Positions 1-64,000 of a DNA stretch of 64,000 nucleotides are shown here, in pieces (within the stretch, counting starts at the first letter, position 1; each line of letters starts with the position of its first letter). Under the pieces are notes generated by a model. It ran no database searches, was not told the DNA's origin, and saw nothing but the letters and a program-made list of their open reading frames with translations. Made by a program: the position numbers and the translations under genes. The DNA comes from Acidobacteriota bacterium (GTDB lineage: Bacteria > Acidobacteriota > UBA6911 > RPQK01 > JBOGJG01): contig JBOGJG010000277.1 of assembly GCA_050747825.1 (NCBI GenBank), forward strand, positions 9,791 to 73,790. The letters are read 5' to 3'.

Positions 1-1302
1 AATCTTCTTGCTGGCTTTAGGACGAGCCACCTTCCTTAGCTCGGACATGACGAGACTCTCGTCAATCTGGAGACGAGAACCGATGCGGCTGACGTACTCG
101 GCCCGCTCAATTTTGTTGGGCATTTTCAGAAGGTAAGGCAGGATCTCATCAATGACTTGCTGCTTTCCTCTTGGGCTGGAAGGGTTCGACTGCTGTCCAA
201 TGAGGCGGTCCATCAAAAAATCGAGGTAAGGCTGAGACGATTTACAGCGCTGCCAATAGGCTTCCACTCCCTCTTTGCGCATGAAAGTGTCGGGATCATC
301 GCCTTTGGGCAATTGCAAAACGTTAACGCTGAAACCCTGCTCCACAAACAGGTCAACCGACCGGATGGCCGCAGCCATTCCGGCTGAATCAGGATCGTAA
401 TTGATGACAACTTTCCGAGTATATCGGCCCAGAACCTTTACTTGGTTGGCCGTCAAGCTGGTTCCCAGGGAAGCGACGATATTGCGGACCCCGTACTGGT
501 AAGGAGTGACACAGTCAAAATAGCCTTCTACCAGGATGGCGAAATCCTTTCTTCGAATTTCGTCCCGCGTGAGATCCAACGCATAAAGGTTGCTGCTCTT
601 ATTATAAAGGATTGTCTCCGGAGAGTTGAGATACTTGGGCAGCCCGTCACCCAGAATCCGTCCGCCAAAGGCGATGGTCTGACCGGACAGGTCGCGAATG
701 GGAAACATGATGCGCTGGCGGAATTTGTCATAATAGCGGCCTGCGTTGCCTTCCTTGACCAGACCGCAAGCCTCGATTTGCTCGAGGCTCGCCCCCTGCT
801 TCCTGAGCAAGTCCATAAGCCCGGCGGGAGGCGCAAAGCCGACGGCGAATTTAGCGATAGTGTCGGAGCCTATCCCGCGCTGTTCCAGGTAGGCCAGCGC
901 GCCGCCCGGCCCGCGGCTTTCTTGCAGGCATTCCTGATAAAAGCGGGTGGCCGTTTCCATGATCTGAATAAGTTGCTTGCGCTCTCTGCCCTCGCCACTC
1001 TTCTCCGGTCTGGAACGAGGCAGTGCAATCCCATTGCGCTCGGCCAACCAGGCAATCGAATCCGGGAAACTCAAGTTTTCGATCAACATCATGAATTTGA
1101 AGATGTCGCCCCCGACGCCACAACCGAAACATTTGAAAATCTGTTTGCTTTCACTCACAAGAAAAGAGGGGGTTTTCTCGCTGTGGAACGGACAGAGGGC
1201 CGAGTAGTCTTTTCCACTTTTCTTCAGGTGCACGTACCCGCCAACCAGATGGACAATGCTGACGCTGCTTCTTACCTGATCGATAAAGTGATCGTCGAAT
1301 TT
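1..1302 (-). CDS. dnaG: DNA primase DnaG (partial; C-terminus runs off the window start)
   Basis: Reverse-strand translation from the ATG at 1302 gives MKFDDHF...CPFHSEKTPSF...CFGCGVGGD (the primase zinc-ribbon), then the TOPRIM region (EGYFDC). There is no stop before position 1. The ORF track omits it because it is open-ended. Confidence 0.85.
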
Positions 1303-1363
1303 CATGAGAAAAAGCTGTTAGCAGGGAATTATAAACAAAATATGAGCATGGTACTGTGAATTT

Positions 1364-1768
1364 GTGACATATCGGATTAGCAAGGCTCAGCTCAGAGCGG
1401 CGCGGGAAAGGCTTGAACAGGCGGGAGGAGGACTGAGCCTCGAACAGAAGAATCGACTCCTGACGGCCGCTACGGCTCTTGGACTGGCGGAACATGCTGC
1501 GGCGATTGAATGGATACAGGAGCCTCCTCCGCGAACTGTCCTGGAGTTCACCGAGAGTGGCGTGATGCTCGTCTTCGACCGGGAGGCAACGATCTCCCTC
1601 AAGGCTCACCTGAGCGAGCAGGAGCAGCAGGCTGCACAGGAAATTCTCAAGCCTTATCCTGAACTTAAGGAATCCTTGCAGTGCCTGGGCCTACGCAGCC
1701 TTGAAGGGGATATTCAATGGCAGAGCGCTCCGCCCTTTGATGAGGCCGGAGTTAAGGCGACTCCATAG
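1364..1768 (+). CDS. Hypothetical protein, 134 aa, GTG start
   Basis: ORF from the track, divergent from dnaG. No recognisable motif. Confidence 0.35.
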   Translation: MTYRISKAQLRAARERLEQAGGGLSLEQKNRLLTAATALGLAEHAAAIEWIQEPPPRTVLEFTESGVMLVFDREATISLKAHLSEQEQQAAQEILKPYPELKESLQCLGLRSLEGDIQWQSAPPFDEAGVKATP

Positions 1769-2912
1769 GCGTTTGGTTCCTGATATAGTAGCGCGAGACC
1801 ATATCCCAATAATTAATAAATGGGTCCTCCTCGACTAGGGCAAGAAAGCGCTGGGCATGCTGAAGGAGTGAAGTGACAAAGTAACCGGGAACGGTCTCGG
1901 GGTGCGGGCGCCAGTAGCTGAAGTAACTCCGGATCAGCAGGCTGTTCTCATCCAGAGGCAGGCTCCGCACATTTTCGATGAACCTGGGGAAGGTCTCACT
2001 TCGATAGAGATAAAATTCCACGTTGGACAGATAGAATGCCGAAACTTTAAACTCTCGCTCTTTCAAAAACTCTCCGACCAGGCGGAGCGCCTTATCTCCG
2101 CCAAAATCTCCAACCACCGGGATAATGCGGTTCTCTTCCTGCATTTTCTTCAGAAAGCGAAAATGCCTTTCTGAAGCCAGGTAATTGGCAGGCCTGCCCT
2201 TCAAATCCGTCTCTGTGATGAGCTGCTCGTAGCTTGGATAGTAAGGCCGCGGGCGGCGTCCATGACTGCGATACTTGAGACTGAGGTTATCCTCAAAAAA
2301 AGCAGTGGCTACTTGCTTTAGAGCCTGGGCGTCAGTCTTCCTGATCAGATTGGGCGCCGGCCGGCGGATCATTTCCCAGAATTCAGCCAGGTTATCCTGG
2401 AAATAATCCGCATCGGATGAAAAACGGCGGAACTGGCTAACCAGGTCCGAGGCACGGGCAGATTCGTCCGGCCGAAAGCCTTCGGGAAGCGGCTTACCGA
2501 AGAGATAGGATAAATACTCCCAGCGATTCTCCGCCTTCATAAAGAGGGACTTGTAGTACAGGTGCTGCAGGAGATTGTCACGCCGGACATCGACAATGAA
2601 GGCAATCTCAGGCTGAAGATGGGCGATATAAGTGAAGTTCTGGTCGGGTCCGACGCCCAGATAAGCCTGCCCCCTGGCTCCGAGCTCTTCAAGCAGAGGA
2701 ATCACGTGCAGGTAAGAAGTCTCATTGGAAATCAGATTGTTGGTATTGAAGTAGCGAGATCGCTCGCTGAATTCCAGGATCAGGCGCTCGAACTCCCGCA
2801 CAGAGAGAGTCTCTGATGCAGCGTAGGCGGAGGGCTCACCCAGAGGACGGGAGACCGGAAGGACAGCCAAGAGCAACAGTAGGAACAAGATGCGCTTTTC
2901 GGGCAGATGCAT
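1752..2912 (-). CDS. Secreted hypothetical protein with N-terminal signal peptide
   Basis: 386-aa ORF. N-terminus MHLPEKRILFLLLLLAVLPVS is a hydrophobic signal. Conserved-looking core (YLGVGPDQNF...IVDV) whose family I cannot name. Confidence 0.55.
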   Translation of the reverse strand: MHLPEKRILFLLLLLAVLPVSRPLGEPSAYAASETLSVREFERLILEFSERSRYFNTNNLISNETSYLHVIPLLEELGARGQAYLGVGPDQNFTYIAHLQPEIAFIVDVRRDNLLQHLYYKSLFMKAENRWEYLSYLFGKPLPEGFRPDESARASDLVSQFRRFSSDADYFQDNLAEFWEMIRRPAPNLIRKTDAQALKQVATAFFEDNLSLKYRSHGRRPRPYYPSYEQLITETDLKGRPANYLASERHFRFLKKMQEENRIIPVVGDFGGDKALRLVGEFLKEREFKVSAFYLSNVEFYLYRSETFPRFIENVRSLPLDENSLLIRSYFSYWRPHPETVPGYFVTSLLQHAQRFLALVEEDPFINYWDMVSRYYIRNQTPMESP

Positions 2913-2994
2913 TATTCTCGATTATATAGCCGGGCCCAAGTGTCTCCAATATAAAGGAGTCAGCATAAACCTTCTGGCCGGTCTATAATCGTAA

Positions 2995-3759
2995 TTGGGT
3001 ATTATGAAAAAGGCTCTTGCATTCTTGATCGTCACCAGCCTTTTATTGAGTGCTCCGGTCGCTCCCAGCGATGATGATCAGGACGCCCAAGACAGAGCTC
3101 CCGACTCGGAGGAATTCACTTTTTTGCGACTCGTCTATTCAGGGGGCGGCTGGCGCGACTCGAGTTGGGCGACCGATTATCCCAAAGCAGACCTCCAGTT
3201 TTTGTACGGCCTGAGAAAACTGGCCGACTTCACCTTTGTCTCTTCAGAATACAAGGCCCTGCCCCTGGATGATCCTGAGATCTTCAAGTATCCCTTTATC
3301 TATGCCGTGGAAGTCGGCCGGATGTACCTTTCCGATGAAGAGGCCGCCCAACTCCGGGAGCATCTCCTGAGAGGGGGTTTTCTGGTGGTTGATGACTTTC
3401 ACGGCCATTATGAGTGGCAGAACTTCTATTTCCAAATGAAAAAGGTCTTTCCTGAGTACGAGCCTGTCGATCTGCCGCTGTCTCACCCTATTTTTCACTG
3501 CTATCACGACATCGAAGAATTGATCCAGGTTCCGGGAATTCAATATCTGTATAGCGGTCGGACCTGGGAAAAAGGGGGCTATAATGCCCGCTACATGGGC
3601 ATCCAGGATGAGTCAGGGCGCCTCATGGTGATGATCAACTACAATGTCGATCTGGGTGACGCCTGGGAATGGGCGGAGGTCGAAGCTTACCCTCGCGAAT
3701 ACGCGACACTGGCTTTTAAGTTGGGCATGAATTACATCATTTATGCGATGACGCACTGA
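2995..3759 (+). CDS. DUF4159-like secreted protein
   Basis: 254 aa with signal peptide. The FLRLVYSGGGWRDSSWATDYPKADLQF block resembles the DUF4159 family. The family assignment is from memory. Confidence 0.5.
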   Translation: MGIMKKALAFLIVTSLLLSAPVAPSDDDQDAQDRAPDSEEFTFLRLVYSGGGWRDSSWATDYPKADLQFLYGLRKLADFTFVSSEYKALPLDDPEIFKYPFIYAVEVGRMYLSDEEAAQLREHLLRGGFLVVDDFHGHYEWQNFYFQMKKVFPEYEPVDLPLSHPIFHCYHDIEELIQVPGIQYLYSGRTWEKGGYNARYMGIQDESGRLMVMINYNVDLGDAWEWAEVEAYPREYATLAFKLGMNYIIYAMTH

Positions 3760-3772
3760 GGGGGCCGGACCG

Positions 3773-4210
3773 TTATCCGAGTTCGAGAAAGGGCGGCTCT
3801 TTTTTCCACACAATATAATCTTGCAGCGCATGCAGGCCCAGGCAGGGCAGGGCGGTGAAGAGGGTGGCGCGCTCGATCTCCGGTAGGTCATACCGGTCGC
3901 AGAGTTGCTCCGCCGATTGGGCGGCTCGATCAATTTCCTGGCTGGAATAATCGGCCTTGAGCACGAATCGCGATTTCTCAGCCTTCTTTGGCCTGATCGA
4001 GTCTTGATCCAGAATCAGCAGAGTGTTGGGAGGAGGGGGCTTTTTCCACTCCAGGACTTCCGATTCCCTGAGATCCTGGAGGGCCATAATGATGGTGAGG
4101 GTGAGCAGCGCGCTCCCATCTTTCCGGCTCACCGAATAGCGCGGGAAAATGGTCTCTACCATTTTCCAGGCAGCCTTCAGGGCTGCGGTTGTAATCTCTC
4201 GTTCGGTCAT
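3773..4210 (-). CDS. Hypothetical protein, 145 aa
   Basis: ORF whose start overlaps the upstream TPR gene by 4 nt (ATGA), suggesting translational coupling. Confidence 0.4.
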   Translation of the reverse strand: MTEREITTAALKAAWKMVETIFPRYSVSRKDGSALLTLTIIMALQDLRESEVLEWKKPPPPNTLLILDQDSIRPKKAEKSRFVLKADYSSQEIDRAAQSAEQLCDRYDLPEIERATLFTALPCLGLHALQDYIVWKKEPPFLELG

Positions 4211-5187
4211 GGCTCCCCCAACTCGGCCAGCTTATTGCGGATCTGCTCTGAAAAGTTTCCGGGCAGCTTGTGGTAGTTCGGCCTTCGCGATTGGGCCATT
4301 TCTAAGACTTCCCGGTAGGTCCGGGCAGCCCGTTTCTTCTGTCCCAACTTCTCCAGAATCTGGGCGCGGTTCAGATGCAGGATGTAGTTGCGGGAGTATT
4401 TCTTGTGCATCTGTTCGACAATCCTGAGAGCCTCCTTGTAGCGCTTTTCCCGTACGAACAGGACCATCTGCAGAATGCGCGCATCATCGTTGACGAATTG
4501 TCCCCTTTCAGCCGCCCTCTGCAGGTACTCAAATCCACGTTCCTCGCTCCCACGGTAGCCGATCAGAACTGCGATCCACTTGATGTACCATTTGAGATTG
4601 TCAACGATGTACTCGTACAGCCCGACGCTCATGTAGGCGTCGTAATATTCCGGATCTTCTTCAACGAGATCCAGGTGATGCTGATAGGCCTTCTTTCCAT
4701 GCCCGAAAGCCCCCCGGTAACTCCGGTCAATCGTTATGGTGAACGCTCCCAGAAGCCCGTGGGCACTTCCCAGGAAATAGCGGGCGTCCGGATTCTCAGG
4801 GTCCCTCTTCAAGACCGCCTCTGCCAGCCTTTGACTCTCTTCGATATAGCGGAAAAAAGCTTTCCGGCGAGAATCGTCCATCGGCTCTTGGGCCGGGCTG
4901 GTGAAATAAGTAGGAGTGATGAAGCGGTCCAGATCCAGCTCCTGACGTTCCAGCAACTCGCTGAGCCAGACTACCGTAGCCAGGTAGATGGGCGGCGCCG
5001 GGTGCTCGGGAAATTTCCTTTTAAGAGAGGAAAAGGAATCCGCCGCCTGGTCATAATCCAGATTGTAAATGTGATCAAAGCCCCCACGGGCCTGCTTCAA
5101 AAATTCCGCGCTGCGCAAATTCTGTCCAGCGAGCGTGGGAGTCAGCATGAACACCGATAAGATTAGGGAGATAAAGCGAAACATCAT
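4207..5187 (-). CDS. Secreted TPR-like repeat protein
   Basis: 326 aa, signal peptide MMFRFISLILSVFMLTPTLA, helical repeat composition. Overlaps both neighbours by 4 nt. Confidence 0.5.
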   Translation of the reverse strand: MMFRFISLILSVFMLTPTLAGQNLRSAEFLKQARGGFDHIYNLDYDQAADSFSSLKRKFPEHPAPPIYLATVVWLSELLERQELDLDRFITPTYFTSPAQEPMDDSRRKAFFRYIEESQRLAEAVLKRDPENPDARYFLGSAHGLLGAFTITIDRSYRGAFGHGKKAYQHHLDLVEEDPEYYDAYMSVGLYEYIVDNLKWYIKWIAVLIGYRGSEERGFEYLQRAAERGQFVNDDARILQMVLFVREKRYKEALRIVEQMHKKYSRNYILHLNRAQILEKLGQKKRAARTYREVLEMAQSRRPNYHKLPGNFSEQIRNKLAELGEP

Positions 5188-5906
5188 CGATTAGCAAAAT
5201 CAAAGGTATAGAGTATCCCAAGGCTGACCTGCCAGTTGTGCAGTTCGCCCTGAGGCCGAATCGCCGGTACCGCCGGATCAATGCTCTGAGAGGGAAGGGC
5301 GAAATCCGGAACACCCGTCACGTGATCTCGAATATCGGCGCGAAGGCCCCACTTTTCATCGAGCTTTATCTTGACGCCGCCGCCGTAACTGAAAGCAGCC
5401 TTCCATCGGCCTTTCAGTTCCACACTCTGGCCGATCGCCTGATCTCCGGCGTCACCGGAGGCTTGGTAAAAGGAAGCTCCGCCCCCGACTGAGCCAAAGG
5501 GCCGGATCCTGCTGTGACGGTCAAGCGGATAATAGAGAATGCTGTATGAAAGCTTGTGGACGTGATGGTGCCGATCCAGGCGCGGAAGGTCCTGAGCCAG
5601 GTTCTCGAAAGTCATGGGGTGATTGGCATAACTGTACTCCAACTCGGCTCCAAAGTTTTCACCCAGATTTTCCGTGATTCGGGCTCCGGCCACGTACCCA
5701 TTGGCAAAATTGAGTCCCACCAGTTGGGTCTGGCCGCCTTCCTGCGCTGTGGCAAAGGTGTTGTCGTCCAGATAGCTCACACCAAAAAACGCCGAGACCT
5801 CCCACTTGTCGAATTCAGGGAAAATACCGGGAACCCGAGGCTGAGCCAGCGTCGGAGACGGCAGCAGGAACAGCAGCATGAGAGTGAGCCGACCGTGCTT
5901 TAGCAT
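5184..5906 (-). CDS. Outer-membrane beta-barrel protein (OmpA-like barrel family)
   Basis: Signal peptide, alternating hydrophobic beta-strand pattern, C-terminal ...LGILYTFDF barrel signature. The start is set at the internal Met (MLKHGRL); the track ORF extends to 5939. Confidence 0.6.
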   Translation of the reverse strand: MLKHGRLTLMLLFLLPSPTLAQPRVPGIFPEFDKWEVSAFFGVSYLDDNTFATAQEGGQTQLVGLNFANGYVAGARITENLGENFGAELEYSYANHPMTFENLAQDLPRLDRHHHVHKLSYSILYYPLDRHSRIRPFGSVGGGASFYQASGDAGDQAIGQSVELKGRWKAAFSYGGGVKIKLDEKWGLRADIRDHVTGVPDFALPSQSIDPAVPAIRPQGELHNWQVSLGILYTFDFANR

Positions 5907-6010
5907 TTTTCTCTTCCTCTTTTGAATAGTTTGCGTCAAGTATATGAGCAGAAGACATCACTCTAACATGATGCCCAAAGGGGGAAAAAGATTGCAGCGG
6001 CTGGCTCAGG

Positions 6011-6418
6011 TTACTTCTTGTCGTCGTGGTGCCGGTCGTCGTGACGGCGGAGGAATTCCTGGAATTTAATCTTTTGCTCGGAATCAAGAGCATTCATGAT
6101 TTCGGCTCGGGTTTTCGCTCCAATCTCTTTTGAACGTGCACGCGCCTCATTCCAGCACAGCTTGTACTGTTCGCGGCTCCGTTCGAGGATTTGACGGATG
6201 TTGACGGTCTGCTGCTCGTTCAAGGCGAGTTCGGCGCTGAGACGGTCCATGATCTTGCCAGGGTGACTTTCCTTCTTGCCGTCCTGATGCTGATGGTCGG
6301 TGGCATCGGCTTGTGAAGGAGCCCGGTCCATCCACAGGTAGGTTGACACGCTCCCGAAAGCACCTCCGGCAAGGAAGATGAATACCACCCAGAATAGAGC
6401 TTTACTGCGACTATTCAC
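6011..6418 (-). CDS. Periplasmic Spy/CpxP-family (LTXXQ-like) stress protein
   Basis: 135 aa with signal/anchor, charged helical repeats (LALNEQQ...), and a His/Asp-rich tail typical of periplasmic heavy-metal-sensor or chaperone proteins of this family. Confidence 0.5.
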   Translation of the reverse strand: MNSRSKALFWVVFIFLAGGAFGSVSTYLWMDRAPSQADATDHQHQDGKKESHPGKIMDRLSAELALNEQQTVNIRQILERSREQYKLCWNEARARSKEIGAKTRAEIMNALDSEQKIKFQEFLRRHDDRHHDDKK

Positions 6419-6421
6419 GAT

Positions 6422-6841
6422 CTATTGGTCCTCCGAAACCTCGATGAGGCTATCGAGCACATACTCCAGCGAGATCTCCTGCGGCGCCTGTGCCGGCTGT
6501 TCAAAAAGAACATCTGAATAAGTAGCACCGGGATCTTCAGAACCGTTCTGAGAAAAAAGCAGAAAAGTCGTAATGATCAACAGCCCCAGAAAGAAAGGCG
6601 CCAGATGTCTCGAGGCGGTTTGGAGGCTGAAGAAAAACGGAATGGGCCGCTCTTGAGCCAGGTGAGCCACGCGCGCGGCAAAGAAAGGAGGCGGATCAAC
6701 CCGGAGTACGGATCTGGACAGAAATCGCAGTAGGCGCAGGGCTGCCCATCCCCGGCGGCACTCTTCACATTCGTCCAGATGTGCCTGATCGATGGGATCG
6801 GTGGCTTCCAAATCCGAAATTTCAATGTGTTTTGTGCTCAT
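6422..6841 (-). CDS. Anti-sigma factor (zinc-finger HxxxCxxC type)
   Basis: The HLDECEEC motif at the N-terminus, a downstream TM segment, and a 20-nt overlap with the upstream ECF sigma gene. Confidence 0.6.
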   Translation of the reverse strand: MSTKHIEISDLEATDPIDQAHLDECEECRRGWAALRLLRFLSRSVLRVDPPPFFAARVAHLAQERPIPFFFSLQTASRHLAPFFLGLLIITTFLLFSQNGSEDPGATYSDVLFEQPAQAPQEISLEYVLDSLIEVSEDQ

Positions 6842-7427
6842 TTAAGTTCCTGCCGTACAAAACACGTTGTAATTTCTCCTGTAATTTCTTCCTCACCCGG
6901 CTCACCCGGATGCGCACTGCCAGTTCGCTGGTGTTCAAGGCCGCCGCCACTTCAGAATACTCCTGTCCCTCCAATTCGCGAAGCACAAAAGCCGTGCGGT
7001 CCTTCTTACCGAGATCCTCCATCGCCTTGTGCAACAGGTCCAGCGAGGCCTTAGCCTCTGCGGCCGTCAAGCTCCCGTCTTCCATTGAACGTTCCAAGAG
7101 GTTCTCTATCTGATCCTCGTCATCCTTGCTGAGGTCTGTAAATAGAGTCATTCGCCGGCTGCGCATCCTTCTCAACTCGTCCAGACAACTATTGGCAGTG
7201 ATCTTCGAAACCCACGGCTTCAATGGTCTGTTCGTATCGTAACGATCAAGTGTCCGGTACATTTTGAGAAACACCTCTTGCGCCAGATCCTCTAAATTAT
7301 CAGAACGTCCAAGGTAGTGGTAAATGATGTTGAAGACCAGCTTCTGGTATCGGCGGACAATCTCCTCAAAAGCCTTGGCATCGCCCTGTAATGTTTCAAC
7401 GACTAAGTCCGCATCGCTCTTGGACAT
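6822..7427 (-). CDS. RNA polymerase ECF-type sigma-70 factor
   Basis: Sigma region 2 (DLAQEVFLKMYR) and region 4 (LRELEGQEYSEVAAALNTSELAVRIRVSRVRKKL) are recognisable. Confidence 0.8.
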   Translation of the reverse strand: MSKSDADLVVETLQGDAKAFEEIVRRYQKLVFNIIYHYLGRSDNLEDLAQEVFLKMYRTLDRYDTNRPLKPWVSKITANSCLDELRRMRSRRMTLFTDLSKDDEDQIENLLERSMEDGSLTAAEAKASLDLLHKAMEDLGKKDRTAFVLRELEGQEYSEVAAALNTSELAVRIRVSRVRKKLQEKLQRVLYGRNLNEHKTH

Positions 7428-7440
7428 CCATATCCAGATA

Positions 7441-8379
7441 TTACGGTCTCGAAGGACTTTGTTTCACAAAGGTTCCGTCCGAATCCGGACTGAGATCCGC
7501 TTTCATCTCCTCGAAAAGTTCCAGTAGTTGTTTAACCACACGTGACATGTAATCGCTCTTGAGCAGAACCCAGCCTAGATCGCGATAAATTCTCCGCCTG
7601 CCGATCCTGCGGTAGCGTAGCGCACTTGTTTCGGTATCTTTGGCTACGGCCGGGTAGGGGATGATGCTGATGCCAAGCCCCTGCTCGACCAGGGGCTTGG
7701 TGATTTCCACGTTTTGCATTTCCATTGTATTTCGCAGTTCCAGACCCTCTTCCTGGAAGATCCGTTCGATCACCCGCCGCGTGTTAGAGCCTCTCTCAAA
7801 GTGAATAAAAGTATAAGGCATAAGGTCCGAGAAGCTGATTTCAGGCTGGTTGACCAGGGGATGATCGCTTTTCATCAGCAGCACCATTTCTTCAGTCACG
7901 GCCGGATATACCTCCAGGTCCTCTTCATTAAAAGGCAGGCTCATTAGGGCAGCGTCCACTTCGTTGGCACGGATGAGCCGCAGAATCTCATCATTAGTGC
8001 CGGTTGCGACAGTTAATTCAATTTGCGGATATCTGCGCTGATATTCCTTGAGCAAAAACGGAAACAAATAGGTGCAGACCGACATTCCTCCGGCAATTCG
8101 CAGATTGCCTCGCTTCATGTGAGTCAAATCGGAGATTTCCGAGATCATCATCCGCAGCTCGCTGAAGACCCTTCGGCTGTATTGAAGCAGCACCTCTCCA
8201 GTGGGAGTGAGGTAGATTTTCTTATGAATTCGTTTGAAGATCTGGTCGCCCAGCTCCTCTTCCAGAAGTTTGATCTGGCGGCTGATCGCCGATTGTGAAA
8301 CGTAGAGCTTCTCGCCGGCGCGGGTAAAGTTCCCTGTGTCCACAATAGCCTGAAACATCTCCAGTTGACGCAAATCCAT
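7441..8379 (-). CDS. LysR-family transcriptional regulator
   Basis: N-terminal HTH MDLRQLEMFQAIVDTGNFTRAGEKLYVSQSAISRQIKLLEEELG is the canonical LysR fold. Start set at MDLRQL (the track ORF has a 17-codon N-terminal extension). Confidence 0.85.
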   Translation of the reverse strand: MDLRQLEMFQAIVDTGNFTRAGEKLYVSQSAISRQIKLLEEELGDQIFKRIHKKIYLTPTGEVLLQYSRRVFSELRMMISEISDLTHMKRGNLRIAGGMSVCTYLFPFLLKEYQRRYPQIELTVATGTNDEILRLIRANEVDAALMSLPFNEEDLEVYPAVTEEMVLLMKSDHPLVNQPEISFSDLMPYTFIHFERGSNTRRVIERIFQEEGLELRNTMEMQNVEITKPLVEQGLGISIIPYPAVAKDTETSALRYRRIGRRRIYRDLGWVLLKSDYMSRVVKQLLELFEEMKADLSPDSDGTFVKQSPSRP

Positions 8380-8408
8380 GGAGGAGATTTTACGGTAAAA
8401 TCCCTCCC
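8380..8408. promoter_or_regulatory. Palindromic LysR-type (T-N11-A) operator filling the divergent LysR/AI-2E intergenic gap
   Basis: GGAGGAG-ATTTTAC-G-GTAAAAT-CCCTCC: a perfect 7-bp-arm dyad inside an extended imperfect dyad. It occupies all 29 bp between the two divergent start codons. Confidence 0.5.
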
Positions 8409-9509
8409 ATGCAACAACACACCTACACACGGATCTTCCTGCTCATCTGCTCACTGATCGTGCTCTACTTCGTCTTTCGAATTTTCCAGCCCTTCCTTTT
8501 CCCGATTTTCCTCGCGGCAATATTGGTGACGTTGACCTACCCGGCATTCGATTGGACTTGCAGGCGTCTAAAAGGGGGTCGCAACCTGGCTTCTGTCATC
8601 ACCTGCCTTTGGATAACCATCCTGATCATCGTGCCTTTCCTTCTCATGCTCATTCTAGTTACACAGCAGATCACAGGCGTCTATGGGCAGTTCCAGGAAT
8701 CTCTTGATGAGGGAGAGCTGCAGGCTGTTTTTGATTTCCAGAACAACCCCTATCTGGGTCCCTGGACGGAATGGCTGGGTCGTCAGTTCGATCTGGATTT
8801 CAGCCAGATCGACGTCATGGGCAGTGTGGCGTTAGGCCTGCGGCAAGTCAGCATCTTTTTCCTGCAGCACACGACGGCCATCCTGTCCGGATTCTTTCAG
8901 TTCATTGCGAGCTTCTTCATCATGATCTTTACGATGTTCTTCCTGTTTCGCGACGGCTCTCGGTTGCGCGAGGAGCTTCAGACCTGGACCCCCCTTTCCG
9001 CTCGCCACGAAGGACTGATCGTCAGCAAATTTCAGGAAGTTGCCAGCGCGACCGTCCTCGGAAGCCTTGCCACGGCGATCGCGCAGGGAGTGGCGCAGGG
9101 AATCATTTTATGGATGCTGGGAGCTTCAAATGTGCTGCTGTGGTCCACGCTGGCCGCTTTGTTCTCACTGGTTCCGATCATCGGAACTTCCATCGTATGG
9201 GTCCCCTGGTCCGTCTACTTTCTGGCCACGGGGGAGGTCATGCGCGCGATTATTTTAGTGCTTCTGTCCGTTTTGCTGGTAGGTTCGATCGATAATGTGT
9301 TGCGTCCTGTACTGATCGAAGGACGGACTAAGATGCATACATTAGTCGTGTTCTTTTCAATCATGGGCGGGATCGCTTACTTTGGAGTAGTGGGCATGAT
9401 TTTGGGACCCATTGTAGTTGCCCTGGGCCTGACGTTTGTTGAATTGTACAAAACTGAGTTCGAGGAAGAGTTGAAGAAGGATGAGCCTTTACAAGAACTG
9501 GATGTTTAG
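8409..9509 (+). CDS. AI-2E family transporter (PerM/TqsA-like permease)
   Basis: 366 aa, about 8 TM segments, typical AI-2E N-terminal hairpin and conserved C-terminal block (...LVPIIGTSIVWVP...RPVLIEG...). Confidence 0.75.
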   Translation: MQQHTYTRIFLLICSLIVLYFVFRIFQPFLFPIFLAAILVTLTYPAFDWTCRRLKGGRNLASVITCLWITILIIVPFLLMLILVTQQITGVYGQFQESLDEGELQAVFDFQNNPYLGPWTEWLGRQFDLDFSQIDVMGSVALGLRQVSIFFLQHTTAILSGFFQFIASFFIMIFTMFFLFRDGSRLREELQTWTPLSARHEGLIVSKFQEVASATVLGSLATAIAQGVAQGIILWMLGASNVLLWSTLAALFSLVPIIGTSIVWVPWSVYFLATGEVMRAIILVLLSVLLVGSIDNVLRPVLIEGRTKMHTLVVFFSIMGGIAYFGVVGMILGPIVVALGLTFVELYKTEFEEELKKDEPLQELDV

Positions 9510-10518
9510 ATGGGAGAAGAGGCTGACCCTGCGCGACGCCAACCGCAGCGTCTTCCCATTCGATTGGGGAGTGGAGTGGCTGGGCAATGGAGCTTCGCCC
9601 CCTGCACCAGAAAATCCGCTTGCGCGCTTCAAGGAATTCGCGCGGGACAGCCTGGCCAACAGCCATGATTTCTATTCTCCACCGGAAGCCGGAAACTTTA
9701 CGCTGAAAGACGATCTTTTAAGTTTTTCAAGTCCCACACCCACGCCCTACCCGAAGAACAACACGGCCTATGGACGGCTTTTCCCGGCAAGGGATCGCAC
9801 TCGAGCCGTAATTCTCGTCCCGCAATGGAACTCCGATGAAAACAGCCATGTGGGACTTTGCCGAATTTTCCAGAAGATGGGGATCAATGCCGTGCGGTTG
9901 ACTCTTCCCTATCACGAACAACGCCTTCCCCCTGGGATGAAGCGAGCCGACTTCATGGTGAGCCCGAATATCGGCAGGACCATCCATGCCACCCGCCAGG
10001 CCATATTGGAGCTGCGCCAGATCGTGCACTGGCTGCGCCGGGAGGGATATGAGCGCATCGGCGTTATGGGCACGAGTCTGGGCTCCTGTGTGGCATACCT
10101 GGCATTTATTCACGACAGAAACATCTCCACAGGAGTTTTCAATCACGTCTCGGCTTTCTTTGCTGACGCGGTCTGGACGGGGCTGTCCACGCGTTACGTG
10201 CGGTCCGGGCTGGAAGGCAACATATCGCTCGAGGACCTGCGTCGCTGCTGGGCGCCAATTAGCCCCTGGTACTTTATCGAACAACTGGAGAATGATGACC
10301 GTCCCCACCTGCTGATTAACGCCAAATATGATCTGACTTTTCTTCCCGAACTCACCCAATTAGTCTTCGATCGATACGCTGAAAAGAAAATAAGGCTGGA
10401 CCGGGCAGTACTTCCCTGCGGGCATTACACCACAGCCCGCTTCCCTTTCAATTACCTGGACGGCTGGCATATCTGCCGCTACCTGCAGCGCCGGCTCAGG
10501 CTGGGGGAGCATGGTTAA
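9481..10518 (+). CDS. Alpha/beta-hydrolase family protein (ABHD18-like)
   Basis: Nucleophile elbow GTSLGS (GxSxG) within an alpha/beta fold-sized protein. The start may be an internal Met because the N-terminus overlaps the permease. Confidence 0.6.
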   Translation: MSLYKNWMFRWEKRLTLRDANRSVFPFDWGVEWLGNGASPPAPENPLARFKEFARDSLANSHDFYSPPEAGNFTLKDDLLSFSSPTPTPYPKNNTAYGRLFPARDRTRAVILVPQWNSDENSHVGLCRIFQKMGINAVRLTLPYHEQRLPPGMKRADFMVSPNIGRTIHATRQAILELRQIVHWLRREGYERIGVMGTSLGSCVAYLAFIHDRNISTGVFNHVSAFFADAVWTGLSTRYVRSGLEGNISLEDLRRCWAPISPWYFIEQLENDDRPHLLINAKYDLTFLPELTQLVFDRYAEKKIRLDRAVLPCGHYTTARFPFNYLDGWHICRYLQRRLRLGEHG

Positions 10519-11050
10519 CAAGATCCTGATCACTGGACATCCGGGAGTCGGCAAGACAACATTGTTGAAGAAGGTGATCGCCCGCTGTGCTGATCTGGCC
10601 CTGACCGGCTTCTATACCGAGGAAATCCGGGAGAATGGCGTACGCGTCGGCTTCAAAGCGGTTGGGCTGAACGGCAGCTCGGCCGTTTTCGCTCACAAGA
10701 ACTTCCAGACCGGTCCCGAGCGGAAGGTGGGCAAATATGGAGTAAAGCCTGAGGCGCTCGAGAGTCTGGTCCTGCCTCATATCGACGCGCAGCGAAAAGG
10801 GGCGGACTTGGTGGTGATTGATGAAATTGCCAAGATGGAGCTGATTTCAAAATTGTTTCGCCAAAAACTGATCGACCTCGTCGAATCGGACTCTCCCGTT
10901 TTTGCCAGTATTTCTCTGAAGGGCACGGGCCTGATCAAGGATCTCAAGCGGCGAAAAGATGTCGAATTGTTCACCCTGACACAGCAGAACCGGGACGTCC
11001 TGATCGAGCAAGTCTACCGTAGCGTCAAACGGATAACGGGTGCCGGTTAA
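10511..11050 (+). CDS. P-loop NTPase (THEP1/NTPase-1-like)
   Basis: N-terminal Walker A ITGHPGVGKTT. Walker B hhhhDE is present (LVVIDEI). Size fits this family at 179 aa. Confidence 0.6.
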   Translation: MVNKILITGHPGVGKTTLLKKVIARCADLALTGFYTEEIRENGVRVGFKAVGLNGSSAVFAHKNFQTGPERKVGKYGVKPEALESLVLPHIDAQRKGADLVVIDEIAKMELISKLFRQKLIDLVESDSPVFASISLKGTGLIKDLKRRKDVELFTLTQQNRDVLIEQVYRSVKRITGAG

Positions 11051-11233
11051 CGGCGGGCAGCTGGCAGTAGTCTGGGCTACCTATAATCTAACAGCCTGTA
11101 AAAGTCCTGAGGGGCCGTGCGTCAGGGAAGTCTCCTCCTGAAGCCATTTTAAAAAGAGTCGCACTAGCAGCAAGGAAATTCAGGTGTCAAGCGAAGGCCT
11201 ACGCGTGACGGGTGCGCTATACTACTACGCATC

Positions 11234-11845
11234 ATGCGAACTGGGCTATTTTTGTCGCTGCTGTTGGCGGTGGCTGGTCCGCTGCTGGCCTACGATATAA
11301 AGAAAATAGATGTCAAGCCGGCAGCCGAGTACCCGGCCCGTCAGGATTTTCAGAACATCGTGATTGGGGTCTATCCCTGTGAAACCGAGCAGAAGGCTTC
11401 TGAGTTGTTCGACACCGACAAACTTCACGAAGAAGGCTACATGCCAGTTCTGGTGGTGGTCGAGAATAACAACGAGTTCGCCATCCGGCTGCACGAGCGA
11501 GAGATTTTTTTCATTCGCCAGGATGGCATCAATGTCCCCAGCGTCCCCTTCCATGAGGTCATCCTGGGCATCAGCATGAAGAGAAAACTGTCCTCGGTGC
11601 CGACTCGGCCTGAGATCCTGATTCAGCAGGTGGGCAACAAGGACATGGTTCAGGACTTTGAACAAAAAGCCTTTGGTGAACGGCTGATCCCCCCACATAG
11701 TTCCGACTACGGCGTCGTTTTTTTTCCTCTCTCTGAAAGCAATGACCTGGCTGGCACACTCCTCTACTTTCCTGAGGTGCTGAATATTACCGACGATGAA
11801 CAACTGATGTTTTTTGAAGTTGCCCTGGGAGGGAGGCAGGAATGA
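11234..11845 (+). CDS. Secreted hypothetical protein
   Basis: 203 aa with signal peptide MRTGLFLSLLLAVAGPLLA. No known motif. Confidence 0.45.
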   Translation: MRTGLFLSLLLAVAGPLLAYDIKKIDVKPAAEYPARQDFQNIVIGVYPCETEQKASELFDTDKLHEEGYMPVLVVVENNNEFAIRLHEREIFFIRQDGINVPSVPFHEVILGISMKRKLSSVPTRPEILIQQVGNKDMVQDFEQKAFGERLIPPHSSDYGVVFFPLSESNDLAGTLLYFPEVLNITDDEQLMFFEVALGGRQE

Positions 11846-12648
11846 TCGAGGCTTTGGAAAATCAGTGGGCGCTCATTCTGGGCGCCTCGAGTGGATTTGG
11901 CGAAGCGGCCTCGCTGGAGCTGTCGCGCGCCGGCATGAATATCTTTGGCGTTCATCTGGATCGGAAATCAACGCTTGCAAATGTAGAGCGTATCCGGAGT
12001 GAGATCCGGAGTGCCGGAAAGCAAAGCCGCTTCTTCAACGTCAACGCGGCCGATGCCGAAAAGCGGGAAGTGGTGCTTCAAGAGATTCAGAATACGCTGG
12101 AACAGCAGGGGGCGAATGCCGCCGTTCGGGTCTTGCTCCACTCGCTGGCCTTCGGCAGCCTGGGACGCTTTTTCCCCGAGGACGGGCAAAGGCCAATGGG
12201 CAGCGATCAGATCAATATGACTTCGGATGTAATGGCTCATTCGCTGGTGTACTGGACACAAGGGCTGCTGCAGCGAAATCTGATTGGCGAAGGCACGCGC
12301 ATTTTTGCCATGACCAGTTCGGGGGGACATCGGGTGTGGCCCAGCTATGGTCCTGTGTCTGCGGCTAAGGCCGCCCTTGAATCTCATATCCGTCAGCTGG
12401 CCCTCGAACTTGCTCCCCGAGGGATTACCGCCAATGCCATCCAGGCCGGGGTGACTGACACGCCCGCCCTGCGCAAGATACCGGGACATGAGGAGATGGT
12501 CGAGTCCGCCGCTAAGGCGAATCCGGGAGGACGACTCACGACGCCCCGGGACGTCGGTCGCGCCCTCGTCGCACTGAGCCATCCCTATACTCAATGGATG
12601 ACCGGCAATGTGATCCGCGTGGATGGGGGAGAAGATATCACCAGCTAG
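11842..12648 (+). CDS. SDR-family oxidoreductase (enoyl-reductase-like)
   Basis: Rossmann-fold motif ILGASSGFG (FabV/TER-like N-terminus) and catalytic Y-x6-K (SYGPVSAAKAA), but only 268 aa. Confidence 0.6.
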   Translation: MIEALENQWALILGASSGFGEAASLELSRAGMNIFGVHLDRKSTLANVERIRSEIRSAGKQSRFFNVNAADAEKREVVLQEIQNTLEQQGANAAVRVLLHSLAFGSLGRFFPEDGQRPMGSDQINMTSDVMAHSLVYWTQGLLQRNLIGEGTRIFAMTSSGGHRVWPSYGPVSAAKAALESHIRQLALELAPRGITANAIQAGVTDTPALRKIPGHEEMVESAAKANPGGRLTTPRDVGRALVALSHPYTQWMTGNVIRVDGGEDITS

Positions 12649-12649
12649 A

Positions 12650-13915
12650 ATGGAGAATTTTCCTCAAGTCAAATTCCAGGAGTACCGCTTAGATAATCGT
12701 CTCCAGGTGATATTGCACCGGGACGACCGTGTCCCTCTGGTCCATGTCAGCGTTCATTATCGGATCGGCTCCAGTTACGAGAGGCCCGGCCTCTCCGGGT
12801 TCGCGCACCTGTTCGAGCACATGATGTTCCAGGGGTCCGAAAATATCGGAAAGAATGAGCATGGGAGGCACGTGGATATGGCTGGAGGGAGCTGGAACGC
12901 CTCCACCAACAAAGATCGCACGAACTATTATGAGACGCTGCCGGCCCACTACCTGGAACTGGGGCTTTGGTTGGAAGCCGACCGTATGCGCTCCCTGAAG
13001 GTAAGCGAGGAAAATTTTGAAAACCAGCGGCAGACGGTCATCGAAGAAAAGAAGCAGAGTTACGATAATCGCCCGTACGGCCGGGCCTACCTCAGATTTG
13101 ACGAGCTGGCTTATCAGAACTGGGCTTACGCGCATCCAGTCATTGGCTCGGTGGAAGACCTCAAACAGGCCACTCTGGAGGATGCTCTTGGCTTTCACCG
13201 CACTTATTACGGACCTGGGAACGCAACCCTGGTTTTGTCCGGTGATTTCGAAGAGAAGGAAGCTCTGGAAAAGATTCGACTGTACTTCAATTCCATTGAG
13301 GACCGCACGGCGCCTGCTATTCCCGACCTGAGCGAGCCTCAACAGCAGGAGGCAAAGACGGAGGTGATCCGCGATCCACTGGCCAGCCTTCCCGCGCTGT
13401 CGATTGGCTACCATATGCCCGCGATCGACTCGCCGGAGTATTACGCGCTCTCCGTTTTGGGTCTGGTCCTTTCAGAGGGCGAATCCTCACGGTTTTTTCG
13501 CCGCTTGGTCCGGGACGAAAACTGGGTCACGGGACTCTCTGCCGGACCGAATGAGTACAAAGGGCCTGAGATTTTCGCTTTGTGGGCCCAGCTTCAAAAC
13601 GGAGTGGAGCCGCAAAGGATTTTAGACACGGTAGAGTCGCTGCTGGCGGAAGTGCAGGAAAGGGAGATACCCGAGCAAGAGATCGAGAAGGCCCGAAACC
13701 AGTTGGCCCACCGATTTATTGAACGCCTGACTACAGTCTCTCGCGTTGGAGAGTGGTTGGCGCGCTATGCGCTTTATTACGACGATCCCCACATGCTCAA
13801 TCGCCAGCTGGAGCGATTTTTGTCCGTTACGGCGCAAGACATTATGAAGGCGGCTCAACGCATTCTTGGCCCTGAAAACCGGACCCTCGTTCTCGTCGAG
13901 CCGGCGAATAATTGA
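12650..13915 (+). CDS. M16-family zinc peptidase (active subunit)
   Basis: Inverted zinc-binding motif HLFEHMMFQGS (HxxEH) plus a downstream Glu. Start set at the internal Met to avoid overlap. Confidence 0.8.
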   Translation: MENFPQVKFQEYRLDNRLQVILHRDDRVPLVHVSVHYRIGSSYERPGLSGFAHLFEHMMFQGSENIGKNEHGRHVDMAGGSWNASTNKDRTNYYETLPAHYLELGLWLEADRMRSLKVSEENFENQRQTVIEEKKQSYDNRPYGRAYLRFDELAYQNWAYAHPVIGSVEDLKQATLEDALGFHRTYYGPGNATLVLSGDFEEKEALEKIRLYFNSIEDRTAPAIPDLSEPQQQEAKTEVIRDPLASLPALSIGYHMPAIDSPEYYALSVLGLVLSEGESSRFFRRLVRDENWVTGLSAGPNEYKGPEIFALWAQLQNGVEPQRILDTVESLLAEVQEREIPEQEIEKARNQLAHRFIERLTTVSRVGEWLARYALYYDDPHMLNRQLERFLSVTAQDIMKAAQRILGPENRTLVLVEPANN

Positions 13916-13925
13916 GGGGACGCGA

Positions 13926-15275
13926 ATGATCTCGAAAGCCCCCTCACCCGGCAGGGTTAAGAACATCTCTTATCCGGAGATACCCTCCGTTCAGCTCGAG
14001 AACGGCCTTCAGGTTCTGCTGGTGAAGGATCACTCTTTCCCCCGCGTTACCATCAAACTGGCGATTCCAGTGGGGCGGGCAGCCAGTCCCGATGACAGTC
14101 TAGCGTTGATCACACTGGCTGCCAATCTGATCAAGGAAGGCACAACCAGCCGTTCCGCCCAGCAGATCTCGGATTTAATGGATCGACTCGCCATCCAGTA
14201 CGACAGCGGAGTCTTTATGGAATATTGCCTGTTTTCGATGAAGGCGCTTCTCGCCCATGCTGAAACGGCAATGGAGCTGCTGGCAGACCTGCTCCAAAAT
14301 TCCACTTTTCCGGAGGAGGAACTGGCCCGGGTAAAGATCCGCTGGCGAAGCAGCCTCATTGCCCAGCGCAGCCAGCCGGAATTCTTGGCCAACGAGCAGA
14401 CCTTCCATGCGCTCTATCCCAATCACTCTTATTCAAAAGTTTCCATCCCTGCGCAGCACCTGGAGAAAGCTGACCGGCAGGCGGTCCAGGATGTTTTCTC
14501 CCGGTTTTTTGTCCCGGCGGGGGCTTTACTGGTATTGGCAGGTCCGCTGGAGTTGAATGAGGCGGGCCGCCTCGCCTCCAGATTTTTTGGGGACTGGAAC
14601 CCCCCGAACGCGCCGCCCATGCTTTACGGCGAATTAGCCAGACAGAAGGGGCGGAAGGTCTATCTGGTGCATCGGCCCCACTCCATCCAATCCACAATTA
14701 CTGTATCAACCTACGCCTTGCCCAAGAACCATCCAGATTCCCTTGTTCTGAAACTGGCGAATCAGGCATTGGGAGGCGGTGCCAGCGCCCGACTCTTTCT
14801 GAACCTCCGTGAGGATAAGGGATACACTTACGGGGCTTACAGCCTGCTCAAGTCGTATCGATACAGCGGCGTTTTTGCTGCCAGCGCCAACGTAAAGAGA
14901 GAGGCGACACTCGAGTGTATTTTGGAGATTTTTTCGGAGTTGGAGCGAATGAGTTCCGCGACTCCCGCTGAGGACGAGCTGAATCGCTGCCGGTCTGAGT
15001 TAATCGGTTCTTTCGTCCGGCAGATGCAGACTCCGGAATCAATTTCAGTTCTGGAAATTGTCCGCCGGTTGTACGGGCTGCCAGAAGATTATTATCAGAA
15101 TTTTATCCCTGGAATCCGATCGGTGGAACCTGCTATGGTAGCTGAGCTATCTCGGCAGTTGTTTGAAGGTCAGGACCTGGCGATTACGGTCGTTGGTGAC
15201 CAGGATCAGGTGGAAGATCAGTTGCGGGAAATCGGACCAGTCCACGTCTACGATATTCTTGGAAATCAGCTATGA
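13926..15275 (+). CDS. M16-family peptidase-like protein (non-catalytic partner; no HxxEH)
   Basis: Same fold composition and length as the upstream gene, but the HxxEH motif is missing. This matches the usual paired active/inactive M16 arrangement. Confidence 0.65.
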   Translation: MISKAPSPGRVKNISYPEIPSVQLENGLQVLLVKDHSFPRVTIKLAIPVGRAASPDDSLALITLAANLIKEGTTSRSAQQISDLMDRLAIQYDSGVFMEYCLFSMKALLAHAETAMELLADLLQNSTFPEEELARVKIRWRSSLIAQRSQPEFLANEQTFHALYPNHSYSKVSIPAQHLEKADRQAVQDVFSRFFVPAGALLVLAGPLELNEAGRLASRFFGDWNPPNAPPMLYGELARQKGRKVYLVHRPHSIQSTITVSTYALPKNHPDSLVLKLANQALGGGASARLFLNLREDKGYTYGAYSLLKSYRYSGVFAASANVKREATLECILEIFSELERMSSATPAEDELNRCRSELIGSFVRQMQTPESISVLEIVRRLYGLPEDYYQNFIPGIRSVEPAMVAELSRQLFEGQDLAITVVGDQDQVEDQLREIGPVHVYDILGNQL

Positions 15276-15592
15276 GCACGTCAAAAGAAGAGCATTATGA
15301 AAAGGGAATGGAACATTTCAGCGAAGACCGAATGGATCAGGCCATCGAAGAGCTGTACAGAGCGTTGAAGATTGACCCCGCCTATGGCGATGCTCTCCAT
15401 GCTCTGGCCATGACCTACTACCACCAGGGCGATATCGATAATGCCATCAAATACGGCGAGCGTTACCGCGAGGCTGACCCCTCGGAGGCGCTCGCTTATA
15501 CCAGTCTGTCCATGTTTTATAATGCCAAAGGCATGATTGAAAAGGCCGAGGAGATGGGAGCGAAAGCCAATGCTCCTCCGGCCCAAAAATAG
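15272..15592 (+). CDS. Tetratricopeptide-repeat protein, 106 aa
   Basis: TPR consensus (ALKIDPAYGDALHALAMTYYHQGDIDNAIKYGERY). Start is coupled to the upstream gene's stop. Confidence 0.55.
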   Translation: MSTSKEEHYEKGMEHFSEDRMDQAIEELYRALKIDPAYGDALHALAMTYYHQGDIDNAIKYGERYREADPSEALAYTSLSMFYNAKGMIEKAEEMGAKANAPPAQK

Positions 15593-15634
15593 GTGCCACG
15601 TGGTCATAAGACAATTTTGAAGGGAGATGATTCT

Positions 15635-16894
15635 ATGAATCGCAGAAACTTTGTAAAGAGCGTAGTGGCTGGAGCGGCCGCGGCTTCAACCTGGAATGCC
15701 AGGAGCTATGCGGCAGTCCAGGGGGCCAATGAAAGACTGCGCCTGGGGGTGATCGGATGCGGCTCGATGGCCAATTCGCACATGAATGCTCTTCTGGAGA
15801 TGAAATCGAGCGATAACATAGAGGTCGTTGCCGTATGCGACGTCTATCAGAAGCGCCTGGACGCAGCCGCCCAGAAGACGGGTGGCAAGCCTTTTCCCCG
15901 CTATCAGGACCTCCTGGCGCAAAATGATATCGACTATGTCCTGATCGCCACTCCCGAGCACTGGCATCACCGCATGATCCTGGACACGATTGACGCCGGA
16001 AAGCACGTTTACGTGGAGAAGCCGATGACTCACTCCATTGAACAGGCCAAGGAGGTCGTGCACAAGGTCAAGGATTCCAACGTGAAGCTCCAGGTGGGCG
16101 TTCAGGGAATGTCTGACGAGTCCTATGAAGTGGCCGAGCAGTACATCCGGGAGGGGGCTCTGGGTACCGTGGTCATGGCCCAAATCGACTACTCACGGAA
16201 TTACCTGGGAGATTTTTGGGCCGGCCCCATAGATGAGGACGCCAAACCGGGGGTGAATCTGGATTGGGAGGCCTGGCTGGGACCGGCTCCCAAACGCCAG
16301 TGGGACCCTCGCCGCTACTTCCAGTGGCGCCGCTATTGGGATTACTCCGGAGGAATTGCCACCGATCTGTTTATCCATCGGGTTAGCCGCATCATCAAGG
16401 CAGTCGGCCTGGATTTTCCCGATCGCGTGGTGGCGACCGGCGGCACCTGGCATTTTACGGACAGCGTGGCAGAGATCCCTGAGACCTTCAACATGCTATG
16501 CGACTATCCCGGAGGGCCGACTGTGGCTCTGATTTCTTCGATGGCCAATGACACGCCCATCGATCACGTGATCCGCGGCCACAAGGCGACGCTGGAGTTC
16601 ACCCACGATGGTTTTGTGATCACTCCGCAGGAAGCTACCAGCGAGGACGCCATCAATCCCCAGGACCGCCGTGCCGGAGAGGTTTGCTTGCAGGTTTATC
16701 GGAAGAGGGGCGCCGAGGACGTGACGCTGCATCACCGCAATCTGCAGCAGGCTATCCGTCAGGGCCAAGAACTGAAATGTGACGCTCAGCTTGGCTACCA
16801 CGGCGTCGTAGTCACCATGATGGGCGTCGAATCCTTCCGCAACCGCGACTACCTGCGCTGGAACCGCGAGAAGGAAATCGTGGAACAGGCCTAA
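15635..16894 (+). CDS. Gfo/Idh/MocA-family oxidoreductase with Tat signal
   Basis: Twin-arginine leader [18 protein letters not shown], then the NAD-binding motif [10 protein letters not shown] and the EHWHH block typical of this family. Confidence 0.8.
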
Positions 16895-16937
16895 GAACAC
16901 GAATTCTGCTAAAATTACCGCCCTTCCCGATAATCAA

Positions 16938-17012
16938 GCCGGCGTAGCTCAACGGTAGAGCGGCGCATTCGTAATGCGTAGGTTGTAGGTTCGATTCCTA
17001 TCGCCGGCTCCA
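16938..17012 (+). tRNA. tRNA-Thr (anticodon CGU)
   Basis: Folded by hand into a 75-nt cloverleaf: acceptor GCCGGCG/CGCCGGC, D arm GCTC-AACGGTA-GAGC, anticodon stem GCGCA/TGCGT with loop TTCGTAA (U33, anticodon CGT, A37), T arm GTAGG-TTCGATT-CCTAT, discriminator U, encoded CCA. Confidence 0.85.
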
Positions 17013-17202
17013 GGATTTTCAACAAATCAGCGAGCTCCATCGATCAGGCTACGGCGGCCACAGCCGCCGGGCTGGCCAGATGCGCCGCTGCTCCCGGGAT
17101 TATCTCCAACGCCTCGACCACTTCCGGAAAGTAGCGCGCCAGCGGCTGTCCCGATTTGGATTGAAGCACGCTCGCCATCTTCGCAGCCTTCGGCCTCGCT
17201 CG

Positions 17203-17238
17203 TCAGCGGGCAGCGGTCAGCGGTCAGCGGGTCAGCGG
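17203..17238. repeat. Heptamer microsatellite (GTCAGCG)n, about 5 units
   Basis: gtcagcgg gcagcg gtcagcg gtcagcgg gtcagcgg. Same family (reverse complement) as the 47381-47481 array. Confidence 0.8.
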
Positions 17239-17260
17239 CTGCATCTCGAGTTCCATTGCT

Positions 17261-18214
17261 TTACCGCAGCACCTTTTCGAGTTCAAAGCGCCCGCGTGAA
17301 GAAACCAAAGGTTCAAAGAGATCACCTTTCCTGCTGACGCGGCGGCGGGCGTTATCGATGCGAAAGTCTTCGATCTTGATTCCTTTTCGGACTTCTTCCC
17401 AGGTGACCGGCATCGAGACTGTGGCCCTGGGTTTGGGACGCACGGAATAGACAGAAGCGAGTGTGCGACCCCAGGCGTTCTGGTTGTAGTCCACCAGTAC
17501 CCGGCCAGCCGGGCGCTTGCTGATCCGGTACTCTGCCGTGATCAGGTCGGGATAAAGCCCCTCCAGGCTCTTGGAGAGCCTCTTGGCGAAAGTCCAGACC
17601 TGCTTCTGAGTGGGGCCTCTCACTATAGGCACATACGCATGGATACCCTTTGAGCCGGTGGTCTTGGCAAAATTCGGGATCTTCAAAGCATCCAGGGCCT
17701 CGTGGACGATCAGGGCCGTCTCACAGACTTTTTCGAAGCCGACGTCACCGACGGGGTCGAGATCGAAATGGAGATAATCAGGACGATCCACGTCATCACA
17801 TCGGGCGTACCACTGATTGAGATCGATGCAGCCCAGGTTCACAACCCAGAGCAGCGAAGCCACGTCCTGGACCACCGGAAAGTCAATCACGTTTCCCGAA
17901 GAATGCTTGATCGAACAGAGCTCTATCCAATCGGGACGGTATGAAGGAGCCCTCTTCATAAAGAAGAAATCCCCCTTCCAGCCGTTGGGGTAGCGCTTCA
18001 TGACCATGGCTCGGTCGCGCAGATGGGGAAGAAGCACGTCAGACATATCGGAATAATATTGAAGCAGGTCGCCCTTGGTCAGTCCCAGATCAGGCCAGAA
18101 AGGCTTTCGCAGATTGGTAAGCTTCAGCTTGCGGCCATCCAGATCGTATTGAACACTGTTCTTGTCTGTTGGAATCTTCAGAGCGCTATGCCGCTCCTGG
18201 GCTGTCTTCGGCAT
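17261..18214 (-). CDS. NHEJ DNA polymerase/primase domain protein (LigD Pol-domain, standalone)
   Basis: 317 aa carrying the archaeo-eukaryotic primase-type motifs of LigD PolDom (...YLHFDLDP...SKGIHAYVP...). Confidence 0.7.
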   Translation of the reverse strand: MPKTAQERHSALKIPTDKNSVQYDLDGRKLKLTNLRKPFWPDLGLTKGDLLQYYSDMSDVLLPHLRDRAMVMKRYPNGWKGDFFFMKRAPSYRPDWIELCSIKHSSGNVIDFPVVQDVASLLWVVNLGCIDLNQWYARCDDVDRPDYLHFDLDPVGDVGFEKVCETALIVHEALDALKIPNFAKTTGSKGIHAYVPIVRGPTQKQVWTFAKRLSKSLEGLYPDLITAEYRISKRPAGRVLVDYNQNAWGRTLASVYSVRPKPRATVSMPVTWEEVRKGIKIEDFRIDNARRRVSRKGDLFEPLVSSRGRFELEKVLR

Positions 18215-18298
18215 CTCCTGAATCCATTATATCGAGCCCGTAGCCAAGTCGTTAACCGGACGCCTGGCCGGGACATTTTACTCGGGGAGCCAGCCACC

Positions 18299-19222
18299 TT
18301 ATCTCCTGGTAGTATCCCAGGACGGAGAAGTGAATCGCCCTCCCCAGGGAGGATCCAGCGGGAGGCAGGCGTCAAACTCGGTGATCAGCGCGGACTCCAG
18401 TTCCTGACCATACAGATCGTTCATAAACAGATCGATAATCTCCCGGCAAAATCGTTCCCAGCACCCCTCTTCCCGGCCGGGCTCAATCGGATAAAACATT
18501 ACATCATTGGCGCGCGCGGCCTTTAAGTCGCCGACGGCGTCGCCGATCATGAGCACGCGACCAGGCTGGTACTTGCCTCTCGTCGCAAGTTCCAGGTGCT
18601 CCTTCTTACTGCCCATTTCCTGTCCGGCGATGACCGCCACATACTGGCTGATGTCGTTCTCTTCCCATTCTCGAAGCAGCGCCTCTCCAGGAGTCGAAGA
18701 AACCACAACCACGTCGGCCTTGAGACGCAGTTTCTCGAGACAGTCTCGAACCAGCGGGAAGGGCCTTACATCCTGGACGACGCGAGTCACCGACTCATTC
18801 ACCTCCAGACTCCAGTCCAGCACTCGTTCGAGCTCCTGGCTTCGCGTCCGTTCAATTTCCTCTCGCAGAGCTGGATTGCCGAGCTTGGTTTCCTTTCTGG
18901 TCCAGGCAAGCAAATCGTTGAGGGGAGGAATTTCAACGCCGCGCCTTTGGACCTCGGGCCGCCCGCGCAGCAGATCAAAGGTCTTGAGAAGAGCCAGAAA
19001 GCGGTTGCAACCCCGATCCTTGGAATAGAGGTTCACAAACTCCCAGGCTTCCCGGGTGTATTTGGAGACTCCAGCCAGGCGCCATTTTTCGATCGTCACC
19101 GGGCAAAAACATTCTTTGTGCTTGGGCTCCATGGAATCGAAGACACATCCATCTGAATCGATTCCCACAAAGAATTCGTGCTTCGGCTTGAAATTCTCCA
19201 GATCCGATCGAGTAAAGCTCAT
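18299..19222 (-). CDS. HAD-superfamily hydrolase
   Basis: Motif I VGIDSDGCVF (DxD) and the later Lys/Asp motifs (MIGDAVGD). The track ORF has 6 extra N-terminal codons. Confidence 0.6.
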   Translation of the reverse strand: MSFTRSDLENFKPKHEFFVGIDSDGCVFDSMEPKHKECFCPVTIEKWRLAGVSKYTREAWEFVNLYSKDRGCNRFLALLKTFDLLRGRPEVQRRGVEIPPLNDLLAWTRKETKLGNPALREEIERTRSQELERVLDWSLEVNESVTRVVQDVRPFPLVRDCLEKLRLKADVVVVSSTPGEALLREWEENDISQYVAVIAGQEMGSKKEHLELATRGKYQPGRVLMIGDAVGDLKAARANDVMFYPIEPGREEGCWERFCREIIDLFMNDLYGQELESALITEFDACLPLDPPWGGRFTSPSWDTTRR

Positions 19223-20625
19223 TGATACTGTTCCTCCCACTCCGTGTGAAAGACGCCGTCTTTGTCGATGCGGCGATAAGTGTGGGCGCCGAAATAATCT
19301 CTTTGCGCCTGCAGTAAGTTGGCGGGCAGCCGTTCGCGGCGATAACTGTCGAAGTATCCAAGCGAGGCGCTCAAAGCGAGGCAGGGGATGCCGAGCCCAG
19401 CCGAGGTAGAGACAGTTTGCCTCAGTGCTTCCTGCAGTTGATTGGCCAGAAGGCTGAATTCGGAATCCACCAGGAGGTTGGGCAGATCCGGATTGCGCTC
19501 AAAGGCAGCCTGGACACTGTCCAGCAGCCGGGCCCGGATGATGCACCCGCCTTTCCAGATGCGGGCGATCTCCTTGAACTTCAGTTGGAAACTATATTCG
19601 CCGGAAGCTTCACAAAGCAGCGCAAATCCCTGAGCGTAGGAAGTAATAATAGCCAGCCCAAGAGCTCCGCGAAGAGTCTCGGTAAAGTCTTGCTGGTTCA
19701 CGGAAGTCTTGCCAGGACCCTGTAAAACCCGGGCTGCCGCCACTCGCTGCTCCTTAAAGGCGGAGAGTATCCTGGCCTCCACAGCCGCATTGATGGTGGG
19801 CGTGGCCACGCCGAGATCCAGAGCGTTCTGCGACGTCCATTTGCCCGTCCCTTTCTGGCCGGCCTTATCAAGGATCAGCTCGACCAGAGGCTTCTGAGTC
19901 TCCTCGTCCTTCTTTCCCAGCACCAGAGCCGTGATTTCAATCAGAAACGAATTCAACTCTCCCTGGTTCCAACCGGAGAAGACCTGTTGGATTTCATCAG
20001 CACTCAGGCCCAGTCCGCTCTTGAGGATGTCGTATGCCTCGCAAATGAGCTGCATGATGGCGTACTCGATGCCGTTGTGAATCATCTTCACATAGTGGCC
20101 CGAACCACCTGGACCGATATAGGCGCAGCAGGGACCATCATCGACCTGGGCGGCAATGCTGGTAAGGATGGGCTCGACCTGGCGATAGGCCGCCTCCGGA
20201 CCGCCCGGCATGATTGAGGGCCCGAACAGCGCGCCCTTTTCACCGCCGCTCACACCCATCCCGATGTATCGGATACCCTTCGCCTCCAGCTCCTCGGCCC
20301 GCCGAACGGTATCCAGGAAGTATGAGTTGCCGCCATCGATGAGGATATCGCCGGCCGAAAGCAGAGGCGCTATATCCTGGATGACCGCGTCCACGGGCCC
20401 GCCGGCGGGCACCATCATAAGGATCTTACGGGGCGTCTCCAGCTCGCGGACGAGCTCGTGCAGACTGGATGCCACGGACATGTCCTTGCCGGCAAAGGCG
20501 CGCTGAGACGCCTGGCGCTTGTCCCCGTCCAGATCGAAGCCCGCTACCGAAAATCCATTCCGCTCCACGTTGAGAGCCAAATTTTGTCCCATCACCCCCA
20601 GGCCGATAACGCCGAATTTTTGCAT
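19219..20625 (-). CDS. gnd: 6-phosphogluconate dehydrogenase (decarboxylating)
   Basis: 468 aa. N-terminal NAD(P) fold GVIGLGVMGQNLALN, then the gnd signature region and C-terminal domain. Full-length colinear similarity as I recognise the family. Confidence 0.9.
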   Translation of the reverse strand: MQKFGVIGLGVMGQNLALNVERNGFSVAGFDLDGDKRQASQRAFAGKDMSVASSLHELVRELETPRKILMMVPAGGPVDAVIQDIAPLLSAGDILIDGGNSYFLDTVRRAEELEAKGIRYIGMGVSGGEKGALFGPSIMPGGPEAAYRQVEPILTSIAAQVDDGPCCAYIGPGGSGHYVKMIHNGIEYAIMQLICEAYDILKSGLGLSADEIQQVFSGWNQGELNSFLIEITALVLGKKDEETQKPLVELILDKAGQKGTGKWTSQNALDLGVATPTINAAVEARILSAFKEQRVAAARVLQGPGKTSVNQQDFTETLRGALGLAIITSYAQGFALLCEASGEYSFQLKFKEIARIWKGGCIIRARLLDSVQAAFERNPDLPNLLVDSEFSLLANQLQEALRQTVSTSAGLGIPCLALSASLGYFDSYRRERLPANLLQAQRDYFGAHTYRRIDKDGVFHTEWEEQYQ

Positions 20626-20820
20626 TGGGCGAGAGTAACGTGAATGTACGGAAGGGTCAATACGGGACCGTCGGCGCGCGATCTAATGCCGGTCCAGCCA
20701 ACAAGCCGCGGAACTTACCACAGGCTGTTAAGTTCCGCATAGGTGCTCGCTCAGCCACTTTCGCCATTCCTGGCGCGTGCGCAGGTCAACTGTCTTGATG
20801 GCCTTCCCTGGCATTGCCAA

Positions 20821-21687
20821 TTACACGCGGTCAATAAACTCGCGGTTCTTAATCGTAACCGGGATCTTGTTCAGCTCGCGCACCGCGGCAGCGACATGCT
20901 CGGAGTAGCGGCGGAAAGCCTCTTCACCCTTTTCAGCCGTGGCCCGCTCCGGATTGCCGATCACTCCCGTCTCCGTGAACTCGTGATGATCCATTGGAAA
21001 ATGGAAGTAGCTATAGCCGTCGAACTGAATGTCAGGCGCTCCGTCTTTCTTGCCGAACTTGTCGGGAAGCCAGCGTGGAATGTGGGTGTCCGTTTTGACC
21101 GCCCGATCCATCCGCACCAGACTCGAGTTCCAGGCCAGCATCTGCGAAGTCTCCAGTTCGCTGGAGTGCCACCCCGGAGTCTCCTCCGGAGGATTCTCCA
21201 TCAGGTCGCCGACCAGCCCGGCATAACGCTCCATGTAAGGTTTGGCGAATCCCACCAGGGCTCCCGTGTCATAGCGAATTTTGCGCAGTACGGGGTCGAT
21301 CACTTTCACGTTGGAACCGTGGCCGTTGATGAACACCAGCTTATTGAAGCCGTGGTGAATGAGGCTGCGGGCGATATCGTAGAGCAGCGCATGCAGCGTG
21401 GACGGCCGGATGGTGATCGTGCCCCGCCCCTCTCCCGGGCCTGCCATGTGCTGGGGTGAGTAGCCTGTCCATACCACTGGTGTGTGCAGCATGTTGTTGA
21501 TCCTGGCCACTCGGGAGGCGATTTCCAGGGCTGTTACCGAGTCCGTGCACAGCGGCAGGTGGGGCCCGTGCTGCTCGGTGCTGGCCATTGGAATCATGAT
21601 CAGATCGCAATACTGCAGATAGGACTGAATATCCGGGTAAGCCAGGTCAGCGATATTATGGGATGGAAGCTCGACTTGTACGCTCAT
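20821..21687 (-). CDS. Creatininase-family amidohydrolase
   Basis: Family signature STEQHGPHLPL plus the downstream His/Glu metal ligands. Confidence 0.75.
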   Translation of the reverse strand: MSVQVELPSHNIADLAYPDIQSYLQYCDLIMIPMASTEQHGPHLPLCTDSVTALEIASRVARINNMLHTPVVWTGYSPQHMAGPGEGRGTITIRPSTLHALLYDIARSLIHHGFNKLVFINGHGSNVKVIDPVLRKIRYDTGALVGFAKPYMERYAGLVGDLMENPPEETPGWHSSELETSQMLAWNSSLVRMDRAVKTDTHIPRWLPDKFGKKDGAPDIQFDGYSYFHFPMDHHEFTETGVIGNPERATAEKGEEAFRRYSEHVAAAVRELNKIPVTIKNREFIDRV

Positions 21688-21693
21688 GTCGAT

Positions 21694-22959
21694 TTATTCT
21701 CCTTTCTGTTTTAAAAGCGCCAGAAAGTGCTCAGCCACTTTCAGCGCAAACTCCGGACTGTTGATATGGTGCGGGTAAGTCTTCAGCGGAATATTCGGGC
21801 GAAGGTCCTCTTTTAAAGCTCTTACGAAACTCTGATCGGACTCGGGATTCCAGAAGGGGCCGCCTGGTACATTGGGGATGGAGAGTCCCTCGGTAGGAAT
21901 GATCACTTCCAGAGGTCCTTTGGCCTGGTTGAGCTTGCGGGCAAAGATGCGGCCCAGCTCGGTCATCTCACCAGTCAAAGTCCTGACCAGCGTGAATTCC
22001 GGATTGTGATCGTAAACCGGACGTCCCTTCATAGATGCGGGCACTTCCTCGGGTGGGCCATGGACCGAAAAATCGATGCACCCGGGTACCACAACCTGAG
22101 GCAGCCCGAGCCGGCCGATTCTTTCAAGGCGCTCCGGACCACCGGCGTGAAAGCCCCCTACCAGCTCATCGGTAAGCTCATCCGTCGTGTAATCGATGAC
22201 TCCCACGAACATGTCCTGGGCAGCCAGTTCTTCCATGGCTGGGCCTCCCACCCCGTTCGAATGAAAGATCACCGTTTCGAGTCCGTTCTCGGCCAGTTTG
22301 TCGCGAATCAGCATCACCGGCTTGGTCGTATTTCCCAACATGGTGATGGCCACGTATCTGCGGCTGGTGTCGGGACGCATCCCGCGCCCGTGCTCCAGCA
22401 TTCCTTTCAGACTGGCGGCGACATTGTCGAAAATTGCCGTGCTGATGGGATTTAATCCCAGGATATCGACCACGGAATGAACCACCATCACGTCCCGCGT
22501 ACCCACCAGGGGGCCAAAGCGGCGCCGCCCCGAAGCAATGGGGGTCACCAGCACTTTGGGGATTCCCACCGGGAGGCACTTCATGGCTGTGGCGCCCAGC
22601 ACGGCCCCCTCTGCGCCGCCCAGTGAGGTGACGGCGTCCAGCTGTCCTTCGCGAAACAGCTTTAGCGCCAGATTACGAATGCCTTCCTGCATCCCGTGGA
22701 CGGCCTTGCCGCGACTGCCGGCATTGCGCAGCGCGTCGATGTCAGTGCCGGCCAGCCTGGCCACCTCGGCCCGGCCGATGTCGGGGATGATATCCAGCGG
22801 TTCGCCCAAGATTCCAGAGTCGACCACCAGCGGCTGAAGCCCAAGCTGCTTCAGGCGATCACGAAGATAGGCGATCTCCGGACCTTTCGTATCAAGTGTG
22901 CCGATAACGACAACGCTTCCAGCCAATGTCCCTCCCTGCATTCGAGTTTCAGGTTCCAA
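21694..22959 (-). CDS. UPF0261/Tm-1-like ATP-binding protein
   Basis: 421 aa with the two-domain Tm-1-like layout and Gly-rich loops (VVVIGTLDTKG...). The start may be an internal Met. Confidence 0.6.
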   Translation of the reverse strand: MEPETRMQGGTLAGSVVVIGTLDTKGPEIAYLRDRLKQLGLQPLVVDSGILGEPLDIIPDIGRAEVARLAGTDIDALRNAGSRGKAVHGMQEGIRNLALKLFREGQLDAVTSLGGAEGAVLGATAMKCLPVGIPKVLVTPIASGRRRFGPLVGTRDVMVVHSVVDILGLNPISTAIFDNVAASLKGMLEHGRGMRPDTSRRYVAITMLGNTTKPVMLIRDKLAENGLETVIFHSNGVGGPAMEELAAQDMFVGVIDYTTDELTDELVGGFHAGGPERLERIGRLGLPQVVVPGCIDFSVHGPPEEVPASMKGRPVYDHNPEFTLVRTLTGEMTELGRIFARKLNQAKGPLEVIIPTEGLSIPNVPGGPFWNPESDQSFVRALKEDLRPNIPLKTYPHHINSPEFALKVAEHFLALLKQKGE

Positions 22960-23019
22960 GTTTCAAGTTCAAGTCACGAATCGTTGCCCAACCAGGACTT
23001 GGAGCTTGGAACCCGGAAC

Positions 23020-23904
23020 TCATATGTGTTTCCGCAGCTCTCTAATCGATTCCTCAACGAGCCAACTATAGAACTCGTCGGAGAGCGTGCCGCTGCCGTG
23101 GTCCTGGATAAATTTCAGTTCTTCAGGCGTCAACTCGACCTCACCCTTTTCCAGCGCGTTCTTATAAGGGTTGGCGGGAGTCCGGTCCAGAGGGGCAACG
23201 AATTCAACCGTCAGAGCGCCATCATAGCCGGCCTTTTTCAAAGTGCCGATCAATTTGCCCCAGTCCCAGCTCCCCTGGCCGGGCGCCATACGATTGTTGT
23301 CGGCCACATGGAAGTCCACCAGCCGATCTCGCGATTTGAGGATGGCCTGATAGGGATCGGCTTCTTCAATATTGATGTGAAAAGCGTCCAGGCAAATGCC
23401 ACATTCCGGACCCACCTCCTCCGCCAGCAGGAGCGCCTGATCGTGTCGGTTCAGAAAGTAAGTTTCAAATCGGTTCAGCGGTTCCAGAGCGAGTTTGACG
23501 CCCTCCCGCATTCCATGCTCGTAGCACTGCTTCAGGCTCTGGACAGCCCACCGCCACTCTTCATCCTGGCCGGCCTCCGGCTTGATCTTGCCTACGGTCG
23601 AAGGCACGATCGTGATCTCATAGCCCTCCAGCTCTTTCACCATCGTGATGCAGTCCTGGACATACTGAACCGACTCGGCCCGTTTGTCTTCGTCTGTGGC
23701 CAGGAGGTCGCGCTCTCCCAGCATCAGCGTGACGGATCCCCAGCATTTGAGTCCGTGGTCTTTCAGCAGCTTTCCAACCGCTTTGGTGTCGTACTTCTCC
23801 GGCTCGCCGCTGATCTCGATGGAATCATATCCGTATCTGGCCAGACGAGCGATTGTGGTTTCGATCGGCTCTCCTCTCATCCAGTTGTGCATTGCAACCT
23901 GCAT
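23020..23904 (-). CDS. Sugar-phosphate isomerase/epimerase (xylose-isomerase-like TIM barrel)
   Basis: 294 aa with TIM-barrel AP-endonuclease-2/XylA-like blocks (GYDSIEISGE..., LALEPLNR, HINIEE...). Confidence 0.65.
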   Translation of the reverse strand: MQVAMHNWMRGEPIETTIARLARYGYDSIEISGEPEKYDTKAVGKLLKDHGLKCWGSVTLMLGERDLLATDEDKRAESVQYVQDCITMVKELEGYEITIVPSTVGKIKPEAGQDEEWRWAVQSLKQCYEHGMREGVKLALEPLNRFETYFLNRHDQALLLAEEVGPECGICLDAFHINIEEADPYQAILKSRDRLVDFHVADNNRMAPGQGSWDWGKLIGTLKKAGYDGALTVEFVAPLDRTPANPYKNALEKGEVELTPEELKFIQDHGSGTLSDEFYSWLVEESIRELRKHI

Positions 23905-23923
23905 AGTTTCGAGTCCTCCCGTT

Positions 23924-25066
23924 TTAGAGATGTTCTGCCAAGATTTGATACAGCCCTTTTACTTGAATTCTCTCTTTTGCCTGGGTCTTCAGGTGATGCA
24001 GGCAAAGAGGGTCTTCCGTGATCAGTAAATCGGCACCGGCGTGAGAGGCATCTTCAAAACGAGCCTGCGCCAATTTGGAAGCGATATCGGGTTGTGTGAA
24101 TTCGAGCCCACCCACAGCCCCGCACGGAGACGCGCGCTGCTCCCGCCAGAACAGAGGAGCGGAAGGTATTCCCAAAGCAGCCTCCAGGAGACGGCGGGGG
24201 GCTTGATGGTCCCGCTGAACCCGCGGCGAATGACAGGGATCGTGGTAGGCGTATCTGAGGCTTGGGGCCTGAGGGTTGGGGCCTGAGGGTTTGAGCTTTC
24301 CGTGGCAAAGCGATCCAGCCAGGAAGGAGGTCAGTTCGACCACTTCGACTTCCTCGGGAAAGAGGATATTCAGGCGCTCGATGTACAAGGTCTTAAAGGC
24401 GTAGAGGTCTCCGGGTGAAAGGACGAACAGCCTGCGGCAGCCGGAGTCCCGGACTTCATCGACAACCTCTCGAGCCAGTTTGGAAGCCGTGCCGGGCAGC
24501 CCCAGAGAACTGGCCAGGAATCCGGAAGAACGGCCGGCGCCAATCAAAACGGCCGAGATGCCGGCAGCCTTCAGAAGCTGAACTGCAGCCTCGAGTGTAG
24601 CCGGACTCAGGTGTTGTGCGGCGTCTCCAACAAACAGCGCCGTTTCCCCCCGCCCTTCCGCTCTTTGAGGCTTCTCCTCAGCATATGGATTCCGCCACTT
24701 CCGCAGTGCCTGATCAGCGACCGCCACCTGGGCAGGAGCCAGTCCCAACTCCACTACCTGAGCCCGGGCTGCGGCAATAGCAATGGGAAGCGGCTGGTCG
24801 GTGGCGCAGTGCGACCGGCACAATCCACAGTCCGCGCACTTGTAAAGCACATCGACCGTTTCTTCGTTCCATTGCAGGAGATTGCGCTTGACCGAAGAAA
24901 TGGTCAGAGCCCAACCGTGCGGAGTCAGCGTCTCGTTGTATGTGACGTTTCCGACCGGGCATACGTGCCGGCACATGAGGCTGAAACGGCACAGTTCCGT
25001 CGTAGCAAGGGGATCTTCAATGTAGGCTGGAGATCTTCTGTGCCTGAGACCGTCGTGATCGCTCAT
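23924..25066 (-). CDS. (Fe-S)-binding protein, GlcF-like (ferredoxin motif plus two CCG Cys-rich domains)
   Basis: CADCGLCRSHCATDQP matches the 4Fe-4S CxxCxxCxxxCP pattern. C-terminal YHDPCH and DPLCLHH Cys-rich repeats look like the glycolate-oxidase FeS subunit. Confidence 0.7.
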   Translation of the reverse strand: MSDHDGLRHRRSPAYIEDPLATTELCRFSLMCRHVCPVGNVTYNETLTPHGWALTISSVKRNLLQWNEETVDVLYKCADCGLCRSHCATDQPLPIAIAAARAQVVELGLAPAQVAVADQALRKWRNPYAEEKPQRAEGRGETALFVGDAAQHLSPATLEAAVQLLKAAGISAVLIGAGRSSGFLASSLGLPGTASKLAREVVDEVRDSGCRRLFVLSPGDLYAFKTLYIERLNILFPEEVEVVELTSFLAGSLCHGKLKPSGPNPQAPSLRYAYHDPCHSPRVQRDHQAPRRLLEAALGIPSAPLFWREQRASPCGAVGGLEFTQPDIASKLAQARFEDASHAGADLLITEDPLCLHHLKTQAKERIQVKGLYQILAEHL

Positions 25067-26523
25067 CTCTGCTTGACCCCGAACCCGACTTTTCCCGGAT
25101 TCATAATGCCGTTCGGGTCTATGGCATTCTTGATCGTCTCCAGCAATTCCCAGGAGGCCCCATACTGGGCGCGCATGAAGCGGCCCAGTTTCAATCCGAC
25201 GCCGTGGTGTTCATTGATCATGCCTCCATTATCCAGGGAAGCCTTCACGGCGGTGGCCCAGATCCGATTATGCAGCTTCAGAGCCTCTTCGGCCTCCTCA
25301 GGCGGAGTCTTGAGAATGAAACGGTCGTAAAGACTGGCACCCCAGGGAAACCAGTGGGAGAAATGCCCTATATAGCGAATGTCTAGGTCGCTGGAGAATT
25401 CCTCAATCGCCTTCTTCTTGGCGTAGTAGATCCTCTCGATATTATCGAAGGTCGAAATGGTCTCGACCGTCCCGTACATGCTGGGAAGCCCCAGCCCCAG
25501 CGGAGGGTAATAGAAATCGTAGCGGTGATTCCACCAGCGCTCGCCCGGGTCGCGTTCCAGATCCCTGGCGCCCAACTCCTTGCAGATGGCCAGGGCGCGC
25601 TTCTCCTGGGCGGCGGCAATTTCCGCCCATCCATCGAACCCGATGATCATGTAAGCCCCTTCCAATTCGTATCCCAGGACCTCCTTGACCAGCGAACCGG
25701 TCGAGCTCGGGTCATACATTCGGATCACCAGCGGGTTAAGCCGCTCGAGCATCATGCGTCGCCCCGCCTCCAGACCGGTTGCGATGTCCTTGAACAGCAT
25801 GGCTCGAAACAAGCGCACCTCAGGCAGCCGCTCGATCTGCATGGTGGCTTCGGTGATTACTCCGAATACACCCTCCGAACCCAGGAACAGCCGCATGAAA
25901 TCAGGACCCGAAGCGTGATTCGGCACTCCCGGCGTGCGGATGATGGAACCGTTGGGCAGCACTATTTCCATCCGCATGACCCGGTCTTCGGCCTTGCCGT
26001 ATTTCGTGCTGATGGTGCCCGAGCCACGAGGCGCCAGGTATCCGCCCAGAGTCGCGCAATTGGCCGACGCGGGATAATGAGGAAGGGTGAGCCCTTTCTC
26101 ATTAAGCGCCCACTCCAGTTGCGTTCCATTGATTCCGGCCTGGGCTGTAACGTAGAGTGATTTCTCATTGATCTCGAGAAGGCGGTCCAGCCGTTTTAAA
26201 TCGAGGAGAATGCCGCCATAAGTTGGAATAGCGCCGCCTTGAGTGCCGGAACCGCCCCCCCAGGGCACGACGGGAATGCCGTAGCTGTTGGCTATTTTCA
26301 GAATGGACGAAATCTCCTGTGCCGAACCTGGATGAACGATAAAATCCGCGGCGGCCGGCCGCAATCCCCGGTCCAGCCACATCTGAGACATCCACGACCA
26401 GTCGGTGGAGTAAACAAGACGGTCTGTGTCCTGAGTGGAAATGCGCCCGACGCCTACTACTTCCTCCAACTCGCTGAAGATCATTCCCTGCTGGAGAGTG
26501 GCCGGCGTAACGGTGTCTGGCAT
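25063..26523 (-). CDS. FAD-linked oxidase (GlcD/D-lactate dehydrogenase-like)
   Basis: 486 aa with an FAD-binding PCMH domain (VVPWGGGSGTQGGAIP, ...NEHHGVGLKL). Its stop overlaps the start of the downstream FeS gene. Confidence 0.75.
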   Translation of the reverse strand: MPDTVTPATLQQGMIFSELEEVVGVGRISTQDTDRLVYSTDWSWMSQMWLDRGLRPAAADFIVHPGSAQEISSILKIANSYGIPVVPWGGGSGTQGGAIPTYGGILLDLKRLDRLLEINEKSLYVTAQAGINGTQLEWALNEKGLTLPHYPASANCATLGGYLAPRGSGTISTKYGKAEDRVMRMEIVLPNGSIIRTPGVPNHASGPDFMRLFLGSEGVFGVITEATMQIERLPEVRLFRAMLFKDIATGLEAGRRMMLERLNPLVIRMYDPSSTGSLVKEVLGYELEGAYMIIGFDGWAEIAAAQEKRALAICKELGARDLERDPGERWWNHRYDFYYPPLGLGLPSMYGTVETISTFDNIERIYYAKKKAIEEFSSDLDIRYIGHFSHWFPWGASLYDRFILKTPPEEAEEALKLHNRIWATAVKASLDNGGMINEHHGVGLKLGRFMRAQYGASWELLETIKNAIDPNGIMNPGKVGFGVKQR

Positions 26524-26655
26524 GAAGTGTGATCGTAAAGGCAGGCTCGATTGCTGTCAATACGTTCAATCGTCGGTATCCGCCAGCCTGATTCCGCCAG
26601 GCATCAAATCTCAAGATGGACTTACCAGCGGGACCAAAATAGAATCAATGAGCTT

Positions 26656-27507
26656 ATGGATTATGTTTATCTGAATGGTGAATTTGTAGCGCGCGCGGAA
26701 GCGACGATGGACATCGAAGATCGTGGAGTCTTATTCGGTGACGGCGTCTACGAAGTGCTCCGTTTTTTCAATGGCCGGCCATTTGCAATGGCTGAACACG
26801 TGGCGCGCTTGAAGCGTAGTATGGCCACCATCGAACTTCCCGAGTCGGAAAACACAAAGCGGCTGGAAGCGGCTAGTGAAGAGCTGGTTGAGCGCAACCG
26901 GATTACCGAAGCAAAAGTGTATTGGCAGGTGACGCGAGGCACGGCCCCGCGCGATCACGCCATTCCGCCGGGACTTCGACCCAATGTTCTGATCATCACG
27001 TATCCGGCTCAGTCGCTCGATATCAAGGCTCCGCCCCGGAAATTGACGGCGACTCTCGTGGAAGATCGGCGATGGCACCTCTGCGCGGTCAAGTCCCTCA
27101 TGTTACTGCCCAATGTGCTGGCGATGCGTGAGGCGAGCAATCGAGGCGCGAATGTACCCATACTGCATCGCGGCCAGATTGTAACTGAGGGAGCCGTAGC
27201 CAATGTGCTGATCGTGCGCAACGGAGAGCTCCATACACATCCAGCCAATCAATGGATACTGGAGGGCGTGACTCGCGGCATCGTGCTTGGCCTTGCCCGA
27301 ACTTTGGGACTCACGGCGCATGAACGCACGTTTACAATCGATCAACTCTTGAGAGCCGACGAAGCAATCATGTGCGGCACGACAACCAATATCGAAGCTG
27401 TCATTGAAGTAGATGGGCAACTCATCTCAGGCGGCAGCATCGGACCCATCACGCGCCAATTGCATCAGGCACTGCTCGCAAAAATTGCGCAGGATTGTCG
27501 CCTGTAA
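26656..27507 (+). CDS. Class IV aminotransferase (branched-chain / D-amino-acid aminotransferase family)
   Basis: MDYVYLNGEFV... N-terminus, the R...Y...EV fold-IV blocks and the catalytic Lys region. Start set at the internal Met 35 codons into the track ORF. Confidence 0.7.
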   Translation: MDYVYLNGEFVARAEATMDIEDRGVLFGDGVYEVLRFFNGRPFAMAEHVARLKRSMATIELPESENTKRLEAASEELVERNRITEAKVYWQVTRGTAPRDHAIPPGLRPNVLIITYPAQSLDIKAPPRKLTATLVEDRRWHLCAVKSLMLLPNVLAMREASNRGANVPILHRGQIVTEGAVANVLIVRNGELHTHPANQWILEGVTRGIVLGLARTLGLTAHERTFTIDQLLRADEAIMCGTTTNIEAVIEVDGQLISGGSIGPITRQLHQALLAKIAQDCRL

Positions 27508-27564
27508 CGAAAAAAGTCAGAGGAAGCAGGTATATATGATGCAAATCCTTAAGAAAGGAGCACA

Positions 27565-27681
27565 ATGATGCCGACAAAAAAAGCAGCACCAAAAAAGGCA
27601 GCGCCGAAGAAGAAACCGGCGGCGAAAAAGTCTGGGGCGAAAAAGCCCGCTGCCAAGAAAAAGCCTGCTAAGAAGAAGTAA
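27565..27681 (+). CDS. Small Lys/Ala-rich basic protein, 38 aa (histone-H1-tail-like)
   Basis: MMPTKKAAPKKAAPKKKPAAKKSGAKKPAAKKKPAKKK. AAGGAG Shine-Dalgarno 6-7 nt upstream. Lies in an otherwise empty 240-nt intergenic gap. Below the ORF-track size cutoff. Confidence 0.4.
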   Translation: MMPTKKAAPKKAAPKKKPAAKKSGAKKPAAKKKPAKKK

Positions 27682-27745
27682 CCTGCGCGCGGGCTCAGGT
27701 GCTCCTGCTGAGCCCGCTAGCTTTCCCGTTTATTCGTCACTCGCC

Positions 27746-29713
27746 TTGCGATTAAAACTCCCGCTGCTTTTTTCTTCCGCCCTGATTTTTCTGGTCATAG
27801 TCACCCTTGTCTTTCTCACGCGAAATCCATCGCGCTCGACTGATGTGGAGTGGCCAAACTATGGAGGGGACTCAGCCAATTCCAAGTATTCGCCTCTGGA
27901 TCAGATCCACCGGGACAACGCAAATCGCCTCCACATCGCCTGGCGATGGAGCTCTCCCGACAACGAAGTGTGGAAAGACAAGCCGGCACTTCGCCCCTTT
28001 GTATTCGAAGCCACGCCTTTAATGGTGGACGGCACACTTTACACCAGCACCTCTCTGAGCCAGGTGGCGGCGATCGATGCCGCAACGGGCGTTACTCGGT
28101 GGCTTTACGATCCAAGGAGCTATCAGTCAGATCATGCAGGCAATGTCGGTTTTGTAAACCGAGGTGTGGCTTACTGGAGTAATGGTGAGGAGCAGCGAAT
28201 CTTTCTGGGAACAGGAGACGGCCACCTCATTGCCCTGGACGCCCGCAGCGGAAAGCCGTATCCGCAGTTCGGCAAGAACGGCAGGATTGATTTGACGCTG
28301 GGACTGAGGCGTCCTATTGAGCGGCGCCACTACTCGGTCACCTCGCCTCCTATCGTCTGCCATGACGTCCTGATTGTGGGATCTTCCATCCCTGACCTGA
28401 TTCGAAGAAAAGAGACGCCGCCAGGTGACGTGCGCGGATTCGATGTCCGCACGGGTGAGTTGCTGTGGACATTCCACTCTGTCCCTCAAGCAGGTGAGTA
28501 CGGCAATGAGACCTGGAAAGAGGGCTCGTGGGAATATGCCGGCAACACCAACGTCTGGAGCGTCATGAGTGCGGACCAGGAACTGGGATACATTTACCTT
28601 CCCTTCAGCGCTCCTGCGAGCGATTACTACGGCGGCCCTCGCCCCGGAGACAACCTGTTCGCTAACAGCCTGGTCTGCCTCAACGCCAAAACAGGTGAGC
28701 GCGTGTGGCATTTTCAGACTGTCCATCACGACCTGTGGGACTATGACCTGGCCGCGGCCCCCAACCTGGTGAATATCACCGTTAGTGGCAAGGAAGTCAG
28801 AGCAGTGGCACAGGTGACCAAGCATGGATTCTGTTTTGTGTTCGATCGGATCACCGGCCGGCCGATCTGGCCTATCGAAGAACGGCCCGTTCCTCAGTCC
28901 AGACTCGAGGGGGAGGAAACTTCTCCCACTCAACCATTCCCCACCAGGCCGCCTCCTTTTGAACGGCAAGGATTGTCGGCCGCGGATTTGATCGACTTCG
29001 TTCCCGAACTACGCCAGGAGGCGCTGGACATCATTGAGCACTATGAGTACGGGCCGATGTTTACGCCGCCGGCTCTGAAGCCGACCGTCTACCTGCCAGG
29101 AAACGCCGGAGGCGCCAACTGGATGGGGGCCGCTTTCGACCCGTTGACAGGCACCCTGTACGTGCCGTCTATCAGCAGTCCGTATCTGATCGAGTTGGAA
29201 AAGCCGGACACCGCAGATTCTGAGCTCACTTACCAGCTCAAGGAAGAGACGCAACTACTGCTCAGCGGCTCCGCAGGACTGCCTCTCGTGAAGCCGCCTT
29301 ACTCGCGTGTTACCGCCATTGATCTCAATCGGGGGACGCACCTTTGGATGATTCCTTTCGGCGAAGGTCCTCGCCAGCATCCCCTATTAAAACATCTCGA
29401 GCTTCCGAAGCTCGGATCGGGAGCCCGCGCGTTTCTACTTCTGACCAGGACGTTGCTGTTTGCCGGTGAAGGAGCAAACAACGAGCGTCTGTTGGCCGGC
29501 ATCCGGGGAGAGCGGTATAGCGATTGTTGCAATAACCAGCCGAAATTCAGGGCCTTCGATAAAGCGACAGGCGAATTGATCTGGGAGATGGAGATACCCG
29601 GCCATGCCTCAGGTTCTCCCATGACTTACAGCGTGAATGGGAAGCAGTACATTGTGGTCGCTATCGGAGGACTTGAGGAACCGGCCGAGCTGCTGGCGCT
29701 GGCGTTGGATTAG
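27746..29713 (+). CDS. PQQ-dependent dehydrogenase (quinoprotein glucose/sugar dehydrogenase family), membrane-anchored
   Basis: 655 aa, one N-terminal TM, and PQQ beta-propeller W-motif repeats including HDLWDYDLAAAPNL, which resembles the membrane GDH active-site region. Confidence 0.75.
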   Translation: MRLKLPLLFSSALIFLVIVTLVFLTRNPSRSTDVEWPNYGGDSANSKYSPLDQIHRDNANRLHIAWRWSSPDNEVWKDKPALRPFVFEATPLMVDGTLYTSTSLSQVAAIDAATGVTRWLYDPRSYQSDHAGNVGFVNRGVAYWSNGEEQRIFLGTGDGHLIALDARSGKPYPQFGKNGRIDLTLGLRRPIERRHYSVTSPPIVCHDVLIVGSSIPDLIRRKETPPGDVRGFDVRTGELLWTFHSVPQAGEYGNETWKEGSWEYAGNTNVWSVMSADQELGYIYLPFSAPASDYYGGPRPGDNLFANSLVCLNAKTGERVWHFQTVHHDLWDYDLAAAPNLVNITVSGKEVRAVAQVTKHGFCFVFDRITGRPIWPIEERPVPQSRLEGEETSPTQPFPTRPPPFERQGLSAADLIDFVPELRQEALDIIEHYEYGPMFTPPALKPTVYLPGNAGGANWMGAAFDPLTGTLYVPSISSPYLIELEKPDTADSELTYQLKEETQLLLSGSAGLPLVKPPYSRVTAIDLNRGTHLWMIPFGEGPRQHPLLKHLELPKLGSGARAFLLLTRTLLFAGEGANNERLLAGIRGERYSDCCNNQPKFRAFDKATGELIWEMEIPGHASGSPMTYSVNGKQYIVVAIGGLEEPAELLALALD

Positions 29714-29721
29714 ACCTGCCC

Positions 29722-30717
29722 CTACGCCTTGTAAAACTCGATGCCCCCGTGGACAGCAAGATCGGCTACTTTGGAGACGAGCGACTGGCGCTGTTGATCA
29801 TCCATTTTCATAAAGGATCTGGCCAGGCCGATCTTCTCCCTCAAATGAGCGGGGCGGTCCGGGCCTGTGATGATGGCACTGACGGGTAAAGACCAGACAA
29901 AGTGGATCGCCTCAGCCATGCTGACACGATTGGGCACGAGATGCGGTTTGTCTCCATGCTCTCCCTGGCGTGATCCCCCGAAAAAACCGCCGTTGGCCAG
30001 TGACTTCATGCCCAGGATGGCGATCTTGCGTTCGACCAGGCGGGGCATGACCTGTTTGATGAAGCTGTTATAGCTGGGATCGGCCAGGTTAACCGGCATT
30101 TGACAGGTCTGAAAGGAATCGCCTGCCAGTTCCAACATGCGCAGGTGGGCATCCGGAATACGATGGCCGGTAAAGCCGATGTGGCGGACCTTTCCCGAAG
30201 CCTGGGCCTCACGGAAAACATCCAGAACACCGCTCCGCAGCCGGGACTCCGCATCCTCGGGTGTCTCGAGGCTGTGCATCTGCCAGAGATCCAGGTAATC
30301 GGTTTTGAGCCGGCGCAGCGTGGCCTCCAGGTGCTCTCGAGCGGTTCGTGCATCCTGCGCCAGAGACTTCGTCATTAGAAAGACCACGTCCCGGTATTTG
30401 GGGACCAGCAGTCGTCCCAGACGCTCTTCGCTTCCGCCGTTCTGATACGACTCAGCGCAATCAAAGAAGCGGATACCTCCTCCTATGGCCGCCTCAACCG
30501 TGTCCTCGGCCTCTCGCTCGCTCATACGTCCTAAATGCCATCCGCCCACTCCGAGCATCGTCACCGCATCACCGCTATCTCCCAACTTGCGCCTCGGGAG
30601 CAAAGCGCCAAAGCGGTCGGAGGAAGGATCGGCTTCTCGATTTCCAGAGCAGCCGGATAATTGTAGTCCGGCCGTGATTGCCGCCAGTGACTTCAGAAAA
30701 ATTCGCCTGTCGATCAT
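29722..30717 (-). CDS. Aldo/keto reductase with Tat signal and lipobox-like Cys
   Basis: MIDRRIFLKSLAAITAGLQLSGC leader, then AKR-superfamily blocks (GGIRFFDCAESY...). Start set at MIDRR rather than the track's extended ORF. Confidence 0.75.
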   Translation of the reverse strand: MIDRRIFLKSLAAITAGLQLSGCSGNREADPSSDRFGALLPRRKLGDSGDAVTMLGVGGWHLGRMSEREAEDTVEAAIGGGIRFFDCAESYQNGGSEERLGRLLVPKYRDVVFLMTKSLAQDARTAREHLEATLRRLKTDYLDLWQMHSLETPEDAESRLRSGVLDVFREAQASGKVRHIGFTGHRIPDAHLRMLELAGDSFQTCQMPVNLADPSYNSFIKQVMPRLVERKIAILGMKSLANGGFFGGSRQGEHGDKPHLVPNRVSMAEAIHFVWSLPVSAIITGPDRPAHLREKIGLARSFMKMDDQQRQSLVSKVADLAVHGGIEFYKA

Positions 30718-30830
30718 GCTATTGTGATTTTTAGCACACTCCAGGTTGTCTAACAACTGAAGCACTAGCCGAGACTGGCTGGGGTTTGACCAGAGGATTT
30801 TTTTTGGTAGGCTTCCCTGCAAGGTTTACG

Positions 30831-31319
30831 ATGCAGAGCACCCACTATCAGGGAAAGACCCTGGCTGAATGGACGCGGGATCTGATGCTTCCCAAGGCCA
30901 CGCGACGCCTTATGGCAGCTAAGGTGCTGGCGGAGATTGGAGCGGAGGCCACCGGGACTTTAATCACCGCTTTGCAGCACAAAGATCCCGCCGTACGCTA
31001 CTGGGCGGCCACAGGATTAAGAAAGGCCGGATCCTTGCCTGAGGAAGGCACTACTGCTCTGGCGGCTCTGCTGAACGACCCCTCGGGCAGCGTTCGCATC
31101 CGGGCAGCGGAAGCCTTGTTCAGGCTGGGCCTACAGACTCAGGCACTTTCAAAGCTTGCGGCAGCTTTGAAGGACAGTAATCCACGCGTGCGCCTGTACG
31201 CTGTCGAGACCCTAAGCCGTCTTGCCCCCGGCTCTCCAGAGGCCTTCGCGCTCATCCAAAGCGCCTCCCAAGATGAAGATAATTACGTCGCGCGAGCCGT
31301 TGAGAACGCCCTGCATTAA
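30831..31319 (+). CDS. HEAT-repeat protein
   Basis: Repeated ...DPAVRYWAATGL.../...DPSGSVRIRAAEAL.../...DSNPRVRLYAVETL... HEAT/PBS-lyase-type repeats. Confidence 0.55.
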   Translation: MQSTHYQGKTLAEWTRDLMLPKATRRLMAAKVLAEIGAEATGTLITALQHKDPAVRYWAATGLRKAGSLPEEGTTALAALLNDPSGSVRIRAAEALFRLGLQTQALSKLAAALKDSNPRVRLYAVETLSRLAPGSPEAFALIQSASQDEDNYVARAVENALH

Positions 31320-31370
31320 CAATCACTATAGATTTCGAGAGAATAGTAGCAGAGGTCTTTAAAGCAATAG

Positions 31371-32570
31371 ATGGAAATCAATCAACCTCACCGTGAGGGT
31401 CTTCAGGCCCGAATCGATGCACTTGGGGCCGCCCGCAAAGCGTTAAGAGCAAAATCACCGGAAGCAGCGGATTCAATTCGAAGGCTTGCCAGGTCCGTCC
31501 GTGTTTCCGGACAATTAGAAAACTGTCCTGGAGTCATTGATGCCGCCCGCGCCCTTGAGGAGAGCGACGACGAACACCTTTCGGCTCTGCTGGAACAGTT
31601 GCTGACCAGCCTGAAGGCGGCAGTCGTGGTGATTCCTCTCGAGAGTACAAAGGTCCTGGTGGTCGAGGATGATCCCGTAACTGCCAGGGTACTGGAAAGT
31701 GTGCTCTCTTCTCCCGGCCGCGAGATTCTTTTTGCAGAAACCGCGGCTGTGGCCGAGCGGATTCTGGAAGAAAATGAAATCTCGCTGCTCATCCTGGATC
31801 TGATGCTGCCGGACGCAGATGGACGAACGGTTCTTCTTCATCTGAGCGAATACTACGGCAGCGCCGGGGTACCGGTGTTCATTCTCTCTTCACGCGGGGG
31901 AGTCGAGGATAAGACCGAATGCTTCGCCTTGGGAGCCGACGAGTATTTTGAGAAGCCATTTAATCCGGAGGTCATCTCGGCAGCAGTTGCCGCCAAGCTC
32001 CAACGCTCCGCTGAAATCTCACGCCGAGCCCGCCAGGACCTCCTCACCGCTCTTCCCAATCGCGTGGCTTTACAGGAGACCTTTGACCGCGAGCAGTCGC
32101 TGCGCACCCGGGTGCTCAGGCCCCTTTCCCTGGCCATGCTGGACTTCGATCACTTTAAGGAGATTAACGATACTTATGGTCACAGCACCGGAGACGCCGT
32201 GCTGCGCCAGGGCGCTTCTCTGATTTCCCAAACGTTTCGGGGCTCGGATGTCCTGGGACGCTGGGGAGGCGAGGAGTTTGTGGTGTTGTTTCCCAACACC
32301 AACCTCGACGGGGCGATGAGCGCCGTCGAGAAGGCCCTTTCTGTTTTTCGCCGCAAAGCTTTTGAAGTCAATGGCCGGGAGTCGGTTCATCTCAGCTTTT
32401 CAGCAGGCGTCGTCGAGGTCAGCGAAGGAGCATCCATCGACGGGGCCGTGGAAAAGGCCGATCAGCTCCTTTATCTGGCCAAAGCGGCGGGCGGGAACTG
32501 CGTGTTGCCTGAAGCCTCAACGGAAGAGCCGGAAGTCCAGCATACCGTGGGATCTCGTGATCAGGCTTGA
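31371..32570 (+). CDS. Response-regulator receiver / GGDEF diguanylate cyclase (PleD-like)
   Basis: REC domain (KVLVVEDD...LILDLMLPDADG) followed by GGDEF with an intact GGEEF active site (RWGGEEFVVLF) and an RxxD-type I-site context. An extra roughly 90-aa N-terminal segment is present. Confidence 0.8.
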   Translation: MEINQPHREGLQARIDALGAARKALRAKSPEAADSIRRLARSVRVSGQLENCPGVIDAARALEESDDEHLSALLEQLLTSLKAAVVVIPLESTKVLVVEDDPVTARVLESVLSSPGREILFAETAAVAERILEENEISLLILDLMLPDADGRTVLLHLSEYYGSAGVPVFILSSRGGVEDKTECFALGADEYFEKPFNPEVISAAVAAKLQRSAEISRRARQDLLTALPNRVALQETFDREQSLRTRVLRPLSLAMLDFDHFKEINDTYGHSTGDAVLRQGASLISQTFRGSDVLGRWGGEEFVVLFPNTNLDGAMSAVEKALSVFRRKAFEVNGRESVHLSFSAGVVEVSEGASIDGAVEKADQLLYLAKAAGGNCVLPEASTEEPEVQHTVGSRDQA

Positions 32571-33479
32571 GGCCCGAACCTGCTTTGCCAGGGCGGCCGC
32601 GGCCAACAGAACCACTGAAATCCAGAGCAGGTCCGCCAGCAGTAGGTGCAGCAGTTGAATCCAGACGGGGGCCAGCAGCGCGATGTTGATCGATCCTACG
32701 ATAATCTGAATTACTACCAATAGTGCCACCAGATGTGAAAATATCCGCGTTTCCGGGCGGCGCCGGAGCGTGTACACGAACCAGGCAGCAAAGAGCAGGT
32801 AGCCGCCAATAATTATTGCCAGCGTCGGGTGGATGACCCGCAGCCGAATCAAAAAATGAGCTGTCGGAGAGAAGTCCTGCTGAACCCCCTCAGCCAGCGA
32901 ACGGGCGGGAAACAGCGTATCCCCCAGAGCGCTAACGGCTCCTGTAGCACCCAGGGCCAGCAGAGCAACAAAGGCGAGACCCAGTATCCACGAGATTAAT
33001 CCCTGGCGACGCAAGCTAAGCCCCGATTTTCCGGAAGCCCACCAGGCGGTCAGGGTGAGCGCAGCCAGCAGCAAGAACGTATTGACCAGATGAGCCGCGA
33101 TGGAAACGGCCCGAGCTATGGAGGCATTCTGAGCCACCAACTCAAAGAGGACCAGCCCAGCCCCAATGAGAGCCTCGATAAAGATGAGAACCACAGAGAA
33201 GACGGCCCCGGTTCTCACCGGAGATCCCCTGGGAAAGAGACGAAAAGCCGACAAAAGCCCGAGGACCAGTAGAAGGGCCAGGCCGCTCGTCGCGCGGTGA
33301 GTAAACTCGATGAACGTAGCCAGCTCCGCAGCCCGGGGGATTACTTCCCCGTTGCAAAGCGGCCAATGGCTCCCACAGCCGGCCCCGGACCCGGTAGCCC
33401 GCACATAGGCTCCCCATAGAATGACCAGCAGAGTAAACGCCAGTACCAGCCATGCATAGGCAGCAAACCACTTCCGCAT
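32517..33479 (-). CDS. ctaA: Heme A synthase (CtaA/COX15 family)
   Basis: 320 aa polytopic membrane protein with the N-terminal Cys loop GSGAGCGSHWPLC and conserved His in the TM helices. Confidence 0.75.
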   Translation of the reverse strand: MRKWFAAYAWLVLAFTLLVILWGAYVRATGSGAGCGSHWPLCNGEVIPRAAELATFIEFTHRATSGLALLLVLGLLSAFRLFPRGSPVRTGAVFSVVLIFIEALIGAGLVLFELVAQNASIARAVSIAAHLVNTFLLLAALTLTAWWASGKSGLSLRRQGLISWILGLAFVALLALGATGAVSALGDTLFPARSLAEGVQQDFSPTAHFLIRLRVIHPTLAIIIGGYLLFAAWFVYTLRRRPETRIFSHLVALLVVIQIIVGSINIALLAPVWIQLLHLLLADLLWISVVLLAAAALAKQVRASSLITRSHGMLDFRLFR

Positions 33480-33524
33480 AATCGCGGACTAGTATAATGG
33501 TTCTTTGGTTTCTTGGTTTAACCC

Positions 33525-34454
33525 ATGCATTACGACGCAATTCTGATCGTTTCATTTGGCGGACCCGAGGGGATGGATGACATCATGCCCTTTCTCGAGA
33601 ACGTCACTCGAGAAAGGAGGGTGCCGCGTGAGCGATTGCTGGAGGTGGCGCATCATTATGAGTTGTTTGGTGGCGTCAGCCCGATTAACGAGCAGAATCG
33701 TGCCCTGATACGGGCGCTGCGGGCTGAACTGGATGAACACGGCCCGCAGTTGCCTATTTACTGGGGCAACCGTAACTGGCACCCTTTTCTCTCTGACACG
33801 CTGCGACGGATGGTGAGTGATGGAATTGAAAGCGCGCTGGCATTCGTCACTTCAGCCTACAGCTCCTACTCCAGTTGCCGGCAGTACCTTGAGGATATAA
33901 AACGGGCCCAGGCAGAAGCCGGCCCAGGAGCGCCTCGCGTGGAAAAGCTCCGCGCCTTCTACAATCATCCCGGCTTTATACAACCTAATATAGAGAATGT
34001 CGCGAAGGCTCTGGAACACATTCCGGAACAAAGACGCTCCGATGCCTGGATTGCTTTTACCGCCCACAGTATCCCGCAGACCATGGCCGCCACTTCTGAC
34101 TACGAAGCCCAGCTTCAGGAGACGAGCCGTCTGATTGCCGATTCTCTGGGGCAGGGCAATTACCGCCTCGTCTATCAGAGCCGCAGCGGGCCGCCTGCGC
34201 AACCCTGGCTTGAACCCGACATCGGCGATTACCTCCGGGAGCTCAAGAGCCAGGGCGTCGAGGACGCAGTCGTTGCCCCGATCGGTTTTGTCTCGGACCA
34301 CATGGAAGTCCTTTACGATCTGGACACCGAGGCTCGCCAGCTGTGCAGCAAAATCGGACTGAACATGATCCGAGCCGCAACGGTCGGGACCCATCCAGCC
34401 TTCATTGCCATGATTAGAGAATTGATTGAAGAACGAAGAGGGGTCAGATCTTGA
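33525..34454 (+). CDS. hemH: Ferrochelatase
   Basis: 309 aa colinear with ferrochelatase, including ...HSIP... and the C-terminal conserved block. Confidence 0.85.
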   Translation: MHYDAILIVSFGGPEGMDDIMPFLENVTRERRVPRERLLEVAHHYELFGGVSPINEQNRALIRALRAELDEHGPQLPIYWGNRNWHPFLSDTLRRMVSDGIESALAFVTSAYSSYSSCRQYLEDIKRAQAEAGPGAPRVEKLRAFYNHPGFIQPNIENVAKALEHIPEQRRSDAWIAFTAHSIPQTMAATSDYEAQLQETSRLIADSLGQGNYRLVYQSRSGPPAQPWLEPDIGDYLRELKSQGVEDAVVAPIGFVSDHMEVLYDLDTEARQLCSKIGLNMIRAATVGTHPAFIAMIRELIEERRGVRS

Positions 34455-34457
34455 CCC

Positions 34458-35354
34458 CTACAATTCAACGACTCTACGCACGATCTCACCCTCTTGGCGA
34501 GTCAGAACCGTTATGCTGCCAACTCCGTTTTGCAACAGGTAGCTCCGCGCCTCTTCTATTCCGGCACCCACGTCGGCAGGACGATGGCTGTCGTCGCCGA
34601 AACAAAAGCCGATACCCATGCGATCGGCCATGTGCACCAATTCCGGCACGGGATAGGGACAGCCCAAACCCTTGCGAATACCGGCTGTGTTTAAGTCCAG
34701 GATACACTGGTGAGCGCGCACCGCTTCCAGGGTGCGCTCAGCCGCTCGATAAATGGCGGGCGTATCCAGTGGGCCGTAGCTCCGGCCGTTTTTGCGAATT
34801 AAATCAAGATGGCCGACTACCTCCGGTCTCAGGTCGTCTACCATGCGCCCGACTGCTTCATAGTATTCAGCGGCCAGCGCTTCCAATCCGCCCTGCGACT
34901 CCATGGCCAGCTCGAACTCTTGCGCGGAACCGTCCAGCATAAAATCACCGACGTAGTGAACCGAGCCCACCATGTATTCGAAATGAAACTGCTGGCGGTA
35001 TCCAAGCATGATTTGCTTGTATCGATCAGAAGGCACCACTTCGGCTTCAAAGCCGCGTAGAATCTGAATCCGATCCTCGAATTCCTCGACCAGGACCTGC
35101 AACTCGGAGGGGTAAGCCTGAAAATTCGATTCCAGGAGGGCCACATCCCACCCCTTCTCCAGTTCGCTCGAGTGTAAAAAACGAGATTCGAGGCGCGGTG
35201 CGTGCTCGCTCACGCCAAAGGTGTGGTATCCCGCGGCAATCGCGGCTTCCAGGATTTCGCGTAGAGTACCGACCGCATGCTCGCAAAACTGGCCGCTGTG
35301 GCCTCCGTGCAGCGATACTTTCCAGGCGGGGGTGCGGGTAGCACTATTCCTCAC
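34458..35354 (-). CDS. PHP-domain phosphatase, HisJ-family (histidinol-phosphatase-like)
   Basis: PHP metal-ligand motifs HGGHSGQFCEH, ...VSEH..., ...GHLD..., ...FGDDSH. Confidence 0.65.
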   Translation of the reverse strand: MRNSATRTPAWKVSLHGGHSGQFCEHAVGTLREILEAAIAAGYHTFGVSEHAPRLESRFLHSSELEKGWDVALLESNFQAYPSELQVLVEEFEDRIQILRGFEAEVVPSDRYKQIMLGYRQQFHFEYMVGSVHYVGDFMLDGSAQEFELAMESQGGLEALAAEYYEAVGRMVDDLRPEVVGHLDLIRKNGRSYGPLDTPAIYRAAERTLEAVRAHQCILDLNTAGIRKGLGCPYPVPELVHMADRMGIGFCFGDDSHRPADVGAGIEEARSYLLQNGVGSITVLTRQEGEIVRRVVEL

Positions 35355-35591
35355 CCACAGGCTCTACTTCCTGGGGCCGAAAATAGAACGGCTGGCAGAA
35401 AGGGGCTGCAATCGGTTCACATCGAATAAAATCGCATGAGCCGGGTCTCTCCCCAATCAGTGAGACCACCCTGAAAAGTTCGCCTTTGGCGAAGCTGGCG
35501 CCATTGATCGTTGATTTGACTACTTTTCCAAGCGCGATATTAGCCACTCCCATTCTTTTTTTTGCCTTTCCTGCTTTGAAATAAGGCCATT

Positions 35592-36080
35592 TTAAAGTAA
35601 GCGGATGACATCTCCGCGCCGGATTCTTCCGCCTTTCAGAACCCGGGCATACCATCCACGCCGATCTTTTAAAACTTTCACAAATTCTGGGCCTATTTGC
35701 ACACCGATGTAGGGCAGCACATGCAGGATTCGGCAGGGCAAGCAGGCCTTTGAGATCTGGATGAGGACTTCAGGACCAAGCTGATAGCGGTGGCCGATCT
35801 TAAAGTCAGCGTAGTCGATGCCTGAAGTCGTAACATTTTCGCCCAGGTCTCCGGGTTGGATGGGCCACCCCTGGCGGTTCAACTCCCGGATCATCTCCAG
35901 GGGCATCAGGAGGATCGCCTGATCCATGTAATCGTCAGGACGCATCTCTTCTCTCCAGCGGTTGAAATCCGATATCAGACCCTTTTCGGTAACTTGGGCG
36001 CTTTCAACTGGATACTTGGGCAGTCCGCGTTCACCCGAGGTTTCGGGCTTCAAATTGATTTGGTAAAGGGTGCTCGCCAT
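35592..36080 (-). CDS. MOSC-domain protein
   Basis: GENVTTSGIDYADFKIGHRY...CLPC...GWYARVLKGGRIRRGDVI is the MOSC beta-barrel with its conserved Cys. Confidence 0.7.
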   Translation of the reverse strand: MASTLYQINLKPETSGERGLPKYPVESAQVTEKGLISDFNRWREEMRPDDYMDQAILLMPLEMIRELNRQGWPIQPGDLGENVTTSGIDYADFKIGHRYQLGPEVLIQISKACLPCRILHVLPYIGVQIGPEFVKVLKDRRGWYARVLKGGRIRRGDVIRLL

Positions 36081-36081
36081 G

Positions 36082-36930
36082 TCAGCGATCGGAGAGAATA
36101 TGCATCAGCGAAAATGGATCGACTCTGGCGCCGGGCAGGCGGACGGTCCAGTGCAGGTGAGGCCCGGTGACGCGTCCAGTGGCGCCAACATAGCCAACCA
36201 CGTCGCCCTGGTTTACCCTCTGGCCTTCCTTGACATTGAAGCCGGACAGATGCGCGAAATAGGAATAAAGCCCCAGCCCGTGATCGAGGATCACGCAGTT
36301 TCCCGAGAAGTACAGATCGTCGGCCAGGACCACTCGCCCTGAGTTGGGTGCGCGGATGGGAGTTCCTTCACCGGCGCGAAAATCAGTTCCGCTGTGGGGA
36401 CTGCGGGGCTTGCCGTTGAGAATACTTCGCTTCCCAAAGCTGCTGGTGGACTCGCCATCGACAGGAAGGCCAAAAGGTCCCGCCCAAAGCCTCGCTTCAG
36501 TGACGGTGGCGAAGATCCTGCGGTTGCGGGCGGCTTCTCTCTCGATCCTATCCAGGACCTCCTGGGGAGGACTGACGAACTTCTCATGGACGGTAAGGCG
36601 CCGCGTTGGAAATTCCTTGCTGCTGACCGTGAAGGCGTAAGGGAGCACAACGGACCGCCCATCCTCAGCCGTCCCTTCCAGCCTTAGCTCGTATTCTCCC
36701 GGAGCAGCATCCAGATCGATGCCGACCAACCCCTGCCATTTGCCCTCTACGAGATAAAACGGAATTGTCTTACCAAAAACCGTACCCTGCAGGCTTTTCA
36801 GCGACTGAATCGAGGTGCAGGTAACGAGCACGGCTTCCCCCGGCTGCAGAGAACGAGCTCGGAGCGACACCTGGAGGTCGTCCGAAGGAGCCGCAAAGAG
36901 AGCAATAATTAAAACAAACCAGGAATACAT
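36082..36930 (-). CDS. M23-family metallopeptidase
   Basis: HxxxD ...PHSGTDF... and C-terminal HLHW (HxH) zinc ligands. Signal peptide present. Confidence 0.75.
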   Translation of the reverse strand: MYSWFVLIIALFAAPSDDLQVSLRARSLQPGEAVLVTCTSIQSLKSLQGTVFGKTIPFYLVEGKWQGLVGIDLDAAPGEYELRLEGTAEDGRSVVLPYAFTVSSKEFPTRRLTVHEKFVSPPQEVLDRIEREAARNRRIFATVTEARLWAGPFGLPVDGESTSSFGKRSILNGKPRSPHSGTDFRAGEGTPIRAPNSGRVVLADDLYFSGNCVILDHGLGLYSYFAHLSGFNVKEGQRVNQGDVVGYVGATGRVTGPHLHWTVRLPGARVDPFSLMHILSDR

Positions 36931-36954
36931 GCTGTCAGTTTGTCAGGCGCCGGC

Positions 36955-37554
36955 TCAGACTTCCACCGGCTTGACCGTTTGAAGAAAGGATCGAAAACTT
37001 TCCTCCCAGCGGCCTACGGTTGCCTCGGGTCCGGTCAGACGAAAGAACCAGGGGCCGGCTTGCGTTTCAACAATGGCCGCAATCATTCGATAATTGGGTC
37101 TGGGCTCGCCCGTAGACATCATCCCCATGGCGGGCCGATAGGTTCCGCTGATGTCGAGAATGGTCAGCGGTAGACCGTTGACTTCGCTCTTGCTCACTTC
37201 CCCCTTGGTCTCAGTTGGAGCTCCATCGGTCGTAAACTGGCCCGTCCAGCGGTCCAGGTTAGCCTGGATCGTTCCTCCTCCTCCTCCCTGGAAGAAGAAG
37301 ACGGCCACCTCGGCATCTTCGACGCCTGGCTCACCACTAGCCAACTGGTATTGGGCCCGGCGCATGGGTCCGGGATTCTGCTCACTCCATTCTTCCGGAG
37401 GGGCGAAGGTCAGGCTGGCCTCAGGCGATCCTGCTTCAGGTTCCAATACGCCTTCACGTGTTGCCGGGTCCGTACCCGCGTCGGTGCCGCAGTGGACCAA
37501 GCTAAGCAGTAGAAGAGCGCTCAAAAATAAAGCCTTGTAGTAATTGCGGTTCAT
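36955..37554 (-). CDS. Secreted/lipoprotein-like hypothetical protein
   Basis: Signal peptide ending ...LSLVHCGTD. Pro/Glu/Gly-rich linker after it. No known domain. Confidence 0.45.
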   Translation of the reverse strand: MNRNYYKALFLSALLLLSLVHCGTDAGTDPATREGVLEPEAGSPEASLTFAPPEEWSEQNPGPMRRAQYQLASGEPGVEDAEVAVFFFQGGGGGTIQANLDRWTGQFTTDGAPTETKGEVSKSEVNGLPLTILDISGTYRPAMGMMSTGEPRPNYRMIAAIVETQAGPWFFRLTGPEATVGRWEESFRSFLQTVKPVEV

Positions 37555-37565
37555 ATCAGGTGGTC

Positions 37566-37949
37566 CTAATCCAGCAGGGGAGTGCGGCCCGCAAATCCTG
37601 CATCAGTTTCATGCCAGAAATGAATATCGTCTTCTCCGTACTTCCAGCACAGGTATACCTCCCGGCCTCCTCGCAAGTGAGGAAAATCAATGAGTCCATC
37701 TTCGACGCTTTTAACCAGGCAGCCCGCTTCCTGAATCTTCCCCAGACACTGCTGAAGGGCCATCAGGAGTCGAACGTAAGTCGTTCCGCCGGGACTCCCG
37801 GCGTTGCTCTGAGCCGACTGCGCCAGTTTTTCTACCAGTCCCCGGTAGCTCTCCAGTTGCTCGGATAGCGCCATAGCCTGGCCTACAAGCTCGCGGACGA
37901 CAGGCAGGGCTTGCCGGGCTTCATCAATTGTGAAAAATCGCTTCTCCAT
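37566..37949 (-). CDS. DUF2203-family protein
   Basis: FTIDEARQALPVVRELV...DFP...GREVYLCWKYGEDDIHFWH matches the DUF2203 pattern as I recall it. Confidence 0.5.
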   Translation of the reverse strand: MEKRFFTIDEARQALPVVRELVGQAMALSEQLESYRGLVEKLAQSAQSNAGSPGGTTYVRLLMALQQCLGKIQEAGCLVKSVEDGLIDFPHLRGGREVYLCWKYGEDDIHFWHETDAGFAGRTPLLD

Positions 37950-37983
37950 TGGCGCGGATTATACCAGCCGGCATGGACCTCGA

Positions 37984-38310
37984 TCAGCTAATCTTGTCGA
38001 TCTTAGCCGCCAGGATGAAATCATTCTCACTGAGACCGCCAATCTTATGCGTCCAGAGGGTGACCTGGACTTTTCCCCAAGCTAGGTAGATATCGGGGTG
38101 ATGGTCCTCTTCTTCGGCGATCTCTGCCACACGATTGACAAAATCGAGGGCCGTCTGAAAATCCGAAAATTTAAAACTCTTCTCGATGTGATGATTATCA
38201 ACCACCTGCCAGTTGCGAACCTTCTCTTCAAACAGCCTGATTTCCTCAGCCCTTAGCGCTTCGGTTTCGCCCGAGCAGGCAGTGCATTTTTTCTCGGCTA
38301 GCCCAGCCAT
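37984..38310 (-). CDS. Pterin-4a-carbinolamine dehydratase
   Basis: 108 aa. [EDKH]-x(3)-H-[HN]-P motif region EEDHHPD and the family's conserved length and fold pattern. Confidence 0.75.
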   Translation of the reverse strand: MAGLAEKKCTACSGETEALRAEEIRLFEEKVRNWQVVDNHHIEKSFKFSDFQTALDFVNRVAEIAEEEDHHPDIYLAWGKVQVTLWTHKIGGLSENDFILAAKIDKIS

Positions 38311-38352
38311 ATCAACCTCCAGGAATTCATCATTTAGCCTTTATGCTAATCC

Positions 38353-38386
38353 AAAAAAAAGCCCGCGGGAAGCGGGCCTTTTCTTT
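38353..38386 (-). terminator. Rho-independent terminator downstream of the radical SAM gene
   Basis: Read on the minus strand: GGCCCGC-TTCCC-GCGGGC followed by a T8 run. Sits between the radical SAM stop (38410) and the next gene's start. Confidence 0.65.
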
Positions 38387-38409
38387 GAGAGCAGATCTTG
38401 AAGACGGCC

Positions 38410-40428
38410 TTACAGGCCAAGCTCGACCAAGTCGTCCTTCTTCTTTTTCTTGAGCACCATCTCTTCGTAGTACTCGCGGACCTGAGCTGCCTCCTTGGCA
38501 GCCTTGCGGCGAAGCAGCTTTTCGTCACGGGCCGTCTGCGGCAACTCACCCTTGTCTTTTAGGCGGGCCACGTCTTCAACGTTGAGCCTGAGCGAGTGCT
38601 CATAACTTTGCAGATTTACATTGTTACCCCCGGCAAAGATCTCATGGCGTCCGTTGTCTTCGTACCACTTGGCGACGGTTGCATTCATGTGCATGTGCTC
38701 GATGATATTGCGCCAGCCATGGCCCGTGTTGTAGGCGCAAAAGGAAATCTCACCTTCCTGAGTAGCGTAGGGGATGATGCACATCTCGGTCCGGCGAAAG
38801 TCGTAGTTGAAAAGATCCTGGAACCACATGCCTGCGATGAAGAGAAAGTTCCAGCGATCGTTGCGACGCTCTTCCGGCGTCACCCCGTAATTCTTGCCGG
38901 TCAAGCCAAAGCTCTTATCAAACTTCTTCAGAATGTCCAGAAGAGTCAGGTTTGATGGAGACTTGAACGGTTTGTAGTGCTTGAGCAACGCCAGGCCCAT
39001 CATCAAATTGGAGAAATTCTTGCTGCGGGCCGCATCCGTCAGCTTGCGCATGTCGGCGACCAATCCGGGAATATCAAGGAACTGAGGAACGGGAGCAGCC
39101 TCTTTGGTCTCCTTGTCGATCATCACGGCCGTTCCCACGCCGCAGTTGGGGTGGCAACCACAGCTCACCTGACCCCAGTCGGCATTGGGCCCATGCACTA
39201 GATCTGCAAAATCGGCAAAGGCACCCATCAGAGAAAGGGGAAACCAGTCTCGAGTGGGTTCAGTCATCCCCGTCTGCCTTTTCACATCGAGCGCCATATG
39301 GGAAAGCGTGTAGCGCTGGCGCAGCCGGCGCTCATCGGTAATGGCCTCATCACGGCCGGTGAAAGAGACCGGTTGGAAAGAAATGAAGGCAACCTTCTTG
39401 GGATTGTCCATGGCAAAGCGGATAATGGGCCCGACCTGGTCGTTGTTGACATCGTTGACCAGGGTGGTGACCAGGACGATCTCGATTCCCGCCGCGTGAA
39501 TATTGTCGATAGCCTTGAGCTTCACATCAAAGAGGTTGCCGATGTGACGGTGACTGTTGGCGTCATTGCCGATGCCGTCGAACTGCAGATAGGTGTAGCG
39601 CAGACCGGCTTCGGCCGCTTTGTGCGCAAAATCCAGGCTCTTGGCAAATTCAATTCCATTGGTCGCGCACTGCACGCTGTTGTAGCCGATCTTGCGCGCG
39701 TATTTAATGGCGCGGAAAAAGTGGGGAGACAGCGTCGGCTCGCCGCCTGAAAACTGTACCGACATCTGCCGGCGCGGCTTAATTTGCAGGGCATTGTCTA
39801 GAATCTCTTTGATTTCCTCCCACTCCAGCTCATGGACAAAACCTACCTGGTTGGCGTCCATGAAACAGGGATCACACATCATATTGCAGCGATTGGTGAG
39901 ATCGACGGTCAGCACCGATCCGCGACCATGCTTAATGGTGCTGGAGCCATGATTGTGCAATGTCTCATCGTTGTGGGCTCGAATGTCACGGCCGGGGAAA
40001 TTGGACTCGATCCACTTGAGAAATTTGGAATCGATGGCCATGATGTCCTCGAATTTCCCATGTTGAGGGCAATCCTTGACCATCCATACCTGGCCGTCGC
40101 GTTCGATAATCTGGGCTTTGACTTCTCCCACCTTTTCCTCTTTAAGGATTCGGTAGTCCTCATTGCCCTTCAAGATTTTCGCGCGCACCTCGACCACACA
40201 TTTAGGGCACAGAGAATCGGTTTCACGAGGCCAGCCGAGATTCGGCTTGGACTTCTCCCACGATTTCAACAGCGGCTTGTCGGACCAGCGCGGAGTAAAT
40301 GATGGGTTGGGCCTGTATTTATTGAAAAACTGGATAGCGTCGAAAGCTTTGCCCGCCGTAAAGCACAGGACCGAGTCGAGGCATTTGACAGCGGTTTTGG
40401 AAACGCTCCTGGGCATAAGTTCTTCCAC
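38410..40428 (-). CDS. Radical SAM protein, tetraether-lipid-synthase (Tes/GDGT-MAS)-like architecture
   Basis: 672 aa. N-terminal Cys/His ribbon (CPKC...46 aa...CPQH), radical SAM cluster motif TNRCNMMCDPCF (CxxxCxxC), and two more Cys clusters further C-terminal (SCGCHPNCG; C...C near residue 570). The Tes-like call is an inference from architecture. Confidence 0.6.
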   Translation of the reverse strand: MEELMPRSVSKTAVKCLDSVLCFTAGKAFDAIQFFNKYRPNPSFTPRWSDKPLLKSWEKSKPNLGWPRETDSLCPKCVVEVRAKILKGNEDYRILKEEKVGEVKAQIIERDGQVWMVKDCPQHGKFEDIMAIDSKFLKWIESNFPGRDIRAHNDETLHNHGSSTIKHGRGSVLTVDLTNRCNMMCDPCFMDANQVGFVHELEWEEIKEILDNALQIKPRRQMSVQFSGGEPTLSPHFFRAIKYARKIGYNSVQCATNGIEFAKSLDFAHKAAEAGLRYTYLQFDGIGNDANSHRHIGNLFDVKLKAIDNIHAAGIEIVLVTTLVNDVNNDQVGPIIRFAMDNPKKVAFISFQPVSFTGRDEAITDERRLRQRYTLSHMALDVKRQTGMTEPTRDWFPLSLMGAFADFADLVHGPNADWGQVSCGCHPNCGVGTAVMIDKETKEAAPVPQFLDIPGLVADMRKLTDAARSKNFSNLMMGLALLKHYKPFKSPSNLTLLDILKKFDKSFGLTGKNYGVTPEERRNDRWNFLFIAGMWFQDLFNYDFRRTEMCIIPYATQEGEISFCAYNTGHGWRNIIEHMHMNATVAKWYEDNGRHEIFAGGNNVNLQSYEHSLRLNVEDVARLKDKGELPQTARDEKLLRRKAAKEAAQVREYYEEMVLKKKKKDDLVELGL

Positions 40429-40586
40429 CTTTCTTTGCTTGAATTTGCTCTAAAAAGGCAAGTATCAGTCCCGCCGCATGACAGCGTCAACACAACTCCC
40501 TTCAGTCTGATGGCAAGGTTCGGATTTTTTTTAAAAAGTGATCCTATTTCCCTTCGCCCCAATGTTTTTGGTAAAATTAGGTCTCA

Positions 40587-41183
40587 ATGTTAACGATTAC
40601 TCGAGAAGCAAGAGATCAAATTCTGGCTGCTATGAAGGAGCAGGAACCCGGCAGGACCGCCGTCCGCGTGATGGCCCAGATCAGTGGGCTGGACTTTACT
40701 TACGGTATGAAACTGATCGGCCCGGAAGAGAAGAACGCTGAAGACGTGGCCATCCCTGAGGATGGCTTCGACGTGGTGATGGATGCCAAGAGCGCCGAGC
40801 ATCTCGAAGGAGCCACCCTGGATTTCGAAGATGGTATCCTGAAAAGCGGATTCAAGTTCAACAATCCTAACAAGCCGGAAGTCCCCTCCATTGGCGGAGG
40901 TCCGCGTCCTGATCTGGCGGGCCCTGTCGCCGAAAGGGTGCAGATGTTGATCGATACCGAGTTGAATCCGGCCGTGGCCGCTCACGGGGGGAAAATGAGC
41001 CTCCTCGGCGTTCGCGATGATAAAGCTTACCTGACGTTCGGAGGAGGCTGCCATGGCTGCGGGATGGTGGACGTCACCCTTAAGCAGGGAGTCGAAGCCA
41101 GAATTCGGGAGCTCATCCCTGAGATTCAGGAAGTCGTGGACGTGACCGACCACAGCACCGGCGAAAATCCCTTCTATCGTTAA
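40587..41183 (+). CDS. nfuA: NfuA-type Fe-S cluster biogenesis protein (degenerate A-type-carrier domain plus Nfu domain)
   Basis: N-terminal HesB-like domain without Cys ligands and a C-terminal Nfu domain with GGGCHGCGM (CxxC). Confidence 0.75.
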   Translation: MLTITREARDQILAAMKEQEPGRTAVRVMAQISGLDFTYGMKLIGPEEKNAEDVAIPEDGFDVVMDAKSAEHLEGATLDFEDGILKSGFKFNNPNKPEVPSIGGGPRPDLAGPVAERVQMLIDTELNPAVAAHGGKMSLLGVRDDKAYLTFGGGCHGCGMVDVTLKQGVEARIRELIPEIQEVVDVTDHSTGENPFYR

Positions 41184-41194
41184 GTACCTCGTAA

Positions 41195-42304
41195 CTACGG
41201 CAATTTTTCCGGTTCAATCACTACATGCTTGATGCGCTGGCGCCTCCAGGTATAGGTGATATGCAGGTTGCCACTGGCGGATTGGATGATGGCCGGATAG
41301 GAGTATTCCCCCGGCTCGTCTTCCAGGATGTAGGGTTGACTCCAGGTGCTGCCGTTGTCCTCCGAAAAAGCCAAATTTAACGGACTCCTTCCTTGCGGGG
41401 TGTGATTGTAAACCAGTGCTATTCGTCCGTCTTGCATCTTTACCGCATCGATTCCACTGTTCGGATTGGGCAGCAAAGTAGGCTTGGCGGGACTCCAGGT
41501 GATTCCGCCATCCTCGGAAATCGACTCACAAATGGCGCCGATGCGCTGGGTGGAACGCATCAGCATCTTCACCTTCCCAGGCTCGAACTCCCAAAGCGTA
41601 GGCTGGATCACTCCAAAGTTCTCACCGGGTACCATGATCGGACCGTGAGTTGTCCAGCTTTGGCCGTTGTCGGAACTTCGCTCCACCCAGCAGGCCCAGC
41701 TAACGTAAGGCGCCTCGCGGGGAGTATTCGGCCCGCGGCCGGCCTCGACGGAAGTGCCGGCCAGGATCTCACCACTGGACAGCGTGATCGGCTTGCTGCG
41801 AACAGGACCCAGGAGCCCGGCGGGCAAATAATTGATGTCGCCCCAACTCTTGCCCAGATCCGTCGAGAGCCGGTAAGCTCCCACCCAGGTTTGTGGACTC
41901 GGTCCAACCTTGAAAAAAAGCCAGACTCGACTCTGTTCATCGAAAAACAAAACAGGGTTCCAGCAGGGCTCGTGCGGGAAATCAGTCATCGCCTGAGGAG
42001 CCGACCAGGCGTCCGCCCCGCCGGAGGTTTTTTTCGACAACCAGATTTCTACGCTGGCATCGCCTTCATCTTTACCTCCAAACCAGGCGCACAGGAGGTC
42101 TCCGTTGGGAAGCTCCAGAATGGTGGAAGCATGGCAGGATTCAAAAGGCGCGTCGCTAAAAACGAATTCCGAGATTTCGGCTTCAGGCCTGGATGGCTGG
42201 GCCGGGGTGGTCATGGCTAATCCTGAGGCTGCAACTCCGATGGTGAAAAGGAATCGGAAAAACATGAGAATCTGTAATATAGATCCTGGTGTCCCGATTC
42301 GCAA
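41195..42304 (-). CDS. BNR/Asp-box repeat glycosidase (exo-alpha-sialidase-like), secreted
   Basis: Four Asp-box repeats SxDxGxTW (STDLGKSW, SSDNGQSW, SEDGGITW, SEDNGSTW). Signal peptide present. Confidence 0.7.
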   Translation of the reverse strand: MRIGTPGSILQILMFFRFLFTIGVAASGLAMTTPAQPSRPEAEISEFVFSDAPFESCHASTILELPNGDLLCAWFGGKDEGDASVEIWLSKKTSGGADAWSAPQAMTDFPHEPCWNPVLFFDEQSRVWLFFKVGPSPQTWVGAYRLSTDLGKSWGDINYLPAGLLGPVRSKPITLSSGEILAGTSVEAGRGPNTPREAPYVSWACWVERSSDNGQSWTTHGPIMVPGENFGVIQPTLWEFEPGKVKMLMRSTQRIGAICESISEDGGITWSPAKPTLLPNPNSGIDAVKMQDGRIALVYNHTPQGRSPLNLAFSEDNGSTWSQPYILEDEPGEYSYPAIIQSASGNLHITYTWRRQRIKHVVIEPEKLP

Positions 42305-42422
42305 TTAGGTTTTGAGATTAGATATACTTTACTCTTCCAGCAAGGTGGTACGCGCGTTTGTACTGGCTCCGTACTTCTGATATAAAATGACGCTTTTTAA
42401 AGCATGCCACTTGAGGTGTGGA

Positions 42423-43601
42423 ATGAATAAGAGATATGTAGCTCTGTTATTGCTCGTTGTGCTGGCTCCGATCGGCATCCTCTCCTGTAACGGGGGCACT
42501 GGCGGGGCGGACGGTGTATTTGCACAGATGCAGAAGGAACGCCGCGCTTACGTGGCCACCGTACCGTTCGAACCGCCTCTAATCTTTCAGGCCGGCGGGC
42601 AGATGGTTGGTCCGGATGCGGAACTGGCGCGCCGCGTGGTTGAGAAGATCAATGAGAAGCTGGGTGCCAGCGGTATCGAGTTGGACTTTATCACCCGCAA
42701 CTACAGCACTATCATTCCTGCCGTGCAAAACCATGAGGCCGCCTTTGGACTCGGTGTTCTGGGAATAACGGACCAGCGCAAGCAGCACATCCAGTTCTCC
42801 AATCCTTATTACGTGTCCGAACTGGTGATGCTGATTGACCCCGCCCATAAGGATATTCGTTCCAATCAGCTCGACGGTGCCAAGATTGGCGTACGATCCA
42901 ACACGGCTGCCGCCGAATTCGTGCACAAGCAATATGAGCAAAGTACGGTCCAGGGATTCGGCACTCTCGACGATGCTGTCCTGGCTCTGAGACGGGGCGA
43001 CATTGACGCTGTCATTGACGATCGCAACATGGGCGCCTTTGCCCTGGCCACCCTTCCTGCAGTAACTCAACTGGAAATCATCCCTGGTGTCATTGCCGAA
43101 ATCCAGTGCGCCGTGGCCGTCGCTCAGGGAAACAGTGAGCTGCTCGACATTGTCAATGAGGTGATCGCCACTGTTCAGGCCGAAAACCTTTATGCGCAGT
43201 GGCTCAATGAGCAACTAGGCGAGCGGCTCGCCCAGCTCGCCCAGGTGGAAGGGCGACACGCCGCCCGAACCGAAAAAGAACGTCAGGCTCGAGCCCACCG
43301 CCAGGTTGTCATTCGGGTCTCCAAAGATGCCTCCAATCCGTTCGATATTTACCGTTTCGCCAACCTGAGCTTTGTGCTGACCAATCGTGACACCGGGCAG
43401 ACTTACAGTACCTCGCGGATTCATTTTCAGGGCCGGGTGGGGGTCAGCAGCACCAATGTGCCTCCGGGCACCTATTCGCTGTCTCTCCCCAGGTTCGGAT
43501 TTAATGCGGGCTCAGTTGCAATCGGCTCTCAAGACGCCCGCCAGGTGAACATCTCGATCCGCCTGGGCTCCAATAACCAGGTCTCAGTCACAAAAAGCTA
43601 G
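42423..43601 (+). CDS. Substrate-binding lipoprotein (type-3 periplasmic binding fold) with C-terminal extension
   Basis: Signal plus lipobox ...GILSCNGG. Solute-binding PBP fold blocks and an extra C-terminal domain of about 120 aa. Start set at MNKRYV. Confidence 0.6.
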   Translation: MNKRYVALLLLVVLAPIGILSCNGGTGGADGVFAQMQKERRAYVATVPFEPPLIFQAGGQMVGPDAELARRVVEKINEKLGASGIELDFITRNYSTIIPAVQNHEAAFGLGVLGITDQRKQHIQFSNPYYVSELVMLIDPAHKDIRSNQLDGAKIGVRSNTAAAEFVHKQYEQSTVQGFGTLDDAVLALRRGDIDAVIDDRNMGAFALATLPAVTQLEIIPGVIAEIQCAVAVAQGNSELLDIVNEVIATVQAENLYAQWLNEQLGERLAQLAQVEGRHAARTEKERQARAHRQVVIRVSKDASNPFDIYRFANLSFVLTNRDTGQTYSTSRIHFQGRVGVSSTNVPPGTYSLSLPRFGFNAGSVAIGSQDARQVNISIRLGSNNQVSVTKS

Positions 43602-43627
43602 TGTAGTGCCCAGGCTCACTTTTGCTC

Positions 43628-43656
43628 TTGACACTCGTAAAATCCTGCCTAATACT
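43628..43656 (+). promoter_or_regulatory. Sigma70-type promoter upstream of the porin gene
   Basis: TTGACA (43628-33), 16-nt spacer, TAATAC (43650-55). Confidence 0.5.
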
Positions 43657-43661
43657 CTTAG

Positions 43662-43690
43662 CTAATGAAATTGATTTTCAATTTCATTAG
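43662..43690. promoter_or_regulatory. Perfect 13-bp-arm AT-rich palindrome (operator candidate) at the porin transcription start region
   Basis: CTAATGAAATTGA-TTT-TCAATTTCATTAG, immediately downstream of the -10 element. Confidence 0.55.
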
Positions 43691-43721
43691 TTGGAATTGA
43701 ATTCGAGGGACGAATGGGGAA

Positions 43722-43750
43722 GGAGCGCGTTGCTCGCAGCAACGCGCTCC
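43722..43750 (+). other. Perfect 13-bp GC-rich stem-loop in the porin 5' leader
   Basis: GGAGCGCGTTGCT-CGC-AGCAACGCGCTCC. A further 7-bp hairpin (GACTCTC-tatttg-GAGAGTC) sits at about 43793-43812. The leader from -10 to the ATG is roughly 195 nt. Confidence 0.5.
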
Positions 43751-43852
43751 CGTTGGCGCCAGGTTTTGCTCGTTTCCAACGCCGTCCTCAGTATAAGGAC
43801 TCTCTATTTGGAGAGTCAAACGTCCCTCCTCACTAAACAGAAGGAGGAGAAG

Positions 43853-45238
43853 ATGAGGAATTATTGGTTTGGTTTTCGGGGTGCGGCCAGAGCATGGCTT
43901 CTGCTGTATGTGGTCTGGTCAACGGCGGGGGCGGTCTGGGGCGCTCAACGAGACGAGGCGGATGAATTGAAAGCCAGAATCGAGGAGTTGGAGAAACGCC
44001 TGGGGCAGTTGGAAACAAAGGAGGAGGCGCCCGCTTCTGAGAGAACCGTCAATGTGGAAGAATTAAGGCGCCAACTGGACATCCTGGCCCAGGAAGTCGA
44101 AAGGATGCGTGCCGGAGAGCAGAAGATAGAGCTAAGCGAGGCGCAAAAACGGGGACTGGGACTGGCCCCTTCGGCGGGAGCGACTTACGAGAGGCGACAG
44201 GGAATTTCCCTTTCCGGCTACGGAGAGATGCTCTACCAGAATCGCGATGATGAGAATGAAAGCGGGTTACCCAGTTCAGATGACACTCGACTCGACTTTC
44301 TCAGGCACGTCTTCTACATGGGATATCGTTTCAGCGACAAACTGATTTTCAATTCGGAAATCGAAGTCGAGCACGCCAATGAGATCGGCGTCGAGTTCGC
44401 CTATATCGATTTTCTGGCCAACGAACATATCGGCCTGCGAGGCGGAATGTTGCTGCTTCCTATGGGCCTCACCAACGAGTTCCATGAACCAAATGTCTTC
44501 CTGGGAGCCAAGCGTCCTGAGACGGAGACCCGGATCATCCCCTCCACCTGGCGGGAGAACGGATTTGGAGTGGTCGGCAGGGCCGGAATCTTTAACTACC
44601 GCGCTTACGTTGTCAACGGACTCAACGCCGCCAATTTCAGCGCCAGCGGTATCAGAGGCGGGCGCCAGAAAGGCAGCCAGGCCAGGGCGCAGGATCTGGC
44701 CTTTGTGGGACGCCTTGACGTCAACCCTACCCCCGGCGTCTTCTTTGGCGGATCACTTTACCGGGGCGGCTCGGATCAGGGGCAATTCGAGGTAAGCGGC
44801 AGCGAGTTGAGCGTCGATACACTCATCGGGGAAGTGCATGGACAGGTTCAAGTCCGGGGTCTGGATCTCAGGGGCCTTTACGCACAGGCCCAACTGGACG
44901 ATGTCGCCGGCCTGAATTTGGCCCTGGGCCGGTCAGGCTCACAGGCGATTGCCCAGACTATGGAGGGCGGCTATTTGCAGTTTGGGTATAACGTCCTCTC
45001 CCAGCATACAGAGCGGTTTCGGCTGACGCCTTATTACCGGCTCGAAATGGTGGATACTCAGGCCGAGCTCCCGGCCGGCTTCACCTCCAATGAGGCGCAG
45101 GACGGCATTTTTCATACCATGGGATTCGAGTTTCGTCCCATTCACGGCGTGGTGGTCAAGACCGACTACCAGTGGATACGCAATGAGGCAAATAGCGGGC
45201 TGAATCAGTTCAATGTAAACCTGGGCTATGCCTTTTGA
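43853..45238 (+). CDS. Outer-membrane porin with N-terminal coiled coil (OprO/P- or DcaP-like)
   Basis: Signal peptide, an approximately 70-aa heptad coiled coil, then an amphipathic beta-strand barrel ending ...NVNLGYAF (C-terminal Phe). Start set at MRNYWFG with an AAGGAGGAG SD. Confidence 0.6.
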   Translation: MRNYWFGFRGAARAWLLLYVVWSTAGAVWGAQRDEADELKARIEELEKRLGQLETKEEAPASERTVNVEELRRQLDILAQEVERMRAGEQKIELSEAQKRGLGLAPSAGATYERRQGISLSGYGEMLYQNRDDENESGLPSSDDTRLDFLRHVFYMGYRFSDKLIFNSEIEVEHANEIGVEFAYIDFLANEHIGLRGGMLLLPMGLTNEFHEPNVFLGAKRPETETRIIPSTWRENGFGVVGRAGIFNYRAYVVNGLNAANFSASGIRGGRQKGSQARAQDLAFVGRLDVNPTPGVFFGGSLYRGGSDQGQFEVSGSELSVDTLIGEVHGQVQVRGLDLRGLYAQAQLDDVAGLNLALGRSGSQAIAQTMEGGYLQFGYNVLSQHTERFRLTPYYRLEMVDTQAELPAGFTSNEAQDGIFHTMGFEFRPIHGVVVKTDYQWIRNEANSGLNQFNVNLGYAF

Positions 45239-45304
45239 GCCACGGATTTCACAGATTGATGCCGATCATTCTGCGTCATCCGTGCCATCCGTGGCTAAAA
45301 ACAC

Positions 45305-45901
45305 GTGACTGAATTTATGCACCAATGTACTAAGCCTTTCCGCCACGGCCGATGGCGGCGCCGCACACTGGCTGTCCTTTTTTTCTTGTACCCGGCCGGT
45401 GTACTCGGCGGACCGGTTATCAGCCGCGAGGAGGCTCTGGCGGCCGCCTACTCGGAGGCGGCTATTGAGGCGGAAAGGATCTTTTTAACTGAGCGCCAGC
45501 TCAGGCAGGCGGAAGCTCTCTGCGGAGAGGAAATCCCCAGCCCGCTGATTGCGCGTTACACAGCCATTCGAGATGGGAAGATCGTCGGCCGTGCCTATAT
45601 AGACACTCATGTAGTCCGAACGAAGAACGAAAGTCTCCTCATATGCCTGGACCAAGCAGGCAAGGTCAGGAGAATTGAAGTCACTGCCTTTATGGAGCCG
45701 CCGGAGTATCAGGCCTCCGAAGCCTGGCTGAATCAGTATCGGGATAAACATCTGAGCGATGATCTGCATTTGCAGCGCTCGATCCGTGCCATTGCCGGAG
45801 CCACGCTTACAGCCTTGGCTGCCAATCGCGCGGTGCGGCGAGTGCTGGCTATCGATCGCGTTCTCACACAGACCGTCGCTCATTCTCGGGCGAAGAAATG
45901 A
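45305..45901 (+). CDS. FMN-binding domain protein (flavinylation substrate), exported
   Basis: N-terminal Arg-rich signal/anchor, FMN_bind-type domain with flavinylation motif IAGATLTA (the [ST]GAT[LIV][ST] context of NqrC/RnfG/NosR). Confidence 0.65.
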   Translation: MTEFMHQCTKPFRHGRWRRRTLAVLFFLYPAGVLGGPVISREEALAAAYSEAAIEAERIFLTERQLRQAEALCGEEIPSPLIARYTAIRDGKIVGRAYIDTHVVRTKNESLLICLDQAGKVRRIEVTAFMEPPEYQASEAWLNQYRDKHLSDDLHLQRSIRAIAGATLTALAANRAVRRVLAIDRVLTQTVAHSRAKK

Positions 45902-46374
45902 ATACCTGGGAGAAGTGGACTTTTCACATCTCAGCGGTCCTCGTCTCATTGACCGGAGTGGCTTATCTGTGGATGAAGTATCTGTTGGAAGGCAGCGATC
46001 CCTTCAGCGTGATCAATCACCCCTGGCAGCCTTTTTTCCTGCACCTTCATATTGTGGCAGCTCCTTTCCTGCTCTTCATTGTGGGGGTACTCTTCCCCTC
46101 CCATATCCTGGGAAAACTCGGCAAGACGAAGGTGCCCAATCGCCGCTCCGGCTGGGTGACGCTGATCTCTTTTCCCATTATGGCCGTCTCCGGCTATCTG
46201 CTTCAGGTGGTAAACCACCCTCTGCTCCTTCAGATGACCCTGCTGCTGCATCTGGCCGGCGGTGGGCTTTTTGTGGTGTCTTATGCCATCCACCAGGTGG
46301 TCAGCGTCCGCCTCCTCAAAGCCGCCTACGGGCGCAAGGCAGGTGACGGGTGGCAGGTGACGGGTGGCAGGTGA
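45898..46374 (+). CDS. His-rich 4-TM membrane protein (MsrQ-like/DUF4405-like putative b-type haem carrier)
   Basis: Four predicted TM helices with conserved His in TM1, TM2 and TM4. ATGA start/stop overlap with the upstream gene. The C-terminal tail is encoded by a 14-mer tandem repeat. Confidence 0.5.
   Translation: MNTWEKWTFHISAVLVSLTGVAYLWMKYLLEGSDPFSVINHPWQPFFLHLHIVAAPFLLFIVGVLFPSHILGKLGKTKVPNRRSGWVTLISFPIMAVSGYLLQVVNHPLLLQMTLLLHLAGGGLFVVSYAIHQVVSVRLLKAAYGRKAGDGWQVTGGR
46338..46374. repeat. Tandem 14-mer (GGCAGGTGACGGGT) x about 2.6
   Basis: ggcaggtgacgggtggcaggtgacgggtggcaggtga, at the 3' end of the 4-TM gene. Confidence 0.8.
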
Positions 46375-46380
46375 AACAGC

Positions 46381-47400
46381 GTGAGCCATCTGCTGTACTT
46401 GAAAGTCTTTACTGCAACGGCGCTCATGATGCTTTCAGCGCCCAGCGATGCGTTGGTCGAGGTCAAGCGGGAAGTGTTTCTGATGGGCACGCGCTGCACT
46501 CTGACGGCCTACGCCTCTGACGGCACCGGGGGACTGGAAAACCTAGAGTCATTCCTACGTATTCTGGAGCAGTCCGAACGGGAGCTGAGCACCTGGCGAG
46601 CGGATAGTCTTTTCAGTCAGTTGAACCGTCAGCCACCAGGTGTGCCCTTGGGCCTGGACCGTTCTTTATGCCGGCTTCTCTCCGATCTTTTCTATTGGAA
46701 TCGAGAGACGGGATTGGCTTTTGATCCCGGCATCGGCGCTCTTATCGAGGTTTGGGGATTGCGAGAGGGCGGCAAGGTTCCCTCCCCTGAATCCATCGAG
46801 ACAGCCCGCAAGCAGGCAGGGCTCAACTACTTCAGGCTTGATCCCAATCAATGCGAGATCACGCGCACCCAGAACGTTTGGATTGACAGCGGCGCCTTCG
46901 GCAAAGGCGAGGCTCTGGATCGAGTCCATCGATATGCTTCTCAAATAGACAGTGGTCCCTGGATGATTGACTTGGGTGGACAGATCATGGTGAGTGGATC
47001 TCCTCCAGACGAGGAAGGCTGGGAAGTCGGCCTGGCGCATCCCGTACGACGGGGAAAATCGGTCCTGAAGCTGAGGCTCAAGGAAGGATCACTGGCCGCC
47101 AGCGGGGGATCGGAAAGGGATTTGGCGGTCCATGGCGCACGCGTCGGGCATATCCTCGATCCGCGCACCGGCCGGCCGGCAGCCTTCAAGGGCTCAGTCG
47201 TCGTCTGGCACCAGCAAGCTCTCGTCGCCGATATTCTTTCCACCGCTCTTTTCGTCATGGGACCTGAAGAGGGACTCTCCTGGGCCAACTCCAGGCAGGT
47301 GGCAGCCTGTTTTATCTTCCCATCTAGCGACGCCCGTTGTCACGAGATTAGCGCCAGCCTTTCTTTCTCCAGTCTCTTCCCACTGACCACTGACCACTGA
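46381..47400 (+). CDS. apbE: FAD:protein FMN transferase (ApbE family), periplasmic
   Basis: Signal peptide, then ApbE-family blocks (VFLMGT...ALD.GA..KG...ASGG...). GTG start. The C-terminal codons run into the heptamer array. Confidence 0.75.
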   Translation: MSHLLYLKVFTATALMMLSAPSDALVEVKREVFLMGTRCTLTAYASDGTGGLENLESFLRILEQSERELSTWRADSLFSQLNRQPPGVPLGLDRSLCRLLSDLFYWNRETGLAFDPGIGALIEVWGLREGGKVPSPESIETARKQAGLNYFRLDPNQCEITRTQNVWIDSGAFGKGEALDRVHRYASQIDSGPWMIDLGGQIMVSGSPPDEEGWEVGLAHPVRRGKSVLKLRLKEGSLAASGGSERDLAVHGARVGHILDPRTGRPAAFKGSVVVWHQQALVADILSTALFVMGPEEGLSWANSRQVAACFIFPSSDARCHEISASLSFSSLFPLTTDH

Positions 47401-47481
47401 CCGCTGACCGCTGACCGCTGACCACTGACCGCTGACCGCTGACCACTGACCACTGACCGCTGACCGCTGACCGCTGACCGC
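47381..47481. repeat. Heptamer microsatellite (CACTGAC/CGCTGAC)n, about 14 units
   Basis: Direct head-to-tail 7-nt units with two variant bases. No spacers, so not CRISPR. Confidence 0.9.
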
Positions 47482-47518
47482 ACGAATGCGCTCTGTTAAG
47501 AGGCAGGATAAAAGGGCC

Positions 47519-47854
47519 TCATGAGGGTGACTCGGCGGCTGCCGGTTGGAACGAGTCCACCAGTTCCCGCAAGAGAGGCTGCAGTTTGACGGACTGAATG
47601 TTGGCCTGGGTTTTTCCCCGCAAAAATACCGGCGATGTCGAGAAGGTCGCCCACGAGGGTATTTTGCAGGATAGCGTTACTCTCAATAATCTCCAGGGCG
47701 GGAGCCTGTTTGCGGGCCGCAATTCGGTTTCGATTTGTTTACGCTTCTCAACTTCCCGATGGAGATCGGCATTCGTCTTACGGAGTTCCCTGGTCCGTTC
47801 TTTTACTCGCAGGTTAAGCTCTTCGCGGGCGCGCCTGAGAGATTCTTCTGGCAT
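47519..47854 (-). pseudogene. Decayed histidine-kinase remnant (coiled-coil linker plus distal half of DHp; frameshifted, no H-box or ATPase domain)
   Basis: Frame a reads MPEESLRRAREELNLRVKERTRELRKTNADLHREVEKRKQIETEL. Frame b reads RAARKQAPALEIIESNAILQNTLVGDLLDIAGIFAGK. Frame a then resumes TQANIQSVKLQPLLRELVDSFQPAAAES, which is HisKA-like (LL.DLLD...GK..L....V.L..LL.E). No HELRTP H-box and no HATPase_c follows. Confidence 0.5.
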
Positions 47855-48009
47855 TCCGCGTCTCCCTTGTAGATTACATCGTATACGGAAAGGTTAAGCG
47901 GACAAAAGTGGTCCCAGAGGATTGGCGGCGCAATGGTCAGCATTCCGGGAACTTTTCAGGTTATTTGATGTCATAATAAATAAGCACCACTGCTGGTGTC
48001 AGGTTTTCG

Positions 48010-48627
48010 ATGGCAGAAATGAGCGGGTCAATCAGTTCGGGAGTCGCGTTCGGTGAAGCCGAAACTTTAGTCGCTCGGCTGAAAGAAGGGGACGAAAGCG
48101 CGTTCTCCGAAGCTTTCGAGCTTTACAAAGATCTGATCTTTACCGTCTGTTCCAAGCTTCTGGCCGAAAAGGGCGAGGCCATGGACGTCACTCAGGAGGT
48201 CTTTCTGACCCTTTACCGCAAGATCCACTATTTCCGTGGGGAATGTACGCTCAAGACCTGGCTTTACCGGGTTACTCTGAACCATATCGGCAACCGCAAT
48301 CGCTGGTGGCGGCGGCGTTCCAGAGACCGTACTCAATCTTTGGGTCTGACCGTCAACGGGAAAACCATCGATGTGCCCTGCAATAGGGCGCGTCCGGATG
48401 GCCGTTTTTTTTCCCTCGAAGTTCAGGAGGCGCTGCAAAAAGGCCTTCAGGATCTGCCATTTGATCAGCGCGCTTGCGTGATCCTGCGTGATGTGCAGGG
48501 ACTGACTTATGAGGAAATCGCGCAGGCGATGTCCGTGCAGATCGGTACCGTCAAGTCACGCATCGCCCGAGGCCGAGAGCGGCTGCGAGAGCTTTTAAGA
48601 GATTACCGGCCGGGAGCATCGCTATGA
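48010..48627 (+). CDS. RNA polymerase ECF-type sigma-70 factor
   Basis: Region 2 (DVTQEVFLTLYRK) and region 4 (LRDVQGLTYEEIAQAMSVQIGTVKSRIARGRERLRE). Confidence 0.8.
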   Translation: MAEMSGSISSGVAFGEAETLVARLKEGDESAFSEAFELYKDLIFTVCSKLLAEKGEAMDVTQEVFLTLYRKIHYFRGECTLKTWLYRVTLNHIGNRNRWWRRRSRDRTQSLGLTVNGKTIDVPCNRARPDGRFFSLEVQEALQKGLQDLPFDQRACVILRDVQGLTYEEIAQAMSVQIGTVKSRIARGRERLRELLRDYRPGASL

Positions 48628-49352
48628 AGTGTGACCATGTCCGTCTAAGAGTTCACGACTATTTGGACCAGGAATTGTTGCCTGAAGAAAGCCTCGAACT
48701 GAACCTGCATCTGGGGCACTGTGAGGCCTGCAGAACGATCTTTGACGAATACGGCTTTATTAAAGAAGCCATTTCACTGAAAGTAGAGTTGCCGCAGCGT
48801 TCACAGGAACAGATGCGGGCCTGGATTCAGCATCGAGCTCACCGGACGCTGCAGACTCGCCTTTGGGAAGCCTGGGATTTTTTCAGGACCTTTTGCCGGG
48901 ATCTGGATCGCCGTCTGGTATGGTCAAAGCTCTCGGCCACTCCCATTACCCTGGCGTTCTTTTTCGTCATCGTGGCTCAGTTTTCGCATGTGGATTTTTA
49001 CGAATGGACTCATCCTGTTTTCGGAGAGCCCCGGCAGGAAGCCACTCTTCTTCGCAAGCCGATCATCTCCCAGGCCCACGTCCGGCAGCAGAATACGGCT
49101 CTGGAGGGACTTTCAAACGCGGTTTGGAGACTTCCTTATGAGGATTCCCTTTCGCTGGTGGCCAAGATCACGCCCGAAGGCAACGCTCAAATCGACAGCG
49201 TCTTGAACGCCCCCAAGAGCCTGGACCTTCTGAACGCCATCGATCTGAACCTGCGCGAGAGCCAGTTCGAAATGGCTCGCACCGTGGGCAGCCCGTTTCT
49301 GATCTATTCATTTCAGAAGATCGACGTCTACGAATACCAGCGCGGACTGTAA
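48624..49352 (+). CDS. Anti-sigma factor (zinc-finger HxxxCxxC type, single TM)
   Basis: HLGHCEAC motif, a TM helix around residue 105-125, and a 4-nt overlap with the sigma gene. Confidence 0.6.
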   Translation: MKCDHVRLRVHDYLDQELLPEESLELNLHLGHCEACRTIFDEYGFIKEAISLKVELPQRSQEQMRAWIQHRAHRTLQTRLWEAWDFFRTFCRDLDRRLVWSKLSATPITLAFFFVIVAQFSHVDFYEWTHPVFGEPRQEATLLRKPIISQAHVRQQNTALEGLSNAVWRLPYEDSLSLVAKITPEGNAQIDSVLNAPKSLDLLNAIDLNLRESQFEMARTVGSPFLIYSFQKIDVYEYQRGL

Positions 49353-49355
49353 CGA

Positions 49356-49384
49356 GTGGCGGGTGTCACGCCGCCACCCGCCAC
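49356..49384. other. GC-rich 10-bp stem-loop at convergent gene junction
   Basis: GTGGCGGGTG-(9 nt)-CACCCGCCAC between the anti-sigma stop (49352) and the minus-strand stop (49389). No U-tract on either side. Confidence 0.4.
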
Positions 49385-49388
49385 CCGC

Positions 49389-51590
49389 TCACGGAATCGT
49401 GACTGCCACTTTGCCGGTGCCGATGTTACCGACCGAGTCCACGACGCGGATTGAGATCACATGCGCTCCGGACTCGAGGGCTTCGGTGGTGAAAGAGAAC
49501 TGCTCGCTCGGAGTATCCGCAATCCCGTCCTGGGGAAAGATAATATGCCAGGTTTCTGAATCCACCGAATACTCCGCCTGGTGAACAGTGCTGAATCCGC
49601 CAGTGTCTGCAGTGAACTGCACGCTTGCCTGCCGCCTCTCCAGCTGAGGGGCAGCCACTTCCACAGAAGGAGAAGAATTGGAAATAACGAAAGCCTTGCT
49701 CACCAGCTCGCTGCTCAGGGCCTGCGCCTGCGGGTTACTGGGAAGATCCGATGCAACCACCTTGACGAAATAAGTACCCCTTGGAAAGCTGACACCGTCC
49801 ATCGTGAAATGGCTCTCGGTGAGACCGTCTTTAAGCAGTTTCCACGAATCTACTTCCTGAGTGCGATAGTAGATGGAAAAGGCCAGGTCATCCTGGTTGC
49901 GGTCGCTGGCCTGCCAGGAGAAGCTTCGAGCGCCCGGAATGTAGACTCTGCGCGCCGGAGGCGTGGAGCCGCGATCTATATTGCGGATGCTGCGGGGCAA
50001 AGACCTGAGGTGCGCTCCGGCAGGTCCCCCGGGAGACACTCCTCCCGAAGGATTTGAATTCGGGAACTGGACGAGAGCAACACCGGGGGGGTGCACGGTT
50101 ACCGATTCCACCTGGGGCGCAAGGTTGCGCTGCAGATAGCTCACAGTGACCAGCTCAACGGCGTTGCTGTCGGAAACGACGGCAGCCGACCGGCCGGCCT
50201 CCGGAAATTCGATCTTCCACTGCAGATATCGGGCCGCCGGGCTCAAGACGGCGCTTCCCCCGGAATTCTGGTACGGCTCGCTCCAGTTGCTCCAGGTGCC
50301 GTCCGGATCTTCCGTGTTGCCGGAGCGCGTGTACACTTTCACTCCTGTCGTCTGATTCTTTACGAACCAGCGAATCGTTCCCCAGGAGCTGGCCACTCCA
50401 GCGTCAAGCGGCTTTGACTCGTACACACCGGCCTTGGAAGGAGTCGTGAGCAGCCGGAATAACTTGCCCAGGTTGCTGGTGACAACGTACAGAGATCGAT
50501 CGTGCTCCAGCAGATGGGTGATCTGCTCCTCCGGGCTTTGAGCCAGAAAGGTCACGAGCTTGTCGGGGCTGATGGAGACGATTCTCCCCTGGTTGCCGGT
50601 CCCCACCAGCACATTGCCGTCACTGCGAACCAGAAGGTCAAAAGCCAACTGGTCGTTCGAAGTGTACAGTGTTTCCACCAGATTTTGGCGATCTATCTTG
50701 TAGACCTCCAGCTTTTTCCCTTTTTCGGTTCCGGCTACGCTGACGGTACTCTCTCTGTCGGGTGAGCCGTTCTCGTCTTCCGAAGGTTCCGAACTGCTCT
50801 TGGTGGCAGCAGAGACTGTCGGAGGTTCAGAACCCTCCGGGCCGCCCAAAGCAGCGGCGTAAACGTTGCCGTAGCGGTCATAGGCGATCGCTTTCAGCTC
50901 TTGAAGCGGCGAATCGTAGAGGACGAAAGCCGAGCCGGCGGGAGAAATCCGGTAGAGAAGGGCTTCAGGAGCACCCCCGGCCAGAAGATTCCCTTCTGCG
51001 TCCACGGTTAGACTGACGATATGGGTCTCTTTGCTGTCGTAAAAGGGGGTTCCCTGCCCGTCCGGAGCAACTTTGTAAATGATGCCCTTGGGACCGGTGG
51101 CGACGAAGACATTATTCTGGGCATCGACGGCCAGCGCCCAGATGTATTTTTCTCCCGGGTCGAAGAAAATTTCCGGCTGCCCCTGGCTGTTTAGCCGATA
51201 GACCTTTCCATCCGGAGAAGTGCCTGCGTAAATTCGGTTGGAGGAATCCACAGCCAGCGCATACACGCTCGGCTCATTCAGTTTGGCCCATTCGGAGCCG
51301 TTTCCGCCGGCCGGCTGGCGAAAAATCTTGCCATTGCTTCCGGTGGCCAAAAACACATTGCCGCCTCTGTCTGTTAGCGCGTCAAAAATGAAAGCTTCTT
51401 CCGTCTCCAGAAGCATCTCCAGGTCGGGGGCCAGCACCAACCTTCCGTCGCTGGTCACCGATACACCCGTGAGTTCGCCCTGCAGGAACTCCTCCTGCGT
51501 GGAGAGCGTCCAGTGGGACGGCTCGGTTGCCTCCACCGGAAGGGCGGAAGAGTAAAAGACTATAGATAAAAGAAGAGCAAATTTTTTCAT
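49389..51590 (-). CDS. Secreted beta-propeller repeat protein with C-terminal Ig/FN3-like region
   Basis: Signal peptide. Multiple repeats of the form ...N.VF.ATG..G.IY.../...GN...GT...G.I (two-component-regulator-propeller/YVTN-like). The C-terminal roughly 200 aa is beta-rich. Confidence 0.5.
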   Translation of the reverse strand: MKKFALLLSIVFYSSALPVEATEPSHWTLSTQEEFLQGELTGVSVTSDGRLVLAPDLEMLLETEEAFIFDALTDRGGNVFLATGSNGKIFRQPAGGNGSEWAKLNEPSVYALAVDSSNRIYAGTSPDGKVYRLNSQGQPEIFFDPGEKYIWALAVDAQNNVFVATGPKGIIYKVAPDGQGTPFYDSKETHIVSLTVDAEGNLLAGGAPEALLYRISPAGSAFVLYDSPLQELKAIAYDRYGNVYAAALGGPEGSEPPTVSAATKSSSEPSEDENGSPDRESTVSVAGTEKGKKLEVYKIDRQNLVETLYTSNDQLAFDLLVRSDGNVLVGTGNQGRIVSISPDKLVTFLAQSPEEQITHLLEHDRSLYVVTSNLGKLFRLLTTPSKAGVYESKPLDAGVASSWGTIRWFVKNQTTGVKVYTRSGNTEDPDGTWSNWSEPYQNSGGSAVLSPAARYLQWKIEFPEAGRSAAVVSDSNAVELVTVSYLQRNLAPQVESVTVHPPGVALVQFPNSNPSGGVSPGGPAGAHLRSLPRSIRNIDRGSTPPARRVYIPGARSFSWQASDRNQDDLAFSIYYRTQEVDSWKLLKDGLTESHFTMDGVSFPRGTYFVKVVASDLPSNPQAQALSSELVSKAFVISNSSPSVEVAAPQLERRQASVQFTADTGGFSTVHQAEYSVDSETWHIIFPQDGIADTPSEQFSFTTEALESGAHVISIRVVDSVGNIGTGKVAVTIP

Positions 51591-51623
51591 TGAGTTCTCA
51601 GGCTGGAGCCGTGCCAGTCTGCG

Positions 51624-53444
51624 CTAGCCCTTAACTTTAATCTTAATTACGTGCTGACCGGTCAGCACAAAGTCGGTAGGAGGCAGCTCATATTCAAAAT
51701 AAATAACCTTGTCAATGGCCTTTAGAGCCCCGCCGGTCTTCTGGGAATTATAGAGAGCCAGCAGCGAAGGCGGCAGATCCGGGAGCCCTTCACCACCGGC
51801 CACGACACCCGCACCTTCCCGGAAGAGTCGGATATACAACCGGTCGTTCTTCTTCAGGTTGTTAATCGCCTTGATCAGTTGCTGCAGGCTCTTGGGCACG
51901 AACTCGTCCACATCCGATTCGGCATCCACTTTGATCAACGACAACCCGTCTCCCACCATTATCCTGAGTGGTCCTGGCGTAATATCCTCGGGGATCATCA
52001 CAGGGTATTCTTCAACGATCGTATCTCCATTGGCTCGGCGCAGAAAAACCGTCAGGTTCACTTCTTCTCCCGGGCGCGCTTCCAATTTGTCCTGCCAGAC
52101 TTTCTCGAGAGTTGCTTCGCGTGTCTGTTCGACAGCCGTAATTTCCACGTCAATGCGTTCCATTTCCAGATCTTCAAAGCCGCTGCTCAGGAGAAAGTTG
52201 ATGGGCGAGGAAGCCGCCATCGCGGCAAAGACCGGCGTACTGACCAAATCGGAAACGCTATTCTCGAAATGGACATCGGGTTGTCCCCGCACGGCAATTT
52301 TACATTTGATTTCCAGGGTCTGGCCGCCAATGGCGCGCTCCGAGGCAATGATGCTGTTGTGAACCGTGAAGGTCATCAGGAAAGGCGTCAGGAATTGATC
52401 GGTGATGACTTCGTAGTTGTATTCTTTCAGCTCATTGCGACTCGTCATTATCTTCAGGCCAATCGGAATCATGTCCGCCTCCTCTCCGACAATACCCATG
52501 ATGCCGGTCGCCCGGTCCTGCTTGATGCTGCCGATAGAGGCCGTGGTGGCTGAGACCTTTTCGCTGTTCATCAGGTTAGGAATGATTGTCAGCACAGCCG
52601 CCTTGTTGAGCGGCATGTCGGTATACCCCATGCTCAGGAACGGATGCCCGAAGGCATATATCTTGTCTCCGCTGAGGTGAGTGACCGTGCCGCTGGCGCT
52701 CACTTCCATGTCACCGCGCACCATCTGGACACTGATGGTCGATCCGGGTTCCAACGGCGCGTTCAGGAAATCGTTGGTTTTCCCGCTCCCGATTCCACGG
52801 ATCGGAGTCAGCCCGAGGGCCTTCAGTTGGGGAGCGAAAGACCGGATGGCTGCCGGCGAGAAGCCGGAAAGATTCAGTGGAGTCGCTATGGGCGTCAACT
52901 TGCCCGCGCCCTCCAAAGAGCCGGTATTGAGCAAAAAGGGATCGACATCAAAACTGGGAAGCTGAGGTAATAGCTCGCTCAATTTGAATTGCGCGGCCTG
53001 ATACATAGCACCGGGGCCGTCGTAGCGGACCTTTCGGTAATCCACTTTGGGAGATTCTTTGAAAATGTCCACCATTTCCTGGATCGGCGTAATGCCCGCG
53101 ATTGGAGCTTTGGCGAATTTAAAGGCGTACGCTACGGCGCCTACCAGCTTGCCATCAATATAAACCGGGCTGCCGCTCATGCCGGCAAATACACCCGTCT
53201 CCTCCAACTTCTCGCCGGAAAGCCGGGCCAAAATCAGGTTCTGCTTGGGTCCGACGTTCTCGAGCACACCCAGTACCTCGACATCGAAATTCTCGACAGT
53301 CGTGCCTTTGAATATGGTCCTTCCGTAACCTTGTTGTCCCGGTTTCACCAACTCCAGAGGATAAAAGTCTGCCGACTGAGCGCTGATCATCGCAGGCGTC
53401 GTGATGATCAAAGCCAGCACGATACCGAGTATTTTAAAATTCAT
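51624..53444 (-). CDS. SpoIVB-type (S55) serine peptidase-like secreted protein
   Basis: Signal peptide and a GMSGSPVY catalytic-serine context typical of S55/SpoIVB. 606 aa. Confidence 0.55.
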   Translation of the reverse strand: MNFKILGIVLALIITTPAMISAQSADFYPLELVKPGQQGYGRTIFKGTTVENFDVEVLGVLENVGPKQNLILARLSGEKLEETGVFAGMSGSPVYIDGKLVGAVAYAFKFAKAPIAGITPIQEMVDIFKESPKVDYRKVRYDGPGAMYQAAQFKLSELLPQLPSFDVDPFLLNTGSLEGAGKLTPIATPLNLSGFSPAAIRSFAPQLKALGLTPIRGIGSGKTNDFLNAPLEPGSTISVQMVRGDMEVSASGTVTHLSGDKIYAFGHPFLSMGYTDMPLNKAAVLTIIPNLMNSEKVSATTASIGSIKQDRATGIMGIVGEEADMIPIGLKIMTSRNELKEYNYEVITDQFLTPFLMTFTVHNSIIASERAIGGQTLEIKCKIAVRGQPDVHFENSVSDLVSTPVFAAMAASSPINFLLSSGFEDLEMERIDVEITAVEQTREATLEKVWQDKLEARPGEEVNLTVFLRRANGDTIVEEYPVMIPEDITPGPLRIMVGDGLSLIKVDAESDVDEFVPKSLQQLIKAINNLKKNDRLYIRLFREGAGVVAGGEGLPDLPPSLLALYNSQKTGGALKAIDKVIYFEYELPPTDFVLTGQHVIKIKVKG

Positions 53445-53596
53445 TACGGAAAAACCTCATTGAGACCAAGTTTTCTGGGGTAAAGTATAGCGATTCAAGC
53501 TCTGTAAGGTCAAGAAAACGGGCTGCAAAGGGCTGTTGTGAAAAGTGTGATTATAACCGCTGAACAAATCAGCGAATTGAGTGTATTAAAGGCGGT

Positions 53597-54532
53597 ATGG
53601 GTATGAGTGTCCGGAATTACGTACCTGATGTGGGGTTGGGACAACGCTACTGGAAGTATTATTTGCGGCTGTTTTTTCCTTCTTTGGTAGTGCTCATTGT
53701 TACGTTCCTGATCATTAATTTATTCCTCACTTATAGAATTGTTTACCCCCAGCCGCGTCCGGAATCGGGAGATCCAGCCTCTTACCTCTTGCCTTTTCAG
53801 GAGCTGAATTTCCAGGGAGATGGGGGACAACTGTCCGTCTGGTTCATTCCCGGCCTGAAGGGATCTCCGGCCGTCTTTCTCTGTCATGACTATGGCTCCA
53901 ACCGGATCCCCCTTCTCAACCTGGCCGCTTTGCTGCGCGAGACGGGCTATAACGTCGCTCTAATGCCTTTTCGCGGCCACGGGAACAGCCATTTCTCCTA
54001 CTCTACACTGGGCCTCGAGGAAGGCCAGGATCTGTCTCGAGCGGTTGATTTCGTTGTGGATAACCTTGGTGTCGATGAGTCGAGCGTGGCCACTTATGGG
54101 ATCTCGCTGGGAGCTCATGCGGCCATGCGCGCCGCTCTCCAGAATGAGCGCATCCGCGTGCTGGTCCTGGATTCGCCATACCCATGCCCATATGACCTGA
54201 TCGAACATGAAATCGCAGAAAGTGTCGGCTTCAATAGCAGCCTGCTGAGCAGCAGCGTAGGTCTCTTTTCTTCTCTTTACTTGGGGACCAGTCCCTTTGC
54301 TCTCACCGAAGACGTTGAAGTGGAATCGCTCTTCCCGCGCCCGATTCTTTATATCGCCGGTCTGCAGACTCCTTCCTTTGCCCGCTGGACGCGCCGGCTC
54401 TATGCCGAGTCGGAAGGGCGCAAGGACATCCTGACGCTTCCGCGCACCCGCAAGTCGCTACTGATCACCACTGAGTTGCGTACTTACGATCAGCGCATTG
54501 TCAATTTTTTAAGACAATATCTGCCGCTTTAA
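53597..54532 (+). CDS. Alpha/beta-hydrolase, membrane-anchored
   Basis: N-terminal TM, HDYGSN oxyanion region, nucleophile elbow GISLGA (GxSxG). Confidence 0.6.
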   Translation: MGMSVRNYVPDVGLGQRYWKYYLRLFFPSLVVLIVTFLIINLFLTYRIVYPQPRPESGDPASYLLPFQELNFQGDGGQLSVWFIPGLKGSPAVFLCHDYGSNRIPLLNLAALLRETGYNVALMPFRGHGNSHFSYSTLGLEEGQDLSRAVDFVVDNLGVDESSVATYGISLGAHAAMRAALQNERIRVLVLDSPYPCPYDLIEHEIAESVGFNSSLLSSSVGLFSSLYLGTSPFALTEDVEVESLFPRPILYIAGLQTPSFARWTRRLYAESEGRKDILTLPRTRKSLLITTELRTYDQRIVNFLRQYLPL

Positions 54533-54567
54533 ACGTCAGTGTCTCCTGTCATCATCATCTGACCTGA

Positions 54568-57500
54568 ATGCTGAAATTTGATTCTCTGGAACTCATTGGT
54601 TTTAAGTCCTTTGCGGAGAAAACCCGTATTGTTTTCAACGATCGGACTACGGCCATTATCGGGCCCAACGGCTGTGGCAAATCGAATCTTGCCGATGCCA
54701 TCGGATGGGTTCTGGGAGTCCAAAACGCCCGCAATCTGCGCGGCCAAATCATGGACGATGTCATCTTTAGCGGCACCGGAAAGCGAAAGCCCTCCGGATT
54801 TGCACAGGTGACGGTCACCCTGCGACGCACCGGAGAGGCCCCGATCCGAATCGGCCAGGAGGAGATCGACGGTAACACCCTGGAAATCGGCCGCAAGCTT
54901 TATCGCGACGGCGAGAGTATTTATCTGCTGAACCAGAGACGCTGCCGGCTCAAGGATATCCATGATTTTATGGATGAGGCAGGCCTCGGCTTTTCCTCCT
55001 ATGCCATGATTGCCCAGGGTAGGATTGAGTCCTTCCTGAGCGCCAAGCCACTGGATCGCCGGGCGATCATCGAAGAAGCGGCGCGGATCACCGGATACAA
55101 GAGCAAGCGGCGCAGCGCTGAGCTTAAGCTCGAGATGGCGCAGCAGAATCTCCTGCGCCTGAATGACATCATCCTGGAGGTTGAGCGCCAGCTTCGCTCC
55201 CTCAAACGTCAGGCCGGCCGTGCCAAACGGTACCGTGAGATCAGAGAGGAATACCGCCAGGCCCAGCGCCAGAAGTTTGTCCTGGAAGCGCAGTTCCTGA
55301 AGGCCAGCCTGGCGACACTGCAAACAGACCTCGATCACCTGCGAACTGCCCAAGAAGAACTGAAACAGGAGCTTGGCGCCTGTGAGCAAGCATACCGGGA
55401 AAGCACTCGAAAGCGCGATCAGTTGGAAACCTCACTGAACGATCTGCGCCAGCGGCGCTCGGAAATCCATCTGGAAATCGACCGTACAGAGAATTCCATC
55501 CGCTACAACCACGACCAGGTGGAGAACACGCGCCGGCAGTTGGAAGGGTACACGGAAGAGCAGAAGGCCCTCAGTCACGCCTTGCAGAAAAACGCGGAAG
55601 AACTGACTCGCTGTCAGGCTGAGCGCACCAACCTTCAGGCAGAAGAAAAGAAGGTGGAAGAGGCCAGGACAGGCCACAGTGAACTGCTCGAACGCTGCCG
55701 TCCCGAGGTCCAGAAGTCTGAATCCTATTTGGAAGAGCTTCGCGCAAATCTGCTGCGGCTCTCGGCCGAGATGGCTTCTCTAAACAATCAGGGCGAGCAG
55801 CTAGGGCAGCGGCTGGCTGACTCGTTTGCCCTCGAGGATCGCATCCAAAAGGAACTGGCTGATTATTCGGCCCGCCTGCAGGAGACCGCCGGTCGCCTGG
55901 GGCAGCTCAAGTCAGTGCTCGCCTGCAAGCGGACCGACCTGGCTAAGCTGAAGGCCGATTTGGAAAAGCAGGAGAGAGTCAAAGGCGGGCTGGAGGCTGA
56001 GCTCAAGGACGCACAGGCTGCGCTGGCTGAGAGCCAAAATCAGTTGATCGCCCAGCGGGAGAGGCTTCAGTCGCTGCAGGAAGTCGAACTCAGCCATTCG
56101 CAATATAGCGAGGGCGTCCAGAAATTGCTGAACCACCTCAGCCAGAACCAGTCGGTCAGGGCGGGAGGAACCCTGGCCGACTTCATCGAGACCAGCCCCG
56201 AATATGAGCGGCTGGTCGAGGAATTTCTGGACGAAGAGCTCGAGTACGTGCTGGTGGATTCTCTGGACGAAGCCCTCAGGGGAATAGCCGAGGTGAAGTC
56301 TCTCAAGGGAGCACGCTGCACTTTCTTAACTTTGAACTCCAGCAATGGATTCGACAAGCCCAGCGGCCACAGGGCAGATGTCCGTCCTTCCCAGGACGAA
56401 GGCATCCACGGCACGCTGGCCGATATTTTGCGTATGAAGCCGGAAGTCCAGGCGGCTTTCCATCGTGTGCTTCCCCAGAGCGCCGGGGCCATCATCGTGT
56501 CGGATCTCGACCGGGCCGTCCTGGCGGCGCACAACTATCCCGAATCGATTTTTATTACCCTGGAGGGAGAGACCCTCACACCGCGCGGGCTTCTGTCAGC
56601 CAGCGCAGGACAGCTCAAGAAGCTCGGCCTGCTGGGTCTCAAGAGACAGAAACGAGAGCTGGAGAAAAAGATCACGCACTTTCAGAAGGCTTTCGCCGGT
56701 CTGCAGGAGAAGGAGAAGGAGATCAGCGGCAAGCTCGAATCCGTGGTCCAGGCTCGGCTTCATGATCAGGAGCTGTATCACACACTGGACCGTGAGATCA
56801 TCTCGCTCGGTCACCAGCAGGAGCAACTCGATGCCGAGCATCAACGTGAGTCCAGGGCTGTGGAGCTTCTGGAGCAGGAACTGACCCAGCTCGAGGCCGA
56901 GCGCCAGCGGCAGGGCGAGCAGATCCAGGCCCTCGAAAAGCAGTTGAAGGAAAAGACTGAAGCTCAGGTCCAGACTGAAAAGATGCTCGCCCAAGAGCAA
57001 AGCTCACTTCAGGAGTTCCGGATGGAGTTCTCCCGTATACAGGAACAGATCCATGTCATTTCCTCTGACCGAAAGGTGATCCAGGAGCGCTGCCACGCTC
57101 TCGATCGCGCCTTCAATGGCATCCAGGAGCAGCGCTCCGGACTCGAATCCCGGCAGCAGTCAAACCAACTGGCTCGCGCTGAGGCCGAAGAGCGCCTCAG
57201 CGCTATAAAGCAGATGCTCGGCCAGCTCGAGGCGGATCTGAGCAGGCACCGGAAGGACCTTGAGTCGGCTGATGCCAAGCTGAATCAAGTGCACGAGGAA
57301 TACGAAAAATGGAAGAGCTTGCATCCCGAGATCGAAGAGCGCCTGGCCGGCCTTCGCGATCGCAAGATGGAGAGGCAGGAGCAGCGTTCCGGCTTGGATA
57401 TCGAGCGGGTCCGAACGGAGACCCAACTGCACAGCCTGGAGCAGCAGTGTCTGGAGCAGTTGCAGTTTTCGCTTCAGGAGGCCGCCTCTGGTTTTGAGTT

Positions 57501-58158
57501 CGAAGACCAGGACCTGGAGCAAGCCAACCAGACCTGCAGCGATTTGAAGAGCCGGCTGGACGAGTTCGGCCCTATTAATATGACCGCCCTCGAGGAATAC
57601 CAGGAGAACGAAGAACGCTACGAATTCCTTAGCCGGCAAAAGCAGGATATTGAGCAGTCGATCTCGGATACGACTCGGGCCATTCACGAGATCAATCGAC
57701 GCAGCCGCGAAAAATTCAAAGAGGCTTTTGAGGCCATCAACGGCTACTTCCAGACCGTTTTCCAGAAGCTGTTCGGCGGCGGCGAGTGCGGGATGCAACT
57801 GCTGGACGAGGAAGATCTTTTGGAAAGCGGAATAGATGTTTACGCCCAGCCTCCCGGGAAGAAGCTTCAAAACGTGATGCTGCTCTCAGGGGGTGAGAAG
57901 GCGATGACAGTTCTGTCCCTGCTGGTGGCGCTCTTTCATTATCGTCCCAGCCAGTTTTGCGTTCTGGACGAAGTAGACGCCCCACTGGACGAGGCCAATG
58001 TGAAACGCTTCACCGAACTCACCGGTGAAATGAGCCGCCAGATCCAGCTCATCCTGATTACCCACAACAAGAAGACGATGGAGGCGGCTGACGCGCTCTT
58101 CGGAGTCACCATGGAAGAGCCGGGCGTCTCGCAGGTCGTCTCGGTTAAATTCGACTGA
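54568..58158 (+). CDS. smc: Chromosome segregation protein SMC
   Basis: 1196 aa with N-terminal Walker A GPNGCGKSN, long coiled coils flanking a hinge, C-terminal signature LSGGEKAMTVLSL and Walker B VLDEVDAPLD. Confidence 0.9.
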   Translation: MLKFDSLELIGFKSFAEKTRIVFNDRTTAIIGPNGCGKSNLADAIGWVLGVQNARNLRGQIMDDVIFSGTGKRKPSGFAQVTVTLRRTGEAPIRIGQEEIDGNTLEIGRKLYRDGESIYLLNQRRCRLKDIHDFMDEAGLGFSSYAMIAQGRIESFLSAKPLDRRAIIEEAARITGYKSKRRSAELKLEMAQQNLLRLNDIILEVERQLRSLKRQAGRAKRYREIREEYRQAQRQKFVLEAQFLKASLATLQTDLDHLRTAQEELKQELGACEQAYRESTRKRDQLETSLNDLRQRRSEIHLEIDRTENSIRYNHDQVENTRRQLEGYTEEQKALSHALQKNAEELTRCQAERTNLQAEEKKVEEARTGHSELLERCRPEVQKSESYLEELRANLLRLSAEMASLNNQGEQLGQRLADSFALEDRIQKELADYSARLQETAGRLGQLKSVLACKRTDLAKLKADLEKQERVKGGLEAELKDAQAALAESQNQLIAQRERLQSLQEVELSHSQYSEGVQKLLNHLSQNQSVRAGGTLADFIETSPEYERLVEEFLDEELEYVLVDSLDEALRGIAEVKSLKGARCTFLTLNSSNGFDKPSGHRADVRPSQDEGIHGTLADILRMKPEVQAAFHRVLPQSAGAIIVSDLDRAVLAAHNYPESIFITLEGETLTPRGLLSASAGQLKKLGLLGLKRQKRELEKKITHFQKAFAGLQEKEKEISGKLESVVQARLHDQELYHTLDREIISLGHQQEQLDAEHQRESRAVELLEQELTQLEAERQRQGEQIQALEKQLKEKTEAQVQTEKMLAQEQSSLQEFRMEFSRIQEQIHVISSDRKVIQERCHALDRAFNGIQEQRSGLESRQQSNQLARAEAEERLSAIKQMLGQLEADLSRHRKDLESADAKLNQVHEEYEKWKSLHPEIEERLAGLRDRKMERQEQRSGLDIERVRTETQLHSLEQQCLEQLQFSLQEAASGFEFEDQDLEQANQTCSDLKSRLDEFGPINMTALEEYQENEERYEFLSRQKQDIEQSISDTTRAIHEINRRSREKFKEAFEAINGYFQTVFQKLFGGGECGMQLLDEEDLLESGIDVYAQPPGKKLQNVMLLSGGEKAMTVLSLLVALFHYRPSQFCVLDEVDAPLDEANVKRFTELTGEMSRQIQLILITHNKKTMEAADALFGVTMEEPGVSQVVSVKFD

Positions 58159-58162
58159 GAAA

Positions 58163-58456
58163 TTACTCTCCGGCTTCCCGGGTACCGGGTGCCCTTTGGG
58201 CGGCGTGCCGGTCTCCAGCCTTCTTAATCCCATAGCGCCTCATCTTATGGCTCAGAGAGTTGCGGTGGATGCCCATGCATTCTGCGGCGCGGCTCAGGTT
58301 GCCGTTGCTTTGCCGGAGCGCCCGTGAAATGAAAAGCTTTTCAAATTGTTCGAGCGCTTCGGGCCACAGAATCCCCTTGGCGACCATCTCATCGATTGCG
58401 TCTTCCAGAGCATCTTTAATCGGCAGCTTATTGTTGTGGCTTTTAGAAGAGTCCAT
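58163..58456 (-). CDS. Fis-family DNA-binding protein
   Basis: C-terminal Fis-type HTH (ALRQSNGNLSRAAECMGIHRNSLSHKMRRYGI). Start set at MDSSKS; the track ORF is 19 codons longer. Confidence 0.6.
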   Translation of the reverse strand: MDSSKSHNNKLPIKDALEDAIDEMVAKGILWPEALEQFEKLFISRALRQSNGNLSRAAECMGIHRNSLSHKMRRYGIKKAGDRHAAQRAPGTREAGE

Positions 58457-58549
58457 GTTGACGGTCAACTTTTTCTTGTACAACACCTCACCAATGATTG
58501 CCAGTGACAACAAACACAGGCTGACCCTCTCGCCATAAAAACAGAACCC

Positions 58550-58585
58550 CGGTCCGCGGTCCGCGGTCAGCAGTCCGCGGTCAGC
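58550..58585. repeat. Heptamer microsatellite (GGTCCGC/GGTCAGC)n at the purC 3' end
   Basis: cggtccgcggtccgcggtcagcagtccgcggtcagc. The GGTCAGC unit belongs to the same family as the 17203 and 47381 arrays. It encodes the last residues of the purC ORF. Confidence 0.75.
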
Positions 58586-59454
58586 TTCTTTCCGGTCAAA
58601 CGCCGGAAAGCCTCAAGGTAGCGATCTGACGTGGCCTCCAAGATCGACCGTGGAAGCTCGGGTCCAGGAGCTTTTTTGTCCCAATCCAGCGTCTCCAGAT
58701 AGTCGCGAATAAACTGCTTGTCAAAGGACGGCTGGGAACGGCCCGGCTGATACTGGTCTTCCGGCCAGAAACGCGAAGAATCGGGGGTCAGGGCCTCGTC
58801 AATCAGGAGTAGCCTGGAATCATCCCATCCAAATTCAAACTTGGTATCACAAATCATGATGCCGCGCCGGCTCGCGTAGTCACGAGCGCGCCCATAAATA
58901 CGGAGACTCGAGTCTCGAACATTCTCGGCCACTTCAGCTCCCACAGCCTCAACGGCTTGATCGAAAGTGATGTTCTCATCGTGGCCGCTGGCTGCTTTGG
59001 TAGCCGGCGTGAAAATCGGCTCAGGCAACTCTTCCGACTCTCGCAACCCCGGAGGCAGTTTGATTCCACAGATCGCTCCGGTCGCCTGATAATCCTTCCA
59101 ACCCGATCCGGCCAGATAGCCGCGCACGACGCACTCGATTGGAAGCGGCCGGCACTTGCGAACCAGCATCGAGCGTTGATCCAGCAATGCCTCAAAGGGC
59201 TGCAGCTCTTCTGGAAAATCCGATGTCTGGGCTGAAATGAGATGATTTTCAACCAGGCCCTCCAACTCTCCAAACCAGAAGACTGAAATCTGAGTCAGCA
59301 CCCTCCCCTTGTTCGGAATCGTGTTGGGGAGCACTACATCAAAGGCCGAGATTCGATCGGTAGCCACCATGAGGAGCCGCCCGCCCACTTCGAACAACTC
59401 GCGCACCTTACCCCGGCTGATTTTCTTAATTCCTGGTAGATCGAGCGTTTTCAT
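58567..59454 (-). CDS. purC: Phosphoribosylaminoimidazole-succinocarboxamide (SAICAR) synthase
   Basis: 295 aa colinear with purC (GKVRELFEV..., ...ICDTKFEFG...). Confidence 0.9.
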
Positions 59455-59553
59455 CTACTGTTCTGGGCCTGCGGTAAGGGATGATTCTAGCCTATGGCAG
59501 AACCCAAAAAAAGGACCTGGCCTCACCTTTATATCGATCTTATAGGTACGGCT

Positions 59554-59582
59554 TGACATGGCAAGAAGGAGGAGATACAATT
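59554..59582 (+). promoter_or_regulatory. Sigma70 promoter of groES-groEL
   Basis: TTGACA, 17 nt, TACAAT. The -10 overlaps the first bases of CIRCE. Confidence 0.7.
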
Positions 59583-59607
59583 AGCACTCGATTGGGGTGA
59601 GTGCTAA
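59581..59607. promoter_or_regulatory. CIRCE operator (HrcA binding site)
   Basis: TTAGCACTC-N9-GAGTGCTAA, a perfect consensus match, 75 nt upstream of groES. Confidence 0.9.
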
Positions 59608-59682
59608 TGGGACTTTTTAAAATACTGTAAGTTAAGCGTTTTTCTTTTAGTTCCTAAAAAAACCAAGAAAGGAGTGCACAAA

Positions 59683-59994
59683 ATGATTAGACCTCTACAT
59701 GATCGAATTTTAGTGAAACGGACCGAGAGCCAGCAGGAAGAACTTCGGGGCGGAATCGTAATCCCGGACACGGCCAAAGAAAAGCCCCAGGAAGGGGAAG
59801 TAGTGGCCGTGGGCGACGGCAAAGTCCTGGAAAACGGACAGAAGCTCGGAATGTCCGTGAAGGCCGGCGATACGATCCTCTTTGGGAAGTATTCCGGTAC
59901 GGAAGTCAAGATTGACGATGAAGATTACCTCATTATGCGCGAGGATGAAGTGCTGGGCGTCATCGTCGAAAAGAAGACCAAAGTAAAAGTTTAA
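59683..59994 (+). CDS. groES: Co-chaperonin GroES
   Basis: [13 protein letters not shown]...[31 protein letters not shown] upstream of the ATG at 59683. The track ORF starts 3 codons earlier on a GTG. Confidence 0.9.
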
Positions 59995-60017
59995 ATCCAC
60001 TTACGAAAGGAGTGTGA

Positions 60018-61661
<1,644 letters not shown>

Positions 61662-61799
61662 AGCAGCGGTAGCCCAGGGAGGCCAATGGCTTCGTTCTCC
61701 GCGCCCTTCGATTCTCGACGTAGCTTTGGCTACTCCTGCGGTCGAACGGCTTGTGCGGCCTCGCTCTCGGCCTCCCTGGTCCAGCGCGCAACACTTCCC

Positions 61800-61842
61800 G
61801 AGCAAGGCGGGCTCGCGCTGGCGGGCCCGCCTTGCTCTTTGT
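61800..61842 (+). terminator. Rho-independent terminator of the groESL operon
   Basis: GAGCAAGGCGGGC-(12 nt)-GCCCGCCTTGCTC followed by TTTGTCTG. Confidence 0.6.
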
Positions 61843-61863
61843 CTGCCTTCCTCTCAAAATGGC

Positions 61864-63453
61864 GTGGTGTCCAACCGCGCCACTCTCATTGCCTTTTCAG
61901 TAGTTATCATTTATCTCACCTTGTTTTACCAGCTGGGCGGACTGGCCTTAGTCGGCGCCGATGAGGCGCGTTATGCCCGCATTGCGGAAGAGATGAACCT
62001 CAGAGGCAATTATGTGACGCCTACTCTCGAGTTTCGACCCTGGCTGGAAAAGCCTCCTCTGCTTTTTTGGCTGCAGGCCGCCAGCTTTAAGCTCTTTGGA
62101 GTGAGCGAGTGGTCGGCGCGATTGCCTGTGGGGCTGACCGCTTTGCTGACATTAATGTGCTCGGCCCTGCTGGGGCTTGAACTGGGCGGCCGGCGCGCGG
62201 CCTACCTGACGATTTTGATCCTGGCGACTTCGCCTCTCTTTTTTATCTTTGGGCGCTCCGCCAGTACGGACATGCTTCTGACCGCCATGCTGACGGCTGC
62301 CCTGTTTTGCGGATTCAGGGCCGCCACCCGCCCTTCACCCTTGTGGGGCGCGGGACTCGGCGCCGCGCTGGCCCTGGCCACGCTGGCCAAAGGTCCAGTG
62401 GCGTTGATTCTGGCCGGAGGAATCTTTGTTCTTTACTTTCTTTTTGTCCGGAGATTTCCCTGGAGCTGGTCGCAAACGGCCCTCGCCCTTGTTTTTACGC
62501 TGGCCCTTGCGGTCCCCTGGTACTGGCAGATATGGGTGGAGAACGGCTATGACTTCGTGGCCACGTTCTGGCTGAACCATCACCTGGCGCGCTTTCTAAC
62601 CGATCTTCACCATCATTCTCAGCCCTTCTGGTATTTCCTGCCTGTCCTGATCGTTGGCTTTTTTCCCTGGACCTTTTTTTTGGGTTCCTCTGCATTCCGA
62701 GCCTGGAAGCTGAAGGTCGAATGGGTCTCAGACCGCTATTCTCATCTGCTTTTTTTATGGCTCTGGGTGCTTGTCCCTCTCCTTTTTTTCTCCTTGAGCG
62801 AGAGCAAACTGGCCGGCTACATCCTGCCTGTTCTTCCAGCACTGGCCCTTTTGGCCGCTCTCGAATGGGAACAGTACCTGAGTGGCGACCTGGTCGCCTA
62901 TCGCGCCATGAAGCCGCAGATGGCCGTCCTTAGCGCCTTTACTGTCCTTGTCATTATCGCTCTCATATTCGGCTTTCACTTCATCTATGATTCGATCACG
63001 GCGGGCGTTCTGGTGGCTCTTCCATTGGCATTCGCCATCGCGCTCGTCCGATACGAGTTTAGAAAGCGACAGCCGGCCCGGCTTTTCCTGACGCTTGTCG
63101 CCGGCATGAGTCTTTTCGCCGCGCTGGCGTTCTGGAAGGCTGCCCCTGTCTTCGAAGATTATCATTCGGCTCAGGATTTGTCGCTGGCGGCGCTCCCCCT
63201 GATTTCCCAGCAAGAACCCCTGGTCCTTTACCGCTACTTTCATCATACCGCCCAGTATTACACCGGGTATCAAACAACCCGGGAGGCGGTTCCGGATTTG
63301 CAATCTTTGCGGCGGTATAGGGCTGAGCACCCGCAGGATCGCTATTACGTCCTGACCCAGGAACCGGGTTGGCGGGATCTGCAGACCGTCTTTTCCACCC
63401 GCCTGCGGGAACAGCAGGGCAACTTGTACCTGGTTGAGTTGCAGGCAAAATAA
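61864..63453 (+). CDS. GT-C-fold glycosyltransferase (ArnT/PMT-like, family 39/83)
   Basis: Polytopic membrane protein with the first-loop motif DEARYARIAEEM and a Lys/Arg-rich cytoplasmic loop pattern typical of ArnT-like enzymes. The start is inferred at the GTG after the groEL terminator; the track ORF begins inside groEL. Confidence 0.6.
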   Translation: MVSNRATLIAFSVVIIYLTLFYQLGGLALVGADEARYARIAEEMNLRGNYVTPTLEFRPWLEKPPLLFWLQAASFKLFGVSEWSARLPVGLTALLTLMCSALLGLELGGRRAAYLTILILATSPLFFIFGRSASTDMLLTAMLTAALFCGFRAATRPSPLWGAGLGAALALATLAKGPVALILAGGIFVLYFLFVRRFPWSWSQTALALVFTLALAVPWYWQIWVENGYDFVATFWLNHHLARFLTDLHHHSQPFWYFLPVLIVGFFPWTFFLGSSAFRAWKLKVEWVSDRYSHLLFLWLWVLVPLLFFSLSESKLAGYILPVLPALALLAALEWEQYLSGDLVAYRAMKPQMAVLSAFTVLVIIALIFGFHFIYDSITAGVLVALPLAFAIALVRYEFRKRQPARLFLTLVAGMSLFAALAFWKAAPVFEDYHSAQDLSLAALPLISQQEPLVLYRYFHHTAQYYTGYQTTREAVPDLQSLRRYRAEHPQDRYYVLTQEPGWRDLQTVFSTRLREQQGNLYLVELQAK

Positions 63454-63473
63454 TGTAAGATCGTCCATTCGCT

Positions 63474-64000
63474 ATGGCTTTGCGGTTGTACAACACGCTG
63501 ACCCGACAAGTAGAAGAATTGAAACCGCTTAACGGGACGGAAGTCCGCATGTACACGTGTGGGCCTACGGTCTACGACTTTGCCCATATCGGAAACTTTA
63601 GAACCTATGTTTTTGCAGATGTGCTCCGAAGGTACATCCTTTACCAAGGCCTCCCTTTGAAGCACGTCATGAATGTCACGGATGTGGACGACAAGATCAT
63701 CGTCAATGCTCAGAAGAGCGGCCAGAACACTCGGGATTACACGCGGAAGTATGCTCAGGCCTTTTTCGAAGATATGGAGGCGCTGCGAATCCAGAAGCCT
63801 GAAGTGATGCCCTACGCCACCGACCACATCCCGGAGATGATCGAGATCATTCTAAAATTGCAGGAGAAGGGCTTTACCTACCAGAGCGAGGGGTCCACCT
63901 ATTATCGGATCAGTAATTTCAGTGAGTATGGCAAGCTCTCCCACATGGACCTGGCCGAGGGCAGGGCCCTGGGCCGAATCGATTCGGATGAGTACACGAA
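63474..64000 (+). CDS. cysS: Cysteinyl-tRNA synthetase (partial; N-terminal 175 aa)
   Basis: MALRLYNTLTRQVEELKP...MYTCGPTVYDFAHIGNFRTY carries the class-I HIGH motif and the CysRS N-terminal region. No stop before the window end. Confidence 0.85.
   Translation, partial: MALRLYNTLTRQVEELKPLNGTEVRMYTCGPTVYDFAHIGNFRTYVFADVLRRYILYQGLPLKHVMNVTDVDDKIIVNAQKSGQNTRDYTRKYAQAFFEDMEALRIQKPEVMPYATDHIPEMIEIILKLQEKGFTYQSEGSTYYRISNFSEYGKLSHMDLAEGRALGRIDSDEYT

What the first reader, a model, noticed from the sequence alone, without database searches (positions are those of the whole stretch)
38410..40428. A 672-aa radical SAM enzyme with the multi-cluster architecture of tetraether lipid synthase (Tes/GDGT-MAS)
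The protein has four Cys-containing segments in a characteristic order. First comes an N-terminal ribbon, CPKC...CPQH, which could hold a rubredoxin-like mononuclear metal. Next is the radical SAM motif CNMMCDPC. Then come two further Cys clusters, SCGCHPNCG and C...C near residue 570. This layout of a rubredoxin-like site, a radical SAM cluster and auxiliary [4Fe-4S] clusters is what has been described structurally for the archaeal tetraether (GDGT/macrocyclic archaeol) synthase. Bacterial homologues in Acidobacteria are the leading candidates for making branched GDGT membrane-spanning lipids. The gene is monocistronic with its own strong terminator (38353-38386). It is divergent from nfuA, an Fe-S delivery protein, which fits an enzyme holding three or more clusters.
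Basis: partly seen in the sequence, partly recalled or inferred. Interest (0 to 1): 0.55.

Follow-up and report, generated by a model that had tools for sequence, protein, structure and literature searches.

The report
Long-form bacterial Tes-like radical SAM enzyme
This gene encodes a bacterial relative of the archaeal enzyme that joins two lipid tails into a membrane-spanning lipid, but it belongs to a distinct, very conserved and untested bacterial branch that has lost one of that enzyme's three iron-sulfur clusters.

Summary
The ORF, its four Cys segments, its terminator and the divergent nfuA-like gene are all real. The start is more likely the ATG at 40416 (668 aa) than the GTG at 40428.

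It is not a canonical Tes. It scores 338 bits against NCBIfam's 450-bit cutoff. It also lacks all three Cys of the N-terminal auxiliary [4Fe-4S] cluster.

The catalytic parts are kept: the RS motif, the SAM loop, the [4Fe-4S]C cysteines, Met439 and Tyr459.

The gene belongs to a tight clade of about 650-730 aa (median 71% pairwise identity) found in at least 593 species genomes of Acidobacteriota, Gemmatimonadota and others. No neighbouring gene is conserved across the clade.

The most likely function is tail-to-tail coupling of lipid chains (iso-diabolic acid or brGDGT type). This is inferred. I found no published test of any bacterial Tes homologue.

The parts
38410..40416 (-). Likely CDS of the long-form Tes-like radical SAM protein: 668 aa from the ATG at 40416. 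Residue numbers in this report count from the GTG.
   Evidence: ORF list. GGTGG lies 8 nt upstream of the ATG. An identical 668-aa NCBI protein, P0001, exists.
40219..40416 (-). N-terminal extension (residues 5-70), absent from MJ0619/GDGT-MAS. The model shows a long helix (11-36) followed by an ordered coil.
   Evidence: Not covered by the 7TOL alignment. pLDDT is mostly 87-97. Residues 31-60 are 80% conserved in the clade.
40036..40215 (-). Rubredoxin-like / zinc-ribbon domain (residues 72-131) with C74, C77, C120 and H123. This is a predicted mononuclear metal site. The spacer between the two halves is 42 residues, against 20 in MJ0619.
   Evidence: Pfam PF23545 Zn_ribbon_HMPTM, E=1.6e-16. 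C120 and H123 align with MJ0619 C33 and H36; C74 and C77 lie upstream of the residue-level alignment and are matched to C9 and C12 by motif. All four are invariant in 77 orthologues.
39913..39987 (-). Degenerate N-terminal auxiliary-cluster segment (residues 148-172). The CPxxCGxC..H motif of [4Fe-4S]N is replaced by AHNDETLHNHGSSTIKH. It has no Cys, and H152, H158 and H160 are invariant.
   Evidence: MJ0619 C73/C77/C80 align to gap/S162/T164. All long-clade members share this state, while canonical relatives keep the Cys motif. The His triad is invariant.
39349..39912 (-). Radical SAM core (residues 173-360), with C181-X3-C185-X2-C188 and the SAM-binding loop FQPVSFTGR (Q352, S355, R359).
   Evidence: Pfam PF04055, E=6e-20. 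Alignment to MJ0619 C98/C102/C105 and Q268/S271/R275.
38704..39246 (-). C-terminal auxiliary-cluster ([4Fe-4S]C) and lipid-pocket domain (residues 395-575). It holds C423, C425, H426, C429, M534 (= Met439), C550, Y554 (= Tyr459) and C564.
   Evidence: Alignment to 7TOL. All are invariant in 77 orthologues. The paper's main text does not name which Cys ligate the cluster, so that assignment is inferred from conservation.
38413..38703 (-). C-terminal tail (residues 576-672), absent from MJ0619. Residues 576-600 are well conserved. Residues 601-672 form a poorly conserved, highly charged helix that ends in a Lys run.
   Evidence: Conservation of 0.3-0.5 over residues 601-672. pLDDT of 41-84 over the same stretch.
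38353..38386 (-). Intrinsic terminator after the gene: A-tract, GC-rich hairpin, then T8. It looks bidirectional.
   Evidence: Sequence. The scan found the + strand version. RNA fold of -22.7 kcal/mol, z=-3.55.
40461..40490 (-). Sigma-70-like promoter match (TTGACG, 18 nt, GATACT), about 45 nt upstream of the ATG. This is a consensus match only.
40587..41183 (+). Divergent NfuA-like Fe-S carrier gene. It is a neighbour in this lineage only and is not part of a conserved system.
   Evidence: Pfam Fe-S_biosyn + NifU. Present near the orthologue in only 4-7 of 80 loci.

Best explanation
The gene encodes a long-form bacterial member of the Tes/GDGT-MAS superfamily of radical SAM enzymes. The predicted cofactors are one rubredoxin-like mononuclear metal (C74, C77, C120, H123), the radical-SAM [4Fe-4S] cluster (C181, C185, C188) and one auxiliary [4Fe-4S] cluster in the C-terminal domain (C429, C550, C564, with M534 as the labile ligand and two extra invariant Cys, C423 and C425). 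The surface-exposed N-terminal auxiliary cluster of the archaeal enzyme is absent.

The most likely function uses the Tes mechanism. A 5'-deoxyadenosyl radical abstracts H from the terminal carbon of one lipid chain. The substrate radical is parked as a C-S adduct on the C-terminal cluster. A second SAM activates a second chain, which attacks that carbon to form a C(sp3)-C(sp3) bond. In a bacterial host the likely substrates are iso-branched acyl or alkyl glycerolipids such as iso-C15. Their chain termini are described as structurally identical to the phytanyl terminus. The product would be a membrane-spanning lipid of the iso-diabolic acid or brGDGT type.

Shown here: the homology, the fold, and the retention or loss of each metal site. 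Inferred: the substrate, the product and the mechanism.

For: Catalytic parts retained and invariant in 77 orthologues: the RS motif, the SAM loop Q352/S355/R359, the [4Fe-4S]C cysteines, Met439 (M534) and Tyr459 (Y554). The paper reports the last two as completely conserved in 1000 archaeal homologues. The cluster that carries the C-S intermediate is the C-terminal one, which is kept. The lost N-cluster lies on the protein surface, and the authors suggest only that the auxiliary cofactors might tune redox potentials and electron transfer.

Strong purifying selection: median 71% pairwise identity across several phyla.

Distribution fits lineages reported to make iso-diabolic acid. The clade is in Terriglobia, Solibacteraceae and Pyrinomonadaceae/Blastocatellia MAGs. 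Acidobacteria subdivisions 1, 3, 4 and 6 make iso-diabolic acid. Over 40% of the membrane lipid of the obligate aerobe Pyrinomonas is ether lipids plus membrane-spanning iso-diabolic acid.

The coupling enzyme in Acidobacteria is still unknown. No Mss homologue was found in the acidobacterial genomes surveyed, and Tes homologues were found in only 3 of 14 producers at a >=30% identity threshold. S. usitatus has a second Tes homologue, Acid_2410 (714 aa, 30.1% identity, 4e-62), which sits on that threshold and matches this clade in length and divergence.
Against: No biochemical or genetic test of any bacterial Tes homologue was found. The protein fails the curated Tes equivalog cutoff and lacks one of the defining cofactors. 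Gene context is uninformative: no lipid gene is nearby, and no neighbour is conserved in more than 18 of 80 loci. The clade is also common in Gemmatimonadota and Eisenbacteria, and one literature search found no report of membrane-spanning lipids for Gemmatimonadota. I could not show that a cultured iso-diabolic-acid producer carries this exact clade. Seven clade-specific invariant histidines hint at a difference from canonical Tes that I cannot explain.
Confidence: 0.5

Rival explanations
1. It is a Tes-superfamily paralogue that has diverged to a different reaction or substrate. Examples would be another C-H functionalisation of a membrane lipid, or a non-lipid substrate. It would use the same RS and C-terminal cluster scaffold but would not make membrane-spanning lipids.
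For: It is below the equivalog cutoff (338 against 450 bits) and only 28-39% identical to canonical Tes-like proteins. It has lost [4Fe-4S]N and gained seven invariant His, two extra invariant Cys next to the C-cluster, and conserved N-terminal and proximal C-terminal extensions. It occurs in phyla with no reported membrane-spanning lipids. In archaea a second Tes paralogue, MA_1114, made no GDGT and only traces of macrocyclic archaeol. The unusually high conservation is atypical of the canonical Tes-like group, whose median identity is 37%.
Against: Every residue known to matter around the Tes active site is kept: the SAM loop, Met439, Tyr459 and the C-cluster Cys. The whole GDGT-MAS fold, including the lipid-pocket domain, superposes. 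No alternative family scores better.
Confidence: 0.38
2. It is a true archaeal-type tetraether synthase, condensing isoprenoid diether lipids (archaeol) into GDGT or macrocyclic archaeol in this bacterium.
For: It is homologous to GDGT-MAS. JGI labels some clade members 'tetraether lipid synthase'.
Against: No bacterium has been shown to make isoprenoid GDGTs. The protein fails the Tes equivalog cutoff and lacks [4Fe-4S]N. No archaeal-lipid pathway gene was found among the window ORFs scanned.
Confidence: 0.03
3. It is a pterin C-methyltransferase (7,8-dihydro-6-hydroxymethylpterin dimethyltransferase, HMPTM). This is the legacy annotation of MJ0619 that JGI and some NCBI records still apply to clade members.
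For: The legacy name is propagated to clade members. A pterin-4a-carbinolamine dehydratase gene lies immediately downstream in this window.
Against: MJ0619 (UniProt HMPTM_METJA) was shown structurally and biochemically to be the tetraether synthase. The pterin gene is a neighbour in only 2 of 80 orthologue loci, and the strong terminator lies between the two genes.
Confidence: 0.03
4. It is a member of another large radical SAM family: TrsS, YgiQ/UPF0313, HpnJ or another B12-dependent rSAM, or a SPASM maturase.
For: TrsS is the second-best NCBIfam hit (228 bits), and SPASM or NirJ-type models hit the RS core weakly.
Confidence: 0.01

Closest known systems
GDGT-MAS / tetraether synthase Tes (MJ0619, PDB 7TOL/7TOM; MA_1486; NCBIfam NF045702)
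   Different: Identity is 35%, and the score is 338 bits against a 450-bit cutoff. The N-terminal auxiliary [4Fe-4S] cluster is absent (Cys replaced by gap/Ser/Thr). The clade has seven invariant His, including a triad in that segment, and a CxCxxxC motif where MJ0619 has a single Cys. The rubredoxin spacer is 42 residues rather than 20. It has about 70 extra N-terminal and about 100 extra C-terminal residues. The host is bacterial and, from neighbouring genes, probably aerobic. The substrate is unknown.
Bacterial 'Tes homologues' proposed for brGDGT synthesis: S. usitatus Acid_5929 (545 aa, 40% identity to MA_1486) and Acid_2410 (714 aa, 30%), and the E. aggregans homologue (32%)
   Same: It falls in the same literature category, an uncharacterised bacterial Tes homologue from Acidobacteriota. 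Its length and divergence match the Acid_2410 type.
   Different: The papers I read do not separate the canonical type, which keeps the N-cluster, from the long type, which lacks it. This protein is the long type. I could not align Acid_2410 itself, so that assignment is inferred.
Mss, the bacterial membrane-spanning lipid synthase (Thermotoga maritima, Thermoanaerobacter ethanolicus)
   Same: It is also a radical SAM enzyme with a proposed tail-to-tail C-C coupling of fatty acyl chains. Its catalytic architecture is reported to resemble that of Tes.
   Different: Mss is only remotely related to Tes, has been found only in anaerobes, and is reported absent from Acidobacteria. No Mss sequence was available to compare here.
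TrsS radical SAM (seleno)protein (NCBIfam NF045646)
   Same: It shares the N-terminal zinc-ribbon and RS core (228 bits over residues 102-388).
   Different: The score is far below the 490-bit cutoff, and the C-terminal domain does not match.

Membership tests
Tes / GDGT-MAS (tetraether lipid synthase) | Full-length sequence and fold homology to the characterised enzyme | tested here: met
Tes / GDGT-MAS (tetraether lipid synthase) | Score at or above the curated equivalog cutoff of NF045702 (450 bits) | tested here: not met
   337.8 bits. Long-clade relatives score 299-414 bits. Canonical relatives score 432-645 bits.
Tes / GDGT-MAS (tetraether lipid synthase) | Radical SAM CX3CX2C cluster and SAM-binding loop (Q268, S271, R275) | tested here: met
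   C181, C185 and C188; Q352, S355 and R359. The Cys are invariant in the clade.
Tes / GDGT-MAS (tetraether lipid synthase) | Rubredoxin-like mononuclear site CX2C...CX2H | tested here: met
   C74, C77, C120 and H123. Pfam PF23545, E=1.6e-16. Invariant in the clade. Metal occupancy was not testable.
Tes / GDGT-MAS (tetraether lipid synthase) | N-terminal auxiliary [4Fe-4S]N ligated by C73, C77, C80 and a His | tested here: not met
   The aligned positions are gap, S162 and T164. There is no Cys in residues 121-180. All long-clade members share this state, while canonical relatives keep CPxxCGxC.
Tes / GDGT-MAS (tetraether lipid synthase) | C-terminal auxiliary [4Fe-4S]C with labile Met439 and conserved Tyr459 | tested here: met
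   C429, C550, C564, M534 and Y554 align and are invariant. Which Cys are the ligands is inferred from conservation.
Tes / GDGT-MAS (tetraether lipid synthase) | Catalyses C(sp3)-C(sp3) coupling of two lipid chain termini | not testable with these tools
   This needs expression with lipid analysis, or in vitro assay. No published test of a bacterial homologue was found.
Mss (bacterial membrane-spanning lipid synthase) | Homology to the confirmed T. maritima / T. ethanolicus Mss (e<=1e-50, >=30% identity in the defining paper) | not tested
   No Mss sequence or profile is available in the tools. The paper reports no Mss homologues in the acidobacterial genomes it surveyed, and calls Mss only remotely related to Tes.
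TrsS radical SAM (seleno)protein | Score at or above the NF045646 cutoff (490 bits), full-length | tested here: not met
   228.4 bits, over residues 102-388 only.
HMPTM pterin dimethyltransferase (legacy annotation of MJ0619) | Functional link to pterin or methanopterin biosynthesis | tested here: not met
   The pterin-4a dehydratase neighbour occurs in only 2 of 80 loci. The founding member was re-assigned to lipid synthesis.
YgiQ/UPF0313, HpnJ and other B12-binding radical SAM enzymes | B12-binding or YgiQ-specific domains, or best profile match to those families | tested here: not met
   No such Pfam or NCBIfam hit at E<=1.

The most novel reading that the evidence does not exclude
This long-form clade, rather than canonical Tes or Mss, is the missing tail-to-tail coupling enzyme that makes iso-diabolic acid and brGDGT backbones in aerobic Acidobacteria. 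Published gene surveys would have under-counted it because it sits on their 30%-identity threshold. Its loss of the surface-exposed [4Fe-4S]N, possibly replaced by a His-based site, would be an adaptation to oxygen. If so, Gemmatimonadota and other soil phyla that carry it would be unrecognised producers of membrane-spanning lipids.
Probability: 0.3. Interest if true: 0.8.

Novelty: new variant of a known kind. Interest (0 to 1): 0.45.

Why it matters
brGDGTs are among the most widely used terrestrial palaeotemperature and pH proxies. The organisms and enzymes that build their membrane-spanning backbone in aerobic soils are still not established. Mss accounts for anaerobes but is reported absent from Acidobacteria. 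Canonical Tes homologues are reported in only a few producers.

The clade described here is discrete, extremely conserved and very widespread, and it keeps the Tes catalytic centre. That makes it a concrete gene to test by knockout or heterologous expression. It also shows that gene surveys using a 30% identity cutoff, or NCBIfam's Tes model, will miss or split this group.

For enzymology, the clade is a natural variant of Tes without the N-terminal auxiliary cluster. It could therefore show what that cluster is needed for.

Tried and rejected
- **Conserved context:** I clustered ORFs from 80 orthologue loci. No neighbour is shared by more than 18 loci. The common ones look, by eye only, like SurE-, Pcm-, QueG-, DedA- and PGM-type housekeeping genes. 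This rejects the nfuA (4-7 of 80) and pterin dehydratase (2 of 80) links.
- **Lipid genes in the window:** none was found among the 30 window ORFs scanned against Pfam. They are housekeeping and aerobic-metabolism genes.
- **A replacement Cys site for the lost N-cluster:** C16, C22 and C254 are not conserved, so this is rejected.
- **Cultured strains carrying the clade:**
  - Two further homologue searches, seeded from Solibacteraceae and Pyrinomonadaceae orthologues, returned only unnamed or MAG-labelled proteins.
  - The cluster look-up gave no organism names.
  - Table S21 of Sahonero-Canavesi et al. is not held as text.
  - The AFDB50 fold library was unavailable.
- **Literature search for Acid_2410, Acid_5929, Q025C7 or Q01U00:** no papers found.
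- **Geometry of the His triad and the extra Cys:** model coordinates are not exposed to scripts, so this could not be measured.
- **Rfam:** only one tRNA in the window and nothing near the gene.
Full report
**1. Observation**

The ORF at 38410..40428 (-) exists and translates to 672 aa from a GTG start. It has 14 cysteines.
- C74-x2-C77 ... C120-x2-H123
- C181-x3-C185-x2-C188
- C423-x-C425-x3-C429
- C550 ... C564

These 11 Cys and H123 are invariant in 77 orthologues from other genomes. C16, C22 and C254 are not conserved. The pattern is therefore a conserved feature and not a chance arrangement.

The start codon needs a correction. The GTG lies inside a GGTGG ribosome-binding motif, and the ATG at 40416 follows that motif by 8 nt. 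The identical NCBI protein from an Acidobacteriota MAG (GCA_975374895.1) is 668 aa and starts at that ATG.

The terminator is real. An A-tract, a GC-rich hairpin and T8 lie at 38353-38386 on the gene's strand, beginning 27 nt after the stop codon. It folds at -22.7 kcal/mol, z=-3.55. A sigma-70-like promoter match lies about 45 nt upstream of the ATG. The divergent neighbour at 40587..41183 carries Fe-S_biosyn and NifU domains, so it is NfuA-like.

**2. What the protein is**

Pfam finds the radical SAM core (residues 177-339, E=6e-20) and the HMPTM-type zinc ribbon (E=1.6e-16). NCBIfam's best model is tetraether lipid synthase Tes (NF045702), with E=9.6e-101 over model positions 2-482 of 486. 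The score is 337.8 bits, below the curated 450-bit cutoff. TrsS is second at 228 bits, against a cutoff of 490, and covers only the N-terminal half.

Among solved structures, the only full-length match is GDGT-MAS from M. jannaschii (7TOL/7TOM). It gives E=1.5e-68 and 35% identity over 454 aligned columns. An AlphaFold model built on a 30-sequence alignment is confident (pLDDT 88, pTM 0.88). It superposes on GDGT-MAS as follows:
- Foldseek: TM 0.90 normalised to the target, rmsd 2.9 A.

**3. Cofactor sites, one by one**

The ligands of GDGT-MAS are given in Lloyd et al. 2022 (PMC9433317). My residue numbering from the alignment reproduces theirs exactly.

| Site in GDGT-MAS | MJ0619 residues | Query residues | State |
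|---|---|---|---|
| Rubredoxin-like metal | C9, C12, C33, H36 | C74, C77, C120, H123 | Kept; spacer 42 residues rather than 20 |
| RS cluster | C98, C102, C105 | C181, C185, C188 | Kept |
| SAM loop | Q268, S271, R275 | Q352, S355, R359 | Kept; the FQPVSFTGR motif is identical |
| [4Fe-4S]C | C338, C455, C470, labile Met439; Tyr459 nearby | C429, C550, C564, M534; Y554 | Kept; extra invariant C423 and C425 |
| [4Fe-4S]N | C73, C77, C80 and a His | gap, S162, T164 (H167, not conserved) | Cys ligands absent |

Three qualifications apply.
- C120 and H123 are aligned residue by residue. C74 and C77 lie upstream of that alignment and are matched to C9 and C12 by motif and by the Pfam zinc-ribbon hit.
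- The paper's main text does not name the [4Fe-4S]C cysteines, so that assignment is inferred from alignment and conservation.
- There is no Cys anywhere in residues 121-180.

The enzyme is predicted to hold two [4Fe-4S] clusters plus one mononuclear metal, not three or more clusters.

The cluster that is kept is the one that matters for the chemistry. In GDGT-MAS the substrate radical forms a C-S adduct with [4Fe-4S]C. [4Fe-4S]N sits on the protein surface, and the authors suggest only that the auxiliary cofactors might tune redox potentials and electron transfer.

**4. A distinct subfamily**

An exhaustive HMMER search of 1.84 billion cluster representatives gave 568 hits at E<=1e-30. I aligned 30 full-length sequences (the query, four close relatives and 25 representatives), and the main patterns are three:
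- **Long clade (about 650-730 aa), which includes the query.** It has no N-cluster Cys. It carries AHNDxxLHNHGSS in that segment and CxCHPxC in the C-cluster domain.
- **Canonical Tes-like proteins (495-680 aa).** They carry CPxxCGxC..H.
- **A third set.** These lack both auxiliary sites.

NCBIfam Tes scores follow the same split. Canonical proteins score 432-645 bits, and most pass the cutoff. Long-clade proteins score 299-414 bits. The third set scores 239-251 bits.

The 77 long-clade orthologues are 61-99% identical to one another, with a median of 71%. Canonical representatives have a median of 37%. Long-clade and canonical proteins are 28-39% identical to each other.

Seven histidines are invariant in the core clade and are not conserved in canonical proteins: H152, H158, H160, H199, H293, H377 and H595.

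The extensions behave differently:
- The N-terminal extension is conserved and confidently modelled.
- The proximal C-terminal region (residues 576-600) is conserved.
- The last 70 residues are variable and highly charged.

**5. Distribution and context**

The best 80 come from:
- Acidobacteriota: Terriglobia, Solibacteraceae, Sulfopaludibacter, Acidiferrales, Pyrinomonadaceae/Blastocatellia, Chloracidobacterium, Aridibacter
- Gemmatimonadota
- Eisenbacteria

A few MAGs carry other labels. All 80 are 68-82% identical to the query.

I clustered the ORFs of these 80 loci. No neighbouring gene is shared by more than 18 loci, and the shared ones look like housekeeping genes within single lineages. 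NfuA is nearby in 4-7 loci and the pterin-4a-carbinolamine dehydratase in 2. The gene is free-standing, and its neighbours carry no functional signal.

None of the 30 window ORFs I scanned against Pfam is a lipid-pathway gene. They include a PQQ dehydrogenase, ferrochelatase, 6PGD, GroEL and SMC. NCBI's gene calls on the matching MAG contig add a heme A synthase next to ferrochelatase. Together these suggest an aerobic host.

**6. Function**

The most likely activity is Tes-type tail-to-tail C-C coupling of two lipid chains to give a membrane-spanning lipid. In a bacterium this would be the iso-diabolic acid or brGDGT backbone, built from iso-C15 chains. Zeng et al. describe the tails of iso-branched fatty acids and of archaeal isoprenoid lipids as structurally identical.

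Evidence in favour:
- The active-site elements are all retained (section 3).
- Purifying selection is strong (section 4).
- The clade occurs in lineages whose cultured members make iso-diabolic acid. These include the obligately aerobic Pyrinomonas, in which over 40% of membrane lipid is ether lipids plus membrane-spanning iso-diabolic acid.
- The acidobacterial coupling enzyme is still unidentified. Mss was not found in the acidobacterial genomes surveyed. Tes homologues were reported in only 3 of 14 producers, at thresholds of >=30% identity and <=1e-50.
- Halamka et al. list two Tes homologues in S. usitatus: Acid_5929 (545 aa, 40.2% identity, 1e-139) and Acid_2410 (714 aa, 30.1% identity, 4e-62). 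The second matches the long clade in length and divergence and sits right on the survey threshold. The single E. aggregans homologue (32%, 4e-61) looks similar. The long clade may therefore have been under-counted.

Evidence against:
- None of this is a functional test. Papers up to 2026 state that the activity of bacterial Tes homologues is unconfirmed, and targeted searches found no experiment.
- I could not align Acid_2410 or any sequence from a cultured strain.
- The clade's abundance in Gemmatimonadota, where one literature search found no report of membrane-spanning lipids, is either a prediction or a warning.
- The clade-specific histidines and the unusual degree of conservation leave room for a diverged function.

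My confidence is about 0.97 that this is a member of the Tes superfamily. It is about 0.5 for lipid tail-to-tail coupling and about 0.38 for a different reaction on the same scaffold. The remaining alternatives are minor: archaeal-type GDGT synthesis, the legacy pterin methylase annotation, and other radical SAM families.

**7. Novelty and verdict**

Three points were not in the papers I could read:
- This gene belongs to a discrete long-form subfamily that lacks [4Fe-4S]N and fails the curated Tes model.
- The subfamily is extremely conserved and widespread across soil phyla.
- Its neighbours, including nfuA, are irrelevant to its function.

I rate it a new variant of a known kind, of moderate interest. 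It gives a well-defined experimental target for an open question, but by itself it provides no functional evidence.

Noticed in passing
window 38410-40428 (-): residues H152, H158, H160, H199, H293, H377, H595: Seven histidines are invariant in 77 long-clade orthologues and are not conserved in canonical Tes-like proteins (mostly Y/F at 199, K/Q at 293, D at 377). Three of them form a triad exactly where the lost [4Fe-4S]N motif used to be. They could form a His-based metal site, but this is unexplained.
   Followed up: partly
window 37984-38310 (-): A pterin-4a-carbinolamine dehydratase gene lies immediately downstream of a protein whose family was once annotated as a pterin dimethyltransferase (HMPTM). 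The adjacency occurs in only 2 of 80 orthologue loci, and the terminator lies between the two genes, so it looks coincidental.
   Followed up: yes
window 37566-37949 (-); also L002, L021, L028, L031, L063, L070: A DUF2203 gene lies within the 8-kb flanks of the Tes-like gene in 6-8 of 80 loci, and several of those loci are not close relatives of the window. This is about as frequent as NfuA but spread over more distant lineages. It is still weak, and the function is unknown.
   Followed up: partly
L012, L063, L066, L073: Some long-clade orthologues (69-72% identical) sit on contigs whose MAGs are labelled Acidimicrobiia (a 1.1-Mb contig), Saccharimonadales, Xenobia and Clostridia. These could reflect horizontal transfer, mis-binning or mislabelled MAGs.
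   Followed up: no
P0132, P0139, P0178: A third group of Tes-like proteins (about 540-625 aa, 239-251 bits on the Tes model for the two scored) keeps the rubredoxin-like site and the RS motif. It lacks the N-cluster Cys and also most of the C-cluster positions, including the Met and Tyr. These presumably carry out different chemistry.
   Followed up: no
window 43691-45238 (+) and 36955-37554 (-): Two sizeable ORFs (515 aa and 199 aa) have no Pfam hit. The 515-aa protein has a coiled-coil-like N-terminal part and ends in Phe, as many outer-membrane beta-barrel proteins do. The 199-aa protein has a lipoprotein-like signal sequence (LLSLVHC).
   Followed up: no
window 23924-26523 (-) and 27746-29713 (+): A gene pair resembling glycolate or D-lactate oxidase (FAD_binding_4/FAD-oxidase_C plus a CCG cysteine-rich subunit) and a PQQ-dependent dehydrogenase. 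With the heme A synthase called on the matching MAG contig, these point to an aerobic lifestyle for a host that carries an oxygen-sensitive radical SAM enzyme.
   Followed up: no
window 16938-17009 (+): A single tRNA gene is the only Rfam match in the whole 64-kb window.
   Followed up: no

Follow-up and report, generated by a model that had tools for sequence, protein, structure and literature searches.

Fur, Zur and PerR regulators share a 7-1-7 DNA motif, and work in Bacillus and E. coli has resolved the classical 19-bp Fur box into two overlapping 7-1-7 sites. Cis-antisense control that works through hairpins is represented by CopA/CopT of plasmid R1 and RNA I/RNA II of ColE1, and ompA-type porin mRNAs carry a long structured 5' UTR. 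At the Synechocystis isiA locus the sense transcript and the antisense RNA IsrR are degraded together, which sets a threshold for induction (PMC8635728). Work on ApbE-flavinylated extracytosolic systems has tied them to iron reduction and assimilation, and PepSY-like flavinylated reductase clusters are Fur-repressed in Shewanella and Caulobacter (PMC8238504).

The locus described here shares features with each of these. It lies in a stretch of 64,000 nt from an Acidobacteriota bacterium (GCA_050747825.1 JBOGJG010000277.1:9791-73790), the whole of which we call the window and from whose first letter positions are counted. From sequence comparison we propose, with a probability of about 60%, that an operon encoding a porin, an FMN-binding protein, a membrane protein and ApbE is repressed by a Fur-family regulator, probably in response to iron, and that a convergent antisense transcript runs across its structured leader. 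The elements discussed are as follows.

43628-43656, plus strand: predicted sense promoter, -35 TTGACA at 43628-33, spacer of 17 nt, -10 AATACT at 43651-56; 10/12 in a consensus scan
43662-43706, no strand assigned: putative Fur-family operator array, composed of the 29-bp dyad 43662-43690 (boxes 43666-80 and 43672-86) and a weaker third box at 43692-43706
43715-43783, minus strand: predicted cis-antisense RNA, about 65-70 nt if it ends at P1, with a 5' GGCGUUGG hairpin followed by P1
43722-43750, folds on either strand: P1, a perfect 13-bp GC-rich hairpin with a 3-nt loop
43751-43784, plus strand: P2, a helix directly 3' of P1 with two possible registers
43819..43790, minus strand: predicted antisense promoter, -35 TTGACT at 43819-14, spacer of 18 nt, -10 TATACT at 43795-90; 10/12 in a consensus scan
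43825-32, plus strand: anti-SD CCCTCCTC, a pyrimidine tract that pairs with the SD
43842-49, plus strand: SD AGGAGGAG, followed by the ATG start codon at 43853-55
43853-45238, plus strand: porin, 461 aa, fold match, no Pfam match
45305-45901, plus strand: FMN-binding protein (FMN_bind, Pfam)
45898-46374, plus strand: four-helix membrane protein, 158 aa, with no match to Pfam, PepSY included
46381-47400, plus strand: ApbE flavin transferase (Pfam)

The porin operon and its putative Fur-family operator

Judged by its AlphaFold2 model (pLDDT 82, pTM 0.74), the first gene of the operon encodes a porin, with a fold like the 16-18-stranded beta-barrels of solved porins: a Foldseek search with the model returned OmpT, OmpU, PorB, OprP and OmpM1 at E-values of 1e-11 to 1e-13. 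The protein has an N-terminal coiled coil, and a sequence search of the PDB gave coiled-coil matches only. The nearest homologues belong to Acidobacteriota and share no more than 65% identity with it, and the four-gene cassette is kept in 73 of the 80 genomic loci that we fetched with the porin. Upstream, 42387-43601 encodes an SBP_bac_3 protein extended by a long C-terminal part, and 40587-41183 a NifU/Fe-S biogenesis fusion; L008 and L071 keep both in synteny with the porin operon, and the SBP_bac_3 gene alone is in L204 and L211, which hints at a larger iron-related neighbourhood. At the other end of the operon a tandem repeat of CTGACCG (47383-47481, 14 copies, 94% matches) runs across the ApbE stop codon at 47400 into the spacer, and reads on the minus strand as a repetitive SGQRSAV open reading frame.

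The predicted sense promoter is the one that the initial annotation had given as TTGACA-16-TAATAC, which is TTGACA-17-AATACT read one base over. A consensus scan over 1.5 kb found two promoter-like sites, one on each strand, against 0.5 expected, and the form TTGACN-N17/18-nATACT also stands 5' of two real genes in the window. From this promoter transcription would begin at about 43663 and yield a leader of about 190 nt, whose predicted fold is much better than those of shuffled sequences (z = -5.9). A longer, TTG-started reading frame (43691..) that passes through the hairpins is a listing artefact, as had been suspected from the start: the orthologues begin at the methionine equivalent to the ATG at 43853.

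Three inverted repeats had been pointed out in this region, and all three are present in the sequence. The AT-rich dyad CTAATGAAATTGA-TTT-TCAATTTCATTAG occupies 43662-43690 and the GC-rich dyad GGAGCGCGTTGCT-CGC-AGCAACGCGCTCC occupies 43722-43750, 32 nt away; in each the arms match at 13 of 13 positions around a 3-nt loop. The third, GACTCTC-6-GAGAGTC, is a 7-bp dyad that exists as described and lies at 43798-43817, not at the 43793-43812 first given for it. The two 13-bp dyads are two of the three perfect inverted repeats with 13-bp arms and loops of at most 12 nt in the whole 64-kb window. The remaining one, GAGCAAGGCGGGC-12-GCCCGCCTTGCTC at 61800-61837, probably an intrinsic terminator, is followed by TTTGTCTG and lies about 140 nt past the stop codon of the gene 60021-61661.

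Such dyads could in principle arise by chance or belong to a dispersed REP or MITE-like repeat, a reading with next to no probability that has their palindromic shape in its favour and nothing more. Composition-preserving block shuffles of the window (n = 200) contained on average 0.005 perfect 13-bp dyads and never more than 1, in agreement with the original remark that such stems are rare by chance; P1 is single-copy in the window, and in other genomes the leader was matched at the orthologous position only.

The AT-rich dyad begins 6 nt past the predicted -10 element and covers the predicted transcription start. It can be decomposed into two 7-1-7 units, TGAAATT-g-ATTTTCA and TGATTTT-c-AATTTCA, offset by 6 bp; the corresponding boxes TGAAATTgATTTTCA and TGATTTTcAATTTCA have 1 and 2 mismatches to the palindromic pattern. 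That pattern matches 7 times in the window against 2.4 expected, and the best three matches cluster at 43662-43706. We found no other convincing copy of the operator or of the leader elsewhere in the window, and no Fur or DtxR homologue within its 64 kb.

Comparison across orthologous loci supports an operator strongly. The motif 5' of porin orthologues is always located just past a TTGACA-type promoter, with TTGACA 30-45 nt 5' of the operator, and overlaps the predicted promoter or start in a like layout; examples are TGAAATTGAAATTGAATTTCAATTTCA in L002 and TTGAAATTGATTTTCAATTTCAA in L019, L024, L071 and L202. Boxes of this type (type A) matched 28 times in 47 kb upstream of porin orthologues and once in 957 kb elsewhere. 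Vicinamibacterial relatives have a sister motif (type B), TGAGATT-n-AATCTCA, often present twice around the promoter, with 76 upstream matches versus 17 elsewhere, and a box of one type or the other is present in 64 of the 80 porin loci. In Vicinamibacteria-type loci (L016, L020, L030, L038, L045, L203 and others) the spacer of the sense promoter also holds an inverted repeat TTGACCGAC-N5-7-GGTCGGGTATA (CCGAC...GTCGG), additional to the two TGAGAT...ATCTCA boxes that flank the promoter, which may be a site for a further regulator.

We also scanned metagenomes for the exact 21-mer TGAAATTGATTTTCAATTTCA, the core of the dyad, and found it in at least 120 contigs. Gene contexts were taken from contigs with a GC content of at least 40%, where the site is intergenic. 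Among the matches listed, the 21-mer lies 44 nt before ZnuA-family genes in 30 loci, before TonB-dependent receptors in 6, 8-14 nt before FUR-family genes in 5 and before feoB in 1. About half of the listed matches were set aside as coding coincidences: in marine contigs of 27-31% GC (L082, L087, L091, L098 and about 55 other low-GC loci of L081-L200) the 21-mer sits inside a conserved open reading frame of about 330 aa, where it has nothing to do with the operator and reflects chance in coding sequence or a conserved run of codons. In two high-GC porin loci that carry the 21-mer exactly (L128 1187-1530 and L132 3926-4270, the latter on the minus strand), operator and porin are about 330 nt apart, and the stretch between them appears to encode a small Cys-rich (CxxC...CxxC) peptide and not a hairpin leader.

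The suggestion that the AT-rich dyad is a repressor operator lying over the start has thus gained a specific form, that of a Fur-family box array, which is conserved and recurs ahead of metal-uptake and fur genes elsewhere. Of the possible metals iron is the most likely, with zinc or manganese as alternatives; the largest set of exact 21-mers, before ZnuA-family genes, could point to a Zur-type regulator. Five porin loci have a gene for a DtxR/IdeR-type repressor (Fe_dep_repr_C) directly upstream of the porin on the same strand.

L008, 5179-5700: DtxR/IdeR-type gene
L206, 51-572: DtxR/IdeR-type gene
L208, 82-603: DtxR/IdeR-type gene
L209, 156-677: DtxR/IdeR-type gene
L210, 17-541: DtxR/IdeR-type gene

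In L208 and L209 a palindrome CTTAGTGC-GAG-GCACTAAG occupies the short spacer in place of the Fur-type box. At the DtxR/IdeR loci one regulator seems to have taken the place of another, with the porin operon unchanged.

Covariation in the stem-loops P1 and P2

Thirteen leaders, which we call group A, share the layout of the window: the window itself, L002, L004, L008, L012, L017, L019, L024, L029, L202, L204, L207 and L211. A GC hairpin is found at the equivalent place in all 13, and 5' of the porin in the window the features common to the group are the P1 and P2 helices and the blocks AACGCC, AGTATA and AGTCAA. Both the AT dyad and the GC dyad are conserved in orthologous leaders, contrary to the refuting condition set in the initial annotation, that neither would be. 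P2 can form in a first register, CGTTGG 43751-56 with CCAACG 43776-81, or in the register common to relatives, UGGCG 43754-58 with CGCCG 43780-84.

Alignment with MAFFT followed by RNAalifold recovered P1 only, because loop lengths differ, and we therefore used covariance models, including one seeded with a single sequence. A model built from the window sequence alone (R2) and searched over 0.76 Mb matched exactly ten orthologous leaders and nothing else in the window. A model built from these ten without the window (R3) in turn found the window at 43718-43835 (91.6 bits, E = 3.6e-21), with no other match there, and neither R2 nor R3 had a match in 0.44 Mb of unrelated operator-bearing contigs. 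Covariation was counted on the ten orthologues found by R2, with the window left out, in alignments that are fitted to the structure and so favour it. Counted in this way, 94% of the cells of P1 and P2 together pair (94.5% for P1 alone and 93.9% for P2), and both partners have changed in 12 of the 18 pairs (9 of 13 in P1, 3 of 5 in P2). None of 500 shuffles reached the observed values, and slid controls paired at 37-46%.

Across group A the arms of P1 have only 3-9 of their first 10 positions in common between leaders, and 3-8 between distinct lineages, with 139 of 146 stem positions Watson-Crick and loops of 3-8 nt. The arms drift while pairing is kept, and therefore the comparison indicates that the P1/P2 fold is under selection. 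The initial annotation had taken the GC hairpin for a real structure, and with its conservation in 13 leaders and its compensatory changes this view holds. The same numbers make it very improbable that P1 acts as another operator at the DNA level, bound as a GC-rich palindrome by a dimeric transcription factor. P1 is indeed a perfect palindrome between two promoters, and in a second group of leaders described below (group B) its arms are fairly conserved in sequence; a protein site would be expected to preserve its sequence and its spacing rather than complementarity, whereas the group-A arms diverge, the loop varies in length and the pairing stays.

A further reading, which takes in the attenuator first proposed, makes the GC hairpin a transcriptional attenuator of the sense leader or an element of a ligand-sensing riboswitch there. 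In its favour are the strength and conservation of the hairpin, the length of the leader, the P2 helix that adjoins P1 and the U-rich runs that some leaders have 8-15 nt past P1. We nevertheless regard it as improbable. P1 in the window has no U-tract on either side: its 3' tail is CGUUGGCGCC, a terminator scan does not list it, and on the sense strand of all 13 group-A leaders, the window included, the stem is not followed directly by a U-tract, for which reason P1 is not taken for an attenuator. No conserved alternative anti-terminator pairing was found. Rfam 15 returned nothing relevant at E up to 10 in 43400-44100 and no match at the gathering score in 10 related loci, which speaks against a known riboswitch or RNA family. 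Finally, conservation outside the stems is confined, GGCGU/ACGCC of P2 aside, to the hexamers of a predicted minus-strand promoter. Of the riboregulator originally proposed, what stands is a structured leader under a probable cis-antisense transcript; an attenuator or a known riboswitch finds no support.

Three smaller candidates were rejected on inspection of the sequences alone. The motif of a possible CsrA site (AAGGA) lacks conservation, the variable positions of a supposed aconitase-bound, IRE-like loop (CAGUAUA) agree better with a -10 hexamer, and P1 is far more stable than a small alternative hairpin plus U-run after it.

P1 and P2 may matter mainly in the mRNA. Wobble pairs in group A favour the sense strand, with about 11 G.U against about 3 A.C, and in P2 the U.G wobbles of 5 orthologues do so as well. 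Four orthologous loci have the operator without the whole leader module, and the module is therefore dispensable, an accessory layer.

A predicted convergent promoter on the minus strand

Apart from the stems and AACGCC of P2, two blocks are invariant in group A, AGTATA and AGTCAA, with 17-18 nt of changing sequence between them; taken on the minus strand this gives TTGACT-N17/18-TATACT. The information content of the 13 group-A and 34 group-B leaders (47 in all) peaks exactly on the two hexamers, and the sequence between them is variable with its length fixed at 17-18 nt. Promoters of the same form, TTGACN-N18-nATACT, precede two real minus-strand genes in the window, 51624-53444(-) and 38410-40428(-), by 33-40 nt. 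In our reading of these sequences this promoter-like element, which the initial annotation had overlooked, is the most interesting feature of the locus. The 7-bp dyad 43798-43817 falls inside its 18-nt spacer. Orthologous leaders usually allow some hairpin at this place, with other sequences and registers, and we rejected a conserved helix here; the third hairpin does not hold as a conserved RNA hairpin, its sequence being variable and its conserved flanks being the -10 and -35 elements of the predicted minus-strand promoter.

Transcription from this promoter would start at about 43783-43781, some 120 nt from the sense start and facing it. We infer that the product is a cis-antisense RNA, with a predicted fold of -39.5 kcal/mol (z = -3.9) and a 5' GGCGTT that is conserved in group A. 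In the window its 3' tail, UUCCCCAUUCG, is not U-rich and forms no canonical terminator, and no recognisable antisense terminator was seen in group A. In the lineage without a U-tail, P1 probably serves as matching stem-loops in both transcripts.

The vicinamibacterial leaders of group B show the unit in a fuller form. Their covariance model (R1) found 32 full-length copies before porin operons, and further copies at three sites, before the gene for the P19 Fe2+ transport protein, with its own promoter and operator, before a TonB-dependent receptor, and at a third site where nearby open reading frames had no Pfam match.

L043, 3482-3751: group-B module before P19 (PF10634)
L050, 9213-9350: group-B module before a TonB receptor; intercistronic, between ApbE and the receptor, with no sense promoter or operator in front
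L064, 4884-5025: group-B module, third site

The minus-strand promoter of group B has the form TTGCGY-N17/18-TAnnAT, in which T1, A2, A5 and T6 of the -10 element are invariant over 34 leaders. In group-B P1, 96% of cells pair and 7 of 12 pairs show double changes. Of the cells that are not Watson-Crick, 11 are A.C, equivalent to G.U on the minus strand, and 3 are G.U; on the minus strand P1 is followed by a U-rich tail in about 20 of the 34 leaders. By these signals the group-B module is a complete putative antisense small-RNA gene, with a promoter, about 100 nt of RNA and a terminator made of P1 and the U-tail. A further hairpin around the -10 element (P3, GUCCU/AGGAC) has double changes in 5 of 5 group-B pairs, with 75% of cells pairing; it is not consistent in group A, and we rejected it as a general helix of these leaders. 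The window is missed by R1, and group B by R3. The two groups are thus not detectably homologous by covariance model, and the terminator reading is therefore applied to the window by analogy, a common origin being unsupported by the models.

A serious alternative, which we consider unlikely but the best of those weighed, is that the leader is a structured 5' UTR acting in the sense direction only. P1, P2 and the hexamers would then have their function in the mRNA, where they might stabilise it as a stem-loop, offer a docking site to a protein or sRNA, or control translation through the anti-SD, and the promoter look of the minus strand would be coincidental. The sense-strand bias of the P1 and P2 wobbles in group A, the z-score of the leader fold and the lack of an antisense terminator in group A all favour this alternative, as does the pairing of anti-SD with SD, which is possible in 6 of 10 group-A leaders and so is partially conserved. 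It does less well with the conserved TTGACT and TATACT, since two hexamers around a variable spacer of fixed length characterise a promoter rather than an RNA motif. Two real genes nearby are driven by a promoter of this form, and group B has a full minus-strand unit with a terminator and with wobbles that favour the minus strand. We accordingly retain, as the probable reading, a Fur-family-controlled operon whose leader is crossed by an antisense transcript.

Proposed control and comparison with known systems

In the proposed scheme control would have three layers. A metal-loaded repressor on the boxes at 43662-43706 would block initiation at the sigma-70-type promoter 43628-56; the leader of about 190 nt would carry the selected pair of stem-loops P1 and P2; and the minus-strand promoter would send a short antisense RNA through P2 and P1 toward the Fur-controlled promoter. 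While the repressor is on, the antisense RNA or converging polymerases would remove leaky sense transcripts, and a firing sense promoter would override the antisense, giving a sharp induction threshold like that of isiA/IsrR. Pairing of the anti-SD at 43825-32 with the SD may add translational damping, and matching stem-loops in both RNAs would suit pairing initiated by hairpins. The iron context comes from the group-B module before P19 and a TonB receptor, from the five loci in which a DtxR/IdeR gene adjoins the porin, and from the Fur repression of the related, PepSY-like reductase clusters.

Acidobacteriota are abundant in soil and groundwater, and we found little on their metal regulation or regulatory RNAs; a full-text literature search for Fur boxes in Acidobacteriota returned nothing about Acidobacteria. 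The locus gives an operator motif usable for regulon prediction, a conserved four-gene cassette of porin and flavinylated reductase tied to iron, and 47 instances of a leader module resembling a convergent antisense transcription unit. The leader module is absent from Rfam; the Fur-plus-antisense type of control is already known. If the antisense RNA exists, it would be a compact example of threshold control by Fur and antisense outside cyanobacteria, and a new RNA family for annotation pipelines, which report nothing here. Tentatively, and as a possibility that we consider less likely than not, Acidobacteriota may possess a phylum-wide class of small antisense RNA genes, each with its own sigma-70 promoter and GC hairpin, placed head-on in the 5' UTRs of Fur-family-controlled iron-uptake operons (porin/flavin reductase, P19, TonB receptors) and forming a two-promoter switch with the Fur box; their conserved 5' GGCGUU may act in trans like RyhB-type iron sRNAs.

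The operator agrees with Fur-family boxes in being an AT-rich TGAnAnT-n-AnTnTCA inverted repeat, in the overlap of sites offset by 6 bp, in its position over -10/+1 and in its occurrence before metal-uptake genes and fur-family genes themselves. It differs in its half-site, TGAAATT and not TGATAAT, and related lineages control the same operon with another half-site (TGAGATT) or a DtxR-type regulator. Like ompA, the porin gene encodes an outer-membrane protein and has a long structured leader, with a 5'-end stem-loop once the operator dyad is transcribed; the two leaders have no sequence or Rfam relationship, and to our knowledge ompA is without an antisense promoter, unlike the pattern of conservation seen here. 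PepSY-like/ApbE clusters likewise combine ApbE with a flavinylated periplasmic protein and a small membrane partner and have links to iron and Fur (PMC8238504), whereas the membrane protein here had no Pfam match and a dedicated porin leads the operon.

With isiA/IsrR the locus shares a Fur-type operator on the sense promoter and an antisense RNA at the same place, the latter here only predicted. There is no sequence relationship between the two, and IsrR lies within the coding region, whereas the predicted antisense RNA of the window lies in the 5' UTR between facing promoters about 120 nt apart. CopA/CopT and RNA I/RNA II resemble the predicted arrangement in that the sense and the antisense transcript carry complementary stem-loops and the antisense RNA is short and lies over a leader; the present locus differs in being chromosomal and, probably, in serving iron uptake. 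A hairpin that needs to fold on both strands would explain the perfect pairing of P1.

Follow-up and report, generated by a model that had tools for sequence, protein, structure and literature searches.

Gene content and organization of the locus

The window analyzed here, i.e. the whole 64,000-nt stretch of contig JBOGJG010000277.1 from an Acidobacteriota bacterium, contains a four-gene operon encoding a porin, an FMN protein, a four-helix membrane protein, and ApbE. The following features were located:

43628..43656, + strand: sigma-70-like promoter, with -35 TTGACA (43628-43633), a 17-nt spacer, and -10 AATACT (43651-43656)
43662..43690, no strand assigned: operator-like perfect palindrome CTAATGAAATTGA-TTT-TCAATTTCATTAG, read in the sequence
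43853..45238, + strand: outer-membrane porin, 461 aa, first gene of the operon, start ATG at 43853
45305..45901, + strand: exported RnfG-like FMN_bind protein, 198 aa, GTG start, PF04205 match, predicted ApbE substrate
45785..45805, + strand: predicted flavinylation motif R161-A-I-A-G-A-T167, with acceptor T167 at 45803-45805
45898..46374, + strand: four-helix inner-membrane protein, 158 aa, ATG start, predicted di-haem cytochrome b
46381..47400, + strand: secreted ApbE flavin transferase, 339 aa, GTG start, N-terminal hydrophobic signal, PF02424

The original prediction had described three tightly packed genes, the first two joined by an ATGA overlap and the third following after a 6-nt gap. 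All of this was read directly in the sequence: the FMN_bind and four-helix genes overlap in aaATGAat (45898-45901), and the four-helix gene is separated from apbE in TGA aacagc GTG. A dedicated porin gene had been placed upstream as a neighbor. The porin is indeed dedicated to the unit, but it opens the operon, so that the unit comprises four genes and not three. A regulatory element, the Fur-family-type operator, was absent from that prediction.

In a consensus scan, the promoter showed 10 of 12 consensus matches; it is a consensus match only, plausible because it lies directly in front of the operator. The palindrome follows the -10-like hexamer after 6 nt and consists of two overlapping 7-1-7 boxes (TGAAATT-G-ATTTTCA and TGATTTT-C-AATTTCA). 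It thus shows Fur-family architecture, with a 7-1-7-type palindrome at the promoter. The operator is unique within the window (0 copies expected by chance), and no other copies of the box were detected there at up to 3 mismatches. A riboswitch in the ~190-nt leader was not found by Rfam, whose sole match in the window was a tRNA elsewhere.

Outer-membrane porin

The porin begins with a signal peptide. A coiled coil follows in the periplasm (approximately residues 35-86), and the beta-barrel has 16 strands and terminates in ...NLGYAF. ATG 43853 is its likely start, rather than TTG 43691; AGGAGG precedes the ATG, and the signal peptide opens there. No match to Porin_O_P or to any other porin model of Pfam or NCBIfam was obtained, and a search against PDB sequences gave no true match, only noise or nothing. 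The fold was that of an OprP-like barrel, as in 16-strand trimeric porins, at 9-14% identity to the structural matches. Conserved residues of the constriction loop were mainly Glu, His, and Arg (NEFHEP, RPETE). This loop, the low identity, the lack of a Porin_O_P match, and the co-transcription with a redox module set the protein apart from the phosphate-starvation porins OprP and OprO and from the coiled-coil porin DcaP.

A flavinylated porin like DUF3570 was also considered, with S-A-G-A-T-Y at residues 160-165 (in the ORF counted from TTG 43691) as the motif. This reading was rejected because the motif is not conserved; orthologous porins read SAAATY or PAASKVY at this position.

FMN protein and flavin transferase

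The claim of an exported FMN_bind protein, the product of the second operon gene, held, with a PF04205 match barely above the cut-off (22.2 bits vs. 22, i.e. marginal) and a match to RnfG by family profile. This profile matched the RnfG structures 9eri_G (E = 2.8e-7) and 7zc6_G, and its alignment, over ~125 positions, pairs the predicted acceptor with the flavinylated Thr; the single sequence gave noise or nothing against PDB sequences, and only the family profile found RnfG. The start of the protein is uncertain (GTG at 45305, alternatively ATG at 45317). Orthologs with 38-68% identity were present in all of the 80 loci compared below. Although the domain is that of RnfG/NqrC, the protein is encoded outside any Rnf/Nqr complex, has R-x-I-A-G-A-T in place of D-x-x-[S/T]-G-A-T, and, as judged by direct reading of its orthologs, mostly bears a cleavable-looking signal peptide (…SAQ/GG…) with no obvious anchor.

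An intact GATLT flavinylation motif had also been proposed. GATLT is present (I-R-A-I-A-G-A-T167-L-T) and the acceptor Thr/Ser is conserved, but the motif is not canonical. Across loci it reads R-[PAT]-I-A-G-A-[T/S] (AGAT 77, TGAT 6, AGAS 3, VGAT 3) and aligns with the TGST/TGAT motif of RnfG. The canonical motif is D-x-x-[S/T]-G-A-[S/T], with an Asp described as strictly conserved; replacing this Asp by Ala had only a minor effect in one target tested (PMC12052999). The family departs from the canonical motif at two positions, with Arg for Asp and Ala for Ser/Thr at -3 (Ala in 80 of the 89 G-A-[T/S] motif matches counted), but keeps G-A-[T/S] and the acceptor. The FMN protein is predicted to be flavinylated at T167, at a non-canonical motif.

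For the predicted secreted ApbE, the PF02424 match extended over the full model (positions 1-266 of 266; 202.4 bits vs. a cut-off of 25.6), and the N-terminal hydrophobic stretch, KVFTATALMMLSAPSDA, was evident on direct reading. NCBIfam ApbE scored 98.6 bits, below the equivalog cut-off. The protein is a predicted FAD:protein FMN transferase. Natural fusions of the four-helix protein to ApbE exist; in these, the four-helix domain has both termini on the inner side, and the equivalent hydrophobic stretch follows it as helix five, which would place ApbE outside the cytoplasm.

Four-helix membrane protein

The third gene product matched no Pfam and no NCBIfam model. Its AF2 model (pLDDT 94.2) consists of four helices (residues 3-29, 44-74, 82-104, and 108-151). 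Four helices with His residues in TM1, TM2, and TM4 had been expected from the sequence; the helix count agrees with the model and the His residues of TM2 and TM4 are invariant, but the TM1 His (H10) is not conserved in the family alignment. Five His are invariant in the family: H41 in a periplasmic loop, H51 and H69 in TM2, and H118 and H132 in TM4, the last four being membrane-embedded. A periplasmic loop, NHPWQP, is invariant and family-specific. The best structural matches of the model were di-haem cytochromes b, and the protein is predicted to be a di-haem cytochrome b itself. Against this, the two TM2 His are 18 residues apart; a shorter spacing of 13-14 is typical of di-haem cytochromes b. 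Quite improbable, in our estimate, is a role as an accessory of flavinylation instead of a cytochrome, for instance as a flavin/FAD exporter or as a docking site in the membrane for ApbE and the protein it flavinylates, in which case the conserved His would bind metal or flavin.

The protein is not a member of the MsrQ and DUF4405 families to which it had been likened: it matched neither PF01794 (MsrQ) nor PF14358 (DUF4405; E up to 0.1), and it has four helices, not six as in these six-TM families. Searches with PF03929, PF16357, and PF01292 (Ni_hydr_CYTB) likewise gave no match for the window protein. Among 100 relatives, weak sub-threshold matches at E up to 1 were obtained for PF14358 in 20 (best 2e-3) and for PF01292 in 22 (best 2.9e-6), and one relative carries a precomputed PF01292 assignment. 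The family profile searched against PDB sequences returned coiled-coil/rhodopsin noise or nothing. The PF01292 proteins FdnI and CybB carry a TM1 His. From the four-helix cytochromes of this family (FdnI, HyaC, CybB) the window protein thus differs in its lack of a model match, its non-conserved TM1 His, the two invariant His in TM2, and the invariant NHPWQP loop. The invariant TM2/TM4 His pairs and the weak matches to 2-haem cytochrome families support a predicted electron-transfer core, as do the alignment of the FMN protein with RnfG, its conserved acceptor, and the 4TM-ApbE fusions.

Conservation and taxonomic spread

Of the 80 top-ranking species-level genome loci, all had the FMN gene next to the four-helix gene (80/80), and 77 had ApbE adjacent. 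The loci without adjacent ApbE were L014, L016, and L020, of which L016 reaches only ~1.7 kb downstream. The porin came first, in the same gene order, in 74 of the 77 evaluable species-level genome loci; these were mostly from Acidobacteriota, Vicinamibacterales above all. All four genes were kept in L005, but rearranged (ApbE-porin-FMN-4TM). The co-occurrence of the four-helix gene with the FMN gene, ApbE, and the porin is far beyond chance. Gene order in related genomes, proposed as a check in the original prediction, is therefore conserved, and this adjacency, plus the natural 4TM-ApbE fusions, supports the FMN_bind protein, the membrane protein, and ApbE as a conserved, presumably co-transcribed unit. 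Since the genes co-occur and both the His residues and the acceptor Thr/Ser are conserved in orthologs, none of the findings that the prediction had named as contradicting it was encountered.

Beyond the four genes, no conserved neighbor, reductase, or transporter was found in the loci of orthologous operons. Further neighbors were lineage-specific housekeeping genes (M16 peptidases, NhaC, Mrp/NUBPL, PAP2, UvrD, BipA), although such neighbor counts are rough because in GC-rich loci the simple ORF caller also reported shadow ORFs on the opposite strand. Neither a catalase or peroxidase nor an Msr partner occurred in any locus. This speaks against periplasmic redox defence or repair under a PerR-type regulator, whether as superoxide/peroxide handling like CybB or as MsrPQ-like repair; such a role would also leave the substrate-specific porin unexplained and sits poorly with the metal-uptake genes that share the operator, and we regard it as very unlikely.

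At least 194 species-level genomes, from abundant soil/sediment phyla that have been little studied (Acidobacteriota, Gemmatimonadota, and Latescibacterota), carry the operon. The four-helix family by itself comprises 1443 clusters at 50% identity.

The operator and its companion genes

The operator 21-mer or close variants of it were found before the orthologous operon in L009, L015, L013, L018, L019, L010, L076, and L082. Boxes of this class preceded 63 of 75 orthologous operons, a ~98-fold enrichment relative to the rest of those loci, although this count is partly circular because the looser clade-specific patterns came from the very upstream regions in which they were then counted. With the strict palindrome definition TGAnnnT-N-AnnnTCA, boxes were detected in 39 of the 75 loci only. 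Before orthologous operons the boxes were often paired, 62-66 nt apart, and in operons that lack the porin the box still sits at the 5′ end.

The genes that share the box point to metal uptake. In L140, box-porin-FMN-(4TM-ApbE) comes immediately after a gene of the fur family. The same 21-mer precedes (i) feoA-feoB in L155; (ii) fur-like genes in L133, L151, and L163, whose best NCBIfam match was Fur, not Zur; and (iii) four TonB-dependent receptors. The exact 21-mer also adjoins two further porin operons in metagenomes, and in Vicinamibacterales box-preceded P19 (PF10634) and CbiX-like genes adjoin the operon. Within the window, no homologs of the fur, feoB, TonB-receptor, P19, and DUF6787 genes found elsewhere were detected.

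The exact 21-mer was most often located before ZnuA-type binding proteins (22 of 48 non-AT-rich contigs; 32 of 80 metagenome matches fell on AT-rich contigs, where chance occurrence is possible, and were set aside). Many of these proteins have His/Asp-rich zinc-type loops, and the best NCBIfam matches of the family were the zinc proteins AztC and AdcA; all NCBIfam scores, both for Fur-family and for binding proteins, were below the curated cut-offs. Because ZnuA-type genes are its commonest companions, the regulator could be Zur-like. In addition, the TGAAAATGATTTTCA variants (L010, L076, L082) seem to match the actinobacterial Zur box. The same electron-transfer hardware might accordingly be under the control of Zur, or of some other Fur-family regulator that senses a metal different from iron, and respond to zinc (or Mn/Cu) limitation, for example as a porin for zinc starvation with an added redox function or in Cu(II) reduction. 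However, the ZnuA contigs are Firmicutes-like in GC content and lipoprotein signals, and hence of a different lineage, whereas higher-GC, Gram-negative-type contigs pair the box with feoAB, TonB receptors, and Fur-like regulators. P19 adjoins the operon, and zinc is not redox-active, which would leave a flavin/haem chain with no obvious role. On balance, control by zinc or another non-iron metal appears unlikely. Repression by a putative Fur-family metalloregulator, probably iron-responsive, is the probable mode of control, as far as the operator sequence and its companions indicate. Of all features, only the operator suggests a functional direction, namely metal, probably iron, acquisition.

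Proposed function

Taken as a four-gene, Fur-family-repressed operon, the unit may serve reductive metal acquisition, most likely of iron, a function that we infer with about even odds. Periplasmic ApbE would link FMN covalently to the exported RnfG-like protein at Thr167. The four-helix protein would hold two b haems, with H51/H118 near the periplasmic face and H69/H132 near the cytoplasmic face, and would reduce the flavoprotein with electrons drawn either from the quinol pool of the membrane or from a donor in the cytoplasm. The reduced flavoprotein could then reduce a substrate admitted by the dedicated OprP-like porin, the candidates being an Fe(III) species or iron that needs to stay ferrous. 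The metal would subsequently be imported by transporters encoded elsewhere. It counts against this reading that a terminal reductase, an iron-binding protein, and an iron transporter of the inner membrane are all missing from the operon. As a precedent, earlier work has connected flavinylated systems with assimilatory iron reduction (PMC8238504).

The absence of an iron importer from the operon and the presence of an outer-membrane component would also suit a respiratory (dissimilatory) outlet, in which electrons leave for the periplasm or the exterior for energy conservation, not nutrition, and reach a soluble acceptor via the porin, e.g. flavin/quinone shuttles or metal chelates. Flavinylated proteins elsewhere serve extracellular electron transfer and respiration (PMC8238504). 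Yet the metalloregulator-type operator, the iron-uptake regulon mates, and the single small flavoprotein better fit an assimilatory role. Multihaem or multi-flavin wires are missing, and a 16-strand porin, to judge from its fold, would be too narrow for a protein conduit. We therefore consider respiration distinctly unlikely.

Reductive iron acquisition may extend across the whole envelope. Iron would enter through a porin made under iron starvation, whose constriction is lined by Glu/His, and a soluble, covalently flavinylated RnfG-like protein, recharged by the new four-helix di-haem cytochromes b, would reduce it in the periplasm. Possibly, though this proposal is tentative and rather doubtful, this constitutes a TonB-independent reductive iron uptake undescribed so far, and a main iron device of abundant soil and sediment Acidobacteriota (Vicinamibacterales).

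Relation to known systems and significance

DUF4405 cytochromes have four conserved His and two predicted b haems, lie beside apbE and a flavinylation substrate, and were proposed to shuttle electrons through the cytoplasmic membrane towards a flavoprotein outside the cytosol (Huang et al. 2024, PMC11334425). They are six-TM proteins of Proteobacteria and Firmicutes, paired with Flavodoxin_4 and a flavin transporter (PMC11334425). In contrast, the protein described here has four helices, no PF14358 match, and an RnfG-like FMN_bind partner; it is accompanied by a dedicated porin and a metalloregulator operator, and its hosts are Acidobacteriota, Gemmatimonadota, and Latescibacterota. PepSY-like (FoxB) and MsrQ-like flavinylation systems, for which a part in assimilatory iron reduction has been suggested (Meheust et al. 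2021, PMC8238504) and which show links to Fur regulation and iron transporters (PMC8238504), have in common with the operon a haem-b membrane protein (predicted here), an FMN_bind protein, and ApbE. By analogy, the logic of a periplasmic ferric reductase is likely common to them as well. They differ from the operon in that the membrane protein here has no PF03929, PF16357, or PF01794 match and a different helix count and His placement, that NAD-binding domain and VIT1 partner are absent, and that a porin gene leads the operon.

The original prediction regarded the class as not characterized in Acidobacteria-like organisms. This is correct for the family described here, but the general class has been published (PMC8238504, PMC11334425). 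What was known is the general design of ApbE-associated transmembrane cytochromes, of which the operon is a new version.

Flavinylation-based electron export from the cytoplasm is a young field, and its catalogues were built on Pfam annotations. The operon would have escaped them because three of its four proteins have no Pfam match or a borderline one only. It adds a new four-helix membrane partner to flavinylation systems, and, as far as the surveys show (PMC8238504, PMC11334425), no earlier module of this kind has an outer-membrane channel of its own together with a recognizable metal-responsive operator. If uptake across the whole envelope proves true, it would account for some of the 'orphan apbE' genomes that published surveys did not assign, since three of the four operon proteins escape Pfam. 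If the link to iron holds, the operon would provide a compact three-protein system for the study of haem-to-flavin electron transfer and a testable hypothesis for the iron supply of Vicinamibacterales and their relatives.

Gene organization of the operon

An ORF check of the window recovered the landmarks of the original prediction: three ORFs at 45305-45901, 45898-46374, and 46381-47400, the ATGA overlap between the FMN gene and the four-helix gene (45898-45901), and the 6-nt gap ahead of the GTG start of apbE at 46381, the latter two visible in the sequence. The third gene was confirmed as ApbE at full length (Pfam, 202 bits); the FMN_bind assignment of the first gene was also matched, although at a marginal score (22.2 bits against a cut-off of 22). 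An identical copy of the 158-aa four-helix protein is known from an Acidobacteriota MAG. The ORF upstream is listed as 43691-45238, but the most likely start codon of the porin gene is an ATG at 43853, since this codon is preceded by AGGAGG and begins a predicted signal peptide. The following features surround the operon:

42387-43601, family-3 solute-binding protein gene (SBP_bac_3, GlnH/ArgT-like), directly upstream of the operator
43628-43656, promoter-like site (TTGACA, 17 nt, AATACT)
43662-43690, perfect palindrome CTAATGAAATTGA-TTT-TCAATTTCATTAG, six nt past the promoter-like site
48010-48627, ECF sigma factor gene, ~600 nt downstream of apbE
48624-49352, zf-HC2 anti-sigma factor gene, overlapping the ECF sigma factor gene by 4 nt

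The solute-binding protein carries an extra C-terminal region of ~130 aa without a domain match, and the sigma/anti-sigma pair is not kept beside the operon in other genomes. Spanning 47383-47481, 14 copies of a 7-nt tandem repeat (CTGACCG/CTGACCA; 94% matches) begin within the last apbE codons, include the stop, and extend ~80 nt past it. Every unit has a TGA; unless units are gained or lost in threes, the C-terminus of ApbE would change.

Conservation and hosts

The conserved unit consists of four genes with the porin first, rather than three. Homologues of the 158-aa protein are found in the context ~450-aa protein, ~180-aa protein, four-helix protein, and ApbE, and the first of these (~450 aa) shares 40-55% identity with the protein encoded upstream in the window. 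Scanning one genome per species, we found four-helix relatives in 194 genomes. Neighbors were counted by tblastn on the best 80 of these 194 loci: the FMN gene was adjacent in 80/80 and ApbE in 77/80, in line with the predicted co-occurrence of the three genes, and the porin was the next gene upstream in 74 of the 77 loci that could be evaluated (three contigs cut short were left out). By tblastn, ApbE was not detected at L014, L016, and L020 (Woeseiaceae and a marine acidobacterium; just ~1.7 kb is present downstream of the four-helix gene on the L016 contig), nor the porin at L062, L066, and L077. One locus (L005) shows the order ApbE-porin-FMN-4TM, where 4TM is the four-helix gene. Across loci, nothing beyond the four genes was conserved among the neighbors. 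Hosts are mostly Vicinamibacterales and other Acidobacteriota, with a few Gemmatimonadota, Latescibacterota, and Woeseiaceae.

The four-helix protein

The four predicted helices are borne out by an AlphaFold model (pLDDT 94.2; 3-29, 44-74, 82-104, and 108-151). Alignments of 31 and 100 members revealed five invariant His: H41 in an NHPWQP loop, two in helix 2 (H51, H69), and two in helix 4 (H118, H132). The His inside helix 1, which had been counted originally, is often Asn. The basic character of the helix 2-3 loop and of the C-terminus favors a topology with both termini inside (N-in, C-in), which, read by eye, would place H41, H51, and H118 on the periplasmic side and H69 and H132 on the cytoplasmic side. 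In single scans (E up to 1), PF01292 was matched by 22/100 family members, DUF4405 by 20/100, and any other family by at most 9/100; MsrQ (PF01794) was not among the 25 families listed for the 100 scanned members. The protein, originally likened to MsrQ/DUF4405, is a member of neither family; both are described as six-helix proteins (PMC11334425; PMC8238504). Because of the scattered PF01292 and DUF4405 matches, we read the family as a distant offshoot of the two-haem cytochromes. Pfam and NCBIfam searches with the 158-aa protein itself returned no match. A less likely, rival reading is a non-cytochrome accessory role.

A full HMM search yielded 1443 four-helix clusters at 50% identity, several of which are fusions to ApbE. 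These contain a fifth hydrophobic helix between both domains, placing ApbE on the non-cytoplasmic side, as expected. In one relative from this search (P0345, 445 aa), the gene call joins the four-helix protein to a Phenol_MetA_deg outer-membrane barrel domain (PF13557). Physically odd as one protein, this fusion is probably a gene-calling artefact, but it hints at further outer-membrane barrel families as possible neighbors of the cytochrome.

Flavoprotein and porin

The orthologue profile of the FMN protein found the RnfG structures 9eri_G (E 2.8e-7) and 7zc6_G, aligning IRPIAGATLT with the RnfG flavinylation site TGST/TGAT. Across loci the motif reads R-[PAT]-I-A-G-A-[T/S], with the acceptor retained. 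It differs from the canonical motif in having Arg for Asp and, at -3, usually Ala for Ser/Thr; this Asp has been called strictly conserved, although its replacement by Ala had a minor effect only, in one target (PMC12052999). Since the majority of orthologues fall under the Pfam threshold, annotation-based surveys would class the ApbE of these operons as an orphan.

The porin family is large (at least 2584 matches) and strongly conserved. Its densest invariant motifs (NEFHEP, RPETE, and PSTWRENG) lie in a long loop that joins strands 5 and 6, which in classical 16-strand porins is the constriction loop; by this analogy, they suggest an eyelet with many Glu, His, and Arg residues that is specific for its substrate. 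The family is larger than the four-helix family (118 matches in the same kind of search). A close paralogue (58% identity; L008, 7001-8422) stands alone, with no FMN, cytochrome, or ApbE genes beside it and no recognisable box, i.e. operator-like palindrome.

Putative operator

The palindrome at 43662-43690 occurs once in the window. Taken as two overlapping 7-1-7 repeats (TGAnnnT-N-AnnnTCA), it has the layout of a Fur-family operator. Related genomes carry an identical 21-mer (TGAAATTGATTTTCAATTTCA) or near variants ahead of the porin gene; in Vicinamibacterales, TGAGA-N5-TCTCA palindromes occupy the corresponding position, and in porin-less loci the box precedes the FMN gene. Of 75 evaluable loci, 63 have a box no more than 450 nt from the operon's first gene, at 2.22 per kb compared to 0.023 per kb in the remainder of these loci, an enrichment that is partly circular as the patterns were derived from the very regions counted. 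The exact 21-mer, common to genomes with ~50% identical proteins, is non-circular evidence. In 17 loci (L027, L029, L032, L033, L036, L038, L041, L046, L052, L054, L070, L072, L079, L088, and others), two palindromes lie 62-66 nt apart at ~5.7-6.1 kb; this spacing (~six helical turns) suggests cooperative or looping repression.

Genes accompanying the box

Metagenome contigs were scanned for the exact 21-mer; after excluding 32 AT-rich contigs, where chance occurrence is possible, 48 were left. ZnuA-family binding-protein genes adjoin it in 22/48 (His/Asp-rich loops and Firmicutes-like features are common among these), TonB-dependent receptors in 4/48, fur-family genes in 3/48 (NCBIfam ranking Fur > PerR > Zur, all below cut-off), and feoA-feoB in 1/48. 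Two further porin operons were also found, one of which (L140) comprises a fur-family gene, box, porin, FMN protein, and 4TM-ApbE fusion. At L097, L113, L117, L149, and ~18 further metagenome loci, all on Firmicutes-like contigs, the 21-mer lies between divergent ZnuA-type and MatE genes, the former with a His/Asp-rich loop. One operator sequence thus appears to be in use across very distant lineages.

In a Vicinamibacterales subclade (18 loci), a small DUF6787 gene, absent from the window, lies directly upstream of the porin; it encodes a predicted membrane protein (103 aa, 80-100% identical between loci) and is flanked by boxes on both sides. The operon is also flanked, at L031, L048, L044, and L067, by two genes that each follow a TGAGAC-N3-GTCTCA box, one for a Fe2+ transport protein of the P19 type (PF10634) and one for a CbiX-like protein with a chelatase fold:

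L003 5264-5575, same strand as porin, DUF6787 gene
L031 about 5053-5358, same strand as porin, DUF6787 gene
L031 4079-4813, (-), P19-type gene, divergent from the porin operon
L031 2785-3747, (-), CbiX-like gene, divergent from the porin operon

We read the box as marking a metal-starvation regulon. For the operon-carrying organisms, iron is more likely than zinc; a Zur-type role of the operon, in line with the ZnuA-family neighbors, is the rival reading.

Proposed function

The observed gene order, conservation, folds, invariant residues, fusions, and operator with its company are best read as a metal-repressed module carrying electrons to a periplasmic flavoprotein; haem and flavin binding, electron donor, direction of flow, substrate, and metal are what we infer from them. 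The di-haem cytochrome b would pass electrons from the membrane to the RnfG-like protein, matured by ApbE through covalent flavinylation, which would then reduce a substance entering via the dedicated porin. By analogy with PepSY/FoxB, MsrQ-VIT1, and P19 systems, linked to assimilatory iron reduction in published surveys (PMC8238504), this may be a ferric species; a respiratory outlet and a redox-defence role are the rival uses of such electron flow.

The class had been thought uncharacterized in Acidobacteria-like organisms. The general principle, an ApbE-associated transmembrane cytochrome serving an extracytosolic flavoprotein, is already published (PMC8238504; PMC11334425), but neither the four-helix family nor the RnfG-like partner with its R-x-I-A-G-A-T motif, the co-transcribed OprP-like porin, or an operator of such a module was found in these papers or by literature search. 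The operon fills a gap in the annotation of abundant soil phyla and provides a directly testable hypothesis of iron uptake.
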